The notes beneath the pieces are model-generated. The model was not told where the DNA came from. It was given only the letters and a program-made list of their open reading frames with translations, and did not search any database. Position numbers and translations under genes: made by a program. From Alphaproteobacteria bacterium (GTDB lineage Bacteria; Pseudomonadota; Alphaproteobacteria; JANQMY01), in NCBI GenBank assembly GCA_028279895.1, contig JANQMY010000498.1, positions 1 through 59,165 on the forward strand: 59,165 nt of DNA. Direction: 5' to 3'. Of this stretch, positions 1-59,165 are shown one piece after another; positions within the stretch are counted from its first letter, which is position 1; the number at the start of each line of letters is the position of its first letter.

Positions 1-1362
1 TCAGGTGCCGATTGGAGTGCTTGCGGTGTGTCTATTGATAGCCGGACTATCGAACCGGGCGACTTGTTTGTTGCGATCGAAGGCGTGAACCAAGACGGCC
101 ACAAATATGTCGAAAGTGCCTTTGCCAATGGGGCAGCCGCAGCGATGGTGCACAGAGACACTAGCGAAACGGCCGGTCCAATTCTTCGGGTCAATGACAC
201 TCTTGAGGCGCTCAACCAACTTGGCCGCGCGGCCAGGGGCCGGACGGCCGCCAAGGTCGTGGCGGTAACAGGTAGTGTAGGCAAGACCGGTACAAAGGAA
301 GCGCTCAAAACGGCTTTGGCGCGATCGGGCGCAACGCATGCTTCTGCGGCCTCTTACAACAATCTTTGGGGCGTACCGCTCAGCCTTGCCCGCATGCCGC
401 GCGATACGCAATTTGGCGTGTTTGAGATTGGCATGAATCATCCGGGTGAAATTGCCCCACTGGTTGATTTGGTCCAACCCCATGTTGCCATTGTTACGAC
501 CGTGCAGCCCGTGCATATCGAATTTTTCGACAGCGTTGATGGAATTGCGGACGAGAAAGCAGAAATATTCAGTGCACTTCTGGAGGGCGGAACGGCCATA
601 GTCAATGCGGATATGGCTCACTTCAAGCGGGTCAAAGATCGGGCCGTGCATTATGGTGCCAGCAAAATCGTCGGTTTCGGAGAGGTGGCAACGGCGCAAG
701 CACGGTTGACGAAGTCCTCTGCCGGGCAGCAAGGAAGCGATGTGGAAGCCGATATATTGGGGCATAAAGTGTCCTACAAGGTTGCGCTGCCTGGACATCA
801 CTTCGTTGTCAATTCGCTCGCCGTTTTGGCTGCGGTCGTCGAGCTCGGCGGAAACCTGTCTAAAGGGGCTGACGCGCTCGGCGAGTTGAAACCTACAGAA
901 GGGCGTGGAACACAGCATCAAGTTCAGCTTGGCAAACATCGCGTTGTGCTTGTTGATGAGAGTTACAACGCAAATCCGGCCTCTGTCTCGGCTGCTCTAA
1001 GCGTTCTGTCAGACACAAATCCGTCCGCGGGCGGTCGCAGAATTGCGGTTCTTGGCGACATGCTGGAACTCGGAACTGACTCTGCGATGTATCATCGTGA
1101 CCTGGAAGTTCCGATCCGCGAAAATGATGTGGATCTAGTCTTCTTGTGTGGCGAACACATGGCGTCCCTTTGGGAAGTGCTGCCGGAGGAACGGCGCGGA
1201 GCGTTCGCGGAGAATTCAGAGCAGCTCATTGATCCTCTAATCGACACGCTTCGAGACGGTGACGTGTTGATGGTCAAGGGATCATTGGGCAGTCGAATGG
1301 GTAAGATCGTGCAGCAGTTGTTGTCTTTAAGCGCTGATGCCGATTCAGCCGGGGGAGGGTAA
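1..1362 (+). CDS. murF: UDP-N-acetylmuramoyl-tripeptide--D-alanyl-D-alanine ligase MurF, 5' end cut by window edge
   Basis: Frame 1 is open from nt 1, so the track start at 28 is only the first in-frame start codon. The protein has the MurF-type DSR..EPGDLFVA motif and the Mur ligase P-loop GSVGKTGTKE. It is the first gene of a collinear dcw cluster. Confidence 0.95.
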   Translation, partial: SGADWSACGVSIDSRTIEPGDLFVAIEGVNQDGHKYVESAFANGAAAAMVHRDTSETAGPILRVNDTLEALNQLGRAARGRTAAKVVAVTGSVGKTGTKEALKTALARSGATHASAASYNNLWGVPLSLARMPRDTQFGVFEIGMNHPGEIAPLVDLVQPHVAIVTTVQPVHIEFFDSVDGIADEKAEIFSALLEGGTAIVNADMAHFKRVKDRAVHYGASKIVGFGEVATAQARLTKSSAGQQGSDVEADILGHKVSYKVALPGHHFVVNSLAVLAAVVELGGNLSKGADALGELKPTEGRGTQHQVQLGKHRVVLVDESYNANPASVSAALSVLSDTNPSAGGRRIAVLGDMLELGTDSAMYHRDLEVPIRENDVDLVFLCGEHMASLWEVLPEERRGAFAENSEQLIDPLIDTLRDGDVLMVKGSLGSRMGKIVQQLLSLSADADSAGGG

Positions 1363-1368
1363 CAGGCT

Positions 1369-2460
1369 GTGTTGTATCATTTGTTGGTGCCGTTAAGCGA
1401 TCAATTCGGCATCTTTAACGTTTTTCAGTACACGACGTTTCGAACCGGCGGCGCAATCATGACAGCGCTTTTCGTAAGCTTGTTTTTCGGGCCGCGTATC
1501 ATTGATTTGCTTCGCGCTCGTCAAAGCGCCGGACAGCCCATCCGAGAAGAAGGTCCAGAATCGCACTTGCTGACAAAGAAGGGCACACCGACGATGGGAG
1601 GATTCCTCATCTTGTTCGGAGTGCTTGTCGGAACCCTCTTATGGGCCGATCTGACCAATCAGTATGTTTGGGCCGTGCTTCTGGTCATCGTCGGGTTTGG
1701 ATTTGTCGGATTTGTCGATGACTACCTTAAGGTGACTAAACGCTCAAGCGACGGCATTTCAGGCCGCATCAAGTTGATTTCTCAATTCCTCTTCGCGTTC
1801 GCTGCCATCGTATGGATTCAGTCCATTATGGGCCCGGAGTTGGGGCAGGCGTTGGCGGTGCCATTCATTAAAGACCTTCTGATCAACCTGACTTGGTTCG
1901 GTTTCATACTCTTTGCCATGCTGGTGATTGTGGGGGCATCCAATGCGGTAAACCTGACGGACGGCTTGGACGGATTGGCAATTGTTCCGATCATGATCGC
2001 CGTTTCGAGTTTTGCATTGATCGCCTATCTGACGAGCAACGAGTTGTTTGCGAACTACCTGCAGATCAACTTCGTCCGGGGCACGGACGAACTGGTGATT
2101 TTGTGTGGGGCAATCGTTGGAGCTGGTTTGGGCTTTCTTTGGTTCAATGCGCCGCCGGCAATGGTGTTCATGGGAGATACCGGTTCACTGTCTTTAGGTG
2201 GTGCGGTCGGGGCAATTAGTGTGGCCACTAAGCATGAGTTGGTGTTGGTCATCATTGGGGGGTTGTTTGTCCTTGAGGCCGTGTCGGTCATCGTACAGGT
2301 GGCGTCGTACAAACTTACCGGTAAACGGGTTTTTCGGATGGCCCCTATCCATCATCACTTTGAGCAGATGGGCTGGTCGGAGCCCACGATTGTTATTCGC
2401 TTCTGGATAATCGCCGTTGTCTTAGCCTTGATCGGCCTCACCACACTGAAGCTGAGGTAG
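1369..2460 (+). CDS. mraY: phospho-N-acetylmuramoyl-pentapeptide transferase
   Basis: GTG start 7 nt after the murF stop. The product is a polytopic membrane protein with [13 protein letters not shown] and PIHHHFE motifs. Confidence 0.96.
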
Positions 2461-2465
2461 CGCTG

Positions 2466-3884
2466 TTGGTCCCTGTTAGGCAGTACAAAGGAAAAAAAAT
2501 AGCGGTATTTGGTCTTGCACGATCAGGGTTGGCAGCTGCGCTCGCCTTGAGTGAAGGCGGTGCTGAAATTGTTGCATGGGATGACAACCAGGCTCAGCGC
2601 GAGGCAGCGTCAAATGCAGGCATCCAGACAGCAAATCTGTACGAGGCGGACTGGTCGTCCATAGATTTGTGCATCTTAAGCCCCGGCGTGCCGCTGACAC
2701 ATCCGGCCCCCCATGCAATCGTCACCAAGGCGCGGGAAAGCAATATCGAGATCGTTGGAGATATAGAACTTTTTGCGCAGGAGTGGGAAGCCTGCGAGAA
2801 GAGGCCGAACCTCATCTGCATCACGGGTACAAACGGCAAATCGACGACGACGTCGCTTGTTGGACACGTCTTGCGGCAGGCGCAACGGTCCGTTGAGGTG
2901 GGCGGCAACATTGGTGAACCAGCATTGTCATTAAGCGGTTTTGACGCGCATGTGGGAGCCTACGCCTTAGAGGTGTCATCCTATCAGCTTGACCTATCAC
3001 CGAGTTTACGCCCCAGCATCTCAGTGCTGCTCAACATATCGCCTGATCACCTAGACCGGCACGGCGGTATGGAAGGCTATGTGGACGCCAAGCGAAAGAT
3101 CTTTCGTAATCAAGGTCACGGTGATGTGGCAATTGTCAGCGTGGACGACCCGTATTGCGCTGAGATCTGCACCGACATATCGCGAAACGGGATCGAGCGG
3201 GTTATTCCCATTTCGGTCGGCAAAGCGCTTAGCAAGGGTGTGTATGTGGTAGACGGCATTTTGTTTGACGGTTTTGAAAGTCCGTGTACCGAAGTTTTAG
3301 ACCTTCATGAATGTCAAAATCTGAAGGGCGAGCACAATTGGCAGAATGCCGCGGCCGGCTTCGCTGTCGGCCGGGCGCTGGGCATTTCTACAGATATGAT
3401 TGCGCGCGCCCTTAGATCGTTCCCAGGGTTGCCGCATCGTCTTGAACTTGTTGGCGAATTGGACGGCGTTAGATTCGTCAACGATTCCAAAGCGACCAAT
3501 GTGGATGCGGCCTGCAGGGCGCTCTCCTCTTTTGAGAATGTATATTGGATCGCCGGTGGACGGTCCAAGTCAAAGGCGCTGGAACCGCTGCATGAGTTTA
3601 GGGATCGGATCAAAAAGGCATTTCTGATCGGGGAAGCGGCAGCCGATTTCTCAAACGCGCTGGCGTCCTTTACGCCATCGGAACTCTCCGGTGACTTGGC
3701 AAGCGCTGTTGGTGCTGCCTTTCTGGAGGCGCGCCGAAGCTCCGAACAAGATCCGGTCGTTCTCCTTTCGCCGGCTTGTGCGTCTTTCGATCAATTCTCG
3801 GACTTCGAGGAACGTGGCAACGCGTTCAAGGCGGCCGTTGACGAACTAATGGCAACCCAGACACGTGGAGGGGCAGCGGCATGA
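2466..3884 (+). CDS. murD: UDP-N-acetylmuramoylalanine--D-glutamate ligase
   Basis: TTG start. N-terminal Rossmann-like FGLARSG and Mur ligase P-loop GTNGKSTT. Position in the dcw cluster fits. Confidence 0.95.
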   Translation: MVPVRQYKGKKIAVFGLARSGLAAALALSEGGAEIVAWDDNQAQREAASNAGIQTANLYEADWSSIDLCILSPGVPLTHPAPHAIVTKARESNIEIVGDIELFAQEWEACEKRPNLICITGTNGKSTTTSLVGHVLRQAQRSVEVGGNIGEPALSLSGFDAHVGAYALEVSSYQLDLSPSLRPSISVLLNISPDHLDRHGGMEGYVDAKRKIFRNQGHGDVAIVSVDDPYCAEICTDISRNGIERVIPISVGKALSKGVYVVDGILFDGFESPCTEVLDLHECQNLKGEHNWQNAAAGFAVGRALGISTDMIARALRSFPGLPHRLELVGELDGVRFVNDSKATNVDAACRALSSFENVYWIAGGRSKSKALEPLHEFRDRIKKAFLIGEAAADFSNALASFTPSELSGDLASAVGAAFLEARRSSEQDPVVLLSPACASFDQFSDFEERGNAFKAAVDELMATQTRGGAAA

Positions 3885-5020
3885 ACTCTTTCCCTCGAAC
3901 GGATCGCAGCATGATGGCCCAATGGTGGTGGACGGTCGATCGCGTGTCTCTTTTTGTCATCTTCGCCCTCATTCTTGGTGGGGTGGTTGTTGCGTTGGCT
4001 GCAAGTCCGCCGGTTGCCGAGCGCCTGGACCTCGGGCCTTTTCACTTCGTGTACAGACAAATGATTTTTGTGATTCCGACTCTGGTGTGCCTGTTCGGAA
4101 TTTCCTTGCTGAGTGCAAGGGGCGTGCGCCGGGTGGCCGCGGTCATTTTTTGCCTTGGACTTATTCTAATGGTGCTCACTTTGCTCATCGGGCCTGAAGT
4201 GAAAGGCGCGCACCGATGGCTTTCTATCGGATCCTTTACCATCCAGCCGTCGGAGTTTGTGAAACCGGCGTTTGTCGTATTGGCTGCGTGGTTTTTTGCT
4301 GAAGGAAAACGTCATCCCGACGTTCCGGGGAATACGCTAGCTGCCGCGGTGTTCGTTCTGTTCTTGGGATTGCTTGTCCTTCAACCCGATTTCGGACAAG
4401 CGATTTTGGTGTCACTCGTCTGGGGCACGATGTTCTTTCTGTCCGGTGTCTCATGGCCATGGATTGCGGGCTTAGCGGTTTCCGGATTGGCAGGTTTTTT
4501 CGTTGCCTATCAGTTGGTGCCGCATGTTTCCAGCAGAGTAGACCGGTTTCTGTTTCCTGAGTCAGGTGACACCTATCAAGTCGATAAGGCCCTAGAAGCC
4601 TTTACCCAGGGCGGCGTCCTGGGCAGGGGGCCAGGCGAAGGGCAGATCAAACAGATCATTCCCGATGCGCATACAGATTTTATCTTTGCCGTGTTGGCCG
4701 AGGAATATGGCCTTCTCCTATGCCTGTTTATCGTTTTGATGTTTGCCATAGTTGTCGTTCGCGTTTTTGCACGGGCGCTGGAAGAGGTTGACGAGTTCGT
4801 CTACATCGCATCCTGCGGACTAATCTCACTGTTTGGACTTCAGGCGATCATCAACATGGCCGTCAACCTGAACCTCCTGCCCGCGAAAGGCATGACGTTG
4901 CCGTTTCTTTCCTACGGCGGATCATCACTGCTTTCCTTATCGATTACGATGGGCATGGTCTTGGCTCTCACCCGAAAGCGAAGTGGGATCGCCGCAGGAC
5001 AGATGGCGTTTGCCCGATGA
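3881..5020 (+). CDS. ftsW: SEDS-family cell division glycosyltransferase FtsW
   Basis: Overlaps the murD stop by 4 nt. About 10 TM segments, with TDFIFAVLAEEYG and LPFLSYGGSS motifs. Lies between murD and murG. Confidence 0.94.
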   Translation: MNSFPRTDRSMMAQWWWTVDRVSLFVIFALILGGVVVALAASPPVAERLDLGPFHFVYRQMIFVIPTLVCLFGISLLSARGVRRVAAVIFCLGLILMVLTLLIGPEVKGAHRWLSIGSFTIQPSEFVKPAFVVLAAWFFAEGKRHPDVPGNTLAAAVFVLFLGLLVLQPDFGQAILVSLVWGTMFFLSGVSWPWIAGLAVSGLAGFFVAYQLVPHVSSRVDRFLFPESGDTYQVDKALEAFTQGGVLGRGPGEGQIKQIIPDAHTDFIFAVLAEEYGLLLCLFIVLMFAIVVVRVFARALEEVDEFVYIASCGLISLFGLQAIINMAVNLNLLPAKGMTLPFLSYGGSSLLSLSITMGMVLALTRKRSGIAAGQMAFAR

Positions 5021-6207
5021 ACGATAGCCCAAATATCATGACGGCGCCCATTGTGGTTGCAGCCGGAGGGACAGGAGGGCACTTGTTTCCTGCTCAAGCG
5101 CTTGCTGCGGAAATGGTCAAGCGCGGACGAAAGATTGTGCTTATCACGGATAATCGGGGCGAAGGGTTCTCGCAAAGGTTTCCAAATGCAGATATTCGTC
5201 ACATTCGGGCTGCCACATTTGCCGGCGCGGGAGTCGTCGGCCGCATAAGTGCCGCGGTTAAGATTGTTTTGGGCATATACGATGCCATCCGCGTTCTCCG
5301 GCAAACAAAGCCGCGCGTCGTCATCGGCTTTGGTGGATACCCATCGTTCCCGACTATGGTGGCAGCCATGGTGTGTGGCGTACGGCGCTGTGTCCATGAG
5401 CAAAACGCAATATTGGGGCGTGTAAACAAAGTGATTGCGACGCGCATTAACCTGATTGCTTCTACGTTCGGGCCGTTCGAAGACGTTTCCGCGTCCGTCA
5501 ACCAGAAGGTTGTGGTGACCGGCAATCCATTACGCGATCCGATTATCGCACAAGCACAAAGCCCGTATCCCGAAATCTCCGAGTCCGGCGAATTGAACCT
5601 GCTTGTATTCGGGGGGAGCCAAGGCGCACGCGTATTCAGCGATGTCGTTCCCGATGCTTTGCGTCTTTTGCCGGATAGTATGCGCAATAGACTGCGCGTG
5701 GTTCAGCAGGCGCGTCCCGAAGATGTCGCTCGTGTGGAAGACGCTTTTCAACAATCAGGTATCGCGGCTGACGTGTCGGCCTTTTTCGAGGACATGGCGC
5801 GTCGGATCTCAGAATCCCATCTGATCGTGTGCCGATCCGGTGCGTCTACTGTGTGCGAGATTGCTGCAATTGGACGTCCTGCAATCTTTGTCCCCTTGCC
5901 GACGGCGATGGATGACCACCAAACCGTCAATGCGTCGTTTCTTGCGGCGAAAGGTGGAGGGTGGCTGATGCGGCAAAATGCGATGACCGCGGAGGCGCTG
6001 GCTGGGAGGATTATTGACCTGTTTCATAATCCTGAAGAGTTGCGATCTGCGGCAGCCGAGGCGCGATCGTCGGGGCGAACACAAGCCACCTCGTACCTCG
6101 CTGACGTTCTTGAAGATGTGGAAGCGCGCCGGCCGGTGAGGGGGCCGCAGATGATGGAAACGGGGGCCGTCGGTAGCGGCAATCCGGGTCGAGCGGTGCG
6201 GCCATGA
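5017..6207 (+). CDS. murG: undecaprenyldiphospho-muramoylpentapeptide beta-N-acetylglucosaminyltransferase
   Basis: 4-nt overlap with ftsW. N-terminal GGTGGHLFPA motif. Carries a short Gly/Pro-rich C-terminal tail. Confidence 0.95.
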   Translation: MNDSPNIMTAPIVVAAGGTGGHLFPAQALAAEMVKRGRKIVLITDNRGEGFSQRFPNADIRHIRAATFAGAGVVGRISAAVKIVLGIYDAIRVLRQTKPRVVIGFGGYPSFPTMVAAMVCGVRRCVHEQNAILGRVNKVIATRINLIASTFGPFEDVSASVNQKVVVTGNPLRDPIIAQAQSPYPEISESGELNLLVFGGSQGARVFSDVVPDALRLLPDSMRNRLRVVQQARPEDVARVEDAFQQSGIAADVSAFFEDMARRISESHLIVCRSGASTVCEIAAIGRPAIFVPLPTAMDDHQTVNASFLAAKGGGWLMRQNAMTAEALAGRIIDLFHNPEELRSAAAEARSSGRTQATSYLADVLEDVEARRPVRGPQMMETGAVGSGNPGRAVRP

Positions 6208-6223
6208 GTTTTAGGGTCGATCA

Positions 6224-7648
6224 ATGAGAACGCTTCCCTTCGACATCGGCACCATCCATTTTGTCGGAATTGGCGGTATCGGTATGAGCGGTATCGCTGA
6301 AGTGATGCACAATCTCGGCTATTCGGTGCAGGGCAGCGACCTTTCCGAGAACGGTAACGTGGCCCGACTGAAAGATCTTGGTGTTCCCGTCGCTGTCGGT
6401 CAGCGTGAAGAAAATCTAAAGAACGCATCTGTTGTCGTCGTGTCTTCTGCCATTGGAGAGGACAATGCGGAGTATCTCGCTGCGCAGTCTCGCCATATTC
6501 CGATCGTGCGGCGTGCGGAGATGTTGGCCGAATTGATGCGGTTTAAGTGGTCGGTCGCCATTGGCGGAACCCATGGCAAAACCACCACCACATCGCTTGT
6601 CGCCACCTTGTTCGACGGGGCGGGCATGGATCCGACCGTCATCAATGGTGGGATAATCAATGCTTACGGCACGAATGCTCGAAAGGGCGAAGGCGAGTGG
6701 ATGATCGTTGAGGCCGATGAAAGCGATGGTTCGTTTGTCCGGCTTCCCGCCACAGTGGGCGTTGTGACGAACATCGATCCTGAGCATATGGATCATTATG
6801 GCAGTCTGATGGAGCTGCGGCGGTCTTTTCAGACGTTTATCGAGAACATTCCCTTCTATGGTCTTGCCGTGATGTGCATCGATCATCCTGAGGTCCAGGC
6901 GATGATTGGGCGCGTTAGAGACAAGCGCATCATAACCTATGGTCTCAGTCCGCAGGCGGATGTCCGCGCCGAAAACTTGGTTTTGCAACGCGATGGCGCT
7001 CAGTTCGACGTTACTGCCGTAAACCGCATAACCGGCCAGGTCCGAACCGTCTCTGATCTTCATTTGCCCATGCCCGGAAATCACAACGTGCAAAATGCAC
7101 TAGCGGCTATCACGGTTGCCCTCGAGATGGACGTGCCACCTGAGAAGATACGGTCGTCGTTGGAGAAGTTTGGCGGCGTAAAGCGCCGTTTCACAAAGAC
7201 AGGGGAATGGAACGGTGTCACCATTATCGATGACTACGGACATCACCCCGTCGAGATTGCAGCTGTGCTTGAGGCGGCGCGCCACGCCCTCACCGGAAAC
7301 CTGATTGCCGTCGTGCAACCTCACCGGTTCACTCGATTGCGCGACTTGTTTGAAGACTTCTGCACCTGCTTCAACGATGCGGATACTGTGATTGTTACGC
7401 CCGTCTACCCGGCCGGCGAGGAGCCGCTGGAGGGCTACGACCGAGACGCACTCATCGAAGGCGTTCGGGCGCATGGCCATCGACATGTGGTGCCATTGGA
7501 AGACCCGGCCGCTCTGCCCGAACTTATTTCCACCTTGAGTGAGCCAGGCGATGTTGTCGTTTGTTTGGGGGCCGGCTCAATCACGGGGTGGGCCAATGAT
7601 CTGCCGTCAGAACTTGAGCGTCTGTCGACTGGAAGGGCGGGCCAATGA
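6224..7648 (+). CDS. murC: UDP-N-acetylmuramate--L-alanine ligase
   Basis: [14 protein letters not shown]-terminus and [11 protein letters not shown]-loop. Confidence 0.96.
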
Positions 7649-8592
7649 ATCGCCAGACGGCATTGGAGGAACTGGAGTGGTTACCGGAGCAGCTCAAGCA
7701 GCGCGTTGAGAGAAACGTGCCTTTGGCGCCAATCACATGGTTCCGGGTCGGTGGGAACGCGTCCTATATGTTCCGCCTGAAGACCAAAGCGGAATTGGTT
7801 GAGCTCCTCCGACACATGCCTGACAACCTGCCACGCCTTGCTTTAGGTGTGGGCTCGAACGTGTTGATACGCGATGGTGGTGTCGCGGGTGCCGTTATTC
7901 GGCTCGCTGGAGAGTTCGGCGCGATTACCGTGGAGGCCGATCACTGTATCCGTGCCGGGGCCGCAGCGCTGGATGTGGCAGTTGCGCGTTTTGCTCAGAA
8001 GAATAGTGTCGGCGGATTAGAGTTTCTCCGCGGCATTCCCGGTACTATTGGCGGCGCTCTGCGTATGAATGCAGGGGCTTACGGCCATGAGCTAAAAGAT
8101 GTTCTTATCGAGGCAACGGCGATTGACCGGCGCGGCAATATGGGAACGTACTCGGTCGCAGACCTGAAATATGCCTACCGAAGCTGTGGGGCCGCTGCAG
8201 ATCTGATTTTTGTGGAGGCCCTGCTGCGAGGACAGCCGGCTAACGCTGACGATATCGCAGCGCGCATGAGTGAGATTACTGAAGCGCGCGAATCCTCACA
8301 GCCTGTGCGGAGCCGCACAGGCGGCAGTACCTTCAAAAATCCGGACCCCGATCTCTCCGGCGGACGACGTGCCTGGGAACTCATCGACGAGGCCGGGTGT
8401 CGTGGCCTGCGTGTTGGAGATGCTCAAGTTTCGGAACACCACTGCAACTTCTTGATCAACCATGGTCAAGCAACAGCCCAAGAGCTTGAAAGCCTTGGCG
8501 AATTGGTTCGCAACAAGGTGCTGGAAAAAACATCCGTTCAGCTGGAATGGGAAATTAAGAGGCTTGGCCGGGAAAAGACCGATGGCAGATAG
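7645..8592 (+). CDS. murB: UDP-N-acetylenolpyruvoylglucosamine reductase
   Basis: 4-nt overlap with murC. FAD-binding PCMH-type N-terminal half. Its place in the dcw order fits. Confidence 0.94.
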
Positions 8593-9523
8593 CTCACAAC
8601 GTAAGTATGCGCATGTTGCCGTTTTAATGGGCGGCTGGTCGTCCGAACGAGAGGTGAGCCTTGTCAGCGGTAAAGCGTGTGCGTCTGCCTTGCGCGAGGC
8701 GGGATATCGAGTTTCCGAAGTCGATGTGACTCACGACGTCGCCGCAACTTTGCGTGAGCTATGCCCTGATGTTGCGTTTAATGCGCTTCATGGCCCCTGG
8801 GGCGAGGACGGCTGCATTCAAGGCCTACTGGAGATCCTGGAGATTCCTTACACGCATTCGGGAGTCTTGGCATCGTCCCTGGCGATGGACAAAGAAAAAG
8901 CGAAGCATCTTTTTCGTGCTGTTGGGCTGCCTTGCGCCAAAAGCATCGTTGTCGAACGGGGCCTCTCCATGAAGCAGGAAGAAATTGCAGCACCTTATGT
9001 GATTAAGCCGGTCAATGAAGGATCCAGTGTTGGGGTCTATTTGGTCCGCCCGGGCGATAATCTGCCGCCTCCGGCTTTTGATCCAACCGAGGAATCGGAC
9101 AACGACCAAGTAATGGTGGAAGAGTTCATCCCGGGCCGGGAATTAACCGTGTCGGTGATGGGGGATCGCGCCCTCACCGTCACCGAGATTCACCAGGACG
9201 CCTCTTTCTATGACTACCATTCCAAATACGCTCCAGGCGGGTCACGGCACACCTTGCCGGCTGCGCTTCCCGAAGCTGTGACGCAACAGGCGCTGGCATA
9301 TAGTTTGGAGGCACACAGAGTGTTGGGGTGTAGGGGTGTCACCCGATCTGACTACCGCTATGACGATACTCAGGGCGGCGAGGGAAGACTTGTCCTTTTG
9401 GAGATCAATACCCAACCCGGTATGACGCCCACATCGCTGGTGCCCGAACAAGCCGCCCACATTGGGATTAGTTTTCCTGATTTAGTTCAATGGATAACGG
9501 AGGACGCCTCATGTTCTCGGTAA
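8582..9523 (+). CDS. ddl: D-alanine--D-alanine ligase
   Basis: ATP-grasp protein. The internal ATG at 8582 gives the typical [28 protein letters not shown]-terminus and an 11-nt overlap with murB. The track start at 8462 would overlap murB by 131 nt. Confidence 0.92.
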   Translation: MADSSQRKYAHVAVLMGGWSSEREVSLVSGKACASALREAGYRVSEVDVTHDVAATLRELCPDVAFNALHGPWGEDGCIQGLLEILEIPYTHSGVLASSLAMDKEKAKHLFRAVGLPCAKSIVVERGLSMKQEEIAAPYVIKPVNEGSSVGVYLVRPGDNLPPPAFDPTEESDNDQVMVEEFIPGRELTVSVMGDRALTVTEIHQDASFYDYHSKYAPGGSRHTLPAALPEAVTQQALAYSLEAHRVLGCRGVTRSDYRYDDTQGGEGRLVLLEINTQPGMTPTSLVPEQAAHIGISFPDLVQWITEDASCSR

Positions 9524-10425
9524 AGAAGAAGCAGAAGCGGCGCACCGCGGCGCCACGCAAACTGGGTGCCATTCACATAGGGCCAGCCCGCGCACGCCGA
9601 TCAAAAAACACACGGGGGCGGTGGTGGAAAGATCTACGTCGGTCCGTCCATGGATACCGTCCGGTTGCGGTCGCGTCGGTAGCGATAGCGATGATGGGTG
9701 CCGTGTACGTAGCTTTTGCCAGCGGCCAAGTGGCCCGATGGGGGGACGCGGTCTATGCCTCGCTCGACTCCGGACTCAGGTCGGTGGGAGTCCGTGTGGA
9801 GCGCATTGTTCTGACAGGACGAAAAAACAGTGACATTGATGACATAAAGCGCGCAATCGGTCTTGAGCGGGCAGACTCAATGTTGAATGTTAATACAAAA
9901 GTGATTCGCGAAAGGCTGTTGGAATTGGGCTGGGTAGAGCAAGCTACTGTGCAGCGGTTGCTGCCCAATCGCATCAACGTGGGAATTGTAGAGCGTGAAC
10001 CGTTTGCCGTGTGGCAGTTGAACGGATCGCTCAGCCTTGTCGATGAAACGGGCACGTCAATCGGCGGTGCGGATGCGAAACGCTTTGGTCATCTTCCCCT
10101 GATCGTTGGCAAGGGCGCAAATGATCAGGCCGCCCATCTTTTCGCGGCTCTTGCTCCGTATCCAGAGATTCGCGGCCGAGTGCGCGCAGCAATACGCATT
10201 GGCGAGCGCAGATGGAACCTGAGATTGGCGTCAGGCATTGACGTGAAGCTTCCAGAAGGTGCGCTGGACCGTTCATTGCGCGAGTTGTCAATTTTGGAAA
10301 CCGAAACGCGGCTGCTCGTAAGAGACATCCGCGCGCTCGATTTGCGTTTCCCAGACCGGCTGATTATCCAAACGAAAGATGGGGCCATCACCGATCTCAA
10401 GCCGCAGGCCGGTAAGGATACTTAA
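9490..10425 (+). CDS. ftsQ: cell division protein FtsQ (basic N-terminus, one TM segment, POTRA region)
   Basis: Lies between ddl and ftsA. Has a single TM helix (VAVASVAIAMMGAVYVAF) followed by a periplasmic domain. The start is ambiguous between ATG 9490 and ATG 9511, and both overlap the end of ddl. Confidence 0.88.
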   Translation: MDNGGRLMFSVKKKQKRRTAAPRKLGAIHIGPARARRSKNTRGRWWKDLRRSVHGYRPVAVASVAIAMMGAVYVAFASGQVARWGDAVYASLDSGLRSVGVRVERIVLTGRKNSDIDDIKRAIGLERADSMLNVNTKVIRERLLELGWVEQATVQRLLPNRINVGIVEREPFAVWQLNGSLSLVDETGTSIGGADAKRFGHLPLIVGKGANDQAAHLFAALAPYPEIRGRVRAAIRIGERRWNLRLASGIDVKLPEGALDRSLRELSILETETRLLVRDIRALDLRFPDRLIIQTKDGAITDLKPQAGKDT

Positions 10426-11730
10426 ATGGCCTCGATGATTGGATCGCAAACGCTCAGGGATAAGCTGGTTAATTCTGGCCGCCAGGGCATTGTGGCCGCC
10501 TTGGACATTGGTACGTCAAAAATCAGCTGTTTTATTGCGCGGCTTGAACGCGCCGGTGCCGGTGAGTCCGGGGTTGTCCGGGTTGTTGGTATCGGCCATC
10601 AGGTGTCGCGAGGTGTCAAGTCAGGCGCCGTCGTGGATATGGAGGCCGCTGAAGAAGCCATTCGGTCGGCCGTTGATACCGCAGAACGCATGGCGGGTGT
10701 CACCGTCCGGCATGTAATAGTCAATCTCACCAGTGCAACACTCGCCAGCCATTCTGTATCGGTCGATGTTTCAATCGCGGGCCACGAAGTCCGGGACCAA
10801 GATCTGCGTCGGGTTTTGCATCACGGACAGGCCCAAGCCGTGTTACCGGATCGTCAGGTCATTCATGCAATTCCGGTTGGGTACAACATCGATGGTAGCC
10901 GAGGCATTCGGGATCCCCGCGGTATGTACGGCGACCGATTGGGCGTGACCATGAACGTGGTTACCGCTTCTCTCGGGCCCATCAGAAATCTGGCGATATG
11001 CGTCGAACGTTGTCATTTGGAAATCGCGAGCTTTGTGGTGTCCCCTTACGCGAGCGGTCTTGCCTGTTTGGTTGAAGATGAGATGGACCTTGGGGTCACT
11101 TGCATCGACCTTGGCGGCGGGACGACATCGATCTCTGTGTTCTTCGAGGGCAACTTGCTGTTTGCAGACGTAATTCCGGTAGGCGGTCAGCACGTTACCA
11201 ACGACATCGCAAGGGGGCTCTCGACCCCTGTGGCGCATGCGGAACGCATGAAGACACTTTATGGCAGTGCGTTGGCAAGTCAGTCGGATGACCGCGAAAC
11301 AATAACGGTGCCTCAGGTCGGTGAAGATGACGAAAGCGCCGGGACACAGATCCCACGGTCAATGCTCACGCGGATCATACAACCCCGCCTAGAAGAAACC
11401 TTTGAGCTGGTGAATGACAGGCTTTCGCAAAGCGGCGTTGGGGCGGTTGCGGGACGGCGCGTGGTGTTGACGGGCGGCGCTAGCCAAATGAATGGAATTG
11501 AACTTCTGGCCAGTCGCATCCTTGAGAAAAGAGTCAGGTTCGGCAGCCCCATTCGTATTGTCGGGCTGGCGGAAGCAACAGGTGGCCCGGCTTTCTCCGC
11601 ATGTTGTGGCTTGTTGGGATTTTCGGCACGGGCTCCCGCCGAAGTAGCAGAAATGGAGCGCGTGCCCGAACGCACACCTCAGGTGGGGCGATTCGCGAGA
11701 CTTGGTCGATGGATTAGAGAGAATTTTTGA
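10426..11730 (+). CDS. ftsA: cell division protein FtsA
   Basis: Actin-like ATPase motifs LDIGTSKI and IDLGGGTT. The start abuts the ftsQ stop. Confidence 0.95.
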   Translation: MASMIGSQTLRDKLVNSGRQGIVAALDIGTSKISCFIARLERAGAGESGVVRVVGIGHQVSRGVKSGAVVDMEAAEEAIRSAVDTAERMAGVTVRHVIVNLTSATLASHSVSVDVSIAGHEVRDQDLRRVLHHGQAQAVLPDRQVIHAIPVGYNIDGSRGIRDPRGMYGDRLGVTMNVVTASLGPIRNLAICVERCHLEIASFVVSPYASGLACLVEDEMDLGVTCIDLGGGTTSISVFFEGNLLFADVIPVGGQHVTNDIARGLSTPVAHAERMKTLYGSALASQSDDRETITVPQVGEDDESAGTQIPRSMLTRIIQPRLEETFELVNDRLSQSGVGAVAGRRVVLTGGASQMNGIELLASRILEKRVRFGSPIRIVGLAEATGGPAFSACCGLLGFSARAPAEVAEMERVPERTPQVGRFARLGRWIRENF

Positions 11731-11828
11731 ATGAAGAACGCAAAGAAAAATGCGCCGGTGCCTAGAATCACCAGGCAATATTCACCACGAGGCGATGTGT
11801 CACTCTTAAGAGATAACCGGAGGCAATC

Positions 11829-13535
11829 ATGAGCATTAATTTGAGCATGCCTGAAGTGACAGAGCTCAAGCCCCGCATCATCGTTTTTGGTGTTGGCGGC
11901 GCCGGCGGTAACGCCGTCGCAAATATGATTCAGTCGAACCTGCAAGGTGTCGATTTTGTGGTTGCAAATACGGACGCACAAGCCTTGTCCTTGTCCCCTG
12001 CCGAGCGGCGTATTCAGATGGGGACAAACGTTACCCAAGGACTAGGCGCCGGTTCGCGGCCTGAAATAGGGTGCGCCGCCGCAGAGGAGTCTTTGGACGA
12101 GATCATCGAAAACCTGTCGGGCAGCCATATGGCTTTTGTGACTGCAGGTATGGGTGGCGGCACCGGCACCGGCGCCGCGCCGGTAATCGCACGGGCAGCC
12201 CGCGATCAAGGCATTCTTACGGTCGGCGTTGTTACCAAACCTTTCCAGTTTGAAGGGGACCGCCGTCTTCGTGTGGCGGAAGCGGGCATCGAAGAGCTGC
12301 AGCAGTATGTCGATACGCTGATTATCATCCCAAATCAGAATCTGTTCAGAATCGCGAATGAGCGCACCACCTTCGCGGAAGCGTTCGCGATGGCGGATGA
12401 AGTATTGCATTCGGGCGTCCGCGGTATCACGGACCTTATGGTTATGCCCGGGCTCATCAATCTTGACTTTGCGGATGTGCGCACGGTGATGAACGAAATG
12501 GGTAAAGCCATGATGGGCACCGGGGAAGCCGAGGGCGAGAAACGGGCGATTGAATCGGCCGAGGCCGCAATCTCTAATCCGCTTCTTGACGAAATCTCCA
12601 TGAAAGGAGCTAAGGGTGTCATCATCAATGTCACTGGCGGCATGGATATGACACTCTTCGAAGTCGACGAGGCGGCTAACCGCATTCGGTCTGAGGTTGA
12701 TCCCGACGCGAACATCATGGTCGGTGCAACCTTCAACGAGGCGCTGGACGGACGCATGCGGATCTCGGTGGTGGCGACTGGAATCGATGCGCAATCCAAC
12801 GCCGTTCCAAGTCCGGTGACACAACTTCCTACAGCGGCAGTTCAGGGCGTTGCGGGGGATGTTGCCGCCGTTTCGTCGTCCGGCTTCAATCCTTCTGCAG
12901 GAAATCCAGTTAGTGCGAGCATTGAGAACCTGGAAGCGCGGATGAGTGCAACCCGAGCGGCCGATCAGTCAGTCACTGTTTCCGCATCCGGCTTGCCGGC
13001 AGATGCACCTGCTCGGATTGATGCAACAGGTGTTACTCAGGCCGCCCAGGAAGATGTGAGGCAGGTGGTTGCCGAAGCGCCTCTCGATGAGCCTGTTCCT
13101 GTGCACAGCGCTGAAAGCGGAGCGGTTGGAGCTCCCGAAGCCGAGCCGCCGCACGTAGCAGCTGTCCAACCTACAGTGGCAAAACTGGCGCCGCAGCCCC
13201 AGCCGCAACAGCTCGCTGCCGACCCTGTTGCCGCGCCGAAGCCCACCAGCGATATGTCTCTGCTTCAGCGTGTCAAACGGCATGGCGCTTCCGGTCTACT
13301 CCAGCGGGTCGCGGGAAGCCTCGGCACGAAGGACGTCACCGATCCTCGGGAAGAGAGAGGTGGAGGACAACTTCCAGCGGGGGCGGATCGCGTAGAACCC
13401 GGCGCATCTCAGGTGGCTGAAAACGCGGTGGAGGCGCCGGCGCAGAAGCCACGCCTTGACGATACGATGCTGCCTGCGGCGGGCGAAGACGAACAGCTTG
13501 AGATACCCGCATTCTTGCGTCGGCAGGCTAATTGA
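11829..13535 (+). CDS. ftsZ: cell division GTPase FtsZ with a long disordered C-terminal linker
   Basis: Tubulin signature [12 protein letters not shown] roughly 230-aa A/P/Q/V-rich linker precedes the conserved C-terminal peptide [12 protein letters not shown]. Confidence 0.97.
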
Positions 13536-13882
13536 TCTGATCTTAACCTGGAACGAGATAGTTGTTTTGTGTCAAAGGTATATGCACTTTTGCCACCAAA
13601 CAGCTTTAGAAAAAAGTTCCAGGGTAACAATGCGTAATAAAGATTTATTTGGCTCCCGTGAAACGGATTGGTACCTCACGATTGAGGGTAAACACCACGA
13701 TCCCGCCAATCCGACTCGTTTTCGCACATGGTGAAAGCACTATTTCGGAACTCAAAAGTGGTTTTGCCGGAGGCTTCTCCGCGAACCGGTTTTTTGGGGA
13801 CTTTTCGAAGGCCGCGATCCGAGCAGTTGGTCAGCATTGATCGAAGGGTAATCGGGGTGTAACACGCCTTAAGGGGAAAAGT

Positions 13883-14830
13883 ATGAAGGCCGCGTGTCAG
13901 ACGACTTTAAAGCAGAATGTGGAAACCGCTGGCACGGCGATCCATTCTGGAAAATTCGTTCAGCTGAAGATGTTACCGGCACCTGCGGACCATGGCATTG
14001 TTTTCTATCGCGTGGATCAGGATGACGATTTTCAGCCGACGTCACGGGTGGCGATCCCAGCGGATTTTCGTTTGGTGCATGACACCGTATTAGGTACCAG
14101 CCTTCGCAACGAGTTTGACGTTGACATTTGCACAGTCGAACACTTGATGGCGGCCTTGGCCGGATGTGGCATCGACAATGTGAAGGTGCTGATAGACGGT
14201 CCCGAGCTGCCCATTCTTGACGGTAGTTCGGAGCAATTCGTTCGGCTGATCGATCAAGCGGGAATCGTCAGCTTAGACCGTCCGCGGAAGTACATTCGCG
14301 TCTTGGAAACCATTTCTGTAACGGCGGAAAACAAGTCGCTGGAACTTCACCCATACGATGGATTTCAGGTTTCCATGTCCATTGACTTTGAGTCAGCCGC
14401 TGTCGGGAAGCAGCATTGCGAAGTCAAGCTTGTAAATGGTGCTTTTCGTGAAGAGATTTCAGGGGCGCGGACGTTCGGCTTTAGCCACGAAGTTGAAAAA
14501 CTTCGGTCGCTTGGGTTGGCCTTGGGTGGCTCCCTGGATAACACGATCGTCGTTGAGGGTGATCGCATCCTGAATGACGGAGGATTGCGCTACAGCGACG
14601 AATTTGTGCGTCACAAAATCCTAGACGCGATTGGCGATTTGTATCTCGCAGGGGCGCCAATATTAGCAAGAGTCGTTGGGGATCGGTCTGGTCACACGCT
14701 TAATAACGCGTTGCTTAAAGCGTTGTTCGCATCGCCTGAAAAGTGGGTCGTTGAAACAAGGGATCAATCCGCTAGTGACCATCATGGGCATACCAGCGAC
14801 GCAATAGAAGCCCAGGCGGCTGTCGCTTAA
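13883..14830 (+). CDS. lpxC: UDP-3-O-acyl-N-acetylglucosamine deacetylase
   Basis: TVEHLMAAL and FVRHKILDAIGDL motifs. Shows the usual alphaproteobacterial position after ftsZ. Confidence 0.95.
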   Translation: MKAACQTTLKQNVETAGTAIHSGKFVQLKMLPAPADHGIVFYRVDQDDDFQPTSRVAIPADFRLVHDTVLGTSLRNEFDVDICTVEHLMAALAGCGIDNVKVLIDGPELPILDGSSEQFVRLIDQAGIVSLDRPRKYIRVLETISVTAENKSLELHPYDGFQVSMSIDFESAAVGKQHCEVKLVNGAFREEISGARTFGFSHEVEKLRSLGLALGGSLDNTIVVEGDRILNDGGLRYSDEFVRHKILDAIGDLYLAGAPILARVVGDRSGHTLNNALLKALFASPEKWVVETRDQSASDHHGHTSDAIEAQAAVA

Positions 14831-14835
14831 TCAAG

Positions 14836-15288
14836 TTAGAGGCGGTCAGCCGTCACGGTTGGGTTCTGCTCGGTTACGACGCCATCTCTAACTGCTGATT
14901 GATCGTTGCAGAGCGACTTCACCAAACTTGCCACCGCGTTGCGTATTGCCGGATCTTTGATTTCGGAGAAATTTCGAACAAGTTCAATGGTGGTTCGGCT
15001 TCGGCCCCCATGGGGCAGCACTCGGCCCGACATGTCCGGCTCTACACCGTCGAAGAAGTAAGCCACGCCGACATCAAGGTGCTGAGCAATTTCAAATAGG
15101 CGGCCGGCGCTTACCCGGTTTGCGCCCGTTTCATACTTCTGGACCTGCTGATAAGAGATCTTAAGGGCCCCCGCCAATTGCTCCTGAGTTAAGCCTAGAA
15201 CGGTCCTTCGACGGCGAATTTGCTCCCCGACATACTCATCGACGCGTTTCGCAAGCCGAGCATTGCCTTCAGTCGAAGATATATCCAC
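14836..15288 (-). CDS. XRE-family helix-turn-helix transcriptional regulator
   Basis: HTH_XRE core LGLTQEQLAGALKISYQQVQKYETGANRVSAGRL plus a C-terminal extension of about 70 aa. Convergent with lpxC with a 5-nt gap. Confidence 0.85.
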   Translation of the reverse strand: MDISSTEGNARLAKRVDEYVGEQIRRRRTVLGLTQEQLAGALKISYQQVQKYETGANRVSAGRLFEIAQHLDVGVAYFFDGVEPDMSGRVLPHGGRSRTTIELVRNFSEIKDPAIRNAVASLVKSLCNDQSAVRDGVVTEQNPTVTADRL

Positions 15289-15522
15289 CTTTTTGACCCT
15301 CTTTCTGGCGTTTTCCTGAGTGGTCGCTGCCCTTGTGACGTGCAGCTAATCGAAAGTGACATGTTCCGAACTTGCGAGAAGGCAAGACTAGAGCGTTATT
15401 TTTTGCTTGCCGGCTTTGGGAAGGCCCCAAATCCTGCCATTTGGCGGCATTTGCCTTGGATTGCCAGGGCGAAACCTATAAAACGGACCCGGGGAAGTGC
15501 GTTGCGTAACAAAGGCAGCAAT

Positions 15523-16404
15523 ATGAAGATTCGATCGGTAGTAGAGGAATTGGGTCGGAAAGGCACCATCGCCTGGCGTCAAACGGGCCGGGCCCCCATG
15601 GTTGCGGGCATATTGTCAGCGGCGCTGGTCGTGGCCGGCTGCGGCGGTGGAAACTCCGAACCTAAGAATGCGGAATATGTCGAGCGGACGGTCGAAGAAC
15701 TCTACAATGACGCCTACGAAACCATGCAGAAAGAGATTTATAATCTCGCTGCCCTCAAATTCGATGAGGTGGAACGCCAACACCCCTATTCCCAGTGGGC
15801 CCGTCGGGCGATGCTCATGTCCGCGTATTCATACTACAAAAGCAACAAATATGAAGACGCTATCCTGGCAACGGAACGTTTCATTGCACTCCATCCTGGT
15901 AATGAGCATGTGGGATATGCCTATTACCTGAAAGCGATCTCCTTTTACGAGCGTATCGTGGATGTGCAACGCGACCAAAAAGTGACAGAGCAGTCCTTAA
16001 GCGCTTTACGTGAGGTGGTACGCCGGTTTCCGAGTTCCGAGTATGCGCGAGATGCTCGTTTGAAAATTGATATGGCGGAAGACCATCTTGCCGGTAAAGA
16101 GCTTTCTATTGGACGCTACTACCTCAAGAAGGGCCAATACGTTTCGGCTATAAACCGGTTCCGCAATGTGGTCGAAAAGTATCAGCGCACCAGTCATGTC
16201 CCGGAAGCACTGCACCGCTTGACGGAAGCGTACATGGCGATGGGCATCAATCGTGAAGCTCAAACGGCGGCCGCGGTTTTGGGGTATAATTATCCAAATG
16301 ACGATTGGTACGAAGATTCGTACAGTTTGCTTGCAGATGATGATCTTGAACCGGCTATCAATGAACGCTCCTGGATTGCTAGAGCTTGGTCCAACGTCTT
16401 CTAG
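15523..16404 (+). CDS. bamD: outer membrane protein assembly factor BamD (lipoprotein)
   Basis: Lipobox LVVAGC after a hydrophobic segment, with a TPR-like body. I prefer ATG 15523 (or 15598), because the track start at 15220 would overlap the divergent XRE gene. Confidence 0.88.
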   Translation: MKIRSVVEELGRKGTIAWRQTGRAPMVAGILSAALVVAGCGGGNSEPKNAEYVERTVEELYNDAYETMQKEIYNLAALKFDEVERQHPYSQWARRAMLMSAYSYYKSNKYEDAILATERFIALHPGNEHVGYAYYLKAISFYERIVDVQRDQKVTEQSLSALREVVRRFPSSEYARDARLKIDMAEDHLAGKELSIGRYYLKKGQYVSAINRFRNVVEKYQRTSHVPEALHRLTEAYMAMGINREAQTAAAVLGYNYPNDDWYEDSYSLLADDDLEPAINERSWIARAWSNVF

Positions 16405-16413
16405 GCAGGTCCC

Positions 16414-18090
16414 ATGTTAACCGGCCTGTCGATCCGGGACATTGTCCTCATTGACAGGCTGGACATTGAATTCTCGGACGGTCTCTGCGCGCTTACGGGA
16501 GAGACAGGGGCTGGAAAATCAATCATTCTCGATTCTCTCGGGCTCGCCATTGGTTCGCGCGCCGACAGAGCGCTGATCCGCCAGGGTCAGGAAACGGGAT
16601 CTGTCACAGCCGCTTTTGAGATTTCGGAACGTTTCCTCCAGTCTTTCGACGAAAGTGGTGAGCTTGGCATTGATGCATTGGAACCTCTCATTCTCAAGAG
16701 AGTAATTACCAAGGACGGGCGGACCAAAGCCTACGTTAATGATGCGCCCGTTGCGGTGGCTACTCTGTCAAAGATCGGTGATGCATTGCTCGAAATCCAT
16801 GGGCAGCATGGAGACCGATTTCTGATGGATGTTGGCGCTCATCGCGCCTTGCTAGATAGCTACGGTAACTTGAACGGTCTCGTGCATGATGTCCAAGAAG
16901 CCTATGACGCTGTGAAACATGCGGAGCAGGCCTTGCGCGAGCACGAGCAGGTGGTGAAGGCCCTCAACAAAGAGAAGGATTACCTTCTGCACGCACGCGA
17001 TGAGTTGGGGCAACTTGATCCGCAAACGAATGAAGAACACGAACTTGCTGATCGGCGCGCATTTATGATGCAAGCGGAAAATGTACATGCGGAAATTGCT
17101 GCGGTTCGATCAAAGTTGGCGGATGAGAATGGTCTAGAGCGTGAGATATACGGTGTTCTCCGCCAGGTCGGAGCCATCAAAGTTGAGGGGTCCGATTCGT
17201 TGGAAAAAGCCGTTGATCTTCTGGAAAACGCTTCCGACGCCGTCGCTAGGGCGAATCAATACATCGATCTGCTGGTTCGTGAGCTAGAGTTCGATCCTGC
17301 CGAATTGGAAACCACCGAAGAGCGGCTATTTGCACTTAGAGCCGCGGCGCGCAAACACAAAGTGTCGGTTGATCAGCTGCCGGCGCTGTTGGAGAAATTC
17401 CAAACGCAACTCGAAACCCTGCATCATGACGAGCAGGTTTTGGATCAACTGCGCGGCGATGTCGACAAAGCGAGGCAACAACTTTCCGAACGTGCAGCCA
17501 AACTGACTAAGAAGCGGGCTTCGGCAGCAAAAAAGCTTGATGCGGCTTTGAAGAAGGAACTGCCGCCCCTTAAGCTGGAAAAGGCCCGCTTTGAAACCTG
17601 CTTGCAGCACCATTCCGGAGAGACGATCGGTCGGAATGGGGCTGAATCTGTTGAGTTTCATGCAGCGACCAATCCAAATACTGAGATGGGACCCATTGGA
17701 AAGGTGGCGTCTGGTGGCGAACTTGCGCGCTTTTCACTTGCCCTCAAAGTTGTCCTTCGTCGCGCGGCCGAACAAAAAACGTTGATCTTTGATGAAGTTG
17801 ATCAGGGTATCGGAGGCGCAGTGGCAGACGCTGTGGGGGAACGCCTCCACGATTTGGCCAAAGAAGGACAAGTGCTTGTCATTACGCACAGTCCGCAAGT
17901 TGCGGCTCGGGCCAAACATCATTGGCGTATACGGAAAGACGGTTCGTCGAAGTCTGCGAAACAGGTCCTCACCCGTGTAGAAGATTTGAATGCTGGCGAA
18001 CGGCGTGAGGAAATTGCGCGGATGCTTGCTGGCGCCAGTGTTACAGACGAGGCGCGTGCGGCTGCTGACCAGCTTCTACGTCATCAATAA
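16414..18090 (+). CDS. recN: DNA repair protein RecN
   Basis: Walker A GETGAGKS, a long coiled-coil middle region and the SMC signature SGGELAR. Confidence 0.95.
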   Translation: MLTGLSIRDIVLIDRLDIEFSDGLCALTGETGAGKSIILDSLGLAIGSRADRALIRQGQETGSVTAAFEISERFLQSFDESGELGIDALEPLILKRVITKDGRTKAYVNDAPVAVATLSKIGDALLEIHGQHGDRFLMDVGAHRALLDSYGNLNGLVHDVQEAYDAVKHAEQALREHEQVVKALNKEKDYLLHARDELGQLDPQTNEEHELADRRAFMMQAENVHAEIAAVRSKLADENGLEREIYGVLRQVGAIKVEGSDSLEKAVDLLENASDAVARANQYIDLLVRELEFDPAELETTEERLFALRAAARKHKVSVDQLPALLEKFQTQLETLHHDEQVLDQLRGDVDKARQQLSERAAKLTKKRASAAKKLDAALKKELPPLKLEKARFETCLQHHSGETIGRNGAESVEFHAATNPNTEMGPIGKVASGGELARFSLALKVVLRRAAEQKTLIFDEVDQGIGGAVADAVGERLHDLAKEGQVLVITHSPQVAARAKHHWRIRKDGSSKSAKQVLTRVEDLNAGERREEIARMLAGASVTDEARAAADQLLRHQ

Positions 18091-20208
<2,118 letters not shown>

Positions 20209-20236
20209 AGAAGAATTCCTGTGCGCAATTTGTCGG

Positions 20237-22054
20237 TCACAAGGGCGCTGCCGCTTGTTTTAGCCAAGCAGCGACTTCGTTGGGAAGAAGCGGTTCTAGA
20301 GTTGATCGGACTCTTTCATGGTAGTCGTTTAGCCACGTAATTTCTTCGTCTGTTAACATATTCACATCAATCAAACTTCGATCGATTGGCGCCAATGTGA
20401 CGGTTTCAAACCCCAACATTGGCCGTTCACCTCCGTCCACAGGTGTCGGGGGCGTCACAACCACAAGGTTTTCAATGCGGATGCCGTAGTCGTCGGTTTT
20501 GTAGTATCCCGGCTCGTTGGAAATGATCATGCCTTCTTTCAAGGCGACGTTGAAGGAACGTCGAGAAATACTTTGGGGGCCCTCGTGTACACCCAAGTAA
20601 CTGCCAACGCCGTGACCTGTGCCGTGATCGAAGTTCAGTCCGGCTTTCCATAAAGCGATCCGCGCCAGCACATCAAGCTCGGCGCCGGTTGTTCCCTCAG
20701 GAAAGCGCGCCGCCGCTAGCCCAACATGCCCTTTTAAGACGCGCGTAAATCTGTCCCGATGCTCTTGCGTCGGTTCGCCGATCGCAACGGTGCGAGTGAC
20801 GTCCGTTGTGCCGTCGCGGTATTGTCCGCCAGAATCAACTAAGAACAGTGTGCCAGGCTGAAGTTTTTTGTTTGTTCGATTGGTGACACGGTAGTGAACG
20901 ATCGCGCCGTTTCCGCCTGCGCCGGAGATTGTTTCGAAGCTGATGTCCTGCAGCTCGCCACTATCCGCCCTGAAGCTTTCTAGGCGGCGCACGGCCGTTA
21001 CCTCGTCAACCGTACCTGACGTCCCCTCTTCGGCCAGCCAATGGAGAAAACGGGTGAGGGCGGCACCATCGCGAATATGCGCTTTGCGCGTTCCTTCAAT
21101 CTCGACCTGATTTTTCGTTGCTTTGGGAAGCGCACAAGGATCTTCCGCTCTAACGACCGTCGCACCGGACTGCTCTAGGCTAGAAATCACCGAATAGGGC
21201 GTGCTGGTGGGATCGACAAGAGCTGTTCGTTTTTCCTGCCCTAAAGCTGATAGGGCCGATGCGAAGCTTTCCGGGTGTTCCAAGGAAACCCGATTGCCCA
21301 GATGTTGTGGCAGTTGATCCGTTACTTTCTGCGGATCGATGAACCAATCCACCTGACCGTCTTTGGATAGTATCGCTTTGCTGAGGGGCAAAGGCGTGTG
21401 CGCGACATCGCCCCCGCGTACATTAAGGAGCCACGCAATGGATGCCGGATTTGTTAAGATTACCGTGTCCGCCCCCTTTTCCTTGAGTGTTTGAGCAATT
21501 TCCTCCCTCTTGAGTTCAGACTGCTTGCCCGAGAACTCGAGGGGATGGGGCACGACGCTTGCCATGGGTTCAGCTGGGCGGTCCCGCCAAATATGGTCGA
21601 TGTAATTGCGTTCAGTTGCCACAAACTCAATATCGGAGCCTTGCGCGTCGCTCCGGAGCTTCTTGACTGATGCTTCCGTGTGCAGCGATGGGTCAAAACC
21701 GATCTTGGCACTGGATGTCGTATTCTCTTTAAGCCACGTGCCAACGGATTTATCCATGATTGGGACGATTTCGAAGACAGCTAGATCGACCTGATCGCGA
21801 ACGGCCAATGTATATCGACCGTCAACAAACACCGCCGCCTTGTCATTCAAGACGACCGCAACGCCGGCGGAGCCGGTAAAGCCTGTAAGCCACGCCAATC
21901 GTTCAAAACAAGCAGGCGTGTACTCATTTTGATATTCATCATCATGCGGAATAATAAGACCGTGAAGGCCTTGCTGTGCAAGTGTGTTCCGCAACTCTGC
22001 CGCCCGTTGGGCGCCCGAAGCTGGATCGGTATGATCGTCAAACGTCTGAAACAT
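20237..22054 (-). CDS. aminopeptidase P family (M24B) metallopeptidase
   Basis: 605 aa with creatinase-like N-terminal domains. The C-terminal pita-bread fold has HGTGHGVG and NEPGYY motifs. Confidence 0.88.
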   Translation of the reverse strand: MFQTFDDHTDPASGAQRAAELRNTLAQQGLHGLIIPHDDEYQNEYTPACFERLAWLTGFTGSAGVAVVLNDKAAVFVDGRYTLAVRDQVDLAVFEIVPIMDKSVGTWLKENTTSSAKIGFDPSLHTEASVKKLRSDAQGSDIEFVATERNYIDHIWRDRPAEPMASVVPHPLEFSGKQSELKREEIAQTLKEKGADTVILTNPASIAWLLNVRGGDVAHTPLPLSKAILSKDGQVDWFIDPQKVTDQLPQHLGNRVSLEHPESFASALSALGQEKRTALVDPTSTPYSVISSLEQSGATVVRAEDPCALPKATKNQVEIEGTRKAHIRDGAALTRFLHWLAEEGTSGTVDEVTAVRRLESFRADSGELQDISFETISGAGGNGAIVHYRVTNRTNKKLQPGTLFLVDSGGQYRDGTTDVTRTVAIGEPTQEHRDRFTRVLKGHVGLAAARFPEGTTGAELDVLARIALWKAGLNFDHGTGHGVGSYLGVHEGPQSISRRSFNVALKEGMIISNEPGYYKTDDYGIRIENLVVVTPPTPVDGGERPMLGFETVTLAPIDRSLIDVNMLTDEEITWLNDYHERVRSTLEPLLPNEVAAWLKQAAAPL

Positions 22055-22101
22055 ATTGCAAATATGGGCTTTTGGGCCACCGTCGGCAAGTTCGGAATAT
22101 G

Positions 22102-22986
22102 CTAATCTGTCCTGGATAACAGAAGTGTCGGCCAGTCCCCTAGGGTGTAGCGTTTCTTCAAATGGAATCCAAATTGTCGGTATCGGCTCAGCACACCCGC
22201 TTCTTGCTCCGAAAGAAGGCCTGAGACGATTAAATTCCCAGAGGGGTGGAGGATCTCATCCACCTCAATTGCGAGGCGCTTAAGGGGCGAAGCCAGAATA
22301 TTGGCCACAATCAAGTCGTAAGGTGCCCGACAACGGATCTCCGGATGGTGAGTGCCGTCGGCAGCAACTCCGTCTACCAAAGGTGCAACGTAATTGGCCT
22401 TTGCGTTTTCTTGCGAAACGCTGATGGCTATTGGGTCGATATCCGTGCCTAAAACCTTGCAACGGGTCAATTTGGCTATTGCGATGGCGAGGATGCCGGA
22501 TCCACAGCCCATGTCCAAGGCGTGGATCCTTTTTTGTTTTCGTGCCAGGTCTGCCAAAAGTTCAAGGCACCCGCGTGTGGTCTCGTGATGTCCTGTACCG
22601 AAAGCAAGCCCGGCGTCGATCTTTATGCTGATTGCAGGTGCCAGCGTGTTCGTATCATGATGAGAGCCATGCACGAGAAACGGCCCAGCCATCACCGGCG
22701 TGAGCGTTGTTAACGTGTGGCTAACCCAATCTCTGTCGGGTACGACTTCGATACCGCCCATTGAGGCGCGGTCGCCCAAAGCGCGGCGGATTTCATTCAC
22801 TAGGACATCCGCTCTTACGTCTGGAGTGTCGCCATCAAACAGGGCTTCGATCCGCCATTGGCGCTCCGCCCCCGGCAGGATCGCGAAGCTGGAGAAGGGC
22901 AGGGCGGCTGAGTGTTCCAACACTTCAACCACTGCTTCGGCGTCGGATTGAGTGTTGACCGAAAACGAGATCTGACAGAGCGGCAT
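22102..22986 (-). CDS. prmA: ribosomal protein L11 methyltransferase
   Basis: SAM-binding DMGCGSGILAIA and PrmA-like length. Its start codon shares one nt with the uvrD stop (TGATG). Confidence 0.88.
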   Translation of the reverse strand: MPLCQISFSVNTQSDAEAVVEVLEHSAALPFSSFAILPGAERQWRIEALFDGDTPDVRADVLVNEIRRALGDRASMGGIEVVPDRDWVSHTLTTLTPVMAGPFLVHGSHHDTNTLAPAISIKIDAGLAFGTGHHETTRGCLELLADLARKQKRIHALDMGCGSGILAIAIAKLTRCKVLGTDIDPIAISVSQENAKANYVAPLVDGVAADGTHHPEIRCRAPYDLIVANILASPLKRLAIEVDEILHPSGNLIVSGLLSEQEAGVLSRYRQFGFHLKKRYTLGDWPTLLLSRTD

Positions 22987-25304
22987 CAGACGCGCTCGAC
23001 AAAACTGTCGACGACCTTCTTTCGTCCGGCCTTCTCAAACTGTACGGTAAGCTTATTGCCGTCGACGAGTTCGATTTGGCCATAGCCAAACTTTTGGTGG
23101 AAAACACGTTCGCCGATGTTGAAATTGACCGCGCTGGACAAGCTGCTTGCAGTTAACTCTGCCTGCTGTTCCAGTTGAGGGGGCGATGCTGCGGCAAACC
23201 CTCCCGCTTTGGCTGCCTGAGCGCGCTTCCAGCCCGGACTTTCATATTGTCCTTCAAAGACAGCTTCCTGCAATGGTGAGCGGCCAGCTGTTGGGGCGCC
23301 GCTGTAAAGGCCCCGATCTGTTTCCACTTCAAGGTGCTCGGTTGGCATTTCTTCGATGAAACGCGACGGAATGGAGCTTTGCCATTGTGCGTGGATCCGA
23401 CGATTTGCGGCAAAAGAAACAAACGCGCGTTCCTTGGCTCGCGTAAGACCGACATAGGCCAACCGGCGCTCTTCTTCCAAACCAGAAGTGCCACTTTCAT
23501 CCAGCGAACGTTGGTGCGGGAAAAGCCCTTCTTCCCAACCCGGTAGAAACACGACGGGAAACTCCAGTCCTTTCGCTGCATGAAGCGTCATAAGGCTGAC
23601 TTTTTCAGACTGATCTGACTGTTCCATTTCCATGACAAGGGAAACATGCTCCAAAAACCCGGCCAAATTGTCGAATTCTTCCATCGATCTGACGAACTCA
23701 CGGAGGTTGTCCAGCCTGCCCGGCGCGTCGGCAGATTTGTCATTCTGCCACATCTCCGTGTAGCCGGATTCGTCTAAGATGATCTCTGCTAGATCCGTAT
23801 GCGGAAGGGTGGGAATCAATTCGATCCACCGGTCAATCATGCCGACAAAGTCGCGCAGCGCGTTGCGTGCCCGGGAAGATATCTCGTCCGTCTCAATAAT
23901 CCGCTTTGAAGCTTGTAAAAGCGGAATACCCTGGGCACGGGCAAACTTCTGAAGAACCTGAATGGATGCATTGCCGATGCCGCGTTTTGGGCGGTTAACG
24001 ATGCGCTCGAATGCAAGATCGTCGCTCGGGCTGTTAATCAGCCGCAAATAGGCCAGCGCGTCGCGGATCTCGGCCCGCTCGTAGAACCGCGGTCCGCCGA
24101 GTACCCGATAGGGGATGCCGAGCATGATGAAGCGATCTTCAAATTCCCTCATCTGAAAACTTGCCCGAACCAAGATGGCCGCCTGGTCAAGCGGCAGGCC
24201 CTTCGTTTGCAGTGACTCTATTTGATCTGCGATGGCACGGGCTTCTTGCTCACCGTCCCAATAGCCGCGAATGGATACCGGTGCACCATCTCCCTGGTCG
24301 GTCCAGAGAGTCTTGCCAAGGCGATTTTCGTTGGCACCGATAAGCCCAGATGCTGCGCCAAGGATTTGAGGTGTGGATCTATAGTTTTGTTCCAGGCGAA
24401 TGATCTGCGCACCCGGGAAGTCTTTTTCGAATCTCAAGATGTTGTCGACTTCGGCCCCTCGCCAGCCATAGATAGACTGGTCATCGTCGCCCACGCAGCA
24501 GATGTTTTGGCGTTTTTGTGCCAGAAGGCGAAGCCACAGATACTGAGCGACATTAGTATCTTGGTACTCATCCACCATTATATAGGTGAACCGCCGCTGA
24601 TACTCTTCCAACACAGCAGGGTTGTCTTTTAGAAGCCGAACGCACTCGCAGATAAGATCACCGAAATCGGCTGCATTGAGCGTCTTCAACCTCTGTTGAT
24701 AGAGTTTGAACAGGTCACCGGCCTTCCCGTTGGCAAAGCGTTGTGTTTCCGAATGCGGAAGCGTATCAAAATAGAGGCCGCGGTTTTTCCACTGGTCCAG
24801 CAAAGCTGCAAACGCACGAGGAGGCCAACGCTTATCGTCGATGTTCTCTGCGGATAAGATCTGTTTGATCAAACGAATTTGATCATCCGTATCCAGAATA
24901 GTGAAATTTGATTTGAGATCTACCAACTCCGCATGCCGGCGCAGAATCTGTGCTCCGATGCTGTGAAAGGTGCCGAGCCATTGCATACCTTCGACGGTGC
25001 CGCCGATAAGTCCGCCAATTCGGCCCTTCATTTCGCGTGCAGCTTTGTTCGTGAATGTAACGGCCAATATCTGGCCGGGCCACGCCCTGGCTGTATGCAA
25101 TAGATGCGCAAGCCGAGTGGTAAGAACACGCGTTTTTCCGGTGCCTGCGCCCGCCAACACCAGTAAGGGGCCCTCTGTCGTTTCGATCGCTTTTCTTTGT
25201 GCCTCGTTCAACCCCTCCAAATAGGTTGGAGGCGCAGCGTGCTCTCGAGCGGCCAGCGTCTCGGTTTCGGCGAGGTCGAATGGGTCAGAACCGGAAATAG
25301 ACAT
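22986..25304 (-). CDS. uvrD: UvrD/PcrA-type ATP-dependent DNA helicase
   Basis: Walker A AGAGTGKT, DEYQDT (motif II) and a C-terminal Tudor-like tail. Confidence 0.93.
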   Translation of the reverse strand: MSISGSDPFDLAETETLAAREHAAPPTYLEGLNEAQRKAIETTEGPLLVLAGAGTGKTRVLTTRLAHLLHTARAWPGQILAVTFTNKAAREMKGRIGGLIGGTVEGMQWLGTFHSIGAQILRRHAELVDLKSNFTILDTDDQIRLIKQILSAENIDDKRWPPRAFAALLDQWKNRGLYFDTLPHSETQRFANGKAGDLFKLYQQRLKTLNAADFGDLICECVRLLKDNPAVLEEYQRRFTYIMVDEYQDTNVAQYLWLRLLAQKRQNICCVGDDDQSIYGWRGAEVDNILRFEKDFPGAQIIRLEQNYRSTPQILGAASGLIGANENRLGKTLWTDQGDGAPVSIRGYWDGEQEARAIADQIESLQTKGLPLDQAAILVRASFQMREFEDRFIMLGIPYRVLGGPRFYERAEIRDALAYLRLINSPSDDLAFERIVNRPKRGIGNASIQVLQKFARAQGIPLLQASKRIIETDEISSRARNALRDFVGMIDRWIELIPTLPHTDLAEIILDESGYTEMWQNDKSADAPGRLDNLREFVRSMEEFDNLAGFLEHVSLVMEMEQSDQSEKVSLMTLHAAKGLEFPVVFLPGWEEGLFPHQRSLDESGTSGLEEERRLAYVGLTRAKERAFVSFAANRRIHAQWQSSIPSRFIEEMPTEHLEVETDRGLYSGAPTAGRSPLQEAVFEGQYESPGWKRAQAAKAGGFAAASPPQLEQQAELTASSLSSAVNFNIGERVFHQKFGYGQIELVDGNKLTVQFEKAGRKKVVDSFVERV

Positions 25305-25334
25305 GATTCCTAATTATACCGAAATGATAGGAAA

Positions 25335-26948
25335 TCAGCGATGTTCTTCCACATTCCTTTCAATCAGCGCGCGATTGAAGGCTTTCAGCGCGTCTTTATG
25401 GGTCGCCGTGCCGATTGGAGAATCGCTCGAAGCGTTGCTGTACACCAATACCTCGTCCACGTCAGCCGATTCGAAGAGCTTTAGTGCCTCATCGAGGGTC
25501 ATATCGGCTGTCAAATGAGGCGCACTCGGGTCGGTCGTCACGCCGGATTCCGGCAAGCCTTCCATGATATCTCTGACTTTGAGCATTTTGAGGATGTAGG
25601 CGTGTGCGCCCTCTCGAACATACAACCCCCTGCGTTCGAGTTGCCAATGGAAAAAGCTTTTGCCGAGTTGTGATTGCGTCAAAACCGTTGCAATCGATAC
25701 GGCCACGAGTACTGCCAAGCTAAGCTTCCATTCGCCGGTTAGTTCAAAAACAATAAGCGTTGTGGAGATCGGGGCGCCAAGCACCGCAGCGGAAACCGCT
25801 CCCATGCCGACAAGTGCATAGGCGCCGTGACTGGTGGCTTGGTCGGGAAAGAGCTGGGCGGCGAGGATGCCGAAAGCACCCCCTGTCATGGCGCCAAGGT
25901 AGAGAGAGGGCGAAAAGACACCTCCGCCAAAACGGCTGGCCAGAGTTATAGCGGTCGCCGCCGTCTTAAAAACGATCAGGGAAATGAGTAGAACGAAACC
26001 AAATTGTTCGTTTAGTGCGGCGTCGGTGGCGCCATAGCCGACGCCCAGCACTTGGGGAAAAACTATCCCAATCATTCCCAGTATAAGGCCACCGATCGCT
26101 GGACGAAGCCACAAGGGACATTCGATCTGAGATGCCAAATCATCCGTATACATAATGGCGCGCATGAAAATCATCGCAACGAGGCCACACAGGACGCCCA
26201 AGATGGCGAAGGCAGGCATTTCCCAATAGGACGTCAGCGTATCGACCGGCACTATGAATGCAGGAAACTCTCCCAGGTAGATGCGAGACGTCACGGCTGC
26301 AGCCACGCTGGAGATGACGATGGGGCCAAATGCCCTTAGTGCGTAGTGTCCCAAGACGACTTCTAACGCGAACAGAACTCCAGCCAACGGTGCATTGAAA
26401 GATGCCGATACGGCTGCGGCCACGCCGCATCCTAGCAGTGTCCTGGTAACGACACCGGAGTAGCCCAACCGGTGACCGATCTCTGATGCAATGGCGGCGC
26501 CGAGATGAACCACCGGACCTTCGCGGCCGGCGCTTGCTCCCACACCAAGCGATGCGCTGGTCCCCAAGGCATTAAGCAAGGCTGTCTTAATGTCGATGCG
26601 CCCACCATGTAGGGTTCTTGCTTCGATGACATCGGCAACTCCCTGCATGCGTTGTCTTTTCATGACATTTTGCAGAAACAGTCCGATGAATACACCGCCC
26701 AGTGCCGGCAGTAACAAGACCTGCCACCATGGTAGTTGCTGTAGCTGTGGAAACAGTTCCTCGGAGTAAGTCCTAAAGGCAAGCCACTGGACAATGAGGA
26801 TCAATTCGCGAAAGCCGATTGCCGCATGGGCGACCGCTAAGCCAATGAGTAGGGCAAAAAACCAAATTGTGGGCTGTCGATTCAGCGTAACGTTGTCACG
26901 AACGTATAGGATCGTTCTTTCGCGTAGTGTGTGAGGGGCGTCATTCAT
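25335..26948 (-). CDS. ClC-family chloride channel/antiporter with C-terminal CBS region
   Basis: Selectivity motifs GREGPVVH and GGVFSPSL in a polytopic protein, followed by a soluble C-terminal domain. Confidence 0.9.
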   Translation of the reverse strand: MNDAPHTLRERTILYVRDNVTLNRQPTIWFFALLIGLAVAHAAIGFRELILIVQWLAFRTYSEELFPQLQQLPWWQVLLLPALGGVFIGLFLQNVMKRQRMQGVADVIEARTLHGGRIDIKTALLNALGTSASLGVGASAGREGPVVHLGAAIASEIGHRLGYSGVVTRTLLGCGVAAAVSASFNAPLAGVLFALEVVLGHYALRAFGPIVISSVAAAVTSRIYLGEFPAFIVPVDTLTSYWEMPAFAILGVLCGLVAMIFMRAIMYTDDLASQIECPLWLRPAIGGLILGMIGIVFPQVLGVGYGATDAALNEQFGFVLLISLIVFKTAATAITLASRFGGGVFSPSLYLGAMTGGAFGILAAQLFPDQATSHGAYALVGMGAVSAAVLGAPISTTLIVFELTGEWKLSLAVLVAVSIATVLTQSQLGKSFFHWQLERRGLYVREGAHAYILKMLKVRDIMEGLPESGVTTDPSAPHLTADMTLDEALKLFESADVDEVLVYSNASSDSPIGTATHKDALKAFNRALIERNVEEHR

Positions 26949-26989
26949 TTGCCATGCAGGTCAGTTTCGTGCAGACAGGTGCCGCATAA

Positions 26990-27556
26990 TTAGTTGCACT
27001 GCCCAATGGAACCGGGCGCGCAAATCTGTTCTCCATCGATCCAGCGGGCGCCCGATAAGTCTGCTTTTTGTAGATCTGCTCGATCGAGATCAGCGCCCGT
27101 AAAGTCCGCTTCTTGAAGGTTCGCACGAAAAAAGCGGGCACGACTCAAGTCGGCCTCTTTCAAGCTCGCTCCTCGTAGATTTGCGTTGGTGAAATCGGCA
27201 CCTTGCAATAAGGCACGATCGAAAAGAGCCCCTGTAAGATCCGTATGAAGAAACTTAGCGCGCCGGCCGTCAATGAGCGTCATATCAGATCCAGACAGGT
27301 CGCCTCGGTTAAAGCGGGCTTCGCGCAAGCGGGCGCCGCGCAGGTCGGCGTTCTGAAATGACCGTGAGTCCATATAGCAGCGATACCAGTCGACGGCGGG
27401 GCCGGCAGGATCGGTGCACCCCGCTAGTGCTCTGCCGATCCACAGTGACTGGAGGCCTAAACTGATTGTGGCGAGTATGATCAGATGACTGATTTTAAGG
27501 ATGATCAATTTTGAGGCCTTATTTTTGAAGAGAGGGTTTTGATCCGATGCGCTCAT
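26990..27556 (-). CDS. pentapeptide-repeat protein, probable lipoprotein
   Basis: Tandem A(D/N)LxG-type pentapeptides (ADLRGARLREARFNRGDLSGSDM...ANLRGASLKEADLSRARFFRANLQEADFTGADLDRADLQKADLSGA). Hydrophobic leader ending in LAGC. The start was taken at the internal ATG (MSASDQ), but the true start is uncertain because it still overlaps the upstream thioesterase by 38 nt. Confidence 0.8.
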   Translation of the reverse strand: MSASDQNPLFKNKASKLIILKISHLIILATISLGLQSLWIGRALAGCTDPAGPAVDWYRCYMDSRSFQNADLRGARLREARFNRGDLSGSDMTLIDGRRAKFLHTDLTGALFDRALLQGADFTNANLRGASLKEADLSRARFFRANLQEADFTGADLDRADLQKADLSGARWIDGEQICAPGSIGQCN

Positions 27557-28010
27557 CTCTCGGCAGTGATTTATGCACATAGAACAATCGTTTAAGACTA
27601 TCAAAAATCTCTGTCGGAAAAGGGGCTGAGCGTCGGGCTACGGAGTCTACGTGAATTGTGATGCGCTCCTCAATCGCCGCGAGATAGTCTTTGTCGGCGT
27701 GAATCATCGACATAAAGCAGTGAATTCTCTTCCGGTCATAGTCAAGCAACTGAAATGTCACCCTTAAGGGGTCATTTAGCATAACTTCCTTCAGATAGTG
27801 TATCTGAGATTGGAGGGCAAACGTCGTTCCGTCCGTTCGCTCAGTGTATTCGGGACCGAGCCCTATTTCGCGCCAGAAATGGTCGATGGCACGGTCAAAC
27901 ACCAATGCGTAGTAGGCCATGTTCATGTGGCCATTATGGTCGATCCACTCTCGGCTAACGCGGACAATGGGTGCGCTCAATGGGGCCGGAACGGTGCGTT
28001 GGGCGGCCAT
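27519..28010 (-). CDS. hotdog-fold acyl-CoA thioesterase (4HBT-like)
   Basis: 163 aa with a typical hotdog N-terminus (VRVSREWIDHNGHMNMAYYALVFDRA). Confidence 0.8.
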   Translation of the reverse strand: MAAQRTVPAPLSAPIVRVSREWIDHNGHMNMAYYALVFDRAIDHFWREIGLGPEYTERTDGTTFALQSQIHYLKEVMLNDPLRVTFQLLDYDRKRIHCFMSMIHADKDYLAAIEERITIHVDSVARRSAPFPTEIFDSLKRLFYVHKSLPRDERIGSKPSLQK

Positions 28011-28128
28011 TCGTTAATCAATCCTTGACCACATGTTTCTGGGTGCCTCTTCACCTCGGAATGCCTGCATAAATCGGATGTTAACGGCAAATGCTGGATA
28101 AGTCATTGTCCAACACTTTTCCTCGTAG

Positions 28129-30987
28129 GTGAGTTCAATGACCAGCAAGTCTAATACCGGCTCGGAGTCTGTCGATGTCAACAAGCGCATTGATGAATGG
28201 CGGCAGAAAGCGGGGCGTGTAAATGCGGAGGCGGCGCTGCAAATCTTGGAGGATCCGACTAGCCGCTCCGTTTTGCGGATGGTCTTCTCGCGCACGCCTT
28301 ATCTTGCCAAATGCTGCCTCGCGCACCCGGACGCGGTCATTGAGGCTCTGAGCGGGAACCCGGCAAGAATTATATCCGAAGTCGAACGGGACTTGAGTGC
28401 TCTCGAAAGAGCGACAGGGACAGCCAACGCACTGACCCGCGCGGTTCGTCCGTGTAAGGAACGAGCCGTCGTCGCTGTCGGCTTGGCGGACTTAAGTGGC
28501 CGTTGGTCTGCAGAAGAAGTGGGGGCCACCCTGAGCAGACTTGGACAGCTTGCCGCTGAATCAGGCCTGTCTTGGTTGACGCGGCTTGCCTATAGGAACG
28601 GCGATATCGGCTTTGGTGGCGATGCGCTTCCGGTTCCATTGCCCGGTCTCTTCATCGTGGGAGGCGGTGCCATTGCCACCGACGAGATTGGTTTTTGCGG
28701 CCCCATCGACTTGGCCATGATTTACGACGAAAAACTGCTCAGCGGCTCCGGCGTCAAGGTGAGCCATGTCGTGTTGGAAAAAATCGCAACCCAACTTCGC
28801 GATTCATTTCATGGCAATCGAGAAATGCCGGCCATCTTCGATGTGAATTTTAAGGCTGCGGCCGAAGCAGGCAACCTGAACCTTAAAAGCGAGTCTGTCT
28901 TCAGGAAGAAAATGCTCTTTGAGAAGATCGCCGATGAAAATCACGGCCTTCATGCCTGGTTCTCGAATGCGATTCCGATCGCAGGAGACCGGAATATTGC
29001 GGCTGACTTCCTCAGAGAGGTGAAGAAGAGTTTCTGGACGTCGGACGCTTCTGCCACGGCCATACGGAGTGCGGTAGGAGCGGAGGACAAAGCCGAAATC
29101 GGTGTCAAAGAGATCGATCGGATCACGCAAACCTGCCGGCTTGCCCTGGGCGGCAAGAGCGAGAAGGTGCAGAACTGTTGTTCGACAATGGTCTTTGATA
29201 CGGCCGCTAAGTCCGGGGCGATTGACCGACTAACGGCTCAGCGGTTGAGTACCAACGTCAACTTCATGCATGTGGCGCGAAATCGGCTGCAGTTGGTAAC
29301 GGGTTTGGCAGACAATATCGATTGCGACGATTCCCTGCGCACGGACTGTGCCATCCTTTGCGGGTATTCGGATCTCGCGCTGTTCGATCGCGTAGTAGAT
29401 GGCGTAGTATCGGAGGCCCGACAGCATTGGCTCAATATTGTTCTGCCTCCTACAGATTCCTCCCGTCGTGCGACGACGATTTCCATGGAAGAAGCGAACC
29501 TTGCTCGGCTTGAAGAAATCGGTTTCACCGATGGCCGAGCCGTCGCGTCCACGGTTGATGCATGGGTTGCCGCACAGCAAGCAGAGGGATCGGAGCAGCG
29601 CCGCTATCTTTCCGAGATAGCGCCCGGACTGCTAACTGAAATCGGCCGAACCCAGGGGCCGGACCAAGCAATCGATCTAGTCGATGCTATCCTAGGAAAG
29701 CTGCCAACTGAGTTTAAACCGCTCGAACAGCTTGCTTCTGACTCGCGATTGGCAGACGCGTTGGTGGATTTTGCCGGTAATACACCGTCATTCGCTGAGA
29801 AGGGCCTTAAGAACGAGGTTGTCCTAAAGGAGATCTTCGATCCGAGATTTGAGATACCCCCAACGGCAGAAGAATGGATCGTTAAGTTCCCGGCACCCAC
29901 ATCGAAGAAAGGATGTGATCAAGCCTTTGTCGACCGATTGCATAAGTGGCTGTCTGAAAACGAGACCCGATTGTGTTTTCGTGCATTGTCGGGAGATATA
30001 CCTGCCGAGGATCATAGCCATTATCTAACCGTGTTCGCCGAGACGGCGGTGCGTGCCTGCTATGACGGTGTGATGGCTGAAATGGATGACCGGCACAAAA
30101 AGATCGGCGGTTCAATAGCGGTAATTGCGGCAGGTGACTTTGGCGCGGGCTCCTTAAAGACCAATGCACCCCTAGATATTGCCTATGTGTTTGATGGTGG
30201 TGACCAAGAACAGGCCTCCGATTTCTTTTTCGACTTTGCTAAACGCGTGACGGAGGTTCTGGAGTCGAAGGGAAGTGATGAAGATGCGGCGATGTTCCAA
30301 GTCGACCCGCGGCTAAGGCCGGGCGGCGCGACAGGGGAGCCGGCATCAAGTATCCCTGTATATTTGAATTTCTACTCGAAGGATGCCCGCCCGGAAGAAC
30401 ATCTTGCGCTGACGCGTGCGCGGTTGATCTGTGGTCCAAGCGCCATTCGGCAGCGCCTGGAAGCTGCCATTACCGAATGCGTTACTCAGCCGCGCAAGGC
30501 GGAACGCCTCATGATCGATGCTGACCGGGCCCACATGCGCGTGCAAAAACAGAACCCACCGGAATCGATCTGGGATGTTGATCGCATCCGGGGTGGCCTT
30601 GCGGATCTCGATTTCATTGCTGAGGTTCTGCAGGTTCGTCACGGTGCGGAGAATCCGTATGTTATGGCTCAATCTACGGCGGACGCATTTTCTGCGCTCT
30701 CACGTGCAGGATGCTTGGATCCGGACACGGCGACGGATTTAATCGAAAGCCATTTGTTTTGGTCTCGTCTAAGGACGATTCTGGCTTTATCGAGTGGTTT
30801 TAACATGTCTACCCAGCGGCCACGGCAACGGTTAGGTATGATGATTGCGGCGGCGGCTGGTGTAACGAATTTCGGCTCCGTGGAACCGCTGATACAAGGG
30901 CATGCTGAGCGTGTAACAGCGCATTACCGCAAACTTGTTCTTGGTGATGAAAATGCGTCGCCGATCAATGCGGCTATCGCGAGTTAG
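28129..30987 (+). CDS. glnE: glutamine synthetase adenylyltransferase/adenylyl-removing enzyme homolog (GlnE-like) with degenerate catalytic motifs
   Basis: 952 aa with a two-domain architecture. The C-terminal half has the GlnE-type VDPRLRPGGATGEP and HLALTRARLICG motifs. Both expected G-x-x-G...D-x-D nucleotidyltransferase motifs read P-x-D instead (GPIDL at about 28699-28713 and APLDI at about 30166-30180). The start is GTG 28129 or ATG 28138. Confidence 0.85.
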   Translation: MSSMTSKSNTGSESVDVNKRIDEWRQKAGRVNAEAALQILEDPTSRSVLRMVFSRTPYLAKCCLAHPDAVIEALSGNPARIISEVERDLSALERATGTANALTRAVRPCKERAVVAVGLADLSGRWSAEEVGATLSRLGQLAAESGLSWLTRLAYRNGDIGFGGDALPVPLPGLFIVGGGAIATDEIGFCGPIDLAMIYDEKLLSGSGVKVSHVVLEKIATQLRDSFHGNREMPAIFDVNFKAAAEAGNLNLKSESVFRKKMLFEKIADENHGLHAWFSNAIPIAGDRNIAADFLREVKKSFWTSDASATAIRSAVGAEDKAEIGVKEIDRITQTCRLALGGKSEKVQNCCSTMVFDTAAKSGAIDRLTAQRLSTNVNFMHVARNRLQLVTGLADNIDCDDSLRTDCAILCGYSDLALFDRVVDGVVSEARQHWLNIVLPPTDSSRRATTISMEEANLARLEEIGFTDGRAVASTVDAWVAAQQAEGSEQRRYLSEIAPGLLTEIGRTQGPDQAIDLVDAILGKLPTEFKPLEQLASDSRLADALVDFAGNTPSFAEKGLKNEVVLKEIFDPRFEIPPTAEEWIVKFPAPTSKKGCDQAFVDRLHKWLSENETRLCFRALSGDIPAEDHSHYLTVFAETAVRACYDGVMAEMDDRHKKIGGSIAVIAAGDFGAGSLKTNAPLDIAYVFDGGDQEQASDFFFDFAKRVTEVLESKGSDEDAAMFQVDPRLRPGGATGEPASSIPVYLNFYSKDARPEEHLALTRARLICGPSAIRQRLEAAITECVTQPRKAERLMIDADRAHMRVQKQNPPESIWDVDRIRGGLADLDFIAEVLQVRHGAENPYVMAQSTADAFSALSRAGCLDPDTATDLIESHLFWSRLRTILALSSGFNMSTQRPRQRLGMMIAAAAGVTNFGSVEPLIQGHAERVTAHYRKLVLGDENASPINAAIAS

Positions 30988-30990
30988 GGG

Positions 30991-31212
30991 CTAGGGCGTT
31001 TCGTTTGTATCTTCCAGCCGATGCTGATCGAGCAAGTGCTTCTGCTTGCTTGATTGTTTCGCATCATCTGTCTTTTGGGCTTTGGTACGACCAAAACGCA
31101 CGCGGTTTTCTTCCGCATTTCTCGTTTTGGACTTCTTGTCCTTTGCCTTCCGAATCCTGTTCAAATTGACGACGTTGTCAGCCTTCGGACGATCGGTGCC
31201 GTTATCCCTCAT
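30991..31212 (-). CDS. small basic protein, DUF4169-like
   Basis: The sequence NVVNLNRIRKAKDKKSKTRNAEENRVRFGRTKAQK matches my recollection of the DUF4169 pattern. ATG 31212 has an AAGGG Shine-Dalgarno 6 nt upstream, overlapping the stop of the preceding RHH gene. Confidence 0.75.
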   Translation of the reverse strand: MRDNGTDRPKADNVVNLNRIRKAKDKKSKTRNAEENRVRFGRTKAQKTDDAKQSSKQKHLLDQHRLEDTNETP

Positions 31213-31222
31213 GAGAGACCCT

Positions 31223-31492
31223 TCATTTGCCAGCACTCATATCCAAAGCGCGCGTGCGATAATAGTGTAGCACGAAAACGCGAATGGCGCTCGACAGACC
31301 AGACTGGGGTACTGAACTCTGGTCGGATCGGGTTCCGGCAATGCGCTCTGCGTCTATTTCTTCGATCAAGCGATTGACGGAAAGTCCTTTTGCGTTTGCT
31401 ATGTCTCTAACGCTTTGCCAAAAGGGGTCTTCCAGCGAAATACTGGTTCTGTGCCCAGCAATGGTGACGGAATGTTTCACCAAAGTCGGCAT
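31223..31492 (-). CDS. ribbon-helix-helix domain protein (RHH_4-like)
   Basis: The sequence KHSVTIAGHRTSISLEDPFWQSVRDIANAKGLSVNRLIEEID is the typical RHH_4 pattern. It sits directly downstream of fumC and 10 nt upstream of the DUF4169 gene. An alternative TTG start at 31522 would overlap fumC. Confidence 0.78.
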   Translation of the reverse strand: MPTLVKHSVTIAGHRTSISLEDPFWQSVRDIANAKGLSVNRLIEEIDAERIAGTRSDQSSVPQSGLSSAIRVFVLHYYRTRALDMSAGK

Positions 31493-31508
31493 GGGTGCGT
31501 GCAACCAA

Positions 31509-32909
31509 TCAGCTAGGACCAATCATTTGCTGGGGAATCACAATCTGATCGAATTCTTCCTCTGTGACAAAACCAAGATTGATTGCCTCTTCACGAAGCG
31601 TTGTTCCATTGGCGTGAGCGGTTTTGGCGACCTTGGTTGCATTGTCATAACCGATTTTCGGAGCAAGCGCGGTAACTAGCATGAGGGACCGTTCCATAAG
31701 CTCCTGGATCTTCGCTCGATTGGGCTCGATGCCCGCGACGCAATTGTCGGCGAAGCTGTGGCACGCGTCGGAAATGAGCCGGATCGATTGCAGCAGGTTA
31801 TAGATCATGACGGGTTTAAAGACATTTAGCTCCATGTGTCCCTGGGTACCTGCGAACGATACGGATGTGTGGTTGCCTATTACCTGCGCACATACCATCG
31901 TCATCGCTTCGCACTGTGTGGGATTGACCTTCCCCGGCATGATCGATGAACCCGGTTCGTTTTCTGGAAGGCTGAGTTCTCCCAATCCCGATCTGGGGCC
32001 TGAGCCGAGCAGCCTTATATCGTTGGCGATTTTGAACAGGCTTGCTGCAATCGTGTTCATCGCGCCAGAAGCCTCCACAATAGCGTCGTGAGCTGCCAGC
32101 GCTTCGAACTTGTTAGCTGCAGTTGTAAAAGGCAGGTCAGTGAGGGCTGCTACATGCTCAGCAAACTGCTCAGCGAAACCGGTCTTTGTATTAAGACCGG
32201 TGCCGACGGCAGTGCCGCCTTGCGCGAGTGGATAAAGCCGCGGCAAACAGTCCTTAACGCGCGCGATGGATAATTCCAATTGTGCCGTGTACCCCGAGAA
32301 TTCTTGTCCCAGAGTAAGAGGTGTTGCATCTTGCAAATGGGTTCGGCCGATTTTGATGATATCATTCCAAGCGGCCGCTTTTTCAGCCAACGTAGCATGC
32401 AAGTGTGTCAGCGCCGGCAGCAGGCGGTGATGTATCTCTTCCACAGCACTAATGTGCATCGCCGTGGGAAACGTGTCATTTGACGACTGACTTCGATTGA
32501 CATGATCATTGGGGTGAACCGGCGTTTTTGAGCCAATCTCACCACCCAGAAGCTCGATCGCCCGATTGGCGATCACTTCATTCGAGTTCATGTTTGACTG
32601 CGTACCCGATCCGGTCTGCCAAACGACAAGGGGGAAGTTGTTGTCAAATTTCCCTTCCATCACCTCGGCCGCTGCTTTCACGATAGCTTGGCCAATCTCG
32701 TTCTCTAGGTTTCCGAGCGACATATTTGTTTCGGCGGCCGCCCTTTTGATAACTCCCAGGGCCCGCACGAGCGCGGGGGGCATGGTTTCGATGCCAATCT
32801 TGAAATTTTTAAGAGATCGTTGCGTTTGAGCGCCCCAGTATTTTTCGCTGGGGACCTCTAAGGGGCCGAATGAATCGGTTTCGGTGCGTGTTGAGTTCTG
32901 GTCGGTCAT
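31509..32909 (-). CDS. fumC: class II fumarate hydratase
   Basis: 466 aa with the [11 protein letters not shown] signature. Confidence 0.96.
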
Positions 32910-32979
32910 TCTTGCGTTCTCAAGCAGTCAGAGGTGGTGAATTGAATTAGCACTATGTGGGGGCGTAAGCCAACTGCCC

Positions 32980-33414
32980 CTAGGGCGTGCGGAGCCGAAC
33001 CTGGCTTGTAGCAGTGGCCTTCACGGCTTCATTCCCGTCTAGATCAAAGAGGGTGCCCTCTAAGAACACAATGGACTTAGCCAAGCGGACCACGCGGCCC
33101 TCCACTTTCACGATGCCCGGTTTGACGGCACGAATGAAGCTTGCTTTGATCTCTAAAGAGGGTGCGTAGATTGTAAGCTGCGACTTGACGATTGCGGCCA
33201 CAGTCATGGTTTCGTCAAGAGCGGCTATCAAGAAACCGCCCTGGATTACGCCTCGGGGATTCGCGAAACGCTCGTCCAAATCGAAGCTTGCGGTCGTTGC
33301 CCCCGTTGCCAAATCGGCGTCGATAAGTTTGAAACCCAAAAGGCGAGCACCTTCTGAACCGCGGCTTTTGCCGAAGATCTCGATCACGCGCTCATTGGTC
33401 AATTCACTAGTCAA
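32980..33414 (-). CDS. PaaI-family hotdog thioesterase
   Basis: 144 aa with a NPRGVIQGGFLIAALDE motif typical of PaaI/YdiI-type thioesterases. Confidence 0.82.
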   Translation of the reverse strand: MTSELTNERVIEIFGKSRGSEGARLLGFKLIDADLATGATTASFDLDERFANPRGVIQGGFLIAALDETMTVAAIVKSQLTIYAPSLEIKASFIRAVKPGIVKVEGRVVRLAKSIVFLEGTLFDLDGNEAVKATATSQVRLRTP

Positions 33415-33483
33415 GGCTTGATTCCCACCCTTCAGATAGGTTCCATGGCGCCCATTCCGTAGTCAACAAAGAGAACTTTTGCA

Positions 33484-34689
33484 ATGGGAACTGAAAAACA
33501 AGCGGTCCTGTCGGGCATTCGAGTTGTCGATTTGACGTCGGTTCTGCTCGGTCCCTATTGCACGCAAATACTCGGAGATCTCGGTGCTGACGTGATCAAG
33601 GTCGAACCTCCCGAGGGAGATCTTCTGCGGTGGGGTGGCAAGTCGCCGAAGACGGAGGGCATGGGGCCGATCTTTATGAATGTAAACAGGAACAAAAGAT
33701 CGATCTGCTTAGACCTAAAACAGGATAGGGCCAAAGAGGCGCTTGTAAAGCTTATTGAAAGCGCCGACGTTTTTATCCACAACATTCGAGCGGCCGGCAT
33801 AAAGCGTTTGGGCTTTTGGTACGACGACGTAAAGAAAGTTAATCCAAATATCGTCTACGTGCATTGCGCCGGTTACGGGGCCGGCGGCGCATATGAAGGT
33901 CGCCAAGCTTATGATGACTTAGTACAAGCAGCAACCGGCACGGCAACACTGCTGCCACGATTCGACGGTAACGAAGCTCCGCGATATCTGCCTTCTCTAG
34001 TCGCAGATAAGGCGACCGGCCTTCATGCGGCTTATGCTTCGCTTGCGGGGATCATTCATCGTCTGCGGACCGGCGAAGGGCAGTTTATTGAAGTGCCAAT
34101 GATGGAGAGTTTCACTTCATTCGTTATGCTTGAACACCTGTTCGGCTCAACATATGAGCCACCTACGGGGCCGGTCGGCTACAGAAGGGTTCTCAATCCG
34201 AATCGCCGGCCCTATAGAGCGAAGGATGGATTTTTGGGTATTGTTCCTTATTCTGATGCTCAGTGGGAAGAGTTTTTTCGACTTGGGGGGCGTCGAGATG
34301 TCTTCAAAGACGAAAGGTTCGCAACATTTGCGGCGCGCACCAAGCATATTCAAGAATTGTATGCCCTTATTGAGAAGGTGGTAGCCACAAAGACGGTAGC
34401 CGAATGGCTTGACCTGCTTGCCGAGGCCAACATACCGGCGATGAAGGTGACGGATCTGAATGACGTTTTGGACGATGAGCACCTTTCAAGCGTCGACTTT
34501 TTTCAAATACTCGAGCATCCTTCTGAAGGGGCCTACCGATCAATGCGGCATCCGATATATTTTGAGAGTTCTCCGGCCTCAGTGCGTCGAGACCCGCCTC
34601 GTTTGGGCCAGGATGGAACCGCTATCTTAATGGAGCTAGGGTACTCGGAAACGGATGCCAAATCGATCGCGATGCATAAGAGGCGCTAG
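33484..34689 (+). CDS. family III CoA-transferase (CaiB/BaiF family)
   Basis: N-terminal GIRVVDLTSVLLGPYCTQILGDLGADVIKVEPP, which is characteristic of this family. 401 aa. Confidence 0.88.
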   Translation: MGTEKQAVLSGIRVVDLTSVLLGPYCTQILGDLGADVIKVEPPEGDLLRWGGKSPKTEGMGPIFMNVNRNKRSICLDLKQDRAKEALVKLIESADVFIHNIRAAGIKRLGFWYDDVKKVNPNIVYVHCAGYGAGGAYEGRQAYDDLVQAATGTATLLPRFDGNEAPRYLPSLVADKATGLHAAYASLAGIIHRLRTGEGQFIEVPMMESFTSFVMLEHLFGSTYEPPTGPVGYRRVLNPNRRPYRAKDGFLGIVPYSDAQWEEFFRLGGRRDVFKDERFATFAARTKHIQELYALIEKVVATKTVAEWLDLLAEANIPAMKVTDLNDVLDDEHLSSVDFFQILEHPSEGAYRSMRHPIYFESSPASVRRDPPRLGQDGTAILMELGYSETDAKSIAMHKRR

Positions 34690-34724
34690 CCGACTTTTGT
34701 AGACGCGCTGCCCGATGTGAAAAC

Positions 34725-35237
34725 TCACTTCTTCCGGAATGCATCAAGACTGACAACTTCGCCCGTGGTTTGCTCGTCATGTTCCGCATCGTCTTCGGCT
34801 TCCTCCGTTTCGGCTGCACCCGGTATAGGCCGGTTGGTTCCGATATCGGCCGGAGGAAGTGAGGAGGGTTTGTCCGCCATTCCTTGAACGTTGAACTGAA
34901 GCCCGAATTGAACGCTCGGATCGAAGAAACCGCTCACGGCTGCAAAGGGGACCACAAGTGTTTCTGGAACTTTGTTGAAGCGAAGACCAACGCGGAATAG
35001 ATCATCGTCTACCTCGAGACCCCAAAACTGATGCTGTAAGACGATCGTCATTTCCTCGGGATATTGGCTCTTCAAGGCAGGTGAGATTTGTACGCCATCG
35101 AAAGTGGTATCGAAGGAAATATAGAAATGATGGTCACCAGGCAGGCCGTCCGATTCTGCCTTGCGCAACGCACTGCGCACAACGCCGCGAAGAGCGTCCT
35201 GTGCCAACAAGTCGTAGCGCATTTGATCGGTCGTCAT
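34725..35237 (-). CDS. sspB: ClpXP adaptor SspB (alphaproteobacterial type)
   Basis: YDLLAQDALRGVVR...HHFYISF...MTIVLQHQFW core, an acidic linker and the C-terminal ClpX-tethering peptide VVSLDAFRKK. Confidence 0.9.
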   Translation of the reverse strand: MTTDQMRYDLLAQDALRGVVRSALRKAESDGLPGDHHFYISFDTTFDGVQISPALKSQYPEEMTIVLQHQFWGLEVDDDLFRVGLRFNKVPETLVVPFAAVSGFFDPSVQFGLQFNVQGMADKPSSLPPADIGTNRPIPGAAETEEAEDDAEHDEQTTGEVVSLDAFRKK

Positions 35238-35284
35238 TCTTGCCCCGTTGTTTGAGCGTCTACCCGCCTACGAAATCACAACAG

Positions 35285-35585
35285 TACGAACTCACCTCAA
35301 AGAGTCAATTCTTGTGAGGCGTTTTGAGTGAGGGGCTTCTGTTGCCCGGCGCCCCTCAAGCCGCGCTTACCTAAAATTAGGCAGCGATTGCCATTTCGTT
35401 ATCGTTGGCAATTGTAAAGATGGTCCGATAACGGCGGTACCATGCCGGGCAAAAGATACACCTTTAGACGCTCGTCGATCCTATTTCGCCCCCAAAACAG
35501 CCAGCCATTGTGGTCAATTGTTTGGTGGAGGCGCCGGGTACCGCCCCCGGGTCCGATACGCTTATTACGTGCTCGTTTATCGCCA
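35285..35585 (-). ncRNA. ssrA: two-piece (circularly permuted) tmRNA, ssrA. Acceptor piece about 35523-35585, intervening segment 35494-35522, coding piece about 35285-35493. Outer ends are approximate.
   Basis: On the minus strand the acceptor piece ends ...CCGGG-GGCGGUA-CCCGG-CGCCUCC-ACCA at 35523. Thirty nt downstream the coding piece starts GGGGGCGAAAUAGGAUCGACG at 35493, and its 5' strand pairs with CGCCUCC including G3:U. The tag frame GCC AAC GAU AAC GAA AUG GCA AUC GCU GCC UAA (35409..35377) encodes ANDNEMAIAA. A terminal stem-loop lies at 35295-35319, and a TATAAT box at about 35589-35594 is upstream. Confidence 0.9.
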
Positions 35586-35715
35586 TAGCCGGTGAGACCG
35601 GCACCTTTATTATAGTGTTTCTAAGCGGTTAATTAAACCCTTCATCACAGCTACATACCTGTCTTGAAAGCTGCTATTTTGTTACCTCGATTCTTTTTGG
35701 TAAATACACCGTCCC

Positions 35716-36510
35716 ATGAAGCAATATCTAGATCTTATGAAGCTGGTCCTGGAGACCGGGGCGAAAAAGGGTGACCGCACCGGAACGGGCACATTAAGTG
35801 TCTTTGGCCATCAAATGCGGTTTGATCTTGCGGATGGGTTCCCTCTTGTCACCACCAAACGCCTCCATGTGAAGTCTATAATTCATGAGCTCTTGTGGTT
35901 TCTGAGGGGCGATACGAACGTCAGATACCTTCAAGAAAATGGGGTTTCCATCTGGGATGAATGGGCAGATGAAGAAGGCGATCTGGGGCCGGTCTACGGT
36001 GCGCAGTGGCGGTCTTGGCCAGTCTCATCCGGCGGCCATGTAGATCAAATCAGTGACCTGATTTCGGATATTAAGGAAACGCCGGACTCTCGTCGCCTCT
36101 TAGTTTGTGCATGGAACGTGGCGGATATTGACAAGATGGCACTCGCGCCGTGCCACTGCCTGTTTCAGTTTTATGTGGCGGACGGCAAGCTCTCGTGCCA
36201 GCTTTATCAACGTAGCGCTGACATTTTTTTAGGCGTCCCGTTTAACATTGCCTCATACGCCTTGCTGACCATGATGATTGCGCAGGTGACCAATCTAAGA
36301 CCCGGCGAGTTTATCCATACCTTTGGGGATGCTCATCTGTATTCAAATCATTTAGAGCAGGCGAGATTGCAGTTGACGCGCGATCCGTTGCCTCTGCCGA
36401 CCATGATGCTTAATCCCCACGTGCGCGATATTTTCGGTTTCCGGTACGAAGACTTCGAACTCAGGGGATACGAAAGTCATCCCCATATTAAAGCTCCCGT
36501 CGCCGTGTAG
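35716..36510 (+). CDS. thyA: thymidylate synthase
   Basis: 264 aa with MKQYLDLM...DRTGTGT...LAPCH.LFQFYV motifs. Confidence 0.97.
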
Positions 36511-36519
36511 GCCTGGGTT

Positions 36520-37014
36520 ATGCGCGTTGCCCTCATTCTTGCGAAAACCAGAAACAACGTCATTGGTGACAAAGGCGGCATCCCTTGGCGCTTACCTGAC
36601 GACATGAAGTTCTTTCGGCAAACCACAATGGGAAAGCCGATTATTATGGGGCGCCGCACGTATGGCTCGATCGGTCGGCCATTGCCTGGGCGACAAAACA
36701 TCGTGCTGTCGCGGGACAGTCGTTTCGAAGTGACCGGAGCGGTGGTCGTGTCTGACTTTGAAAGCGCGCTATGGGCGGCGGCCGACGTGGAAGAAGTGAT
36801 GGTTATTGGTGGTGCTGAGCTCTACCGACTTGCCCTTCCATTCGCAGACCGAATTTACTTAACCGAAATACTCGCCGAGGTCGAGGGAGATACTTGTCTC
36901 GACTTAGATCTGGCAGCGGGGTTCACGGAGATTTGCCGACAACATCACGAAGCTGATGACCGGCACGTTTTTCCGTTTGATATTGTTGTACTTGACCGAA
37001 CGCCACAGCATTAG
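36520..37014 (+). CDS. folA: dihydrofolate reductase
   Basis: 164 aa with IGDKGGIPWRLPDDMKFFRQTTMGKPIIMGRRTYGSIGRPLPGR. Forms a thyA-folA pair. Confidence 0.95.
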   Translation: MRVALILAKTRNNVIGDKGGIPWRLPDDMKFFRQTTMGKPIIMGRRTYGSIGRPLPGRQNIVLSRDSRFEVTGAVVVSDFESALWAAADVEEVMVIGGAELYRLALPFADRIYLTEILAEVEGDTCLDLDLAAGFTEICRQHHEADDRHVFPFDIVVLDRTPQH

Positions 37015-37648
37015 ATGAATTAGCGACAAGAACGTGCCGATTGCCGATGCATGTTGCGACAAACTCTGAATACATGCTGAACAAAGCGGTCTTCCGTTCA
37101 AATTGAGTCACTATTTTTTCTTCGTTTGCCCTTTCTTTCTCTGGATAGTTTGTCTACAGAGTTGAGTGAGTTTCAGCTTGCTGTTTCCCAACAGCCGATA
37201 CATTGCAAATGTAGCTGACCGTATACCTAGTGTTTTTGCTTATCTTTAGTTGCGTTCATTTCCAAAACTTCCACCGACGTCTGCTAGTTGAGCGCACATC
37301 CTGAATCACAATCTCACCATTGGTTTTTGGATAAGGGGCAAACTATTTTTTAGAAATGTGGAGTCGGCGCGGCAAGAAAAATGCTGGCCCTAAATGCAGG
37401 TTATGGTTGGCAACGGAAGTCGGGGAGATGTTTTTGAGGCGGTGTTGTCGGATGGTTGGATGGGTGCGATTGTCAAAAAAACGAGATGGTGTGAAAGCTA
37501 TCGCTCAGCGAGCGTAGAGACCGTCTTGGGATACTGAGTGATGAATGATCACTATACGAATGAATATATAGACTGTTTGTCGAACGGAAGTTTGGTCTGG
37601 GTATGGAGCAGGGCGTCAACCATTTGTGTTCAAACTAAGGAGATGTAG

Positions 37649-38002
37649 ATGAGAGTTCTAGCAGGATCGATAATTGGTGTTTTTGCTTTGGCAAGCACTG
37701 CGTTCGCAGGTGATTTGAGTGGGATTTTCGGCAACACGGTCACGATCACCGATGCTGGCGGCGGTGTCACGTCTGTTTTGGTCAATGAAGATAATACCTA
37801 TACGGTGACAACACCTGACGGCGCAGAAATTCCGGGTACTTGGGAAGTTGCCGATGGTCAAGCGTGCTTCAATGCAGCGGACGCTGAAGGCAATCCGACT
37901 CAAACTTGCAGCGCTGATATTCTCGGCAAGGGTCCGGGCGATTCATGGACGGCGACAGACGACAACGGCGAATCCACAATTTCAGTGGTTGCCGGCCAGT
38001 AA
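37649..38002 (+). CDS. small secreted protein of unknown function
   Basis: Strong RBS (AAGGAG) and a signal peptide MRVLAGSIIGVFALASTAFA. The mature part is Thr/Gly/Asp-rich with two Cys, and the gene is followed by a strong terminator. Confidence 0.7.
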   Translation: MRVLAGSIIGVFALASTAFAGDLSGIFGNTVTITDAGGGVTSVLVNEDNTYTVTTPDGAEIPGTWEVADGQACFNAADAEGNPTQTCSADILGKGPGDSWTATDDNGESTISVVAGQ

Positions 38003-38031
38003 TTGCTCAGAATACAATTCTGATGTGTGAG

Positions 38032-38066
38032 AGAGGCGGTCCAAACGGATCGCCTCTTTTTTTGTG
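38032..38066 (+). terminator. intrinsic terminator after the small secreted protein gene
   Basis: AGAGGCGGTCC-AAAC-GGATCGCCTCT stem (11 bp with one G.U) followed by T7. Lies between convergent genes. Confidence 0.85.
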
Positions 38067-38084
38067 ATGTATACCGCCTCGTCT

Positions 38085-39203
38085 TTATTCAAAGACAATT
38101 TTGGGTGCCGCTGGGGCGTCGCGTTTGAGCTGTCGCGAGACTTTTTCAGCGATGTTCAGATAGTATGAAGCGGCAACGCCATCCGGCTCGGCCGCCACGA
38201 CGGGGGTGCCGCTATCAGCGTTTTCCCGTATCTCAACGTAAATGGGTATGTCGCCCAAGAATGGATATCCGCTCTCTTCTGCGGTCCTTTTGGCGCCGCC
38301 CTCGCCGAATATAAAGGTCTTCTCATTGGATCCCGGACTCTCAAAGTAGCTCATATTCTCTATGAGCCCGAGGATTGGCACGTTGGTTTTTTCAAACATG
38401 GCGAGTCCCTTGCGGGCGTCAACAAGTGCAATCTCTTGTGGTGTCGATACGATAATTGCGCCGGCGAGTGCGGCCTTTTGGGCTAGGGTGAGCTGGGCAT
38501 CTCCGGTTCCTGGCGGCATGTCGACAATCAGTACGTCGAGCTCGCCCCAGGCCACATCATTCAGCAGTTGTGTAAGCGCACTGCCCACCATAGGGCCGCG
38601 CCAGATCATGGGCGTCTCTTCGTCGATCAAAAAACCGATCGACATTGCCTTAATCCCAAATTTTTCGATTGGTTTTAGTTTCTTACCGTCGGCGGACTCC
38701 GGTTTTTGATTTATACCCAGCATTCTCGGAACTGACGGTCCGTAAATGTCGGCGTCCAGGAGGCCAACCGCAAGGCCCAGTTTCTGTAGCGCGAGAGCGA
38801 GATTTACCGCAACAGTGGACTTGCCGACCCCACCCTTTCCGCTGGCGACGGCCACGACCGAGAGAACTCCGTCAGGCGTTGCGCGCTGCGGAGATTGCCG
38901 CGGTGCGCGTGCTGGAGCTGCTTCGGCGGAGCTTTTGGCGCCAGGGCCGCCTTCGACATGACTGGTTAGAACCGCTGTGACAGACAGCACACCGTGGACG
39001 TCGTAGATTGCTTTTTCGGCAGCTAGCCTAAGGGGTTCTGCGCTCTCGCCCCGCTCCGGCGAAACCTCGATGGAAAAGCCGACATGACCATCCTTGCAGA
39101 CCACGCCTTTCACAAGGCCATCTGACACGATATCGCTGCCGCCCTGAGGGTCCCGGACTGCTCGCAACGCTTGCAGAATAGTTTCGCGACTAAGCTCAGC
39201 CAT
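38085..39203 (-). CDS. apbC: Mrp/ApbC-type iron-sulfur cluster carrier ATPase
   Basis: N-terminal DUF59-like MAELSRETILQALRAVRDP and deviant Walker A SGKGGVGKST. ATG 39203 has an AGGA RBS, and the longer track start at 39296 lacks support. Confidence 0.92.
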   Translation of the reverse strand: MAELSRETILQALRAVRDPQGGSDIVSDGLVKGVVCKDGHVGFSIEVSPERGESAEPLRLAAEKAIYDVHGVLSVTAVLTSHVEGGPGAKSSAEAAPARAPRQSPQRATPDGVLSVVAVASGKGGVGKSTVAVNLALALQKLGLAVGLLDADIYGPSVPRMLGINQKPESADGKKLKPIEKFGIKAMSIGFLIDEETPMIWRGPMVGSALTQLLNDVAWGELDVLIVDMPPGTGDAQLTLAQKAALAGAIIVSTPQEIALVDARKGLAMFEKTNVPILGLIENMSYFESPGSNEKTFIFGEGGAKRTAEESGYPFLGDIPIYVEIRENADSGTPVVAAEPDGVAASYYLNIAEKVSRQLKRDAPAAPKIVFE

Positions 39204-39517
39204 CGGTGTCCTATTGTTCATCAATTGACGCTGTTCTGCTTGAAAACAGCGGCTCTTTATCCAAATTAAGCGAAAGGCGGAATGCAACCGCCGCATGACC
39301 CATGGGGTTAGATTGCGCGCTGTTAGTTAGTGTCATATAACCCCCGATACGAACGATTCCAAGGTTTGGCTCGGCGGAATTGCAGGCCTATTCAAACTCT
39401 GATGTTCATTACACGTCGCGCGCCACTCGCAATACCCAACTGGAAATCCAAGATGGTTTGGGGGGCAGCCAGAGAGCTTCTCGCGACAGAGCCAAAAGAC
39501 GAAAAAAGGAAGCATAG

Positions 39518-40648
39518 ATGCCCTGGAACAACCAAAATGGCGGCGGCTGGCAAAGCGGAGGCAGGGGGCCTTGGGGGCAGGGCCCGAATGGCGGCAGAGG
39601 TGGAGGAGGGCCACAGCCTCCTGACCTTGAGGATTTGCTGAAGCGGGGACAAGATCGCTTCAAAAGCGTATTGCCCGGCAATATTGGCGGGAGCGGTATT
39701 GCCATCCTTGCGGTCATTCTTCTCGCCGTATGGGGTTTCTCAGGAATTTATCTTGTGCGGGCCGATGAGGTCGGTGTGGTGACACGCTTCGGCGAGTTCA
39801 AAGGCGAGATCGCCGGTATTAAACAACCGGGCCTGCACTATCATTTGCCTTATCCAATCGAAAACGTCCGTACAGTAAAGGTGTTGACAATCAATCAGTT
39901 TGATATCGGTTTTGAACGAACCGGCCAAAACCGCCAGCGTGATAAGGCGGAAGAGAGCTTAATGCTCACCGGTGATGAAAATATTGTCGATCTCGACTTT
40001 TCTGTTTTTTGGCGCATCAAACGGGCCGACCATTTCTTATTTAACATTCGAAACCCTCAAAGCACGATTAAGGCTGTTTCGGAGAGTGTGATGCGAGAAG
40101 TCGTCGGCCGTAGTGAGCGCCAGGCGGTCCAAACGGGCAACCGGGAAAATGTCCAGGAAGAGGTGTTCAGGCTGTTGCAGGCCACCCTGGACGCCTATGA
40201 ATCCGGGATTGAGATTACGGAAGTGAAACTCCTTGAGGTGAACCCGCCAGAGCAGGTGATCGATGCGTTTCGTGACGTCCAGGCAGCCAGGCTGGATCTG
40301 GAGAGGCTGAAGAACCAGGCGGAGACTTACCAGAACCGCGTTATTCCCGAAGCTAGAGGTGAGGCGGAGCGTATTCTCCAGGAAGCTCAAGCTTATAAGG
40401 AGCAAACGATTGCAGAAGCAGAGGGTGAGGCCCAACGTTTCTTATCGATTTACGAGGAATATAAGCAAGCCAAGGACGTCACCCGCCAACGGATTTTCTT
40501 GGAAACGATGGAGCGTGTGTTTGCCGACATGAATAAACTCATCGTCGACGACTCTGAAGGCCAAGGCGTGGTTCCCTATCTTCCGCTACCGGAACTTCAA
40601 CGCCAAAGGCAGCCTGCGGCACCTGCTCAAACGGAAGGAACGAACTAA
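39518..40648 (+). CDS. hflK: FtsH protease modulator HflK
   Basis: Gly-rich N-terminus (MPWNNQNGGGW), one TM segment and an SPFH/band-7 domain. Followed by hflC with a 1-nt overlap. Confidence 0.94.
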   Translation: MPWNNQNGGGWQSGGRGPWGQGPNGGRGGGGPQPPDLEDLLKRGQDRFKSVLPGNIGGSGIAILAVILLAVWGFSGIYLVRADEVGVVTRFGEFKGEIAGIKQPGLHYHLPYPIENVRTVKVLTINQFDIGFERTGQNRQRDKAEESLMLTGDENIVDLDFSVFWRIKRADHFLFNIRNPQSTIKAVSESVMREVVGRSERQAVQTGNRENVQEEVFRLLQATLDAYESGIEITEVKLLEVNPPEQVIDAFRDVQAARLDLERLKNQAETYQNRVIPEARGEAERILQEAQAYKEQTIAEAEGEAQRFLSIYEEYKQAKDVTRQRIFLETMERVFADMNKLIVDDSEGQGVVPYLPLPELQRQRQPAAPAQTEGTN

Positions 40649-41532
40649 TGGGACGTTTACTGACAATTCTTGGTGGCGTCGTTGTCGCGGCATTGGCGTT
40701 CGTCGCCTACAACAGCGTGTTCATCGTTCACCAGACGGAACAGGCAATCATTCTGCAGTTTGGTGACCCAAAGAGAGAAATCACCGAGCCAGGCCTAGGC
40801 TTCAAAACACCTTTCCTGCAAAATGTTGTGTACATCGAGAAGCGGATTTTGGATCTTGATGCTCCGGTTGAGGAGGTCATCACAACAGATCAAAAGCAAC
40901 TGTTGGTCGACGCCTTTGCTCGCTTCCGGATTAATCAGCCGCTTCGCTATTATACGAGCCTTCGAACTCTCGCAAACGCGGAAATTCAGCTTGCCAATCA
41001 ACTGAACTCCAATCTTCGAAATGTTATCGCTGCGGAGGATTTTACGGCCGTTATTTCGACGAAACGTACCGAACTCATGAAACGCATTGCAGATCAATTG
41101 AATGCCAGTTCGCAACGATTTGGCATCGAAATCGTTGATGTTCGTATTAAGCGTGCAGACTTGCCGGTGCAGAACAGTCAGGCGATTTATCAAAGAATGG
41201 AGACGGAGCGGAAGCGAGAAGCTGCTGAGTTCCGCGCGCAGGGCGAAGAAGCAGCCCTGAGGATCAGATCGTCTGCTGACAGGGAAGTGACTGTGCTCAA
41301 GGCGCAAGCACGTCGTGACTCCGAAATCATCCGAGGTGAGGGCGATGCGGAACGAAACCGCATTTTTGCGGAAGCCTTTGGGCAGGACCCTGATTTCTTC
41401 GCGTTTTACCGCTCCATGTTGGCTTACGAGTCGGCGTTGCGCGCAGGCGACACGACGATGATCCTCTCCCCTGACAGTGAGTTTTTCCGTTATTTTGGAA
41501 ATCTTGACGGATCGGCAAACACGCGACGCTGA
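40648..41532 (+). CDS. hflC: FtsH protease modulator HflC
   Basis: N-terminal TM segment plus an SPFH domain, paired with hflK. Confidence 0.94.
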   Translation: MGRLLTILGGVVVAALAFVAYNSVFIVHQTEQAIILQFGDPKREITEPGLGFKTPFLQNVVYIEKRILDLDAPVEEVITTDQKQLLVDAFARFRINQPLRYYTSLRTLANAEIQLANQLNSNLRNVIAAEDFTAVISTKRTELMKRIADQLNASSQRFGIEIVDVRIKRADLPVQNSQAIYQRMETERKREAAEFRAQGEEAALRIRSSADREVTVLKAQARRDSEIIRGEGDAERNRIFAEAFGQDPDFFAFYRSMLAYESALRAGDTTMILSPDSEFFRYFGNLDGSANTRR

Positions 41533-41608
41533 TCCCCAGACATCGGTATCACCCGCGTGACTGTGGAGTTTGCTCCCGCATTCCACGCTCGATTCAGGGC
41601 CTACAGGG

Positions 41609-41794
41609 ATGTCCGATCTAATTGTTGCACTTGGCTTGGCCCTAGCGCTTGAGGGTGTTGCCTACGCCTTGTTTCCCGGGCCCATGAAGCGCATGATCGC
41701 GGTCGTCCTGGCGAGCGATGATGCGTCGGTAAGGCTCTCAGGATTGGCCTGCGTTGTCATGGGTGTGGTTGTGGTTTGGTTGATACGAGGTTAG
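41609..41794 (+). CDS. small membrane protein, DUF2065-like
   Basis: 61 aa with two hydrophobic segments (LIVALGLALALEGVAYALFP...). Shows the conserved position between hflC and degP. Confidence 0.75.
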   Translation: MSDLIVALGLALALEGVAYALFPGPMKRMIAVVLASDDASVRLSGLACVVMGVVVVWLIRG

Positions 41795-41978
41795 ATGCCC
41801 GATCTCGAGGCATGAGGCTCTCCATTAACAAAACCATTACCATAAATAAGCCAAAATTGGTGCGTAGGCCGAAAAGCAGTGAATAAAGGCCCAGCTGAGG
41901 AATCGAACGGAATTTCGCGGCAGAATAATAATTCCACGTCAGAATTGCCGCAGGCCAAAGAGTAAGGAGAAAAATCGC

Positions 41979-43478
41979 GTGATAAATCCATCTGCTACCG
42001 TGGTCAGCAGACACCGGGACTTTTGGCCCCAATCACAATGGAGTGTCCTGTTTGTCGCCGTTGCCCTGATCTTCCTGATGTCGGCAACCACCGCCTACTC
42101 TAAGGCTCCTCCAGAGACGTTTGCCGATTTGGCCGAACAGCTTTCGCCGGCTGTCGTTAATATCTCCACGTCACAGACGATTGACCGGCAAGATCGCGGC
42201 TCTGTGCCGTTGCCCGAGTTTCCTCCTGGGTCTCCATTCGAGGATCTGTTTCGTGATTTTTTTGATAGAAACGGTGGAAATGGGCGGCCCAGACGGGTCA
42301 CGTCTTTGGGCTCCGGATTCGTAATCGAGCCGACAGGCGTGATCGTCACCAATAATCACGTGATTGAAGAAGCAGACAAAGTCACCGTCAATTTCAGCGA
42401 TGGCACGACGTTGCCCGCGGAGATCTTAGGACGTGACCCGAAAACGGACATTGCCGTGCTTAAAGTAGAGTCTGACAAGCCTCTGCCCTATGTGAACTTT
42501 GGAGATGCCGATAAGGCGCGCGTAGGTGATTGGGTATTGGCAATCGGAAATCCGTTTGGTCTGGGCGGGTCTCTCAGCGCTGGCATCATTTCGGCGCGCA
42601 ATCGCGACATTAATGCTGGTCCCTATGATGACTTCATCCAGACGGATGCAGCCATCAACCGTGGAAACAGCGGCGGTCCCCTCTTCAATACCGCCGGTGA
42701 TGTCATCGGTGTCAATACGGCGATTATCTCTCCGTCGGGGGGGTCTATCGGGATTGGTTTTGCCGTTCCATCGAGTTTGGTTGTTCCCGTTGTCGCTCAG
42801 CTGAAGCGATTTGGGGAAACCCGTCGGGGATGGCTTGGCGTTCGTATTCAGACGGTGACGGATGAAATTGCGGAAAGTCTCTCACTATCCAATCCGCAGG
42901 GCGCACTCGTTGCTGGGATCACGGAAGGTGGACCAGCGGACAAAGCTGGCCTCAAACAGGGCGACGTGATCGTTACGTTCGACGGTCGTCCGGTTGGCGA
43001 AATGCGGCTCCTTCCCAGGATGGTTGCGGAAACCGACATCGGAAAACTGGTTGCGGTCGAGGTCATTCGCGACGGCAAGAAAATCAGCAAGCGTGTCAAA
43101 ATTGAGCGACTCGAAGAGGAAGAGACGGTGGCCTCTGCGTCCTCTGGACCAAAATCTTCCGTGGAAGGTTCAGAAGAGCGGGAGAGTCTTGGGCTGACCT
43201 TATCAACGATCACACCGAGGCTTAGAACCACGTTCAACATCGATGACGATATTGAAGGGGTTCTGGTAACGGAAGTTGATCCGTCGAGTGCTGCGGCGGA
43301 GAAACAAATCCGTCCGGGCGATGTCATCGTCGAGATTGGTCAAGAAGAAGTGTTTCGCCCGGATGACGTGGTGAATGTTGTGAAACGCGTGGTTGGCGAA
43401 GACAAGAAGTCGATTCTTTTGGGTCTTAACCGTCGTGGCGATTTTCGCTTTGTTGCTGTGCGTATCGACAAGAGCTGA
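41979..43478 (+). CDS. degP: periplasmic serine endoprotease DegP/HtrA family (Do)
   Basis: GTG start, a signal/anchor segment, a trypsin-like domain with GNSGGPL, and two PDZ domains. Confidence 0.93.
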   Translation: MINPSATVVSRHRDFWPQSQWSVLFVAVALIFLMSATTAYSKAPPETFADLAEQLSPAVVNISTSQTIDRQDRGSVPLPEFPPGSPFEDLFRDFFDRNGGNGRPRRVTSLGSGFVIEPTGVIVTNNHVIEEADKVTVNFSDGTTLPAEILGRDPKTDIAVLKVESDKPLPYVNFGDADKARVGDWVLAIGNPFGLGGSLSAGIISARNRDINAGPYDDFIQTDAAINRGNSGGPLFNTAGDVIGVNTAIISPSGGSIGIGFAVPSSLVVPVVAQLKRFGETRRGWLGVRIQTVTDEIAESLSLSNPQGALVAGITEGGPADKAGLKQGDVIVTFDGRPVGEMRLLPRMVAETDIGKLVAVEVIRDGKKISKRVKIERLEEEETVASASSGPKSSVEGSEERESLGLTLSTITPRLRTTFNIDDDIEGVLVTEVDPSSAAAEKQIRPGDVIVEIGQEEVFRPDDVVNVVKRVVGEDKKSILLGLNRRGDFRFVAVRIDKS

Positions 43479-43520
43479 TTGTCGGACGTAGGAACCTCGT
43501 GTCGGAGACTATCGGCCCCA

Positions 43521-44435
43521 TCACCTTTCAGTGGTGGGGCTTACTATTTCTGCGTCGGTGTATCCTTGAATGTAGAGCAAGCTCCGAAGATCTGTGTGTT
43601 TGATGGCGACATCAGCGCCTTTCACGACCAAGGGTTTGCCCATAAACGAAACGCCAACACCTGCGCGCTGTATCATCGCCAGATCGTTTGCACCGTCGCC
43701 CACCGCTAGGGTGTCGTTTAGATCGATACTCTTCTCAGCACAAAGGCGCTCCAGATTGGTCAGCTTAGCCGATTGACCCAAAATCGGTTCTATGACTTGT
43801 CCGGTGAGGACGCCGTCCACAATTTCCAGCGTGTTCCCAAAGTCCACGTCAAAGCCGGCTTCCGCAGCAACGCGCGATGTGAAGAAGGTGAAACCGCCCG
43901 AAACAAGAGCGGTGAAGGCACCATGTGCTCGCATGGTTGCAACGAGCTCTTTGGCTCCGCGTGTGAGCTGGATCTTTTTCTTGTAGGTTTGCAACAATAA
44001 GTTTTCGGACTGTCCCTTCAGCATGGCCACGCGCTCTTGCAGGGCTTCTTCAAAGTTAAGCTCACCTCGCATCGCGCGCTCTGTAATTGAGCTGACTTGG
44101 GCTCCAAACCCTGCGGCCGCGGCCAACTCGTCTAGGCACTCACACTGAATGATCGTAGAATCCATATCAGCGATTAGCAGTCTCTTGCGTTCATTCGGGA
44201 TTGGAAGTAACGCAACGTCTATGGGCTGCTGCTGTATAACGGCTTGCACGGCGTCTGTGATATTGGGGTGCGGCTCACCGGCGATTTCTATCCTTACGCA
44301 GTGGTTTTCGCTCAAAACTTTGGCGCGCAATACCTCTGTTTGCCTTTGGTTAAGTGCTGCCTCAAGCTGAGGCAGTATTGCGTCCTGCAAGAGGGGTTTT
44401 CCCGGAGGCGAGATGAGGGTTAGGGAATATTGCAT
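43521..44435 (-). CDS. serB: phosphoserine phosphatase
   Basis: HAD motif I DMDSTII, motif III/IV GDGANDL and an N-terminal ACT-like region. Confidence 0.9.
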   Translation of the reverse strand: MQYSLTLISPPGKPLLQDAILPQLEAALNQRQTEVLRAKVLSENHCVRIEIAGEPHPNITDAVQAVIQQQPIDVALLPIPNERKRLLIADMDSTIIQCECLDELAAAAGFGAQVSSITERAMRGELNFEEALQERVAMLKGQSENLLLQTYKKKIQLTRGAKELVATMRAHGAFTALVSGGFTFFTSRVAAEAGFDVDFGNTLEIVDGVLTGQVIEPILGQSAKLTNLERLCAEKSIDLNDTLAVGDGANDLAMIQRAGVGVSFMGKPLVVKGADVAIKHTDLRSLLYIQGYTDAEIVSPTTER

Positions 44436-44458
44436 GGCAAACTTACTGGCTTGAAATC

Positions 44459-45394
44459 ATGAATCGGATCGTCCTTATTGCAGGGCCCACTTGTAGCGGC
44501 AAGTCCGCCGTTGCGCTCAATTTGGCTGACAAATTGAATGGTGTGCTTATCAATGCGGACTCCATGCAAGTTTATCGGGAGATCCCGCTGCTGAGCGCTC
44601 AGCCATCGGCTTCGGACAGGGCGACTTTGCCTCACATGCTTTATGGGCATGTGAGCGCTTCAGAGCGTTACTCTGTCGGCGCATGGCTTGAGGATGTTGG
44701 GCGCGCTCTCAAGACAGCCAACGCAGATGGTCGCGTGCCGATTATTGTCGGTGGAACGGGTCTCTACTTTCAGGCGCTCACCAACGGGCTGTCAGACATC
44801 CCCCCGATACCAGAGTTCGTCCGAAGCTATCGAAGTCTCCTGGCAAAACGCCACGGATTGGCTGCATTGAGGGCGAGATTGACGACGCTGGAGCCGGAGG
44901 AAGCGGCGGCGGTCGGGCAAATGGACCGGCAGCGCCTAATGCGAGCGTTGGACGTCCGGCTGGCAACCGGACATTCGTTGGGATATTGGCAGTCCATGGG
45001 TACAAGCCCTGTCGTTTCGGAGGGCGGGTACCATGCCTTCGTACTAAACCCGCCTCGCGAGGTCATCTACGAGAGGTGTGAACAACGGTTTGATGAAATG
45101 ATCCGGGATGGGGCCGTTGAGGAGGTTGCTAAGCTGCTTGAATTGGGGCTTCCGCCGTCTGCGCCGGCGATGAAGGCGCTAGGTGTCCCACAATTATCTG
45201 CTTATCTACGGGGGCAATTATCCGTGGAAGAAGCCGTGAGCAAGGCGAAAACAGCGACCAGGCGTTATGCTAAGCGTCAATATACCTGGATAAATGGTCA
45301 TATGATTGCGTGGAATAAGATTTATGAGCAAGATTCGGAACAAAATTCATCAAAAATCTTTTCGATTATTAAAGAAAATGGGTTGACCATGTAG
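44459..45394 (+). CDS. miaA: tRNA dimethylallyltransferase
   Basis: P-loop GPTCSGKS, with DSMQVYR and GGTGLYF motifs. Confidence 0.95.
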   Translation: MNRIVLIAGPTCSGKSAVALNLADKLNGVLINADSMQVYREIPLLSAQPSASDRATLPHMLYGHVSASERYSVGAWLEDVGRALKTANADGRVPIIVGGTGLYFQALTNGLSDIPPIPEFVRSYRSLLAKRHGLAALRARLTTLEPEEAAAVGQMDRQRLMRALDVRLATGHSLGYWQSMGTSPVVSEGGYHAFVLNPPREVIYERCEQRFDEMIRDGAVEEVAKLLELGLPPSAPAMKALGVPQLSAYLRGQLSVEEAVSKAKTATRRYAKRQYTWINGHMIAWNKIYEQDSEQNSSKIFSIIKENGLTM

Positions 45395-45426
45395 GGCGTC
45401 GCGACTAGGGTGCGCTGCTTTGAGGG

Positions 45427-45450
45427 CCGAGCGATTTCGCTCGGATTTTT
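45427..45450 (+). terminator. intrinsic terminator-like hairpin after miaA, abutting the ilvI start
   Basis: CCGAGCG-ATTT-CGCTCGG followed by ATTTTTG. It ends only 9 nt before ATG 45460 and 24 nt before ATG 45475. Confidence 0.65.
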
Positions 45451-45459
45451 GTTGGTTTA

Positions 45460-47232
45460 ATGGAGTTGTCCGTCATGTCGTCCGAAAAGAAGTCTGGTGC
45501 TGAATTGATCCTTCAAGCGCTTGAGGACCAGGGCGTGGACGTGATTTTCGGCTATCCGGGCGGTGCTGTCCTGCCGATTTACGATGTTTTGTTCAAGCAG
45601 GACAAGATCAAGCATGTTTTAGTTCGCCACGAACAGGGGGCGGTACATGCGGCTGAAGGTTACGCTAGATCAAGCGGGAAACCGGGTGTGGTTCTGGTTA
45701 CGTCCGGTCCAGGTGCAACCAATGCGGTTACCGGGTTGACCGATGCCCTTATGGATTCGGTGCCGGTTGTCTGCCTTTCAGGGCAGGTTGCGACCCACCT
45801 CATCGGATCGGATGCCTTTCAGGAATGTGATACGGTCGGAATTACGCGGGGATGTACGAAACATAACTGGCTTGTCAAAAGCGCATCAGACCTGCCCCGG
45901 GTGATTCATGAAGCCTTCTATATCGCAAAGAGCGGCCGGCCTGGACCTGTTGTTGTAGACGTTCCCAAAGACGTTCAATTTGAAGAGGCCGAGTATGTCG
46001 GGCCCGCGAATGTTCGCCATCGGACCTATCAGCCACAGCTCAAAGGCAGCATGGAGAGTATTAAAGAAGCCGCCGAACTGATCGCTTCCGCAGAGCGGCC
46101 GATTTTTTACACGGGTGGCGGCGTCGTAAACTCGGGACGCGCCGCAACCCAGCTGTTGAGGGAGTTTGTCAAGGCAACTGGCTTTCCGATCACGTCCACA
46201 CTAATGGGCCTGGGGGCCTACCCGGCGCACGATCCACAGTGGTTGGGCATGCTCGGAATGCATGGCACTTACGAAGCCAATTGGGCGATGAATCAATGCG
46301 ATCTCATGATCAACGTTGGTGCACGGTTTGATGATCGTATTACGGGCCGGCTGGATGCCTTTTCCCCTAATTCGAAAAAGATTCATATCGACATCGATCC
46401 ATCGTCGATTAACAAGAATGTCATGGTCGACGTTCCAATCGTCGGTGATGCGGCTCACGTTCTTGAAGACCTCATGCGCGTTTGGAAATCGTCGGCGCGG
46501 CCACCCCGAAAGGCGCAACTCGAAGCGTGGTGGCAACGCATCGATCAATGGCGTGACAAGAAAAGCCTCTCATTCGAGAATTCCGATGCCGTAATCAAGC
46601 CGCAGCACGCCATTCAGCGACTGTATGAATTGACCAAGGATCGGGAGACCTACATCACCACTGAGGTGGGACAGCACCAAATGTGGGCCGCGCAACATTA
46701 TCACTTCAACGAGCCCAACCGCTGGATGACATCAGGCGGTCTTGGAACCATGGGATATGGGTTGCCGGCGGCGATCGGCGTCCAAATGGCTCACCCGGAA
46801 AAGCTTGTCGTCGATATCGCTGGCGAAGCTTCGATTTTGATGAACATGCAAGAAATGTCGACCGCTGTTCAATATAGGCTGCCGGTAAAGGTCTTTATCC
46901 TGAATAATCAGTATATGGGTATGGTTCGACAGTGGCAGGAGCTGCTTCACGGTGGGCGGTATTCGGAGAGCTACACCGCGGCGCTACCCGATTTTGTTAA
47001 GTTGGCGGAAGCCTATCATGCAACGGGCCTTCGGGTGACGAACCCCGCGGATCTTGACGAGACCATTCTTCAGATGATGAACACCAGTGGACCTGTGATT
47101 GTCGATTGCGTTGTCGACAAAGAAGAGAACTGTTTCCCGATGATCCCCTCGGGCGCTGCGCATAACGATATGATTCTCGGTCCCGAAGAAACGGATCAGA
47201 AGATTTCCGACGAGGGGAAAGTACTCGTTTAA
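45460..47232 (+). CDS. ilvI: acetolactate synthase large subunit
   Basis: ThDP-dependent enzyme, 590 aa, with the GGLGTMGYGLPAAIG ThDP motif. The start is ATG 45460 or 45475. Confidence 0.95.
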   Translation: MELSVMSSEKKSGAELILQALEDQGVDVIFGYPGGAVLPIYDVLFKQDKIKHVLVRHEQGAVHAAEGYARSSGKPGVVLVTSGPGATNAVTGLTDALMDSVPVVCLSGQVATHLIGSDAFQECDTVGITRGCTKHNWLVKSASDLPRVIHEAFYIAKSGRPGPVVVDVPKDVQFEEAEYVGPANVRHRTYQPQLKGSMESIKEAAELIASAERPIFYTGGGVVNSGRAATQLLREFVKATGFPITSTLMGLGAYPAHDPQWLGMLGMHGTYEANWAMNQCDLMINVGARFDDRITGRLDAFSPNSKKIHIDIDPSSINKNVMVDVPIVGDAAHVLEDLMRVWKSSARPPRKAQLEAWWQRIDQWRDKKSLSFENSDAVIKPQHAIQRLYELTKDRETYITTEVGQHQMWAAQHYHFNEPNRWMTSGGLGTMGYGLPAAIGVQMAHPEKLVVDIAGEASILMNMQEMSTAVQYRLPVKVFILNNQYMGMVRQWQELLHGGRYSESYTAALPDFVKLAEAYHATGLRVTNPADLDETILQMMNTSGPVIVDCVVDKEENCFPMIPSGAAHNDMILGPEETDQKISDEGKVLV

Positions 47233-47299
47233 CCTGGAAGAAGGTATGCAGGCATTCCATACACACGGAATGCAGACCGCTGCCGATTTGGATTAGGAC

Positions 47300-48861
<1,562 letters not shown>

Positions 48862-49099
48862 GTGCGGTCACTGATTTTGCGGGTTCGCGCCGTAGTTGGC
48901 CGGACATCTCAAATATCGGCATGTTTTCGGCGACAAGAGGCATTCCTTAACAAATAGTTGTTGGAAGGCGGGGCGTTGCCGCACGGTGGCCATTTTTTTC
49001 TTTTCAAATTACCTGCATTAGCCACAAGATCGTCACGGCAAATTAACCAAATTTGGAGCACACTCCGAATTGCAAGAGTTCGACGAACTGGGGTGATGA

Positions 49100-50149
<1,050 letters not shown>

Positions 50150-50297
50150 GCGGCAAGGGTTCGGAAAACGGCGGTTTCCTGGTAGAGTCAAACTTCGGAT
50201 CTTAAGATTCGGCGTTTTCTTGATCCAGGTTTAGGACAGTTGCCTCTGCTGACCGAAGCGAACATCTGTGGGATAAGAAGGTGTTGGGACGGCTCCA

Positions 50298-51275
50298 GTG
50301 ATTGACCGCGTGAGTAGGAGCCAGGCCGGCGAAATATCAAAAAGGTCACGACCTTATGTGACCTTGCTTGCCTTTTTGATTTTTGTATCAGCTGTTCTTT
50401 TGTTTGTTGGCAGAGCGGACCCGACGGCGTTTGAAAAAAGCCGGTTGTGGGTCATTGATGGGGTCGCGCCTTTCCTAGAAACGGTCTCAAAACCGGTGAT
50501 GTCGGCGATTGACTACATTGGGCGGGCCGACGACCTTGTGGCGCTTTATGACGAAAACGATCGCTTGAGGGAAGAAAATCAGCAGTTGCAGGACTGGCGG
50601 GAGGCCGCGATTGGCCTTGAGCAAAAGCTCGAACGTTACCAGGCGCTGCTGAATGTTCAAATCGATCCCAAAATGGAGTTCGTCACAGGGCGTGTTATTG
50701 CCGAAAGCGGTGGGCCGTTCCTGAAAACCTACGTCGTAAACCTTGGGCAAAATCAAGCCGTCAAAAAGGGACATGCGGTCATAGATTCAAGCGGCTTGAT
50801 TGGGCGGGTGGTGACGGCAGGTCAAGATGCGTCGCGAATCCTGCTGCTGACGGACTTAAATAGCCGTGTGCCGGTATTCGTCGAGCCTGAACATGTTCGC
50901 GCGATACTCTCGGGCGATAATCGAAACAGCCCCTTTTTGGATCACCTGCCAAAGAACTACCAGCCGCAAGTGGGCAGTAGAGTGGTCACGTCTGGGGATG
51001 GGGGGTTACTGCCGCCAGGACTGCCAATTGGCATGGTGACCCAGCAACAGCCCGGTGGAAAGTTCCGGGTCGCTTTGTTTTCAAACCTGTCCCAAACAGA
51101 TTTTGTTCGTGTTGTGCAGTACGAGTTTCCCAAAGTTGTACCAATCGAACCGGAAGCGAATGCGGATGCACGCCAAAGCGAAACCGAAGAAGAATCGCCG
51201 GCGGAGGGGCCTGAAGCTTCCGTCAATACGTCTGCCGTAGCATCCGGTAATGCGGGAGCGGGCAACGCCCAGTAG
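50298..51275 (+). CDS. mreC: rod shape-determining protein MreC
   Basis: GTG start, N-terminal TM segment, coiled coil (ENDRLREENQQLQ), beta-rich core and an acidic/Ala-Gly C-terminal tail. Confidence 0.9.
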   Translation: MIDRVSRSQAGEISKRSRPYVTLLAFLIFVSAVLLFVGRADPTAFEKSRLWVIDGVAPFLETVSKPVMSAIDYIGRADDLVALYDENDRLREENQQLQDWREAAIGLEQKLERYQALLNVQIDPKMEFVTGRVIAESGGPFLKTYVVNLGQNQAVKKGHAVIDSSGLIGRVVTAGQDASRILLLTDLNSRVPVFVEPEHVRAILSGDNRNSPFLDHLPKNYQPQVGSRVVTSGDGGLLPPGLPIGMVTQQQPGGKFRVALFSNLSQTDFVRVVQYEFPKVVPIEPEANADARQSETEEESPAEGPEASVNTSAVASGNAGAGNAQ

Positions 51276-51291
51276 GAAAGGTCGAGCGGTT

Positions 51292-51807
51292 ATGGATGGT
51301 CAAACTTCTAGCCCGGTAGCCAAGGCGCTTTGGCAATGTACGCCAGCGGCGCTTACTCTTTCGTGCGTGCTGCTTTCTCTCGTTCCATTCGGGCTCGCAA
51401 CCCATTGGCTGGTATTTCCCGCCTTGGCTCTGACTGCCGTATTCTTTTGGGCGATAAACCAGCCAAGTCTGTTGCCGCCGGTTTTCATTTTCTGCGTTGG
51501 TCTCACACAAGACTTTTTGACCGGCGGACCGATCGGTCTTTGGGCTTTTGTTTACCTGGTGGCCTTTGGTGCGGTTATCTCACAGAGGAACCTGTTGTTT
51601 TCGCAGCCGTTTCCGATGCTTTGGGCCGGCTTCCTGTTGGTGACGGTATTGGCGGGTGTGCTGGTGTGGCTGGTGGGGAGCTTCTATTACTCCAAAGCGC
51701 TCAATGTTGGTCCGATTGCGCTGCAGTCGATGATTACCGTTCTGATCTATCCATTGATGAACAAGATATACCGGCACGTTCAGAACAATATCATTTCGTC
51801 AGCCTAA
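51292..51807 (+). CDS. mreD: rod shape-determining protein MreD
   Basis: 171-aa polytopic membrane protein directly after mreC. The internal ATG 51292 is preferred over the track start at 51250, which overlaps mreC. Confidence 0.85.
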   Translation: MDGQTSSPVAKALWQCTPAALTLSCVLLSLVPFGLATHWLVFPALALTAVFFWAINQPSLLPPVFIFCVGLTQDFLTGGPIGLWAFVYLVAFGAVISQRNLLFSQPFPMLWAGFLLVTVLAGVLVWLVGSFYYSKALNVGPIALQSMITVLIYPLMNKIYRHVQNNIISSA

Positions 51808-51826
51808 TGATGATAGGCTTTTTAGA

Positions 51827-53710
51827 ATGAGCATCAAAGACAATGAGAGGTATTTGGCTTTCTCGCGGAGGGCCGCTCTTATGTCTATTGGGACGCTCGG
51901 TGCGTTTGGTACGATTGCGGCGCGCCTGTATTACCTCCAGGTTTCTAAGTCACGCGAATACTCTCTAAAGGCTGAAGAAAACCGTATCGACCCGCGGGTT
52001 ATTGTTCCCTTGAGAGGGAGGATTCTCGATCGCTTCGGGGTTGAGCTGGCAAGTAATCAGCAGGATTATCGAGTTATTCTAGTCCCGGAGAACGCTGAGG
52101 ACGTCGAGTCCGTTTTGCGGACTCTGTCTGAGATTATCCCCCTAACGACCGAGCAGCAGCAAAGCATACTCAAAAAGGTTGAATCGCAACGCGACTTTGT
52201 TCCCATCAAGGTGGCTGGACATCTAACCTGGGATGAATTTGCGCGGGTCAATGTGCGGGGGCCGGAACTTGCGGGCATAGAACCGGTTGTCGGCGAAACG
52301 CGGAACTATCCGTATAAAGAAGATCTTTCTCATGTGTTGGGCTATGTGACACGCCCGGATGCAGACGATCAGGCGGATGATCCGCACCCCCTCTTGCGCC
52401 AAGAAGAGTTTCGAATTGGCGGTGATGGGATCGAACGCCTGACCGACAAGAACCTGCGCGGCAAACCGGGCTACCGTCACGTCGAGGTGAACGCTTTGGG
52501 GCGCGTGGTCGGGGAAATCAGGCGCGTTGACGGCGTGGCCGGGGACGATGTCGTTTTGACCATCGACGTTGCGCTGCAAAAGTTCGCGGCGGAACGCATG
52601 CGGGGCGAAAGCGGGTCTGCGGTACTGATGGACATCTTCACGGGGGACGTGTTGGCCTTGGTCTCGGAGCCGGGTTTCGACCCTCAGGGCTTCAACCGCG
52701 GATGGACGTCGGAACAGTGGAAGGGGCTTTTGAACAATCCGCTGAAGCCGCTTGTCAACAAATGCATAGCCGGTCAGTACCCGCCGGGCTCTACCGTAAA
52801 GCCGATGATTGCGTTGGCGGCGCTTGAGCAGGGCGTGGTGAAACCGCACGAAGCTGTGTTTTGCAGCGGCAAGAGGCGGTTGGGGAACCACATTTTTCAT
52901 TGTTGGAAGCGTGGTGGACATGGGTGGATGGACCTCAAGGACGGCGTTAAGCACTCCTGCGACATCTATTTCTATGAAATCGCGAGCCGACTCGGCATCG
53001 ATCAGATGGAGCACTATCTGAAAGAATTCGGACTAGGTGAGAACTATGAATTCGACTTGCCCGGAGAAAAGCCTGGATTAGTGCCGAACAGAGGGTGGAA
53101 ACGGGCGACAACCGGCGTCCCGTGGCAGAAGGGCGAGACACTGATTACCGGCATTGGCCAAGGCTACTTGTTGGCCACCCCGTTGCAGATGGCCGTCATG
53201 ACCGCTCGGTTTGCAAACGGCGGAATTAAAGTCAAACCGCGACTGTTGCGCTCCATCGGGCCAGAGTTTGTCGAACGCCCGAAGCGTGACGTGTTCCAAC
53301 TAAATTCGCGATACCTGGATATTGCGAAAGCCAGCATGGATGCCGTGACTAATGAAGTCGGTGGCACAGCCTTTCGCAGCCGCGTGGACGTGGATGGGAT
53401 GAAGATGGCCGGTAAAACCGGAACGGCTCAAGTCCGTCGCATCACGAAAGCTGAGCGGCTCACAGGTGTTCTCAAGAATGAGGAACTGCCTTGGCGGTTT
53501 CGTGATCATGCATTGTTCGTCGCCTATGCGCCGGTTGACGAACCCCGGTATGCGTTGGCGGTGGTGATTGACCATGGAGGCAGCGGTTCAAAGAAGGCCG
53601 CGCCGATCGCAAAGGACATTATGACTGAGACCCTGAAGCGTGATCCGTTACGGCTATCCGCCGTATCGCCGATTGCGCAGAGTGCTGACGAGACGGTGGA
53701 GCGGGGCTGA
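51827..53710 (+). CDS. mrdA: penicillin-binding protein 2 (elongasome transpeptidase)
   Basis: SxxK (STVKP) and KTG (KTGTAQ) motifs. Lies between mreD and rodA. Confidence 0.95.
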   Translation: MSIKDNERYLAFSRRAALMSIGTLGAFGTIAARLYYLQVSKSREYSLKAEENRIDPRVIVPLRGRILDRFGVELASNQQDYRVILVPENAEDVESVLRTLSEIIPLTTEQQQSILKKVESQRDFVPIKVAGHLTWDEFARVNVRGPELAGIEPVVGETRNYPYKEDLSHVLGYVTRPDADDQADDPHPLLRQEEFRIGGDGIERLTDKNLRGKPGYRHVEVNALGRVVGEIRRVDGVAGDDVVLTIDVALQKFAAERMRGESGSAVLMDIFTGDVLALVSEPGFDPQGFNRGWTSEQWKGLLNNPLKPLVNKCIAGQYPPGSTVKPMIALAALEQGVVKPHEAVFCSGKRRLGNHIFHCWKRGGHGWMDLKDGVKHSCDIYFYEIASRLGIDQMEHYLKEFGLGENYEFDLPGEKPGLVPNRGWKRATTGVPWQKGETLITGIGQGYLLATPLQMAVMTARFANGGIKVKPRLLRSIGPEFVERPKRDVFQLNSRYLDIAKASMDAVTNEVGGTAFRSRVDVDGMKMAGKTGTAQVRRITKAERLTGVLKNEELPWRFRDHALFVAYAPVDEPRYALAVVIDHGGSGSKKAAPIAKDIMTETLKRDPLRLSAVSPIAQSADETVERG

Positions 53711-53713
53711 GCT

Positions 53714-54865
53714 ATGAGCGAACTCATTGGCGGCCGCGGGGGATTACGCACTCATCTCAATAAGGTGCTCGAGATCCATTGGGCTTTTGTTTTCCTCCTC
53801 TGCGTCATCGCTAGCGTCGGATTTGGCATGTTGATTTCGGTAGCCGAGGGGCATTTAGACCCCTGGGCGTCCCGTCAAATGATCCGGTTTGCGATCGGTT
53901 TGGTGATCCTGATTGCCGTTGCGGTGGTCGATATTCGCATTTGGATGGCGCTGGCTTATCCCGCCTATACCATCGCGCTATTGCTTTTAGTGGCGGTTGA
54001 GTTTTTTGGCACCGTCGGGATGGGCGCGCAAAGGTGGATAGATTTTGGCGTCTTCAGGCTTCAGCCGTCGGAGTTGATGAAGATCACGCTCGTCTTGGCG
54101 CTGGCGCGCTATTTCCACGGCATTACGTTAGAGCAAGTGTCACGGCCACTGTATCTGTTGGCGCCCCTGCTACTCATTTCCTTGCCGGTCATCTTGGTAT
54201 TGCGTCAGCCGGATCTTGGCACGTCGCTGCTTTTGGCAATCGGCGGCTTTTCGCTACTGTTCCTGGCCGGTATCAGTTGGAAGTGGCTTGTGGCAGCGGG
54301 GGCGGCAAGCTTGGCCGCCTTACCCATTGCCTGGCAGTTCGTCTTAGCACCATACCAAAAGGCCCTAATACTGACCTTTTTGGAGCCGGAAGCTGATATC
54401 CGGGGTGCTGGTTGGCATATTTTGCAGTCAAAGATTGCGCTGGGATCTGGCGGGGTGTTCGGTAAAGGGTGGCTGCAAGGTACGCAAAGCCATCTCGACT
54501 TTTTGCCCGAGAAACAGACGGACTTCATTTTTACGATGTTGGCGGAAGAGTTCGGGTTGGTGGGTGCTCTAACGCTTTTGGGCTTGTATCTGCTTGTCCT
54601 CGGATATGGCCTTGCGATCGCCATGCAGACCCGCAGCCAGTTTGGCCGTCTTGTCGTGATGGGCGTTTGTATTACGTTTTTGCTCTACATTCTGATCAAC
54701 ACGGCAATGGTCGTGGGCATGATTCCGGTCGTGGGGGTTCCTTTGCCACTGGTTTCATATGGCGGCACGGCTATGATGACACTTATGTTTGGCTTCGGTC
54801 TGCTTATGTGTGTCTACGTGCATCGGGATGTGGACGTGCCGCGCCATTCCAACTCACTCATCTGA
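53714..54865 (+). CDS. rodA: SEDS-family peptidoglycan polymerase RodA
   Basis: Polytopic protein with TDFIFTMLAEEFG and PLVSYGGT motifs. Confidence 0.95.
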   Translation: MSELIGGRGGLRTHLNKVLEIHWAFVFLLCVIASVGFGMLISVAEGHLDPWASRQMIRFAIGLVILIAVAVVDIRIWMALAYPAYTIALLLLVAVEFFGTVGMGAQRWIDFGVFRLQPSELMKITLVLALARYFHGITLEQVSRPLYLLAPLLLISLPVILVLRQPDLGTSLLLAIGGFSLLFLAGISWKWLVAAGAASLAALPIAWQFVLAPYQKALILTFLEPEADIRGAGWHILQSKIALGSGGVFGKGWLQGTQSHLDFLPEKQTDFIFTMLAEEFGLVGALTLLGLYLLVLGYGLAIAMQTRSQFGRLVVMGVCITFLLYILINTAMVVGMIPVVGVPLPLVSYGGTAMMTLMFGFGLLMCVYVHRDVDVPRHSNSLI

Positions 54866-54908
54866 TTGCAGCGGAAGCCCCAGGGGCCGACAGACATTTT
54901 GTCTTGCC

Positions 54909-55445
54909 ATGTTGGGAGTCATCCATAAGAGTGCGGCCATGGCGAGAAATCACGGAACCAAGGGATTTGAGTGGGATTTGCCCAATCCGTTTTCGATTCC
55001 AGTCGATGTGGAGGACGGAAACATCGACAATTACGGCCACGTCAATAATGCGGTCTATGTAGGGTGGTTAGACCGATGTGCTTGGCAGCACTCCGTACAC
55101 GTTGGTATCACGAAGGCGGACTGCGATCGGATCGGTCGTGGCATGGTGGTGCGCAAGACGCAAATTGAGTATCTGAGACCAGCCTTCAAGGGGCAGCGCG
55201 TCCAAGTGGGGAACTGGGTAACGTTTGCAGACGGCAGATTGCGCGCAAGCCGGCGCTTTCAAATTGTCCGACATGGAGACGGTGTAACCTTGTTGCGCGC
55301 GTTGTTGCACTATGTCTGCATTGATCTGGAAAGCGGCAGGCCTTCTCGCTGGCCGGAGGAGTTCAAGAAGAACTACGTCATCGATCCGGCCGTTGCTGCG
55401 ATTGTCTCAGGAGAGAGCTATAGGTTTCAACCTGGTGTCGACTAG
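54909..55445 (+). CDS. hotdog-fold acyl-CoA thioesterase (YbgC/4HBT-like)
   Basis: Contains VDVEDGNIDNYGHVNNAVYVGWLDRCAW, typical of 4HBT thioesterases. The start is ATG 54909 or 54939, and the track start at 54789 would overlap rodA. Confidence 0.8.
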   Translation: MLGVIHKSAAMARNHGTKGFEWDLPNPFSIPVDVEDGNIDNYGHVNNAVYVGWLDRCAWQHSVHVGITKADCDRIGRGMVVRKTQIEYLRPAFKGQRVQVGNWVTFADGRLRASRRFQIVRHGDGVTLLRALLHYVCIDLESGRPSRWPEEFKKNYVIDPAVAAIVSGESYRFQPGVD

Positions 55446-55964
55446 GGCGTGATCATTTTTCACGGAAACATGATCATGCCTGCGATTCACAGTTGGGCGC
55501 AAAGCGCGATGGAAGCATGAGACATGCTGCGCGGCAAGTTCTCCCCCGATTGCCACAAGCAATCCATCATAACGGGATCGGCAATAGGTGTAGTGCTGGG
55601 ACGCGCGCGCTTGCCGCTGTTGGTACAGAGAAAGCTTCAGCCTTCTGAGGATCGCTGCGGCAACGTCTGGTCGTGTGCTCGAAAGCCACTCCTCGGGGCA
55701 ATGAATGAGAGTGGGCAGTAGACGTCTGCGGTCATAGGATGACACTCGTTCTCGGATGATTTGGCGATCGCGCCGCCGGGCGGTTCGGCATGACGGGGCC
55801 GCGAAGTCCTTCTTTAAATCAACAGCCCTTCGCCTGAAACCCATGGAACGACGGGCGAAAAAGTGGAATCCGGTTTTTCGCGTTACCGGCGCGACCATCA
55901 AAGAGTCCGTAGCATCGGACGATTTGGATAAATCGCCCGATGCTGTAGTTGGCACTTGGTTCAT
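55407..55964 (-). CDS. hypothetical protein (185 aa), basic, no family confidently recognised
   Basis: ATG 55964 has an AAGGUG RBS 5 nt upstream, and codon usage resembles neighbouring genes. The 3' end overlaps the convergent thioesterase by 39 nt. It lies downstream of a structured leader. Confidence 0.55.
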   Translation of the reverse strand: MNQVPTTASGDLSKSSDATDSLMVAPVTRKTGFHFFARRSMGFRRRAVDLKKDFAAPSCRTARRRDRQIIRERVSSYDRRRLLPTLIHCPEEWLSSTRPDVAAAILRRLKLSLYQQRQARASQHYTYCRSRYDGLLVAIGGELAAQHVSCFHRALRPTVNRRHDHVSVKNDHALVDTRLKPIALS

Positions 55965-56009
55965 GATGTCACCTTTTTCCTCCCTCAAACTCGTTCGTAT
56001 TTGTTCTGG

Positions 56010-56061
56010 AAAAAAGTCCGGGGGCCAGGCGGCGAGGGAGGGGGAAACGCCCGACCCCCGG
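56010..56061 (-). terminator. strong intrinsic terminator/attenuator in the leader of the 55407..55964 gene
   Basis: On the minus-strand RNA, CCGGGGGUCGGGCG (56061..56048) pairs with CGCCUGGCCCCCGG (56031..56018). This gives 14 bp with two G.U pairs and the 16-nt C-rich loop UUUCCCCCUCCCUCGC, followed by AC and U6 (56015..56010). Confidence 0.75.
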
Positions 56062-56069
56062 GGGCAATT

Positions 56070-56098
56070 TCTCATCGACCGGGGGGAAATCGATGAGA
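56070..56098 (-). promoter_or_regulatory. leader hairpin with a possible antiterminator role
   Basis: Perfect 9-bp inverted repeat TCTCATCGA-N11-TCGATGAGA. On the minus strand its loop is UUUCCCCCCGG, whose C-run can pair with the G-run of the 5' arm of the downstream terminator. Confidence 0.5.
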
Positions 56099-56107
56099 TA
56101 AGTTAAA

Positions 56108-56149
56108 CTTATATTATTGGCTATGCCTATGTCAATTGGACAATCCAAT
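56108..56149 (-). promoter_or_regulatory. putative sigma70 promoter facing the 55407..55964 gene, with two operator-like palindromes
   Basis: On the minus strand, TTGACA (56135..56130), a 16-nt spacer, then TATAAG (56113..56108). The perfect palindrome ATTGG-ACAAT-CCAAT (56135-56149) abuts the -35. The imperfect copy ATTGG-CTATG-CCTAT (56116-56130) fills the spacer. Confidence 0.6.
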
Positions 56150-56167
56150 GAGTTCGATTGTTATGGT

Positions 56168-56794
56168 CTAATAGTGGCGAACGGCGTCGGTCACCCGTCC
56201 AACCACCTCTACCGATTCCTGCGGAAAGATGGTTTCGTGGGAAGGGTCTGTAGAGAAAGGCTCAAGCCGCGGGGGATTGCTACGCCATCTTTTTAAGGTC
56301 GCCTGCCCCTCTTGGCGGAACACGTAAAATTTGTTGTCGATCAATTCTTTATCGGTATAGTCCACAACAATTATCGTTCCTGGGGGAAACTCCCGGTTGC
56401 ATGACGTACCGCTGACTTTTAGGGCAATCAGCGTTGAAACGTCCGAGGCGATGGCGATAAAACGTTCCGCGTCGCCGGGCTGATATGGGTCTTCTATCGA
56501 CACAAATTGGCCTGCCTCTACCCAACTGATCAACGGAACGGCGCGAACCGGTTCCTTGATCGGACTGAGATCAGCCCCCCAATCAACACTATCGGTTTGA
56601 GAACCGAATTCAAGCCAAATCGGCGTCACTGATAAAACTTTAGCGAGTGGTCCGATTTTGGAACGCTCGGGCGCATAATCGCCGTTCTCCCATTGGGATA
56701 TGGTGGCCTGGGTTACGCCCAGCCGGGCGGCAAGATCCTTTTGAGACTGCCGCTTTTGTTGCCGTGCCTGGCGTATTCTTTCCCCGATCGACAT
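56168..56794 (-). CDS. CI/LexA-type repressor: XRE HTH fused to an S24 peptidase domain
   Basis: N-terminal HTH QKDLAARLGVTQATISQWENG. Linker with VPLISWVEAGQF, carrying an Ala-Gly site as in lambda CI VQAG. S24 core VSGTSCNREFPPGTIIVVD retains the Ser, and ATLKRW retains the Lys. Confidence 0.88.
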   Translation of the reverse strand: MSIGERIRQARQQKRQSQKDLAARLGVTQATISQWENGDYAPERSKIGPLAKVLSVTPIWLEFGSQTDSVDWGADLSPIKEPVRAVPLISWVEAGQFVSIEDPYQPGDAERFIAIASDVSTLIALKVSGTSCNREFPPGTIIVVDYTDKELIDNKFYVFRQEGQATLKRWRSNPPRLEPFSTDPSHETIFPQESVEVVGRVTDAVRHY

Positions 56795-56862
56795 GCCTCA
56801 CCCATGTTCCAAATTGGGACCGTTTACAATTTAGCCTAATGGCACTGCATAAGCTATGCTTA

Positions 56863-56906
56863 TTGAAATAAATTGGTAATACCAATATAAAATAGGTAAT
56901 TCTTAT
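56863..56906 (+). promoter_or_regulatory. near-consensus sigma70 promoter, divergent from the repressor gene, with operator palindromes
   Basis: TTGAAA (56863-56868), a 17-nt spacer, then TATAAA (56886-56891). The perfect palindrome ATTGG-TAATA-CCAAT (56872-56886) fills the spacer. The degenerate copy ATAGG-TAATT-CTTAT (56892-56906) is centred 20 bp downstream. Confidence 0.7.
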
Positions 56907-56955
56907 AGGCACTCGGTTTGTGAGGGAAAGCCGGCTTAAATTAGAGGAATTGACG

Positions 56956-57198
56956 GTGAGAAAACCCCGCAAAAAATTTGAACTTGTATCTTCCCCAGAC
57001 GGGGACGCAACGATTGAAGCGGTGGGCGCTTCGACGTTCCTCTCGTTGCGTCGGGCCGGCACCCAATATCGTGTGGAAACCCGGGCCGGCGACGATGAAA
57101 TTGTCCGCTGCTTTCCCGACTGGTGTTCGGCTGCTCTGGCGTTCGCCATGCTTTATCACACGGAGCAATGTCTCGACAGGTTGGGAGGGCATGTGTGA
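56956..57198 (+). CDS. hypothetical protein (80 aa)
   Basis: GTG 56956 has a GAGGA RBS 7 nt upstream. It is the first gene downstream of the operator-controlled promoter, and its stop overlaps the next start (GTGATG). Confidence 0.55.
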   Translation: MRKPRKKFELVSSPDGDATIEAVGASTFLSLRRAGTQYRVETRAGDDEIVRCFPDWCSAALAFAMLYHTEQCLDRLGGHV

Positions 57199-57779
57199 TG
57201 GCACGACGTGGACGTAAACGTCAACTTAATGCGAGACGGCGCAAGACCACGGTTCGCGGCCGCCGGCCTATCGATCACGGAACTGAATTTGCGGCGAAAC
57301 GCCGGCTGGAACTGGTGGGGCGCGCAGACCCGGCACTGAGCGAAAGCGCCTTGGGCATTCTTTATGCGCGCGGCTGGATCGATGAACCAAGATACAAGGC
57401 GGGCACATTGTTTGCCGCGTTCCGTCAGGCGGCTTATGGCAAGTCCTTTGCGCCGGTTGCCCATTACGGCGACTACGTGGATGATTATGTACGTCGGTCG
57501 GCGGAAGACCGGTTGTCAGACAACGAGCCTTATTTGGTGTCGATAACGCGGGCATATCTTCGGGGCGACCGTATTCTAAGACAGGCTACCGGCCCGATCC
57601 GCACAGCTACCTGGAACGTCTGTGTGCTGTCTATCATTCCAAGCTGGGCCTTGCGCCCTTCGAGTGAAGGAATGAGCGAAGCGGAGATGCAAAATCGTGG
57701 CGACATCGTGGCGGGCCTTGATCTGCTTACGGACGAGTACGGCACGGACAAGCAATCGCAAAAAAAAGTGAGCGGCTGA
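57198..57779 (+). CDS. hypothetical protein (193 aa) with an arginine-rich N-terminus
   Basis: ATG 57198 overlaps the upstream stop. The N-terminus MARRGRKRQLNARRRKTTVRGRR has 14 basic residues (R/K) in its 23 positions. The remainder is soluble and no family was recognised with confidence. Confidence 0.65.
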   Translation: MARRGRKRQLNARRRKTTVRGRRPIDHGTEFAAKRRLELVGRADPALSESALGILYARGWIDEPRYKAGTLFAAFRQAAYGKSFAPVAHYGDYVDDYVRRSAEDRLSDNEPYLVSITRAYLRGDRILRQATGPIRTATWNVCVLSIIPSWALRPSSEGMSEAEMQNRGDIVAGLDLLTDEYGTDKQSQKKVSG

Positions 57780-57851
57780 TCCAGTTTTCTATTTACGCTT
57801 TGGCTTGCGCGTGCTATACATGCGACGTAATTGAGACTTACGCAGTGTGTC

Positions 57852-57884
57852 AAAGGCGCAGCCCGAAACGGCGGCGCTTTTTTT
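57852..57884 (+). terminator. intrinsic terminator between the 193-aa gene and the next small gene
   Basis: AAAG-GCGCAGCC-CGAAAC-GGCGGCGC-TTTTTTT, an 8-bp GC stem with one mismatch, an A-tract upstream and T7 downstream. Confidence 0.85.
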
Positions 57885-57930
57885 GTGCGCGGCGTCGGCG
57901 CCCAAGTGGGGAGGCGAAAGGTGTAACTAC

Positions 57931-58245
57931 ATGTCCCGAAAATCTGCGCCGCGCGGCATGCCCGTGGCGGAAACCCCGCCAAAGCCGAAGAACCACAGGG
58001 GCCAGATCGACGTGGCCGGCTTGCTCAAGGCCTTGGAAGCCCACGTGCTGGAAGAGGCGGCGCTGTCCGCCACGCAAGTCAGTGCGGCCCTTGGTCTGCT
58101 GAAGAAGGCCTTGCCGGATCTGCAATCCACGACCGTTGAGGGCACGGCGCCCACGCGTGTTTTTGTGGTGTCGGATACGCCGGACCCGAAGTCTTCGGAG
58201 GATTGGGTGCGGGAATTCTCGCCCACCAGCCGAAGGCCGAACTGA
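57931..58245 (+). CDS. hypothetical protein (104 aa)
   Basis: ATG 57931 follows a GGAGGCGAAAGG RBS region. The helical segment SATQVSAALGLLKKALPDLQS faintly resembles phage small-terminase-like proteins from memory, which I have not verified. The track start at 57847 would read through the terminator. Confidence 0.55.
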   Translation: MSRKSAPRGMPVAETPPKPKNHRGQIDVAGLLKALEAHVLEEAALSATQVSAALGLLKKALPDLQSTTVEGTAPTRVFVVSDTPDPKSSEDWVREFSPTSRRPN

Positions 58246-58286
58246 CGGCGATTTTAAACCGTTTAGAACATTCACTGCCAATTGAG

Positions 58287-58310
58287 GCCCCGCCATCGGC
58301 GGGGCTTTTT
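58287..58310 (+). terminator. intrinsic terminator after the 104-aa gene
   Basis: GCCCCGCC-ATC-GGCGGGGC followed by TTTTT. Confidence 0.85.
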
Positions 58311-58342
58311 CGTGTCGGGGGTCAATTCAAGGAAACCACCTT

Positions 58343-59165
58343 ATGCCCCCAAAACGTTCGCGCCACCACGCGTCGCAACCCCACACCGGTCCCGACGAAG
58401 ACGAGATCACCAATCTAGATCTCTGGAACAGTATGAACGACGTCGGGAAGGCGAAGACGGTTCGCGGCCTGTTGGACGAAGGCGCCCTCTCCAAAAACGA
58501 TATTACGGGCCTGATCAACGATGCGCCGATGATCATGGAAATGGCGTTGGCGGATAGTAAAGTTGAGGATCCGCTTGTGCGCATGGGCAATTTCGCGCGC
58601 GAGCTTATGGGAGACCAGCCACCGATTGTCGAACAAGAACCTCAGTCCGGTTTCGATCCAGGGCCGGGCATCTGCGGTTGGACCGAGGAGGATTGGGCCC
58701 GCATCCGCCGGGGTGAAGCCCCGCCGCCGGGCAGGTTTCAAAATGCGAGTGATCCGTCGCAGGCGGGGGAAGGCATCCTCCGTGTACCGCCGCAACAGGT
58801 ACAACGGGCCGGCCAAGAAAAACGGCGTGCTTTGCCGGCTGCGTTGCCGGCTGGCGCTCCACCGTCCGGAAGGGTGCGCGTGCCCCAGGCCCCGCACGAA
58901 CCTTTCGCGATCCTAAAATCGTTTCTGGCAGATGTGGGACTGCCCGGTATTCCGCCGAACGCGCCGCAATCAGCGGCGCCGTTTTCTTTCAGACCGACCA
59001 CCTTCCTCCAAGGCGTTAGCGATGGCCAGCAGATGCAGAGTGCGGGGCGATTGGCGTCAGTGACCGAGAATGGCGCGCAGCAAAACGGTGAACCGAGCGG
59101 ACAACAGCTGGCTGCCAATGAAAGGACTCCGGTGCATGGAGGTGGAGGAACCGGTGCCGGTGGGT
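58343..59165 (+). CDS. hypothetical proline-rich protein, 3' end beyond the window (at least 274 codons); absent from the supplied ORF track
   Basis: My own translation from ATG 58343 (RBS AAGGAAA 8 nt upstream) gives MPPKRSRHHASQPHTGPDEDEITNLDLWNSMNDVGKAKTVRGLLDEGALSKNDITGLINDAPMIMEMALADSKVEDPLVRMGNFARELMGDQPP... with no stop codon up to nt 59165. Codon usage is gene-like. The competing minus-strand ORFs are Arg-rich and look like antisense artefacts. Confidence 0.7.
   Translation, partial: MPPKRSRHHASQPHTGPDEDEITNLDLWNSMNDVGKAKTVRGLLDEGALSKNDITGLINDAPMIMEMALADSKVEDPLVRMGNFARELMGDQPPIVEQEPQSGFDPGPGICGWTEEDWARIRRGEAPPPGRFQNASDPSQAGEGILRVPPQQVQRAGQEKRRALPAALPAGAPPSGRVRVPQAPHEPFAILKSFLADVGLPGIPPNAPQSAAPFSFRPTTFLQGVSDGQQMQSAGRLASVTENGAQQNGEPSGQQLAANERTPVHGGGGTGAGG

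What the first reader, a model, noticed from the sequence alone, without database searches (positions are those of the whole stretch)
35285..35585. Permuted two-piece tmRNA gene directly upstream of sspB, with an unusual T-loop
The 478-bp 'empty' gap between sspB and thyA contains ssrA on the minus strand in circularly permuted order. The acceptor piece ends ...CGCCUCCACCA at 35523. A 29-nt intervening segment follows, then the coding piece begins GGGGGCGAAAUAGGAUCGACG at 35493. The tag ORF encodes ANDNEMAIAA (35409..35377). Two points deserve a second look. First, ssrA sits about 57 nt upstream of, and co-oriented with, sspB, whose product delivers ssrA-tagged proteins to ClpXP. No U-tract terminator lies between them, so the adaptor mRNA may be made from the tmRNA precursor. 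Second, the T-arm reads CCGGG-GGCGGUA-CCCGG, so the T-loop lacks the canonical UUCRA sequence.
Basis: partly seen in the sequence, partly recalled or inferred. Interest (0 to 1): 0.45.

Follow-up and report, generated by a model that had tools for sequence, protein, structure and literature searches.

The report
Ordinary two-piece tmRNA beside sspB
This is a normal alphaproteobacterial split ribosome-rescue RNA gene (tmRNA) sitting, as in most of its relatives, just upstream of the adaptor gene sspB, which appears to have its own promoter, so the finding is correct but routine.

Summary
A circularly permuted alphaproteobacterial tmRNA gene lies on the minus strand between thyA and sspB (ARAGORN; Rfam RF01849, 260.6 bits against a cut-off of 50).

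Neither point flagged for a second look is unusual.
- **T-loop.** GGCGGUA is the consensus of the Rfam alpha_tmRNA model. All 60 related loci that matched my T-arm pattern carry GGCRGYA.
- **Gene order.** ssrA followed by sspB is the class norm. In 150 genomes, one per alphaproteobacterial family, 96 of the 142 with both genes have sspB within 300 nt downstream on the same strand. Another 14 have it within 5 kb.

The idea that sspB mRNA is made from the tmRNA precursor is not supported.
- The spacer holds TTGACT-16-TACTGT. It is invariant in three genomes of the genus, while its flanks and local RNA folds differ.
- The same element sits 22-43 nt before sspB in wider relatives, including two loci with no tmRNA gene upstream.
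- In Caulobacter, published mapping gives sspB its own primary start site, with little RNA coverage just before it.

It is true that no U-tract follows the tmRNA here, so minor read-through cannot be excluded. This scan has noted the same arrangement in many other genomes.

The parts
35609..35637 (-). Probable ssrA promoter: -10 TATAAT at 35614-35609, with a weak -35-like TTTAAT at 35637-35632 (17-nt spacing). The predicted start is near 35603.
   Evidence: Read from the sequence. The block from about 35647 to 35606 is nearly invariant in three genomes of the genus, while the DNA further upstream diverges. It aligns to the conserved UAUAUU of Rfam model positions 28-33. The consensus scan did not call it because the -35 is weak. 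That it is a promoter is inferred.
35523..35603 (-). Acceptor piece, about 81 nt. It has a 5' hairpin at 35602-35588, the P2 3' strands, the T-arm at 35550-35534 with T-loop GGCGGUA at 35545-35539, acceptor strand CGCCUCC at 35533-35527, discriminator A at 35526 and an encoded CCA at 35525-35523.
   Evidence: Rfam alignment, ARAGORN and sequence. The 5' end is inferred from the promoter. The length agrees with the 82-nt piece reported for S. meliloti (PMC7143759).
35494..35522 (-). 29-nt intervening segment, removed from the precursor.
   Evidence: It lies between CCA and GGGGGCG. It is the least conserved part of the gene among three genus members, apart from the U-run just before GGGGG. Removal is inferred from the family.
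35327..35493 (-). Coding piece. It holds the 5' acceptor strand GGGGGCG (G3-U pair), the P2 5' strands, the tag frame, and a terminal 8-bp hairpin at 35358-35329 with the conserved loop GGCAACAGAA.
   Evidence: Rfam RF01849 match to model position 355. The hairpin folds at -16.3 kcal/mol in the two genus relatives, which have the identical sequence. The exact mature 3' end is not known.
35377..35409 (-). Tag reading frame: GCC resume codon, ANDNEMAIAA, then the stop codon.
   Evidence: ARAGORN and sequence. The same tag-coding sequence occurs in 72 metagenome contigs. All 20 of those tested are alpha_tmRNA.
35281..35308 (-). Probable sspB promoter: TTGACT (35308-35303), a 16-nt spacer, then TACTGT (35286-35281), 43 nt before the sspB ATG.
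   Evidence: Both hexamers and their spacing are invariant in three genus members, while the spacer middle, the flanks and the predicted RNA folds differ. TTGAC[AT]-16-TAnnnT ends 23-43 nt before sspB in 13 of 18 distinct related upstream regions. The reverse-strand control gives 0 of 18 and shuffles give a mean of 0.015. The element is also present before sspB in L077 and L015, which have no tmRNA within 3 kb upstream (Rfam scan of L077). Function is inferred.
34725..35237 (-). sspB (alphaproteobacterial SspB, 170 aa), the adaptor for tmRNA-tagged proteins.
   Evidence: Pfam PF04386, E 1.4e-47. PDB 2nys (Agrobacterium homologue), E 3e-45, and 2qas/2qaz (titled 'Hypothetical protein' and 'SspB Protein'), E 1e-35. 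The C-terminus VVSLDAFRKK is identical to that of 2nys.

Best explanation
This is the organism's single, standard alphaproteobacterial two-piece tmRNA gene (ssrA), followed by the gene for the alphaproteobacterial SspB adaptor.

How the tmRNA is made (inferred from the family):
- A precursor is transcribed from a TATAAT promoter, starting near 35603.
- RNase P cuts just before GGGGGCG at 35493.
- The 29-nt intervening segment is trimmed back to the encoded CCA at 35523.
- The acceptor piece (about 81 nt) and the coding piece (about 170 nt) stay base-paired through the acceptor stem (with the G3-U pair) and helix P2.

How it works (inferred from the family):
- The RNA is charged with alanine.
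- With SmpB it enters stalled ribosomes.
- Translation resumes at GCC (35409) and adds (A)ANDNEMAIAA.
- SspB binds the tag and hands the protein to ClpXP.

The T-loop GGCGGUA is the hallmark of this family, not a deviation. The ssrA-then-sspB order is ancestral synteny of the class. sspB is most likely transcribed mainly from its own sigma-70-type promoter in the spacer (TTGACT-16-TACTGT, 35308-35281), not from the tmRNA precursor.

Shown here: the gene identities, the family-typical T-loop, the class-wide synteny, and the conservation of the promoter-like block and its linkage to sspB. Inferred: the processing steps, the transcription start sites, and promoter function in this organism.
For: - Identity: (ARAGORN; RF01849 at 260.6 bits). 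There is a single copy in the genome and SmpB is present on contig C374. SspB is supported by Pfam and PDB matches.
- T-loop: the RF01849 consensus. All 60 related loci that matched the T-arm pattern have GGCRGYA with a CCGGG/CCCGG stem.
- Synteny among close relatives: 70 of the 80 closest sspB loci have a co-oriented tmRNA within 3 kb upstream, and 63 have it within 284 nt.
- Synteny across the class: in one genome from each of 150 families, 96 of the 142 with both genes are adjacent (300 nt or less, co-oriented, sspB downstream). Another 14 are co-oriented within 0.4-4.5 kb. This is my hand tally of the places listed.
- Own promoter, within the genus: the spacer has diverged except for TTGACTCTTT...GTTCGTACTGTT, and the local RNA folds differ in each genome.
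- Own promoter, wider relatives: TTGAC[AT]-16-TAnnnT ends 23-43 nt before the sspB start in 13 of 18 distinct relatives, although the tmRNA-sspB spacers range from 89 to 408 nt.
- Own promoter, without ssrA: the same element precedes sspB in L077 and L015, where no tmRNA lies within 3 kb upstream (Rfam scan of L077).
- Caulobacter NA1000 (PMC4287350 S1 Dataset): the tmRNA start is at 2338502. sspB (CCNA_02187, ATG at 2339090) has a primary start at 2339064. RNA-seq coverage is 27 before that start and 384 after it, against about 145,000 inside the tmRNA.
- Operon map: PMC4117421 lists sspB as the first gene of its operon.
- Interrupted synteny: in lineages where other genes sit between ssrA and sspB, including an opposite-strand MarR gene in L063, sspB cannot depend on read-through.
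Against: - No transcript data exist for this organism.
- The window and its two genus relatives lack the U- or pyrimidine-rich tail that follows the last tmRNA hairpin in most relatives. No canonical terminator is found. Some polymerase may therefore run on into sspB.
- tmRNA is transcribed far more strongly than sspB. Steady-state RNA-seq coverage differs about 400-fold in Caulobacter. Even a small leak could matter.
- The -10 (TACTGT) matches the consensus at only 3 of 6 positions, and the consensus scan did not call this promoter.
- The Caulobacter sspB start is only about 2.5-fold TAP-enriched (413 against 166).
- The class-wide tally was made by hand from two tables.
Confidence: 0.85

Rival explanations
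1. ssrA and sspB form a non-coding-RNA/mRNA operon. Because no terminator follows the tmRNA, polymerase reads through. Cleavage at the tmRNA 3' end then releases an sspB mRNA, so adaptor supply is tied to tmRNA synthesis.
For: - The genes are co-oriented and 89 nt apart.
- The scan finds no terminator-like site on this strand.
- The tail after the last hairpin has 1 T in 10, the lowest bin among 155 relatives.
- The adjacency is kept in about two thirds of alphaproteobacterial families, which hints at selection on linkage.
Against: - A promoter-like block conserved in sequence and spacing lies in the spacer. It keeps a fixed distance to sspB, not to the tmRNA, and is present before sspB where ssrA is absent.
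- Caulobacter, with the same gene order, has a primary sspB start and coverage of 27 before it against 384 after it.
- Other genes interrupt the pair in many lineages.
Confidence: 0.12
2. The conserved spacer block is not a promoter. It is instead an RNA element of the tmRNA precursor, either a 3' processing site or a weak terminator hairpin (35321-35293 in the window) with its tail.
For: In the window the block can form an 11-bp hairpin of -12.8 kcal/mol, followed by a tail with some U.
Against: - The 5' strand of that hairpin is not conserved, and the three genus members fold differently.
- The whole spacer folds no better than shuffles (z = -1.1).
- In wider relatives the block lies 100-400 nt from the tmRNA end but always 23-27 nt before sspB. 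It also occurs where there is no tmRNA upstream.
- The tail is conserved as an exact sequence, not as a U-run.
Confidence: 0.03

Closest known systems
Caulobacter crescentus two-piece tmRNA (permuted ssrA; Keiler, Shapiro and Williams 2000, cited in PMC3985003; Rfam RF01849 alpha_tmRNA)
   Same: Permuted gene order, encoded CCA, a short intervening segment, the G3-U acceptor stem, a GGCRGUA-type T-loop, an ANDN... tag ending in AA, and sspB directly downstream. In Caulobacter the tmRNA start is at 2338502 and the sspB ATG at 2339090.
   Different: The tag frame here has 10 codons. The nearest sspB relatives have 12 and, from memory, Caulobacter has 13. Parts of the 3' region of the model are deleted here. 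No U- or pyrimidine-rich tail follows the last hairpin.
Alphaproteobacterial SspB (Caulobacter SspB-alpha, CCNA_02187; PDB 2QAS/2QAZ; Agrobacterium homologue PDB 2NYS; Lessner et al. 2007, cited in PMC3985003)
   Same: Pfam SspB domain over its full length. E 3e-45 to 2NYS and 1e-35 to 2QAS. The C-terminus VVSLDAFRKK is identical to 2NYS. It lies just downstream of ssrA.
   Different: In Caulobacter sspB heads an operon with a PaaI-family thioesterase and a C13 peptidase. Here an opposite-strand CoA-transferase gene follows sspB, and a 4HBT-type thioesterase lies beyond it.
Sinorhizobium meliloti tmRNA (Ulve et al. 2007, as summarised in PMC7143759) and Bradyrhizobium japonicum sra
   Same: An unstable precursor is processed into an mRNA-like piece of about 214 nt and a tRNA-like piece of about 82 nt. 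The predicted acceptor piece here is about 81 nt.
   Different: The coding piece here is shorter: about 167 nt to the end of the Rfam match.
Escherichia coli ssrA and SspB
   Same: The same pathway. From memory, the E. coli tag frame is also 10 codons (ANDENYALAA), the same length as ANDNEMAIAA.
   Different: From memory, E. coli tmRNA is one piece with a UUCGA-type T-loop, and its sspB sits in the sspAB operon, unlinked to ssrA.

Membership tests
Alphaproteobacterial two-piece tmRNA (Rfam RF01849) | Covariance-model score above the curated gathering score, over the full model | tested here: met
   260.6 bits against 50, model positions 1-355, E 1e-74. Repeated on the whole genome with a single hit.
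Alphaproteobacterial two-piece tmRNA (Rfam RF01849) | Circularly permuted order: the 3' tRNA-like half with CCA lies upstream of the 5' acceptor strand and the tag frame | tested here: met
   ARAGORN flags it as permuted (tmRNA*). RF04321 tmRNA_permuted scores 160.3 bits. CCA is at 35523 and GGGGGCG at 35493.
Alphaproteobacterial two-piece tmRNA (Rfam RF01849) | Acceptor stem with the G3-U70 alanine identity pair | tested here: met
   GGGGGCG (35493-35487) pairs with CGCCUCC (35533-35527), and the third pair is G-U. Read.
Alphaproteobacterial two-piece tmRNA (Rfam RF01849) | Family-typical T-arm CCGGG-GGCRGUA-CCCGG | tested here: met
   The window has GGCGGUA, and the Rfam consensus is GGCgGUA. 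Of 60 related loci, 54 have GGCRGUA and 6 have GGCAGCA.
Alphaproteobacterial two-piece tmRNA (Rfam RF01849) | Tag frame starting with a GCN resume codon and ending in AA plus stop | tested here: met
   ANDNEMAIAA followed by a stop.
Alphaproteobacterial two-piece tmRNA (Rfam RF01849) | SmpB partner encoded in the genome | tested here: met
   PF01668 hit, E 2e-57, on contig C374.
Alphaproteobacterial two-piece tmRNA (Rfam RF01849) | The precursor is processed into two stable RNAs | not testable with these tools
This is known for Caulobacter and S. meliloti only from the literature.
SspB adaptor (Pfam PF04386, alphaproteobacterial type) | SspB substrate-binding domain | tested here: met
   PF04386, E 1.4e-47, residues 11-162 on profile positions 2-155 of 156. 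PDB 2nys, 2qas and 2qaz.
SspB adaptor (Pfam PF04386, alphaproteobacterial type) | C-terminal ClpX-tethering tail after a flexible linker | tested here: inconclusive
   An acidic linker is followed by VVSLDAFRKK, identical to the C-terminus of the Agrobacterium homologue. That this tail binds ClpX is from my recollection of the SspB literature and was not tested here.
Non-coding-RNA/mRNA operon (ssrA-sspB co-transcription) | No promoter between the two genes | tested here: not met
   A conserved TTGACT-16-TACTGT lies in the spacer and is linked to sspB across relatives.
Non-coding-RNA/mRNA operon (ssrA-sspB co-transcription) | No terminator between the two genes | tested here: met
   No terminator-like site on the minus strand. 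The tail has 1 T in 10.
Non-coding-RNA/mRNA operon (ssrA-sspB co-transcription) | A transcript spanning both genes | not testable with these tools
In Caulobacter, coverage before the sspB start is 27 against about 145,000 in the tmRNA.

The most novel reading that the evidence does not exclude
In this genus the tmRNA gene has lost the U- or pyrimidine-rich tail that follows the last hairpin in most relatives. A small fraction of the very abundant tmRNA precursor might therefore read through the spacer. It would add to sspB mRNA made from sspB's own promoter and so couple adaptor supply to tmRNA synthesis. Taking the roughly 400-fold coverage difference in Caulobacter as a rough guide, a leak of a few tenths of a percent could rival the sspB promoter's output.
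Probability: 0.12. Interest if true: 0.3.

Novelty: already known. Interest (0 to 1): 0.08.

Why it matters
It matters little beyond annotation. The window carries a correctly recognised ssrA gene. Its family has been described since 2000 and has its own Rfam model, and its T-loop is the family consensus.

One residual question has mild interest. Alphaproteobacteria have kept sspB directly behind ssrA in about two thirds of families, even though sspB seems to have its own promoter. I found no open-access paper that states or explains this.

The comparative result here, an sspB-linked promoter block that persists where ssrA is absent, argues that the linkage is not an operon.

Tried and rejected
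- **Key papers.** Lessner 2007, Keiler 2000, Sharkady and Williams 2004, and Ebeling 1991 are not held. Whether Lessner 2007 already states the synteny could not be checked.
- **Full-text searches.** Searches for the ssrA-sspB linkage found no relevant paper.
- **Other start-site datasets.** The supplements for Bradyrhizobium and S. meliloti held no usable rows for ssrA or sspB.
- **More close relatives.** The metagenome scan with the tag-coding sequence returned 72 contigs, but all are only about 72-84% identical in the tmRNA. They served for the wider promoter comparison, not as close relatives.
- **Caulobacter sequence.** A search for the Caulobacter ssrA promoter sequence in 400 genomes of the class, meant to fetch its 3' tail, found nothing. 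Its only use was to reveal a third genome of the genus, G304.
- **Island hypothesis.** I considered that the 1-2 kb gaps between ssrA and sspB in some lineages are integrated mobile islands. The inserted genes examined are ordinary: a metal-dependent hydrolase and an M19 dipeptidase in one locus, and a MarR regulator in another.
- **Spacer hairpin as terminator.** Rejected because the fold is not conserved and is not better than shuffles.

Full report
**1. The observation**

The minus strand between thyA (35716-36507, +) and the ORF 34728-35237 (-) holds a circularly permuted tmRNA gene.
- ARAGORN reports a permuted tmRNA at 35286-35615 with tag ANDNEMAIAA.
- Rfam's alpha_tmRNA model (RF01849) matches 35327-35641 end to end at 260.6 bits, against a gathering score of 50. 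The general permuted model RF04321 scores 160.3 bits.
- The acceptor stem GGGGGCG/CGCCUCC carries the G3-U pair.
- The gene is single-copy in this genome, a 625-contig metagenome-assembled genome. SmpB is encoded elsewhere, on contig C374.
- The downstream ORF is SspB (Pfam, E 1.4e-47). Its best solved relatives are the Agrobacterium homologue 2NYS and the entries 2QAS and 2QAZ, the latter titled 'SspB Protein'.

**2. The T-loop**

GGCGGUA departs from the UUCGA-type loop of tRNAs and one-piece tmRNAs, but it is the consensus of the alphaproteobacterial family.
- The RF01849 consensus line reads CCCGGGGGCgGUACCCGG, with most letters in upper case, meaning highly conserved.
- I extracted the T-arm from the related loci with a pattern anchored on the flanking conserved bases. 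All 60 matching loci have the CCGGG/CCCGG stem.
- Their loops are GGCAGUA in 28, GGCGGUA in 26 and GGCAGCA in 6.

This point is a known family trait.

**3. The adjacency to sspB**

Among the 80 closest sspB loci in the species-representative genomes, ARAGORN finds a co-oriented permuted tmRNA within 3 kb upstream in 70. In 63 it ends at most 284 nt before sspB. Rfam confirmed 17 of the 20 loci checked.

For the whole class I searched one genome from each of 150 families with RF01849 and with PF04386, and compared the places by hand.
- 142 genomes have both genes.
- In 96 of them sspB is downstream, co-oriented and at most 300 nt from the tmRNA match.
- In 14 more it is co-oriented at 0.4-4.5 kb.
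- In 32 it is elsewhere or on another contig. A few of these are at contig ends.

In Caulobacter NA1000 the same order holds. The tmRNA start is at 2338502 and the sspB ATG is at 2339090. The window therefore shows the ordinary, ancestral gene order of Alphaproteobacteria. Earlier follow-ups in this scan reached the same conclusion on other genomes, and I re-tested it here independently.

**4. Is sspB made from the tmRNA precursor?**

- The scan finds none on this strand.
- The 10 nt after the terminal tmRNA hairpin (35358-35329) contain a single T. The mean is 4.5-5.2 T in 155 related sequences, many of which have a U- or pyrimidine-rich tail there.

But the spacer is not empty.
- I aligned the window with the two other genomes of its genus: L002, which is G140, and G304.
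- The spacer has diverged on both sides of one block, TTGACTCTTT, a variable stretch of about 6 nt, then GTTCGTACTGTT.
- This reads as TTGACT, a 16-nt spacer and TACTGT at 35308-35281.
- The hexamers and the spacing are invariant and the spacer middle varies, which is the pattern of a promoter.
- The predicted RNA folds around the block are different in each of the three genomes.
- The window's spacer folds no better than shuffled sequence (z = -1.1). That argues against a conserved RNA hairpin or terminator.

Wider relatives settle which gene the block belongs to.
- A metagenome scan with the tag-coding sequence returned 72 contigs. All 20 tested are alpha_tmRNA.
- For contigs with sspB within about 900 nt downstream of the tag, 13 of 18 distinct upstream regions carry TTGAC[AT]-16-TAnnnT, mostly TTGACT-16-TAGTCT.
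- The element ends 23-43 nt before the sspB start codon, although the tmRNA-to-sspB spacer ranges from 89 to 408 nt.
- The reverse-strand control gives 0 of 18 and shuffles give a mean of 0.015.
- The same element, TTGACT-16-TACTGT, lies 22 nt before sspB in L077 (a Rhizomicrobium MAG). A near copy lies before sspB in L015. Neither locus has a tmRNA gene within 3 kb upstream (L077 also by Rfam).

The element therefore travels with sspB, not with ssrA.

**5. Experimental precedent**

Zhou et al. 2015 (PMC4287350, S1 Dataset) mapped 5' ends in Caulobacter genome-wide.
- sspB (CCNA_02187) has a start site classed as primary at 2339064, 26 nt before its ATG.
- Mean RNA-seq coverage is 27 in the 38 nt before that site and 384 in the 38 nt after it.
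- Coverage inside the tmRNA reaches about 145,000.

Schrader et al. 2014 (PMC4117421) list sspB as the first gene of a three-gene operon. In the model organism with the same gene order, read-through therefore accounts for at most a few percent of sspB RNA.

There are two caveats. The Caulobacter site is only about 2.5-fold TAP-enriched. I also could not retrieve the Caulobacter sequence to see whether it has the U-rich tail that the window lacks.

Independently, in lineages where other genes have been inserted between ssrA and sspB, sspB must be expressed on its own. Examples are a metal-dependent hydrolase plus an M19 dipeptidase in L020, and an opposite-strand MarR gene in L063.

**6. Verdict**

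- The identification as a two-piece tmRNA next to sspB is correct.
- The 'unusual' T-loop is the family norm.
- The adjacency is the class norm.
- The co-transcription idea is contradicted by a conserved, sspB-linked promoter-like element and by the Caulobacter data.

What remains open is whether the missing U-tail in this genus lets a small share of tmRNA transcription leak into sspB. I rate the finding as already known and of low interest.

**7. Limits**

- The class-wide tally was made by eye from two large tables.
- The promoter and the transcription starts are inferred, not mapped.
- The processing steps are taken from the family literature (PMC3985003; PMC7143759).
- The primary papers on Caulobacter tmRNA and SspB-alpha were not available to read.

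Noticed in passing
window 35377-35409; loci L083-L154: The 10-codon tag ANDNEMA[IL]AA is two codons shorter than the 12-codon tags of the nearest sspB relatives (ANDNYAEARLAA, ANDNYAPVAQAA, ANDNFAPVAQAA). The same tag-coding sequence occurs in 72 metagenome contigs. Their tmRNAs are only about 72-84% identical to the window's, so the short tag marks a broad lineage.
   Followed up: partly
window 35318-35328; L002 and L156 equivalents: The window's genus lacks the U- or pyrimidine-rich tail (CACUU followed by a U/C-rich run) that follows the terminal tmRNA hairpin in most relatives. The window has 1 T in 10 nt, against a mean of about 5.
   Followed up: partly
L083, L095, L113, L119, L122, L129, L131, L132, L139, L140, L145, L146, L154 (20-60 nt before sspB): A strongly conserved block, ATTGACTC, about 14 nt, then TAGTCTC, sits at a fixed distance before sspB in the same-tag lineage. 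It is more conserved than a typical housekeeping promoter, so it may also be a regulator's binding site.
   Followed up: partly
L020:863-2923; L063:1855-2445: Where ssrA and sspB are 1-2 kb apart, the inserted genes examined are ordinary: a metal-dependent hydrolase and an M19 dipeptidase in a Parvibaculaceae genome, and an opposite-strand MarR regulator in Acuticoccus. They are not integrases or mobile islands.
   Followed up: partly
window 32983-33414 (-) and 33484-34686 (+): A 4HBT/PaaI-type thioesterase gene lies near sspB on the same strand, separated from it by an opposite-strand family III CoA-transferase gene. In Caulobacter a PaaI-family thioesterase is the second gene of the sspB operon, so this may be a remnant of a wider conserved neighbourhood.
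   Followed up: no
window 35606-35641: The first 35 or so positions of the Rfam RF01849 model align to what looks like the ssrA promoter (-10 TATAAT at 35614-35609), not to mature RNA. ARAGORN's 3' boundary (35286) runs into the probable sspB promoter. Neither tool's boundaries should be read as the RNA ends.
   Followed up: partly
loci L085-L094 and others: tblastn found sspB within about 900 nt downstream of the tag in only 21 of the 72 same-tag metagenome contigs (23 rows, counting the window and L002). Some of the rest are cut by contig ends, but many are not, so the ssrA-sspB linkage is often broken in that wider lineage.
   Followed up: no

What the first reader, a model, noticed from the sequence alone, without database searches (positions are those of the whole stretch)
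55446..59165. Accessory module: an SOS-cleavable CI-type repressor gating unknown cargo through operators and terminators (best candidate for an undescribed system)
After the rod-shape operon the gene content changes completely. A CI/LexA-type repressor (HTH plus S24 domain, with the Ala-Gly site and Ser/Lys retained) is flanked by two outward promoters that share an operator motif. One controls a 185-aa unknown protein behind a complex leader. The other controls two translationally coupled unknown genes (80 aa, and 193 aa with an Arg-rich N-terminus). Next comes a terminator, a 104-aa gene and a second terminator. A proline-rich ORF of more than 274 aa then runs off the window. I can confidently place none of the five cargo proteins in a known family. 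No integrase, capsid, portal or large terminase is visible in this portion. The layout resembles a phage immunity region, but the downstream genes do not look like a standard early operon.
Basis: partly seen in the sequence, partly recalled or inferred. Interest (0 to 1): 0.7.

Follow-up and report, generated by a model that had tools for sequence, protein, structure and literature searches.

The report
Prophage lysogeny switch and late-operon start
The flagged stretch is the control region of a dormant virus (a prophage) in an uncultured alphaproteobacterium: a lambda-style repressor switch, then the start of the virus's DNA-packaging operon, so it is a well-built but ordinary kind of element made mostly of uncharacterised phage proteins.

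Summary
A 208-aa CI-type repressor (HTH plus S24, with Ala94-Gly95, Ser131 and Lys168 retained) lies between two regulatory regions. Each region carries three copies of one 15-bp palindrome, ATWRG-N5-CYWAT. These are the only six copies in the 59-kb window. A leftward promoter (PL) leads to a 185-aa ORF behind two conserved hairpins. A rightward promoter (PR) drives the coupled genes p92 and p193. A conserved promoter-like element (P'), a palindrome and terminator T1 follow, then p104, terminator T2 and a Pro-rich ORF.

The "undescribed accessory system" reading does not hold. The same module sits after rodA-thioesterase in four related genomes. Two of them continue into a large terminase gene. 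Two are deletion remnants that keep only the switch. p104 homologues sit directly upstream of that terminase family in 18 viral contigs, which is the small-terminase position. p193 belongs to a large uncharacterised family found in phages and prophages.

Best explanation: this is a lambdoid-logic lysogeny switch plus the start of the late operon. p193 is the candidate late-gene antiterminator or activator, acting at P'-T1-p104-T2; this is inferred. The Pro-rich ORF looks like variable accessory cargo between the terminase genes. I rate it a new member of a known kind.

The parts
55407..55964 (-). p185: the only gene of the leftward (PL) operon. It has a conserved ~85-aa core (residues ~61-143) and variable ends. 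Its 3' end overlaps the convergent host thioesterase gene. Function unknown.
   Evidence: ORF and translation. The core is 58-68% identical in L003-L006. No Pfam, PHROG, NCBIfam or PADLOC match. The single-sequence AF2 model is unusable, pLDDT 34.
56018..56097 (-). Structured leader just downstream of PL, with two hairpins (56071-56097 and 56018-56061) that have C-rich loops. It is more conserved than the flanking coding DNA. A T-run follows hairpin 2 only in the window (56010-56015).
   Evidence: Alignment A3. RNAalifold gives 23 pairs, 3 of them with compensatory changes. MFE is -38.9 kcal/mol, z = -2.9. No Rfam family matches.
56098..56149 (.). OL: three operator palindromes (56098-56112, 56116-56130, 56135-56149) interleaved with leftward promoter PL (-35 TTGACA at 56130-56135, 16-nt spacer, -10 TATAAG at 56108-56113, read on the minus strand).
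   Evidence: Motif search, repeats, conservation in four relatives. The hexamers were read from the sequence.
56168..56794 (-). CI-type repressor, 208 aa: HTH plus S24 autopeptidase domain with Ala94-Gly95, Ser131 and Lys168.
   Evidence: Pfam and PHROG matches. Alignment to lambda CI 3bdn and P22 C2. 83-89% identical in relatives, dN 0.04-0.11, dN/dS 0.03-0.07.
56849..56906 (.). OR: three operator palindromes (56849-56863, 56872-56886, 56892-56906) interleaved with rightward promoter PR (-35 TTGAAA at 56863-56868, 17-nt spacer, -10 TATAAA at 56886-56891).
   Evidence: Motif search. Conservation in relatives, alignment A2. The hexamers were read from the sequence.
56920..57198 (+). p92 (80 aa if started at GTG 56956): first gene of the PR operon, in the cro position. 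It evolves fast, and only the C-terminal helix motif AALAFAMLYHTE is conserved.
   Evidence: ORF. 36-46% identical in relatives, dN/dS about 0.3-0.4. No family match. It is not found next to p193 relatives in other contexts.
57198..57779 (+). p193: translationally coupled to p92. Arg-rich N-terminus followed by two all-alpha domains. Member of a large uncharacterised phage-associated family. Candidate late-gene regulator or antiterminator (inferred).
   Evidence: Translation. Family size of 417 representatives. AF2 pLDDT 84.6. No PDB analogue. BFVD Caudovirales matches, one of them annotated DUF6456. dN/dS 0.07-0.09.
57792..57884 (+). Late control region. P' is TTTACG (57792-57797), a 17-nt spacer, then TGcTATACA (-10 at 57815-57820). 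The palindrome CGTAATTGAGACTTACG is at 57826-57842. Terminator T1 is a stem at 57856-57877 plus T7 at 57878-57884.
   Evidence: Alignment A9, conserved in all four relatives. The pattern is unique in the window and occurs once in each related locus. Fold results.
57931..58245 (+). p104: probable small terminase subunit (assigned by position), and first gene after P'/T1.
   Evidence: Homologues at 30-35% identity lie directly upstream of TerL in 18 viral contigs. 71-76% identical in L004 and L006, truncated in L003 and L005. No Pfam, PHROG or PDB sequence match.
58287..58310 (+). Terminator T2: 8-bp GC stem, 3-nt loop, T5.
   Evidence: Fold at about -21 kcal/mol, z = -3.3, 0 of 200 shuffles as stable. 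Kept with different stem sequences in L006 and L012.
58343..59165 (+). Pro-rich ORF, truncated by the window end. It has a conserved ~110-aa N-terminal region, then Pro-rich and Gly-rich linkers. In relatives the C-terminal domain differs. It is variable cargo between the terS-like gene and terL.
   Evidence: Translation. The only close homologue, P0164 (45% identity), ends in an HNH nuclease motif and is followed by a DUF4265 gene. The L006 555-aa protein shares the N-terminal part only.

Best explanation
This is the left arm of a temperate prophage, or prophage-derived element, inserted between a host thioesterase gene and, in relatives, a flavin reductase gene. It works with lambda-like logic.

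Shown from sequence and comparison:
- A CI-type repressor gene sits between two tripartite operator clusters, OL and OR, that overlap sigma-70-like promoters.
- PL points to p185 through a conserved two-hairpin leader.
- PR points to the coupled genes p92 and p193.
- Immediately after p193 come a conserved promoter-like element (P'), a palindrome and terminator T1. Then follow p104 (a small-terminase-position gene), terminator T2 and variable cargo.
- In relatives, the large terminase and further phage genes follow.

Inferred:
- In the lysogen the repressor occupies the six operators and shuts off PL and PR.
- DNA damage triggers RecA-stimulated self-cleavage at Ala94-Gly95, which derepresses both promoters.
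- p92 acts in the cro position.
- p193 accumulates and lets RNA polymerase starting at P' read through T1 and T2 into the packaging and late genes. This could be Q/GafZ-like loading at the promoter, N-like binding of its Arg-rich N-terminus to the hairpin RNA, or simple activation.
- The Pro-rich ORF is accessory cargo (a moron) in a variable slot between terS and terL, possibly a nuclease or toxin-type protein.
For: Repressor identity and catalytic residues.

Operators: all six copies of the motif in 59 kb fall in the two regulatory regions. They are conserved in four related loci.

Same site and order in relatives: rodA, thioesterase, p185, repressor, p92, p193, p104 in L003-L006.

Large terminase downstream in L004 and L006: Terminase_6N and phrog_979. 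L004 and L006 TerL are 92% identical. The family has 152 relatives in IMG/VR, several on contigs of about 41-42 kb.

p104-like genes lie directly upstream of TerL in 18 viral contigs.

p193 family: members occur in a prophage next to an integrase and GpA terminase (L010), in a phage early/replication module (L011), after a phage endolysin (L007), and on a TerL-family viral contig (L110). Best fold matches are Caudovirales proteins.

P', the palindrome and T1 are conserved in every locus and occur only there. T2 is a strong hairpin conserved as a structure.

Mobility and decay: L003 and L005 are deletion remnants. In L003 the p104 N-terminus is fused to the right-end 70-aa ORF. Four-fold-site identity of TerL between L004 and L006 is 0.55, against about 0.3 for host genes, which suggests more recent exchange of the phage part.
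Against: - The window ends 823 nt into the Pro-rich ORF, so no structural gene of this copy is seen. It could itself be a remnant.
- No integrase or att repeats were found at the visible ends.
- p92 has no detectable HTH, so 'cro-like' rests on position only.
- p193 has no similarity to Q, N or any PDB structure. The palindrome shows no covariation. Its role is therefore inferred from position and composition only.
- Two remnants that lack late genes still keep an intact, selected p193 and P'-T1. A purely local late-gene regulator does not explain this.
- p104 matches no terminase model.
- The T1 hairpin is not more stable than shuffled sequence.
Confidence: 0.78

Rival explanations
1. A domesticated regulatory cassette. 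The repressor-p92-p193 switch has been kept by the host lineage, as RogA-GafYZ controls gene transfer agents in Caulobacter. It would control loci beyond the adjacent genes, and the neighbouring phage genes would be decaying or variable remains.
For: - The module is at the same site in all five loci of the clade.
- Host synonymous sites are saturated. Repressor dN is 0.04-0.11, comparable to rodA (0.06-0.08) and PBP2 (0.08-0.11). Four-fold-site identity of the repressor and p193 is near saturation.
- Remnants L003 and L005 keep p185, the repressor, p92, p193, P' and T1 intact. p193 dN/dS between these two remnants is 0.07.
- Published precedent: a LexA-like repressor (RogA) controls gafYZ, and GafZ reads through a terminator after the first GTA gene (PMC9632790, PMC11150451).
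- Faint link of the p193 family to DUF6456, the annotation of GafA (PMC9638019): BFVD hit 4, and one of 87 scanned family members at E = 0.0024.
Against: - RogA lacks the catalytic residues (PMC9632790). This repressor keeps them.
- p193 itself gives no DUF6456 hit even at E up to 1, and none of 67 other family members does.
- p92 is not a conserved partner of p193 relatives.
- TerL, p104 and their neighbours show younger synonymous divergence than host genes, as expected for a mobile phage.
- The module is absent from all 80 more distant rodA loci.
- The timing of the deletions is unknown, so purifying selection may simply predate them.
Confidence: 0.12
2. An SOS-gated bacteriocin-type locus, analogous to PrtR/PrtN-pyocin or colicin control. 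The repressor would gate production of the Pro/Gly-rich protein, a released nuclease toxin with a swappable C-terminal domain and a cognate immunity gene. Phage genes would provide only release.
For: - The three members of the Pro-rich family share the N-terminal ~110 aa and a GILRVPPQQ motif but have different C-termini.
- P0164 ends in an HNH nuclease motif: Pfam HNH E = 0.003, McrA E = 0.006, weaker to colicin E2 and pyocin S2. A DUF4265 gene follows it.
- L004 carries a DUF4275 gene in the same slot.
- Long disordered Pro/Gly-rich linkers resemble bacteriocin translocation regions. This last point is from my own knowledge and was not tested.
Against: - The C-terminus of the window's copy is not visible.
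- No secretion or toxin-family domain was detected.
- Immunity roles for DUF4265 and DUF4275 are my inference; no paper supporting them was found.
- The L006 555-aa version has no separate immunity-like gene before the conserved 72-aa zinc-ribbon gene.
- HNH nucleases next to terminase genes can instead serve DNA packaging (own knowledge).
- The terminase genes are intact and conserved.
Confidence: 0.07
3. A novel anti-phage defence or abortive-infection system gated by the repressor.
For: - Cargo proteins have no family assignment.
- A relative carries a SoFic-like Fic gene in the variable slot, PADLOC SoFic 1.5e-23.
- One p193 relative sits next to a reverse transcriptase gene.
Against: - No PADLOC model hits any window cargo protein.
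- p104 and p193 have phage homologues in packaging and early-gene contexts.
- The conserved part is a complete switch plus late promoter, not an effector.
Confidence: 0.03

Closest known systems
Lambdoid immunity region (cI with OL/PL and OR/PR/PRM, cro, N/Q antitermination, PR'-tR')
   Same: - An HTH+S24 repressor with cleavage site and Ser/Lys dyad.
- Three operators on each side of the repressor gene, overlapping -35/-10 elements.
- A leftward operon downstream of the repressor gene and a rightward operon starting with a small fast-evolving gene.
- A regulator-position gene lying directly upstream of a promoter followed by a terminator that precedes the late genes.
   Different: - The operators are 15-bp 5-N5-5 palindromes of a different sequence.
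- p92 has no recognisable HTH.
- p193 shares no sequence or fold with N or Q.
- No replication genes lie between the switch and the late promoter.
- The late operon starts with a terS-like gene bracketed by two terminators.
- The left operon has one gene, and no integrase is seen.
RogA-GafYZ control of the Caulobacter gene transfer agent (PMC9632790, PMC11150451) and GafA of RcGTA (PMC9638019)
   Same: - Host group is Alphaproteobacteria.
- A LexA/CI-like repressor controls a two-gene regulator operon.
- The target cluster has a terminator after its first (terminase) gene, which the regulator reads through.
- There is a weak structural and profile hint linking the p193 family to DUF6456.
   Different: - RogA lacks catalytic residues and is unlinked to gafYZ. 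Here the residues are kept and the genes are adjacent.
- p193 does not match DUF6456.
- p92 shows no DnaA-domain-IV match.
- The element behaves like a mobile prophage with decay remnants, not a fixed GTA.
PrtR/PrtN control of pyocins and SOS-controlled colicin operons
   Same: A CI-like cleavable repressor upstream of a small positive regulator. Downstream, a Gly/Pro-rich protein whose homologue carries an HNH nuclease end followed by a small gene.
   Different: - No PrtN (Pfam PyocinActivator) match for p104 or p193.
- Terminase genes are present in relatives.
- Toxin and immunity roles are unproven.
Accessory-gene hotspots in temperate phage genomes (morons and defence islands between conserved phage genes)
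   Same: The slot between the terS-like gene and terL differs in every relative:
- the Pro-rich ORF in the window;
- a 555-aa protein plus a SoFic-like Fic gene in L006;
- DUF4275 in L004;
- HNH + DUF4265 + Tpt1/KptA in L012.

The slot is preceded by its own terminator, T2.
   Different: Splitting the two terminase genes with cargo is unusual. In 18 related viral contigs the two genes are adjacent.

Membership tests
CI/LexA-type S24 autocleavable repressors | N-terminal HTH DNA-binding domain | tested here: met
   Pfam HTH_3 at 7.8e-14. Aligns to the P22 C2 and 434 repressor DNA-binding domains.
CI/LexA-type S24 autocleavable repressors | C-terminal S24 peptidase domain with an Ala-Gly cleavage site and Ser/Lys dyad | tested here: met
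   Peptidase_S24 at 5.5e-13. In the alignment to lambda CI 3bdn, AG, Ser and Lys align with lambda A111-G112, S149 and K192. The positions are A94-G95, S131 and K168.
CI/LexA-type S24 autocleavable repressors | RecA-stimulated self-cleavage on DNA damage | not testable with these tools
   Needs biochemistry or mitomycin C induction.
Lambdoid immunity region | Multiple repressor operators overlapping divergent early promoters on both sides of the repressor gene | tested here: met
   3 + 3 palindromes, which are the only six in the window. They are conserved in relatives. The promoter hexamers were read by eye; the consensus scan did not list them.
Lambdoid immunity region | Cro-type HTH antagonist as first gene of the rightward operon | tested here: inconclusive
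   p92 is in the right position, but no HTH or Cro family match was found.
Q-type antiterminators | Gene directly upstream of a late promoter that is followed by a terminator | tested here: met
   p193 stop, P' (57792-57820), T1 (57856-57884). This arrangement is conserved in all relatives.
Q-type antiterminators | Sequence or fold similarity to Q-lambda, Q21 or Q82 | tested here: not met
   No Pfam or PDB sequence hit. No Foldseek PDB match with E below 1.
N-type antiterminators | Arg-rich RNA-binding motif plus a boxB-like hairpin in the transcript | tested here: inconclusive
   The N-terminus is MARRGRKRQLNARRRKTTVRGRRP. The 7-3-7 palindrome after P' is conserved, but no compensatory changes are seen.
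GafA/GafZ (DUF6456) GTA activators | Match to Pfam DUF6456 | tested here: not met
   p193 gives no hit at E up to 1. 0 of 67 and 1 of 87 family members hit, the best at E = 0.0024. Only a structural hint exists: BFVD hit 4 is annotated DUF6456, TM 0.47.
RogA-type GTA repressors | LexA-like fold that lacks the catalytic residues (PMC9632790) | tested here: not met
   The catalytic Ser and Lys and the AG site are retained.
Phage small terminase (TerS) | Gene immediately upstream of terL in related phages | tested here: met
   p104 homologues end 14-450 nt before TerL, or overlap its start, in 18 viral contigs.
Phage small terminase (TerS) | Match to a TerS family model or structure | tested here: not met
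   No Pfam, PHROG or NCBIfam hit. No PDB sequence hit, alone or as a profile. No structure could be modelled with the alignment.
Polymorphic toxin / bacteriocin | Conserved N-terminal part with interchangeable C-terminal toxin domain plus adjacent immunity gene | tested here: inconclusive
   The variable C-termini rest on only three members. There is an HNH motif in P0164 and a DUF4265 gene downstream. The window copy's C-terminus is off the contig, and no immunity function is documented.
Known anti-phage defence systems (PADLOC) | Match of any cargo protein to a defence model | tested here: not met
   No hits for p185, p92, p193, p104 or the Pro-rich ORF. The repressor hits only generic HTH models.

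The most novel reading that the evidence does not exclude
p193 founds a new class of phage late-gene processive antiterminators. It would have a new all-alpha fold and an Arg-rich N-terminus, would possibly be a very distant relative of the GafA/GafZ (DUF6456) regulators of gene transfer agents, and would act at the conserved P'-palindrome-T1-terS-T2 region. Because the switch and p193 are retained intact in deletion remnants, the host lineage may also have co-opted them.
Probability: 0.25. Interest if true: 0.6.

Novelty: new member of a known kind. Interest (0 to 1): 0.3.

Why it matters
As a prophage lysogeny switch it is ordinary, and that should lower its priority as an "undescribed system". 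Three things still have value.

1. It gives a cleanly defined, testable switch for phages of an uncultured alphaproteobacterial clade: a six-operator code, PL, PR, P' and two terminators.
2. It gives a first functional hypothesis for a sizeable uncharacterised phage protein family (at least 417 clusters at 50% identity). The hypothesis is late-gene antitermination or activation. A possible distant tie to the GafA/GafZ regulators of gene transfer agents would bear on how GTA control evolved from phage control.
3. It points to a variable cargo slot between the two terminase genes. In different relatives this slot carries nuclease-like, Fic/SoFic-like and other accessory genes.

Tried and rejected
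**Extending the window.** Exact-protein look-ups for p193 and p104 found nothing. The repressor is found only on two Logan contigs of about 1.3 kb. One look-up used wrong minus-strand coordinates.

**Sequence searches for p193.** A word-index homology search gave only eight proteins. Repeating it with a profile added little. tblastn against GenBank phages and PLSDB plasmids gave no match. A single-protein IMG/VR scan found nothing. Alignments A5 and A6 were too diverse for pattern scans.

**Family libraries.** Pfam, PHROGs, NCBIfam and PADLOC gave nothing for the five cargo proteins.

**PDB sequence searches.** Searches for the p193 profile, the L006 555-aa protein, p104 and the p104 profile gave nothing meaningful.

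**Structures.** The p185 single-sequence model has pLDDT 34, so it was not used for a fold search.

**att sites.** No convincing flanking direct repeats were found in L003, L004 or L005.

**Empty-site search.** The rodA-based metagenome scan returned only relatives at 63% identity or less. These lack even the thioesterase, so no empty site is available.

**GafY/GafZ sequences.** The supplementary alignment is held only as an image, so no direct comparison was possible.

**p92 as a GafY-like partner of p193.** Rejected: the ORFs upstream of p193 relatives elsewhere are unrelated to p92.

**Rfam.** No family matches the conserved leader.

**Literature on DUF4265/DUF4275.** Nothing relevant was found.

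Full report
**1. What is in the sequence**

| Feature | Coordinates | Strand |
|---|---|---|
| p185 | 55407-55964 | - |
| Repressor, 208 aa | 56168-56794 | - |
| p92 (80 aa from GTG 56956, behind a GAGGA Shine-Dalgarno) | 56920-57198 | + |
| p193 | 57198-57779 | + |
| p104 | 57931-58245 | + |
| Pro-rich ORF, leaves the window after 274 codons | 58343-59165 | + |

The p193 ATG shares one base with the p92 stop codon.

The repressor matches Pfam HTH_3 and Peptidase_S24 and phrog_4 'transcriptional repressor'. Aligned to lambda CI (PDB 3bdn), its VEAGQF, GTS and LKR segments fall on lambda's cleavage site and Ser/Lys dyad. That gives Ala94-Gly95, Ser131 and Lys168.

None of the other five proteins matches Pfam, PHROGs, NCBIfam or PADLOC.

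**2. Regulatory DNA**

The 15-bp palindrome ATWRG-N5-CYWAT occurs six times in the whole 59-kb window. Three copies lie between the repressor stop codon and p185 (starting at 56098, 56116 and 56135). Three lie between the repressor start codon and p92 (56849, 56872 and 56892). Chance expectation is 0.42, and no shuffle reaches six. I derived the motif from these sites, so the clustering and its conservation matter more than the count. The sites are conserved in four related loci.

Read by eye, the copies interleave with promoter hexamers.

- PL (minus strand): TTGACA at 56130-56135, a 16-nt spacer, TATAAG at 56108-56113.
- PR (plus strand): TTGAAA at 56863-56868, a 17-nt spacer, TATAAA at 56886-56891.

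This is the tripartite OL/OR arrangement of lambdoid phages.

Downstream of PL lie two hairpins, at 56071-56097 and 56018-56061. They are better conserved than the neighbouring coding DNA. Three of their base pairs are kept through double changes. No Rfam family matches them. A T-run follows hairpin 2 only in the window, so they are not a conserved intrinsic terminator.

Between p193 and p104 every relative keeps three elements:

- a promoter-like element P' (TTTACG, 17 nt, TGnTATAcA; 57792-57820);
- a 7-3-7 palindrome (57826-57842);
- terminator T1 (57856-57884).

This pattern occurs once per locus and nowhere else.

T2 (58287-58310) is a strong hairpin, z = -3.3. It is preserved with different stem sequences in L006 and L012.

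**3. Relatives**

A genome scan and exact-protein look-ups gave four loci with the same order: mreBCD, PBP2, rodA, thioesterase, p185, repressor, p92, p193, p104. They differ in what follows.

- **L006** continues with a 555-aa relative of the Pro-rich ORF, small ORFs, a Fic gene, a 467-aa large terminase and more ORFs. It lies on a 38.6-kb contig.
- **L004** has about 7 kb that includes the same terminase (Terminase_6N; phrog_979 at 6e-36), then a host gene.
- **L003 and L005** are remnants. p104 is truncated. In L003 it is fused to a 70-aa ORF that in L005 lies at the right end, next to a flavin reductase gene.

The terminase has 152 relatives in IMG/VR at 36-57% identity, several on contigs of about 41-42 kb. 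In 18 of those contigs a p104 homologue (30-35% identity) sits directly upstream of terL, or overlaps its start. That is the small-terminase position.

So the second terminator-bracketed gene is most likely terS. The variable DNA between it and terL is a cargo slot.

**4. Age and selection**

Synonymous sites of host genes are saturated between these genomes: four-fold-site identity is about 0.3.

- The repressor evolves about as slowly as rodA and PBP2 (dN 0.04-0.11; dN/dS 0.03-0.07).
- p193 has dN/dS 0.07-0.09, and p104 0.07-0.16.
- p92 has dN/dS about 0.3-0.4.
- p185 is conserved only in its core.
- TerL between L004 and L006 is 92% identical, with four-fold-site identity 0.55. It is therefore younger than the host divergence, which points to phage exchange rather than strict vertical descent.

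More distant rodA loci (63% identity or less; 80 loci) lack the module, and even the thioesterase. No empty site is available for comparison.

**5. p193**

A profile search of 1.84 billion representatives finds 417 proteins at E of 0.001 or better, and 74 at 1e-10 or better. Most are 170-200 aa. None of 154 scanned members belongs to a Pfam or PHROG family above threshold.

Contexts of family members:

- at the end of a prophage, beside an integrase and ahead of a GpA-type terminase (L010);
- in the early/replication module of a phage contig (L011);
- after a GH108 endolysin (L007);
- next to a reverse transcriptase gene (L009);
- on a viral contig that also carries the p104-like gene and terL (L110).

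The AlphaFold model is confident (pLDDT 84.6). It shows two all-alpha domains joined by a flexible linker, behind a disordered Arg-rich N-terminus. Foldseek finds nothing in the PDB. In BFVD it finds uncharacterised Caudovirales proteins at probability 1.0, one of them annotated DUF6456. Weaker matches are to sigma-70 region 4 and ECF sigma proteins.

DUF6456 is the annotation of GafA, the activator of the Rhodobacter gene transfer agent (PMC9638019). Its Caulobacter counterpart GafZ reads through a terminator after the first GTA gene, and gafYZ is controlled by a LexA-like repressor, RogA (PMC9632790, PMC11150451). The logic is strikingly parallel, but membership is not shown:

- p193 gives no DUF6456 hit;
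- only 1 of 154 members gives a weak one;
- RogA lacks the catalytic residues that this repressor retains;
- p92 is not a conserved partner of p193 relatives.

**6. The Pro-rich ORF**

Its only close homologue is P0164 (45% identity, 378 aa). P0164 shares the N-terminal ~110 aa, the GILRVPPQQ motif and the Gly-rich tract. It ends in an HNH nuclease motif and is followed by a DUF4265 gene. The L006 555-aa protein shares only the N-terminal part.

This looks like a protein with a swappable C-terminal domain, perhaps a toxin or nuclease. The window copy is truncated and no immunity function is documented. I give this low confidence.

**7. Verdict**

The cargo is not an undescribed non-phage system: it is the early regulators and the start of the late (packaging) operon of a prophage lineage whose proteins are mostly uncharacterised.

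The mechanism I favour is as follows.

1. The repressor occupies the six operators.
2. SOS-induced self-cleavage releases PL and PR.
3. p193 then permits transcription from P' through T1 and T2 into terS, the cargo slot and terL.

Step 1 is inferred from the anatomy. Steps 2 and 3 are inferred from family knowledge and from position.

The main rival is a host-retained (domesticated) switch. It explains why the remnants keep the whole cassette, but the evidence for phage mobility counts against it.

Novelty: a new member of a known kind. The p193 antiterminator hypothesis is the most novel reading that survives.

Noticed in passing
window 56018-56097 (-) and 55965-55995 (-): The loop of the second conserved leader hairpin contains CCUCCCUC. 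This is exactly complementary to the GAGGGAGG just upstream of the p185 start codon. The first hairpin loop is also C-rich (UUUCCCCCCGG). This could sequester the ribosome-binding site or bind a G-rich partner. The loops are conserved in relatives, but I did not check their ribosome-binding sites.
   Followed up: partly
L006 3962-8703; L004 11196-12798; L012 313-2749: The slot between the terS-like gene and terL holds different cargo in each relative. L006 has a 555-aa protein plus a Fic protein that matches the PADLOC SoFic model (1.5e-23). L004 has a DUF4275 protein. L012 has an HNH-ended protein, a DUF4265 protein, a zinc-ribbon ORF and a Tpt1/KptA RNA 2'-phosphotransferase. In 18 related viral contigs the two terminase genes are adjacent.
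   Followed up: partly
L009 395-3606: A p193-family gene (188 aa) lies beside a convergent reverse transcriptase gene (RVT_1, 538 aa) and a 242-aa ORF. This may be a retron or DRT-type defence pair carried on a phage-like element.
   Followed up: no
window 54789-55445 (+) versus 55407-55964 (-): The host thioesterase gene next to the element is far less conserved than rodA (57-77% against 90-93% identity; dN about 0.2). Its 3' end overlaps the convergent p185 ORF by 39 nt. The insertion junction may lie within or right after this gene. No att repeats were found.
   Followed up: partly
L003 10697-11074; L005 10729-11982: Both remnants break p104 at almost the same codon, after LSAT(Q/H). L003 fuses it in frame to the 70-aa right-end ORF. 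The shared breakpoint could mark a recombination-prone site, or nested deletions.
   Followed up: no
window 35286-35615 (-): A permuted (two-piece, alphaproteobacterial type) tmRNA gene with tag peptide ANDNEMAIAA. It is the only tRNA-like gene in the window and lies far from the prophage junction.
   Followed up: no
L001, L002, L009 (Logan runs SRR20820732, SRR20820734, SRR20820735): A repressor identical to the window's occurs on short contigs from two sequencing runs with neighbouring accession numbers. A p193-family member (39% identity in alignment A6) comes from a third run with an adjacent accession number. The source community may hold several related elements.
   Followed up: no

Follow-up and report, generated by a model that had tools for sequence, protein, structure and literature searches.

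Gene order and distribution of a two-hairpin RNA

On the minus strand of the window, by which we mean the whole 59,165-nt stretch of DNA that was analyzed, a small DUF6477-like gene and a phage-type repressor gene flank a two-hairpin RNA module of ~85 nt (56016..56101, minus), which is the core of our finding and is conserved in nine loci. The repressor gene (56168..56794, minus) encodes 208 aa, and the ORF on the other side of the module (55407..55964, minus) encodes a 185-aa distant relative of DUF6477. The nine loci are the window and eight homologs (L001, L003-L006, and L010-L012), all from uncultured marine or coral-associated Alphaproteobacteria, and they are syntenic: the two-hairpin RNA lies between the CI/LexA-type repressor gene and the DUF6477-like ORF in nine of nine. 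The hosts are labelled as alphaproteobacterial MAGs, and the window carries a permuted alpha-type tmRNA. The mrdA-rodA pair beside the locus consists of cell-elongation genes.

We searched for further copies with a covariance model of the module (R1). It found one copy per locus, each time with the ORF, with no second copy in the window or the other loci and none next to more distant DUF6477-like genes. Protein-pattern scans for further loci returned only two already known MAGs from genome contigs and nothing from metagenome contigs or viral contigs. DNA-pattern scans with the promoter/operator region and with the HP2 loop plus arm gave no matches, nor did blastn of the leader against phage and plasmid collections. 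In a more distant relative (L014), a repressor gene followed by a DUF6477-like gene heads a mobile-element operon, an order that fits a tightly controlled first gene; the RNA module is absent from L014. The window locus itself resembles a reduced remnant of a larger mobile element.

A conserved predicted promoter beneath candidate operators

The repressor protein matched HTH_3 in its N-terminal part (7.8e-14) and Peptidase_S24 in its C-terminal part (5.5e-13) in Pfam and, over residues 1-206, the PHROG phrog_4 "transcriptional repressor" (8.3e-40); its orthologue in L003 is 87.5% identical. Reading the translation by eye, we located an Ala-Gly site (A94-G95), S131 in GTSC, and K168 in TLKRW, and the Ser-Lys spacing of 37 is what we take to be that of LexA (S119/K156). 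By sequence, the protein clearly belongs to the CI/LexA-type family and is predicted to be self-cleaving.

Between the repressor stop codon and the first hairpin, we identified a predicted sigma-70-type promoter (56108..56135, minus), with TTGACA at 56135..56130, a 16-nt spacer, and TATAAG at 56113..56108. A promoter at this place is conserved in all nine loci. The arrangement CCAATTGACAT-N8-CCAATA-N-TATAAG is common to eight of nine loci, with one or two base differences in the CCAATA part in L011 and L012. A promoter consensus scan of the window did not call TTGACA-N16-TATAAG, because the last base of its -10 hexamer is a G. We infer a transcription start near 56100, with the conservation of the promoter in nine loci as its sole support. 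A search among public RNA-seq runs turned up none that contains the region.

Two tandem operator-like palindromes (56116..56149) lie over this promoter and overlap its -35 hexamer and spacer: ATTGGACAATCCAAT at 56135..56149 is an exact palindrome, and ATTGGCTATGCCTAT at 56116..56130 has one mismatch. A third, ATTGGTAATACCAAT (56872..56886), lies in the divergent region upstream of the repressor gene. Exact ATTGG-N5-CCAAT occurs at only two sites in 59 kb, both flanking the repressor gene at its two promoters. Every homologous locus has one or two exact sites at the same place on the leader promoter, and versions with one or two mismatches are present in the intergenic region upstream of the repressor gene in L001, L003, L004, L005, L010, and L011. 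The repressor may act on the candidate ATTGG-N5-CCAAT operators at the leader promoter. With the promoter under these putative operators, the unit probably stays off for as long as the repressor is active.

The leader folds into two hairpins with invariant C-rich loops

The sequence-only reading had described a highly structured minus-strand leader, and the sequence features that it listed are all present at their coordinates. HP1 (56070..56098, minus) has a 9-bp stem, or 11 bp counting two wobble/closing pairs. It is 29 nt long and consists of a 5' arm UCUCAUCGA (56098..56090), an 11-nt loop UUUCCCCCCGG (56089..56079) with an invariant CCCCCCG, and a 3' arm UCGAUGAGA (56078..56070). It stands at the extreme 5' end of the predicted transcript, ~3 nt or less from the predicted start. 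A G-run segment, CCCCCGGGGG, occupies 56064..56055. HP2 (56018..56061, minus) is 44 nt long and has a 14-bp GC-rich stem, with a 5' arm CCGGGGGUCGGGCG (56061..56048), a 16-nt loop UUUCCCCCUCCCUCGC (56047..56032) that holds an invariant CCUCCCUCGC, and a 3' arm CGCCUGGCCCCCGG (56031..56018). RNAfold returned exactly HP1 and HP2, with an MFE of -56.8 kcal/mol (z = -3.1; 1 of 200 shuffles as good) and pair probabilities of ~1.0 for both hairpins, bearing out the description of the leader as highly structured.

A check for covariation in homologous leaders, which the same reading had suggested, revealed a conserved structure with covariation in nine loci. In the alignment, 98.9% of cells pair, against 26-54% in slid controls. 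Two pairs change on both sides, just these two in a set of nine closely related sequences, and eight change on one side through G-U. For HP1, nine pairs were counted, of which four are invariant, three change on one side, and one changes on both (U-A to C-G, in L011), with 97.2% of cells paired; for HP2, 14 pairs were counted with 100% of cells paired, five with one-sided changes and one with a two-sided change (A-U to G-C, in the window). Neither of the C-rich loops varies among the nine loci. Mean pairwise identity is 85.9% in the module versus 79.7% and 65.3% in neighboring coding DNA.

Covariance model R1 scored 91 bits in the window and 93-109 bits in the eight homologs, and only 14-27 bits on the opposite strand. 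We considered that the hairpins might be a palindrome or binding site at the DNA level and rejected this idea: approximately 20 of 184 paired cells are G-U, which would become A-C mismatches if read on the other strand, and the reverse strand scores are low. We also rejected the leader as an N-terminal coding extension, as in the 222-aa gene call P0001, which begins at ATG 56075 within HP1. Five of nine loci have in-frame stops, which rules out a conserved coding extension, and the substitution pattern of the leader is structural rather than codon-like. Rfam scans of the window, L003, and L011 stayed below threshold throughout, in agreement with the earlier remark that the leader was not recognized as any described riboswitch or leader class. 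On this comparative sequence evidence, 56016..56101 on the minus strand is a conserved, strand-specific, undescribed RNA element.

A U6 tract in one genome and the case for attenuation

Two nucleotides (AC) after HP2, the window carries a U6 tract (56010..56015, minus) that is found in this genome only. The leader sequence, including U6, is identical in contigs of three independent metagenome runs. In the other eight loci, HP2 is followed by AUCC.., AUGU.., AUCU.., or AACC.., with no U run. A terminator scan of the window did not call HP2, because its 16-nt loop exceeds the 3-8 nt allowed; it also found no other terminator-like site between the repressor stop codon and HP2. As for the earlier claim of a strong intrinsic terminator, the GC-rich 14-bp stem in the window is indeed followed by AC and a U-rich tract in the manner of a terminator, but the loop, at 16 nt, is longer than the scan allows, and only one of nine loci has the U-tail. 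In this genome, the U6 tract means that a fraction of transcripts may stop as a ~90-nt RNA.

The sequence-only reading had also proposed terminator/antiterminator alternatives, that is, a classical attenuator in which the G-run pairs either with the C-run of loop 1 (antiterminator) or with the 3' arm of HP2 (terminator). The C-run is complementary to the G-run, and HP2 together with the ACUUUUUU that follows it in the window looks like an intrinsic terminator. However, forcing the loop-1 C-run to pair with the G-run gave -24.4 kcal/mol versus -44.6 kcal/mol for the terminator fold, ~20 kcal/mol worse; HP2 pair probabilities are ~1.0, and HP1 stays intact in the nascent-RNA fold. We observed no sensing element either, with no conserved leader peptide in the nine loci and no match to a riboswitch or leader family in Rfam, although a protein-binding site is conceivable. 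Together with the U-tail in only one locus and a loop outside the range of the terminator scan, these results contradict the proposed geometry; the attenuator model is largely refuted for the family, and we regard it as very improbable overall.

Compared with classical terminators and attenuators (the trp and pyr leaders and rnTrpL-type leader-derived sRNAs), the likeness is a GC-rich hairpin and U6 within a 5' leader in this one genome, and, as in rnTrpL-type leaders, the window leader could yield a short leader RNA. The window leader differs from them in its unconserved U-tail and 16-nt loop, and it has neither an antiterminator close enough in energy to compete nor a leader peptide or ligand-binding fold. 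In the MFE fold of the window, ACUUUUUUCC (56017..56008) pairs with GGAAAAAGGU (55980..55971), covering the SD region.

C-rich loops match the translation initiation region in some loci

The translation initiation region (TIR; 55962..55986, minus) comprises a purine tract GAGGGAGG (55986..55979), the SD AAGGUG (55975..55970), and the ATG (55964..55962). An AGGUGA-type SD is common to the window, L001, and L012, with the variant AGGUGG in L011. The earlier reading had pointed to complementarity between the terminator loop and the purine tract near the RBS. We found that the duplex of loop 2 with GAGGGAGG reaches -20.0 kcal/mol in the window, a value that none of 500 dinucleotide-shuffled target regions attained. 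Among the homologs, loop-TIR complementarity stood out against shuffles in L006 (0.004), L012 (0.02), and L003 (0.036) and marginally in L005 (0.058), but the match was not significant in L001, L004, L010, and L011. In the homologs, the matches between C-loop and G-run involve either loop.

The MFE folds of L003-L006 and L011 place the SD or start codon in pairing with leader segments. Across loci, SD opening energies are 7.7-19.8 kcal/mol and in none exceed those of dinucleotide-shuffled upstream leaders; hence, specific masking of the SD is not shown to go beyond an effect of composition. The distance from HP2 to the start codon is 28-46 nt in seven homologs and 147 nt in L001. In L003-L006, the distance of 28-31 nt leaves no room for a further promoter, and the hairpins must therefore be in the mRNA. 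The loops are invariant while their putative cis partners vary in sequence and position, a pattern that a trans target or a protein partner would explain no less well.

The downstream ORF is a divergent DUF6477 relative with a repeat insertion

The conserved core of the ORF comprises residues 67-143 (55536..55766). Its eight homologs share 35 invariant columns, all of which are retained in the window core, and differences by codon position (872/684/1738) indicate a coding sequence. The ORF product is basic, arginine-rich, and helical; in an AF2 model, residues 57-154 are helical, with pLDDT mostly >90 between 61 and 150. A fold search of the model against the PDB yielded no match at E <= 0.001, and what it listed was noise from helical hairpins. 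Neither the ORF nor its 218-aa and 132-aa neighbors had a match in NCBIfam, PHROGs, or PADLOC. The window ORF did not match PF20083 in Pfam, but of ten more distant relatives collected with a family profile, eight match PF20083, three of them at >25 bits. We therefore regard the ORF product as a divergent DUF6477 relative rather than a scored member of the family. A full-text literature search for DUF6477 found no paper.

Near its 5' end, the ORF carries an in-frame insertion of a dispersed palindromic repeat of ~100 nt (55852..55952). About 30 contigs per run break there, and the summed word depth is 130-260 versus ~6 in the flanks. The repeat folds into two hairpins (-41.2 kcal/mol, z -3.75), and a related repeat module is present in the 5' UTR of L001. 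The repeat accounts for most of the non-conserved N-terminal extension of the ORF. The 185-aa protein, earlier called unknown, is accordingly given distant PF20083/DUF6477 relatives by the profile, and part of its N-terminus is repeat insertion.

A further explanation would be that HP2-U6 just terminates the repressor mRNA, that the repeat-disrupted ORF is decaying, and that the leader is functionless in this genome. The insertion, the remnant-like locus, and the lack of any other terminator-like site between the repressor stop codon and HP2 would all suit it. We nevertheless find it hard to credit: a conserved promoter and operators lie between the repressor stop and HP1 in nine loci, the hairpins are conserved elsewhere with no U-tail, and the ORF core keeps its 35 invariant residues and its coding pattern, with the insertion in frame.

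It is also conceivable, though rather improbable in our judgment, that the hairpins are a stability, processing, or protein-binding element. The 5'-terminal HP1, which begins within about 3 nt of the predicted transcript start, could shield the mRNA from 5'-end-dependent decay. Alternatively, the C-rich loops could serve as a protein-binding site, perhaps for the arginine-rich ORF product in an autoregulatory circuit; invariant loops on covarying stems are typical of protein-recognized hairpins, and the product is basic, helical, and lacks a known fold match. Against this, the L014 locus does without the module, meaning that the DUF6477-like protein does not generally need it, and the matches between C-rich loops and G-rich TIRs would be left unexplained.

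Comparison with known C-rich-loop RNAs

At permissive thresholds, Rfam scans of the window, L003, and L011 returned sub-threshold matches only (Scr3202, ar14, and noise). Scr3202 (RF02833), a Streptomyces sRNA, scored 32.4, 24.7, and 24.3 bits, respectively, against a gathering threshold of 52. It gave the best Rfam alignment, which spans the two hairpins from end to end with both loops C-rich, but the organisms are unrelated; Scr3202 is merely listed, uncharacterized in function, in the literature (PMC8388888).

The 6C RNA of Actinobacteria (RF01066) was absent from the results for the window, L003, and L011 even with a cutoff of E <= 10. Its definition calls for a pair of stem-loops with at least six cytosines in each loop (PMC8388888), and no chaperone is needed for its loops to pair with single-stranded, G-rich stretches at RBSs, such as the AGGGGGG of panD (PMC6486639, PMC5014011). 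Our module resembles it in having two hairpins whose loops are C-rich. Across the nine loci, loop 1 contains C6-C7, and loop 2 has 8-11 cytosines, interrupted, with CCCCCUCCCUC in the window and CCCGCCUCCCUC in most homologs. In C. glutamicum, mitomycin C and the loss of LexA both raise the level of 6C RNA (PMC5014011), and this LexA/mitomycin C control parallels the S24-repressor control predicted here. However, 6C has uninterrupted C6 where loop 2 of the homologs reads CCCGCCUCCCUC, and it is a stand-alone, abundant sRNA of another phylum, whereas our module makes up the 5' end of an mRNA at eight or more of the nine loci.

For the cuckoo/ar14 group, ar14 (RF02344) scored 11.2 bits in L003 against a gathering threshold of 58.8 and was unlisted for the window and L011. 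Members consist of two to four neighboring hairpins, each 24-50 nt long and with a 9-27-nt loop that carries CCUCCUCCC (PMC4615179). The cuckoo, CcsR (RSs0680), and ar14 RNAs come from the same class, Alphaproteobacteria, and our module falls within their hairpin number, size, and loop range. Their loops are C/U-rich and anti-SD-like, and loop 2 here, CCUCCCUC, is close to CCUCCUCCC. Yet neither loop equals CCUCCUCCC, loop 1 (UGUCCCCCCGA) being a plain C6-7 run, and the cuckoo/ar14 RNAs form a trans-sRNA cluster co-transcribed with a small upstream gene, whereas the module is single-copy and fixed upstream of one gene. C-rich hairpin loops of sX13 from Xanthomonas are reported to act on G-rich motifs near mRNA starts (PMC3771888). 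The C-rich loops are alike, but sX13 is a stand-alone sRNA from another bacterial class, with no sequence relationship, and it was unlisted in the Rfam scans of the window, L003, and L011.

These likenesses raise the alternative that the module is mainly a trans-acting sRNA of the 6C/cuckoo/sX13 type. Termination at HP2-U6 would free this 5' part of the transcript in the present genome, processing would do so in the others, and its C-rich loops would pair with G-rich RBSs of other mRNAs after repressor inactivation. Two adjacent hairpins with C-rich loops are indeed the arrangement of 6C (PMC6486639), cuckoo (PMC4615179), and sX13 (PMC3771888), and the best full-length near-match in Rfam is itself a two-hairpin sRNA, Scr3202. 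The loops are invariant while the cis TIR varies, the terminator-like end in the window would give a discrete RNA of ~90 nt, and the induction of 6C by mitomycin C and in a lexA mutant of C. glutamicum offers a precedent for tying such an RNA to DNA damage (PMC5014011). On the other side, eight of nine loci lack a U-tail, and the short distance from HP2 to the start codon in seven loci (147 nt in L001) indicates that there the RNA is first of all a 5' UTR; moreover, a single module per locus always accompanies the ORF, and the scores are below threshold for every sRNA family. We consider this alternative unlikely, albeit the strongest competitor among those weighed here.

Discussion

We tentatively favor, at somewhat less than even chances, a reading in which the module is a repressor-gated 5' leader that acts in cis as a post-transcriptional brake on the DUF6477-like gene. 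The segment would be the 5' leader of the mRNA for the DUF6477-like protein, transcribed from a sigma-70-type promoter that is covered by putative operators of the adjacent CI/LexA-type repressor. Its first ~85 nt are predicted to fold into two stable hairpins with C-rich, anti-Shine-Dalgarno-like loops, for which both the fold and the invariance are seen in our analyses. Single-stranded C/U-rich segments would then reduce translation initiation by pairing with the SD and the G-rich tract just ahead of the start codon. Loop 2 may provide the pairing segment in the window and loop 1 in several homologs; in the L003-L006 group, it may be the spacer GUCUCC. In read-through RNA of this genome, predicted pairing of the U tract with GGAAAAAGGU would mask the SD, and the 5'-terminal HP1 may also protect the RNA.

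A bolder and doubtful extension is that the module is an alphaproteobacterial counterpart of 6C: a repressor-gated, dual-function transcript whose loops act in trans on G-rich RBSs and which encodes a DUF6477-like effector, within a domesticated mobile-element remnant beside mrdA-rodA. Gating by a self-cleaving repressor would probably make such a riboregulator DNA-damage-induced.

If the reading as a cis-acting leader holds, the module represents an RNA motif that has not been described before and is missing from Rfam. The anti-Shine-Dalgarno strategy of the C-rich loops in the sRNAs 6C, cuckoo, and sX13 would then also operate in a 5' leader, here controlled by an SOS-like repressor of the phage type, with a two-layer lock, transcriptional and post-transcriptional, on the DUF6477-like gene. 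Given the narrow distribution (nine loci in uncultured marine or coral-associated Alphaproteobacteria), the general impact would be moderate. DUF6477-like genes head mobile-element operons in related bacteria, and the locus offers a concrete handle on DUF6477. Finally, one genome appears to have gained a U tract, which could turn a leader hairpin into a terminator and give rise to a leader-derived sRNA.

The leader is a conserved, gene-strand structured RNA

We read the leader on the minus strand and recovered, in place, every sequence element that an earlier sequence-only reading had named there. The first hairpin (HP1, 56098..56070) consists of UCUCAUCGA, the loop UUUCCCCCCGG and UCGAUGAGA, and a CCCCCGGGGG run lies at 56064..56055, both read directly from the strand. 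The second hairpin (HP2, 56061..56018) has a 14-bp stem, CCGGGGGUCGGGCG/CGCCUGGCCCCCGG, with a 16-nt loop, UUUCCCCCUCCCUCGC, and is followed by AC and a U6 tract (56015..56010). The purine tract GAGGGAGG (55986..55979), the Shine-Dalgarno (SD) sequence AAGGUG (55975..55970) and the ATG of the 185-aa ORF (55964) complete the region. RNAfold yielded exactly HP1 and HP2 (−56.8 kcal/mol, z = −3.1) with pair probabilities near 1, and three independent metagenome runs gave contigs with the identical leader sequence, U6 included. We also observed that GAGGGAGG lies 6 nt 5′ of a GUG (55972..55970) that starts a three-codon mini-ORF, GUG-ACA-UCA-UGA (region 55961..55986), whose stop overlaps the main ATG as AUGA; the homologous locus L001 does not conserve it, and it may be coincidental.

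Across the nine syntenic loci, the spacer carries a conserved promoter, CCAATTGACAT-N8-CCAATA-N-TATAAG (exact in 8/9), and the two hairpins begin ∼12 nt past it. A consensus scan of the window called neither this promoter, because its −10 hexamer has a final G, nor HP2 as a terminator, because the 16-nt loop exceeds the 3–8 nt permitted.

Covariation in homologous leaders was tallied over eight distinct sequences and 23 pairs (184 cells). Standard pairs filled 98.9% of paired cells, compared with 26–54% for slid partners, and only 2/184 cells were unpaired. Variation affects 11/23 pairs; in two of these both partners differ (U-A to C-G in L011; A-U to G-C in the window), and eight further pairs vary through G-U intermediates. 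RNAalifold agreed with this tally. About 20 cells are G-U, which on the opposite strand would be A-C mismatches, and R1, a covariance model of the module, scored 91–109 bits on the gene strand versus 14–27 bits on the other. The pairing, the G-U cells and the strand-specific scores therefore identify the structure as a gene-strand RNA; the same G-U pairs and strand bias reject a DNA palindrome. Mean identity was higher for the 84-nt module (85.9%) than for the repressor C-terminal coding region (79.7%) or the ORF core (65.3%), and neither loop varies (loop 1, CCCCCCG; loop 2, CCUCCCUCGC).

Conserved features do not support an attenuator

The sequence-only reading had cast the leader as a terminator/antiterminator attenuator, with the G-run pairing alternately with the loop-1 C-run or the 3′ arm of HP2. 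This did not hold up, as the U tract 3′ of HP2 is limited to the window (1/9 loci), the other eight having AUCC, AUGU, AUCU or AACC. In L003–L006, HP2 ends just 28–31 nt before the start codon, so there the hairpins must belong to the mRNA and cannot act as efficient terminators. In the window, the forced antiterminator reached −24.4 kcal/mol versus −44.6 for the terminator fold, and HP1 stays closed in the nascent RNA. Searches for a leader peptide, a ligand-type fold or a known leader family were all negative.

Loop–RBS complementarity is partly retained

A loop complementary to the RBS-proximal purines, also proposed from the sequence, was borne out in the window and some homologs, and failed in L001, L004, L010 and L011. 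The loop-2/GAGGGAGG duplex in the window (−20.0 kcal/mol) was reached by 0/500 shuffles. Comparable matches to the initiation region were seen against shuffles in L006 (loop 2, 0.004), L012 (loop 1, 0.02), L003 (loop 1, 0.036) and L005 (0.058), with none comparable in the other four loci. In full-leader folds of L003–L006 and L011, the SD or start codon is sequestered by the spacer GUCUCC, the HP1 5′ arm or loop 1; in the window MFE, ACUUUUUUCC, which holds the U tract, pairs with GGAAAAAGGU, which holds the SD. SD opening energies (7.7–19.8 kcal/mol) were no greater than those of same-composition shuffled leaders. A C/U-rich leader opposite a G-rich initiation region is thus a recurring theme, but the data demonstrate no single conserved anti-SD helix; an anti-SD role is plausible and partly supported.

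The architecture resembles that of regulators whose C-rich loops pair with G-rich RBS regions: 6C RNA of Actinobacteria (PMC6486639), which is SOS-linked in C. glutamicum (PMC5014011), the alphaproteobacterial cuckoo/CcsR/ar14 RNAs (PMC4615179) and sX13 (PMC3771888). Membership in known families failed in each case tested. All Rfam scores were sub-threshold, in line with the sequence-only reading, which had recognised no described class: 6C was unlisted at E ≤ 10, ar14 reached 11.2 bits (gathering score 58.8), and the best match, Scr3202, 24–32 bits (gathering score 52). Neither leader loop contains the cuckoo loop motif CCUCCUCCC, and searches of phage, plasmid and viral collections and JGI metagenomes returned no copy of the module.

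Our analyses confirm that an mRNA that would be gated by the repressor begins with a genuine structured RNA, one that is undescribed and narrow in its distribution. We tentatively read it, with slightly less than even confidence, as a cis-acting element that would brake translation of the ORF and stabilise the mRNA 5′ end; in the window genome, the gained U tract might additionally terminate some transcripts into a ∼90-nt RNA. The main rival, a trans-acting 6C-like sRNA, seems unlikely to us and would be the more novel role if true. The loops are invariant while their cis partner varies, a pattern that would also suit a trans target or a protein partner; the loop–RBS matches in the window and some homologs accord with the cis-acting brake.

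A phage-type repressor probably controls the leader promoter

The repressor gene (56168..56794, minus strand) encodes a 208-aa protein with HTH_3 and Peptidase_S24 domains whose full length is covered by a match to the phage repressor family phrog_4 (8.3e-40). By inspection, the Ala-Gly site A94-G95, S131 and K168 are kept with LexA-like Ser/Lys spacing. Exact ATTGG-N5-CCAAT palindromes occur just twice in the whole 59 kb, both at promoter regions flanking this gene: one (56135..56149) overlaps the leader promoter at its −35 hexamer, and the other (56872..56886) lies upstream of the repressor gene. A one-mismatch copy (56116..56130) sits in the leader promoter spacer. In every homolog one or two exact copies cover the leader promoter, and the divergent region has copies with 1–2 mismatches. 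This is the layout expected of operators of the adjacent repressor, and from it we infer control by that protein; the palindromes are probably its operators. In the window and the same regions of L001–L012, both palindrome-bearing promoter regions share ATA(A/G)GCATAGC, and the divergent region contains a conserved 23-mer, TTCAATAGGCATAGCTTATGCAG.

The downstream ORF is a real gene with an in-frame repeat insertion

The ORF (55407..55964, minus strand) and its eight homologs have in common a 78-residue core, in which 35 positions are invariant. Core differences by codon position (872/684/1738) show a third-position excess, and the ORF is therefore a real gene. A profile search extended the family to 105–125-aa proteins, with Pfam DUF6477 matching 8/10 scanned. 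AlphaFold gave a confident helical domain (residues 57–154) with no significant match in the PDB. We rejected the leader as a coding extension of the ORF, since in-frame stops separate the two in 5/9 loci. The public gene call P0001 (222 aa, 55407..56075) starts at an ATG inside the HP1 3′ arm and translates the whole leader; the L006 call, which begins at a GTG 5′ of the promoter, does the same. The two starts are probably mis-set.

A ∼100-nt dispersed, multi-copy palindromic repeat (55852..55952) lies in frame just past the ORF start (about residues 5–38), and the non-conserved N-terminal ∼34 residues derive from its insertion. About 30 contigs per metagenome run break at the repeat, where summed depth is 130–260 versus ∼6 in the flanks. 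It folds as two hairpins, one with loop CCGGAUUCCAC on stem GCGAAAAA/UUUUUCGC; a related module in the L001 5′ UTR (L001 3856..4000) has the same loop on a stem that differs yet stays complementary (GGUGAA/UUCACC). The insertion resembles in-frame palindromic-element insertions in other Alphaproteobacteria.

The module resembles the control region of a mobile element

Gene order is conserved in 9/9 loci, all from uncultured Alphaproteobacteria of coral and marine metagenomes: divergent small genes, repressor, a 180–300-nt spacer, ORF, 4HBT thioesterase gene, rodA and mrdA. The 4HBT gene is convergent with the ORF and overlaps it, by ∼39 nt at the 3′ ends in the window (55407..55445) and by 4 to 188 nt in homologs; the ORF tails inside the overlap are not conserved. 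In the more distant locus L014 (1960..3363), and likewise in L015, an S24 repressor gene is followed by a DUF6477-like gene, with DUF932 and at least five small genes after that. The motif ATGTATGTGTACC occurs upstream of the L014 repressor and at its DUF6477-like gene promoter, and differs from the window operator; the regulatory layout is thus alike, but L014 has no structured leader. Judging by L014, the repressor–leader–ORF module seems to represent the control region of a mobile-element operon together with its first gene, and the rodA-adjacent loci look like a reduced remnant of such an element, retained vertically.

Divergent from the repressor gene, a conserved plus-strand island (56950..58224) encodes proteins of 83 aa (56950..57192, with an L003 homolog), 195 aa (57198..57776, 70% identity to the L003 homolog) and 107 aa (57931..58224, 75%), none matching Pfam, NCBIfam, PHROGs or PADLOC. 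Elsewhere, the window carries a permuted two-piece alphaproteobacterial tmRNA gene (35327..35641, minus strand) with the tag peptide ANDNEMAIAA.
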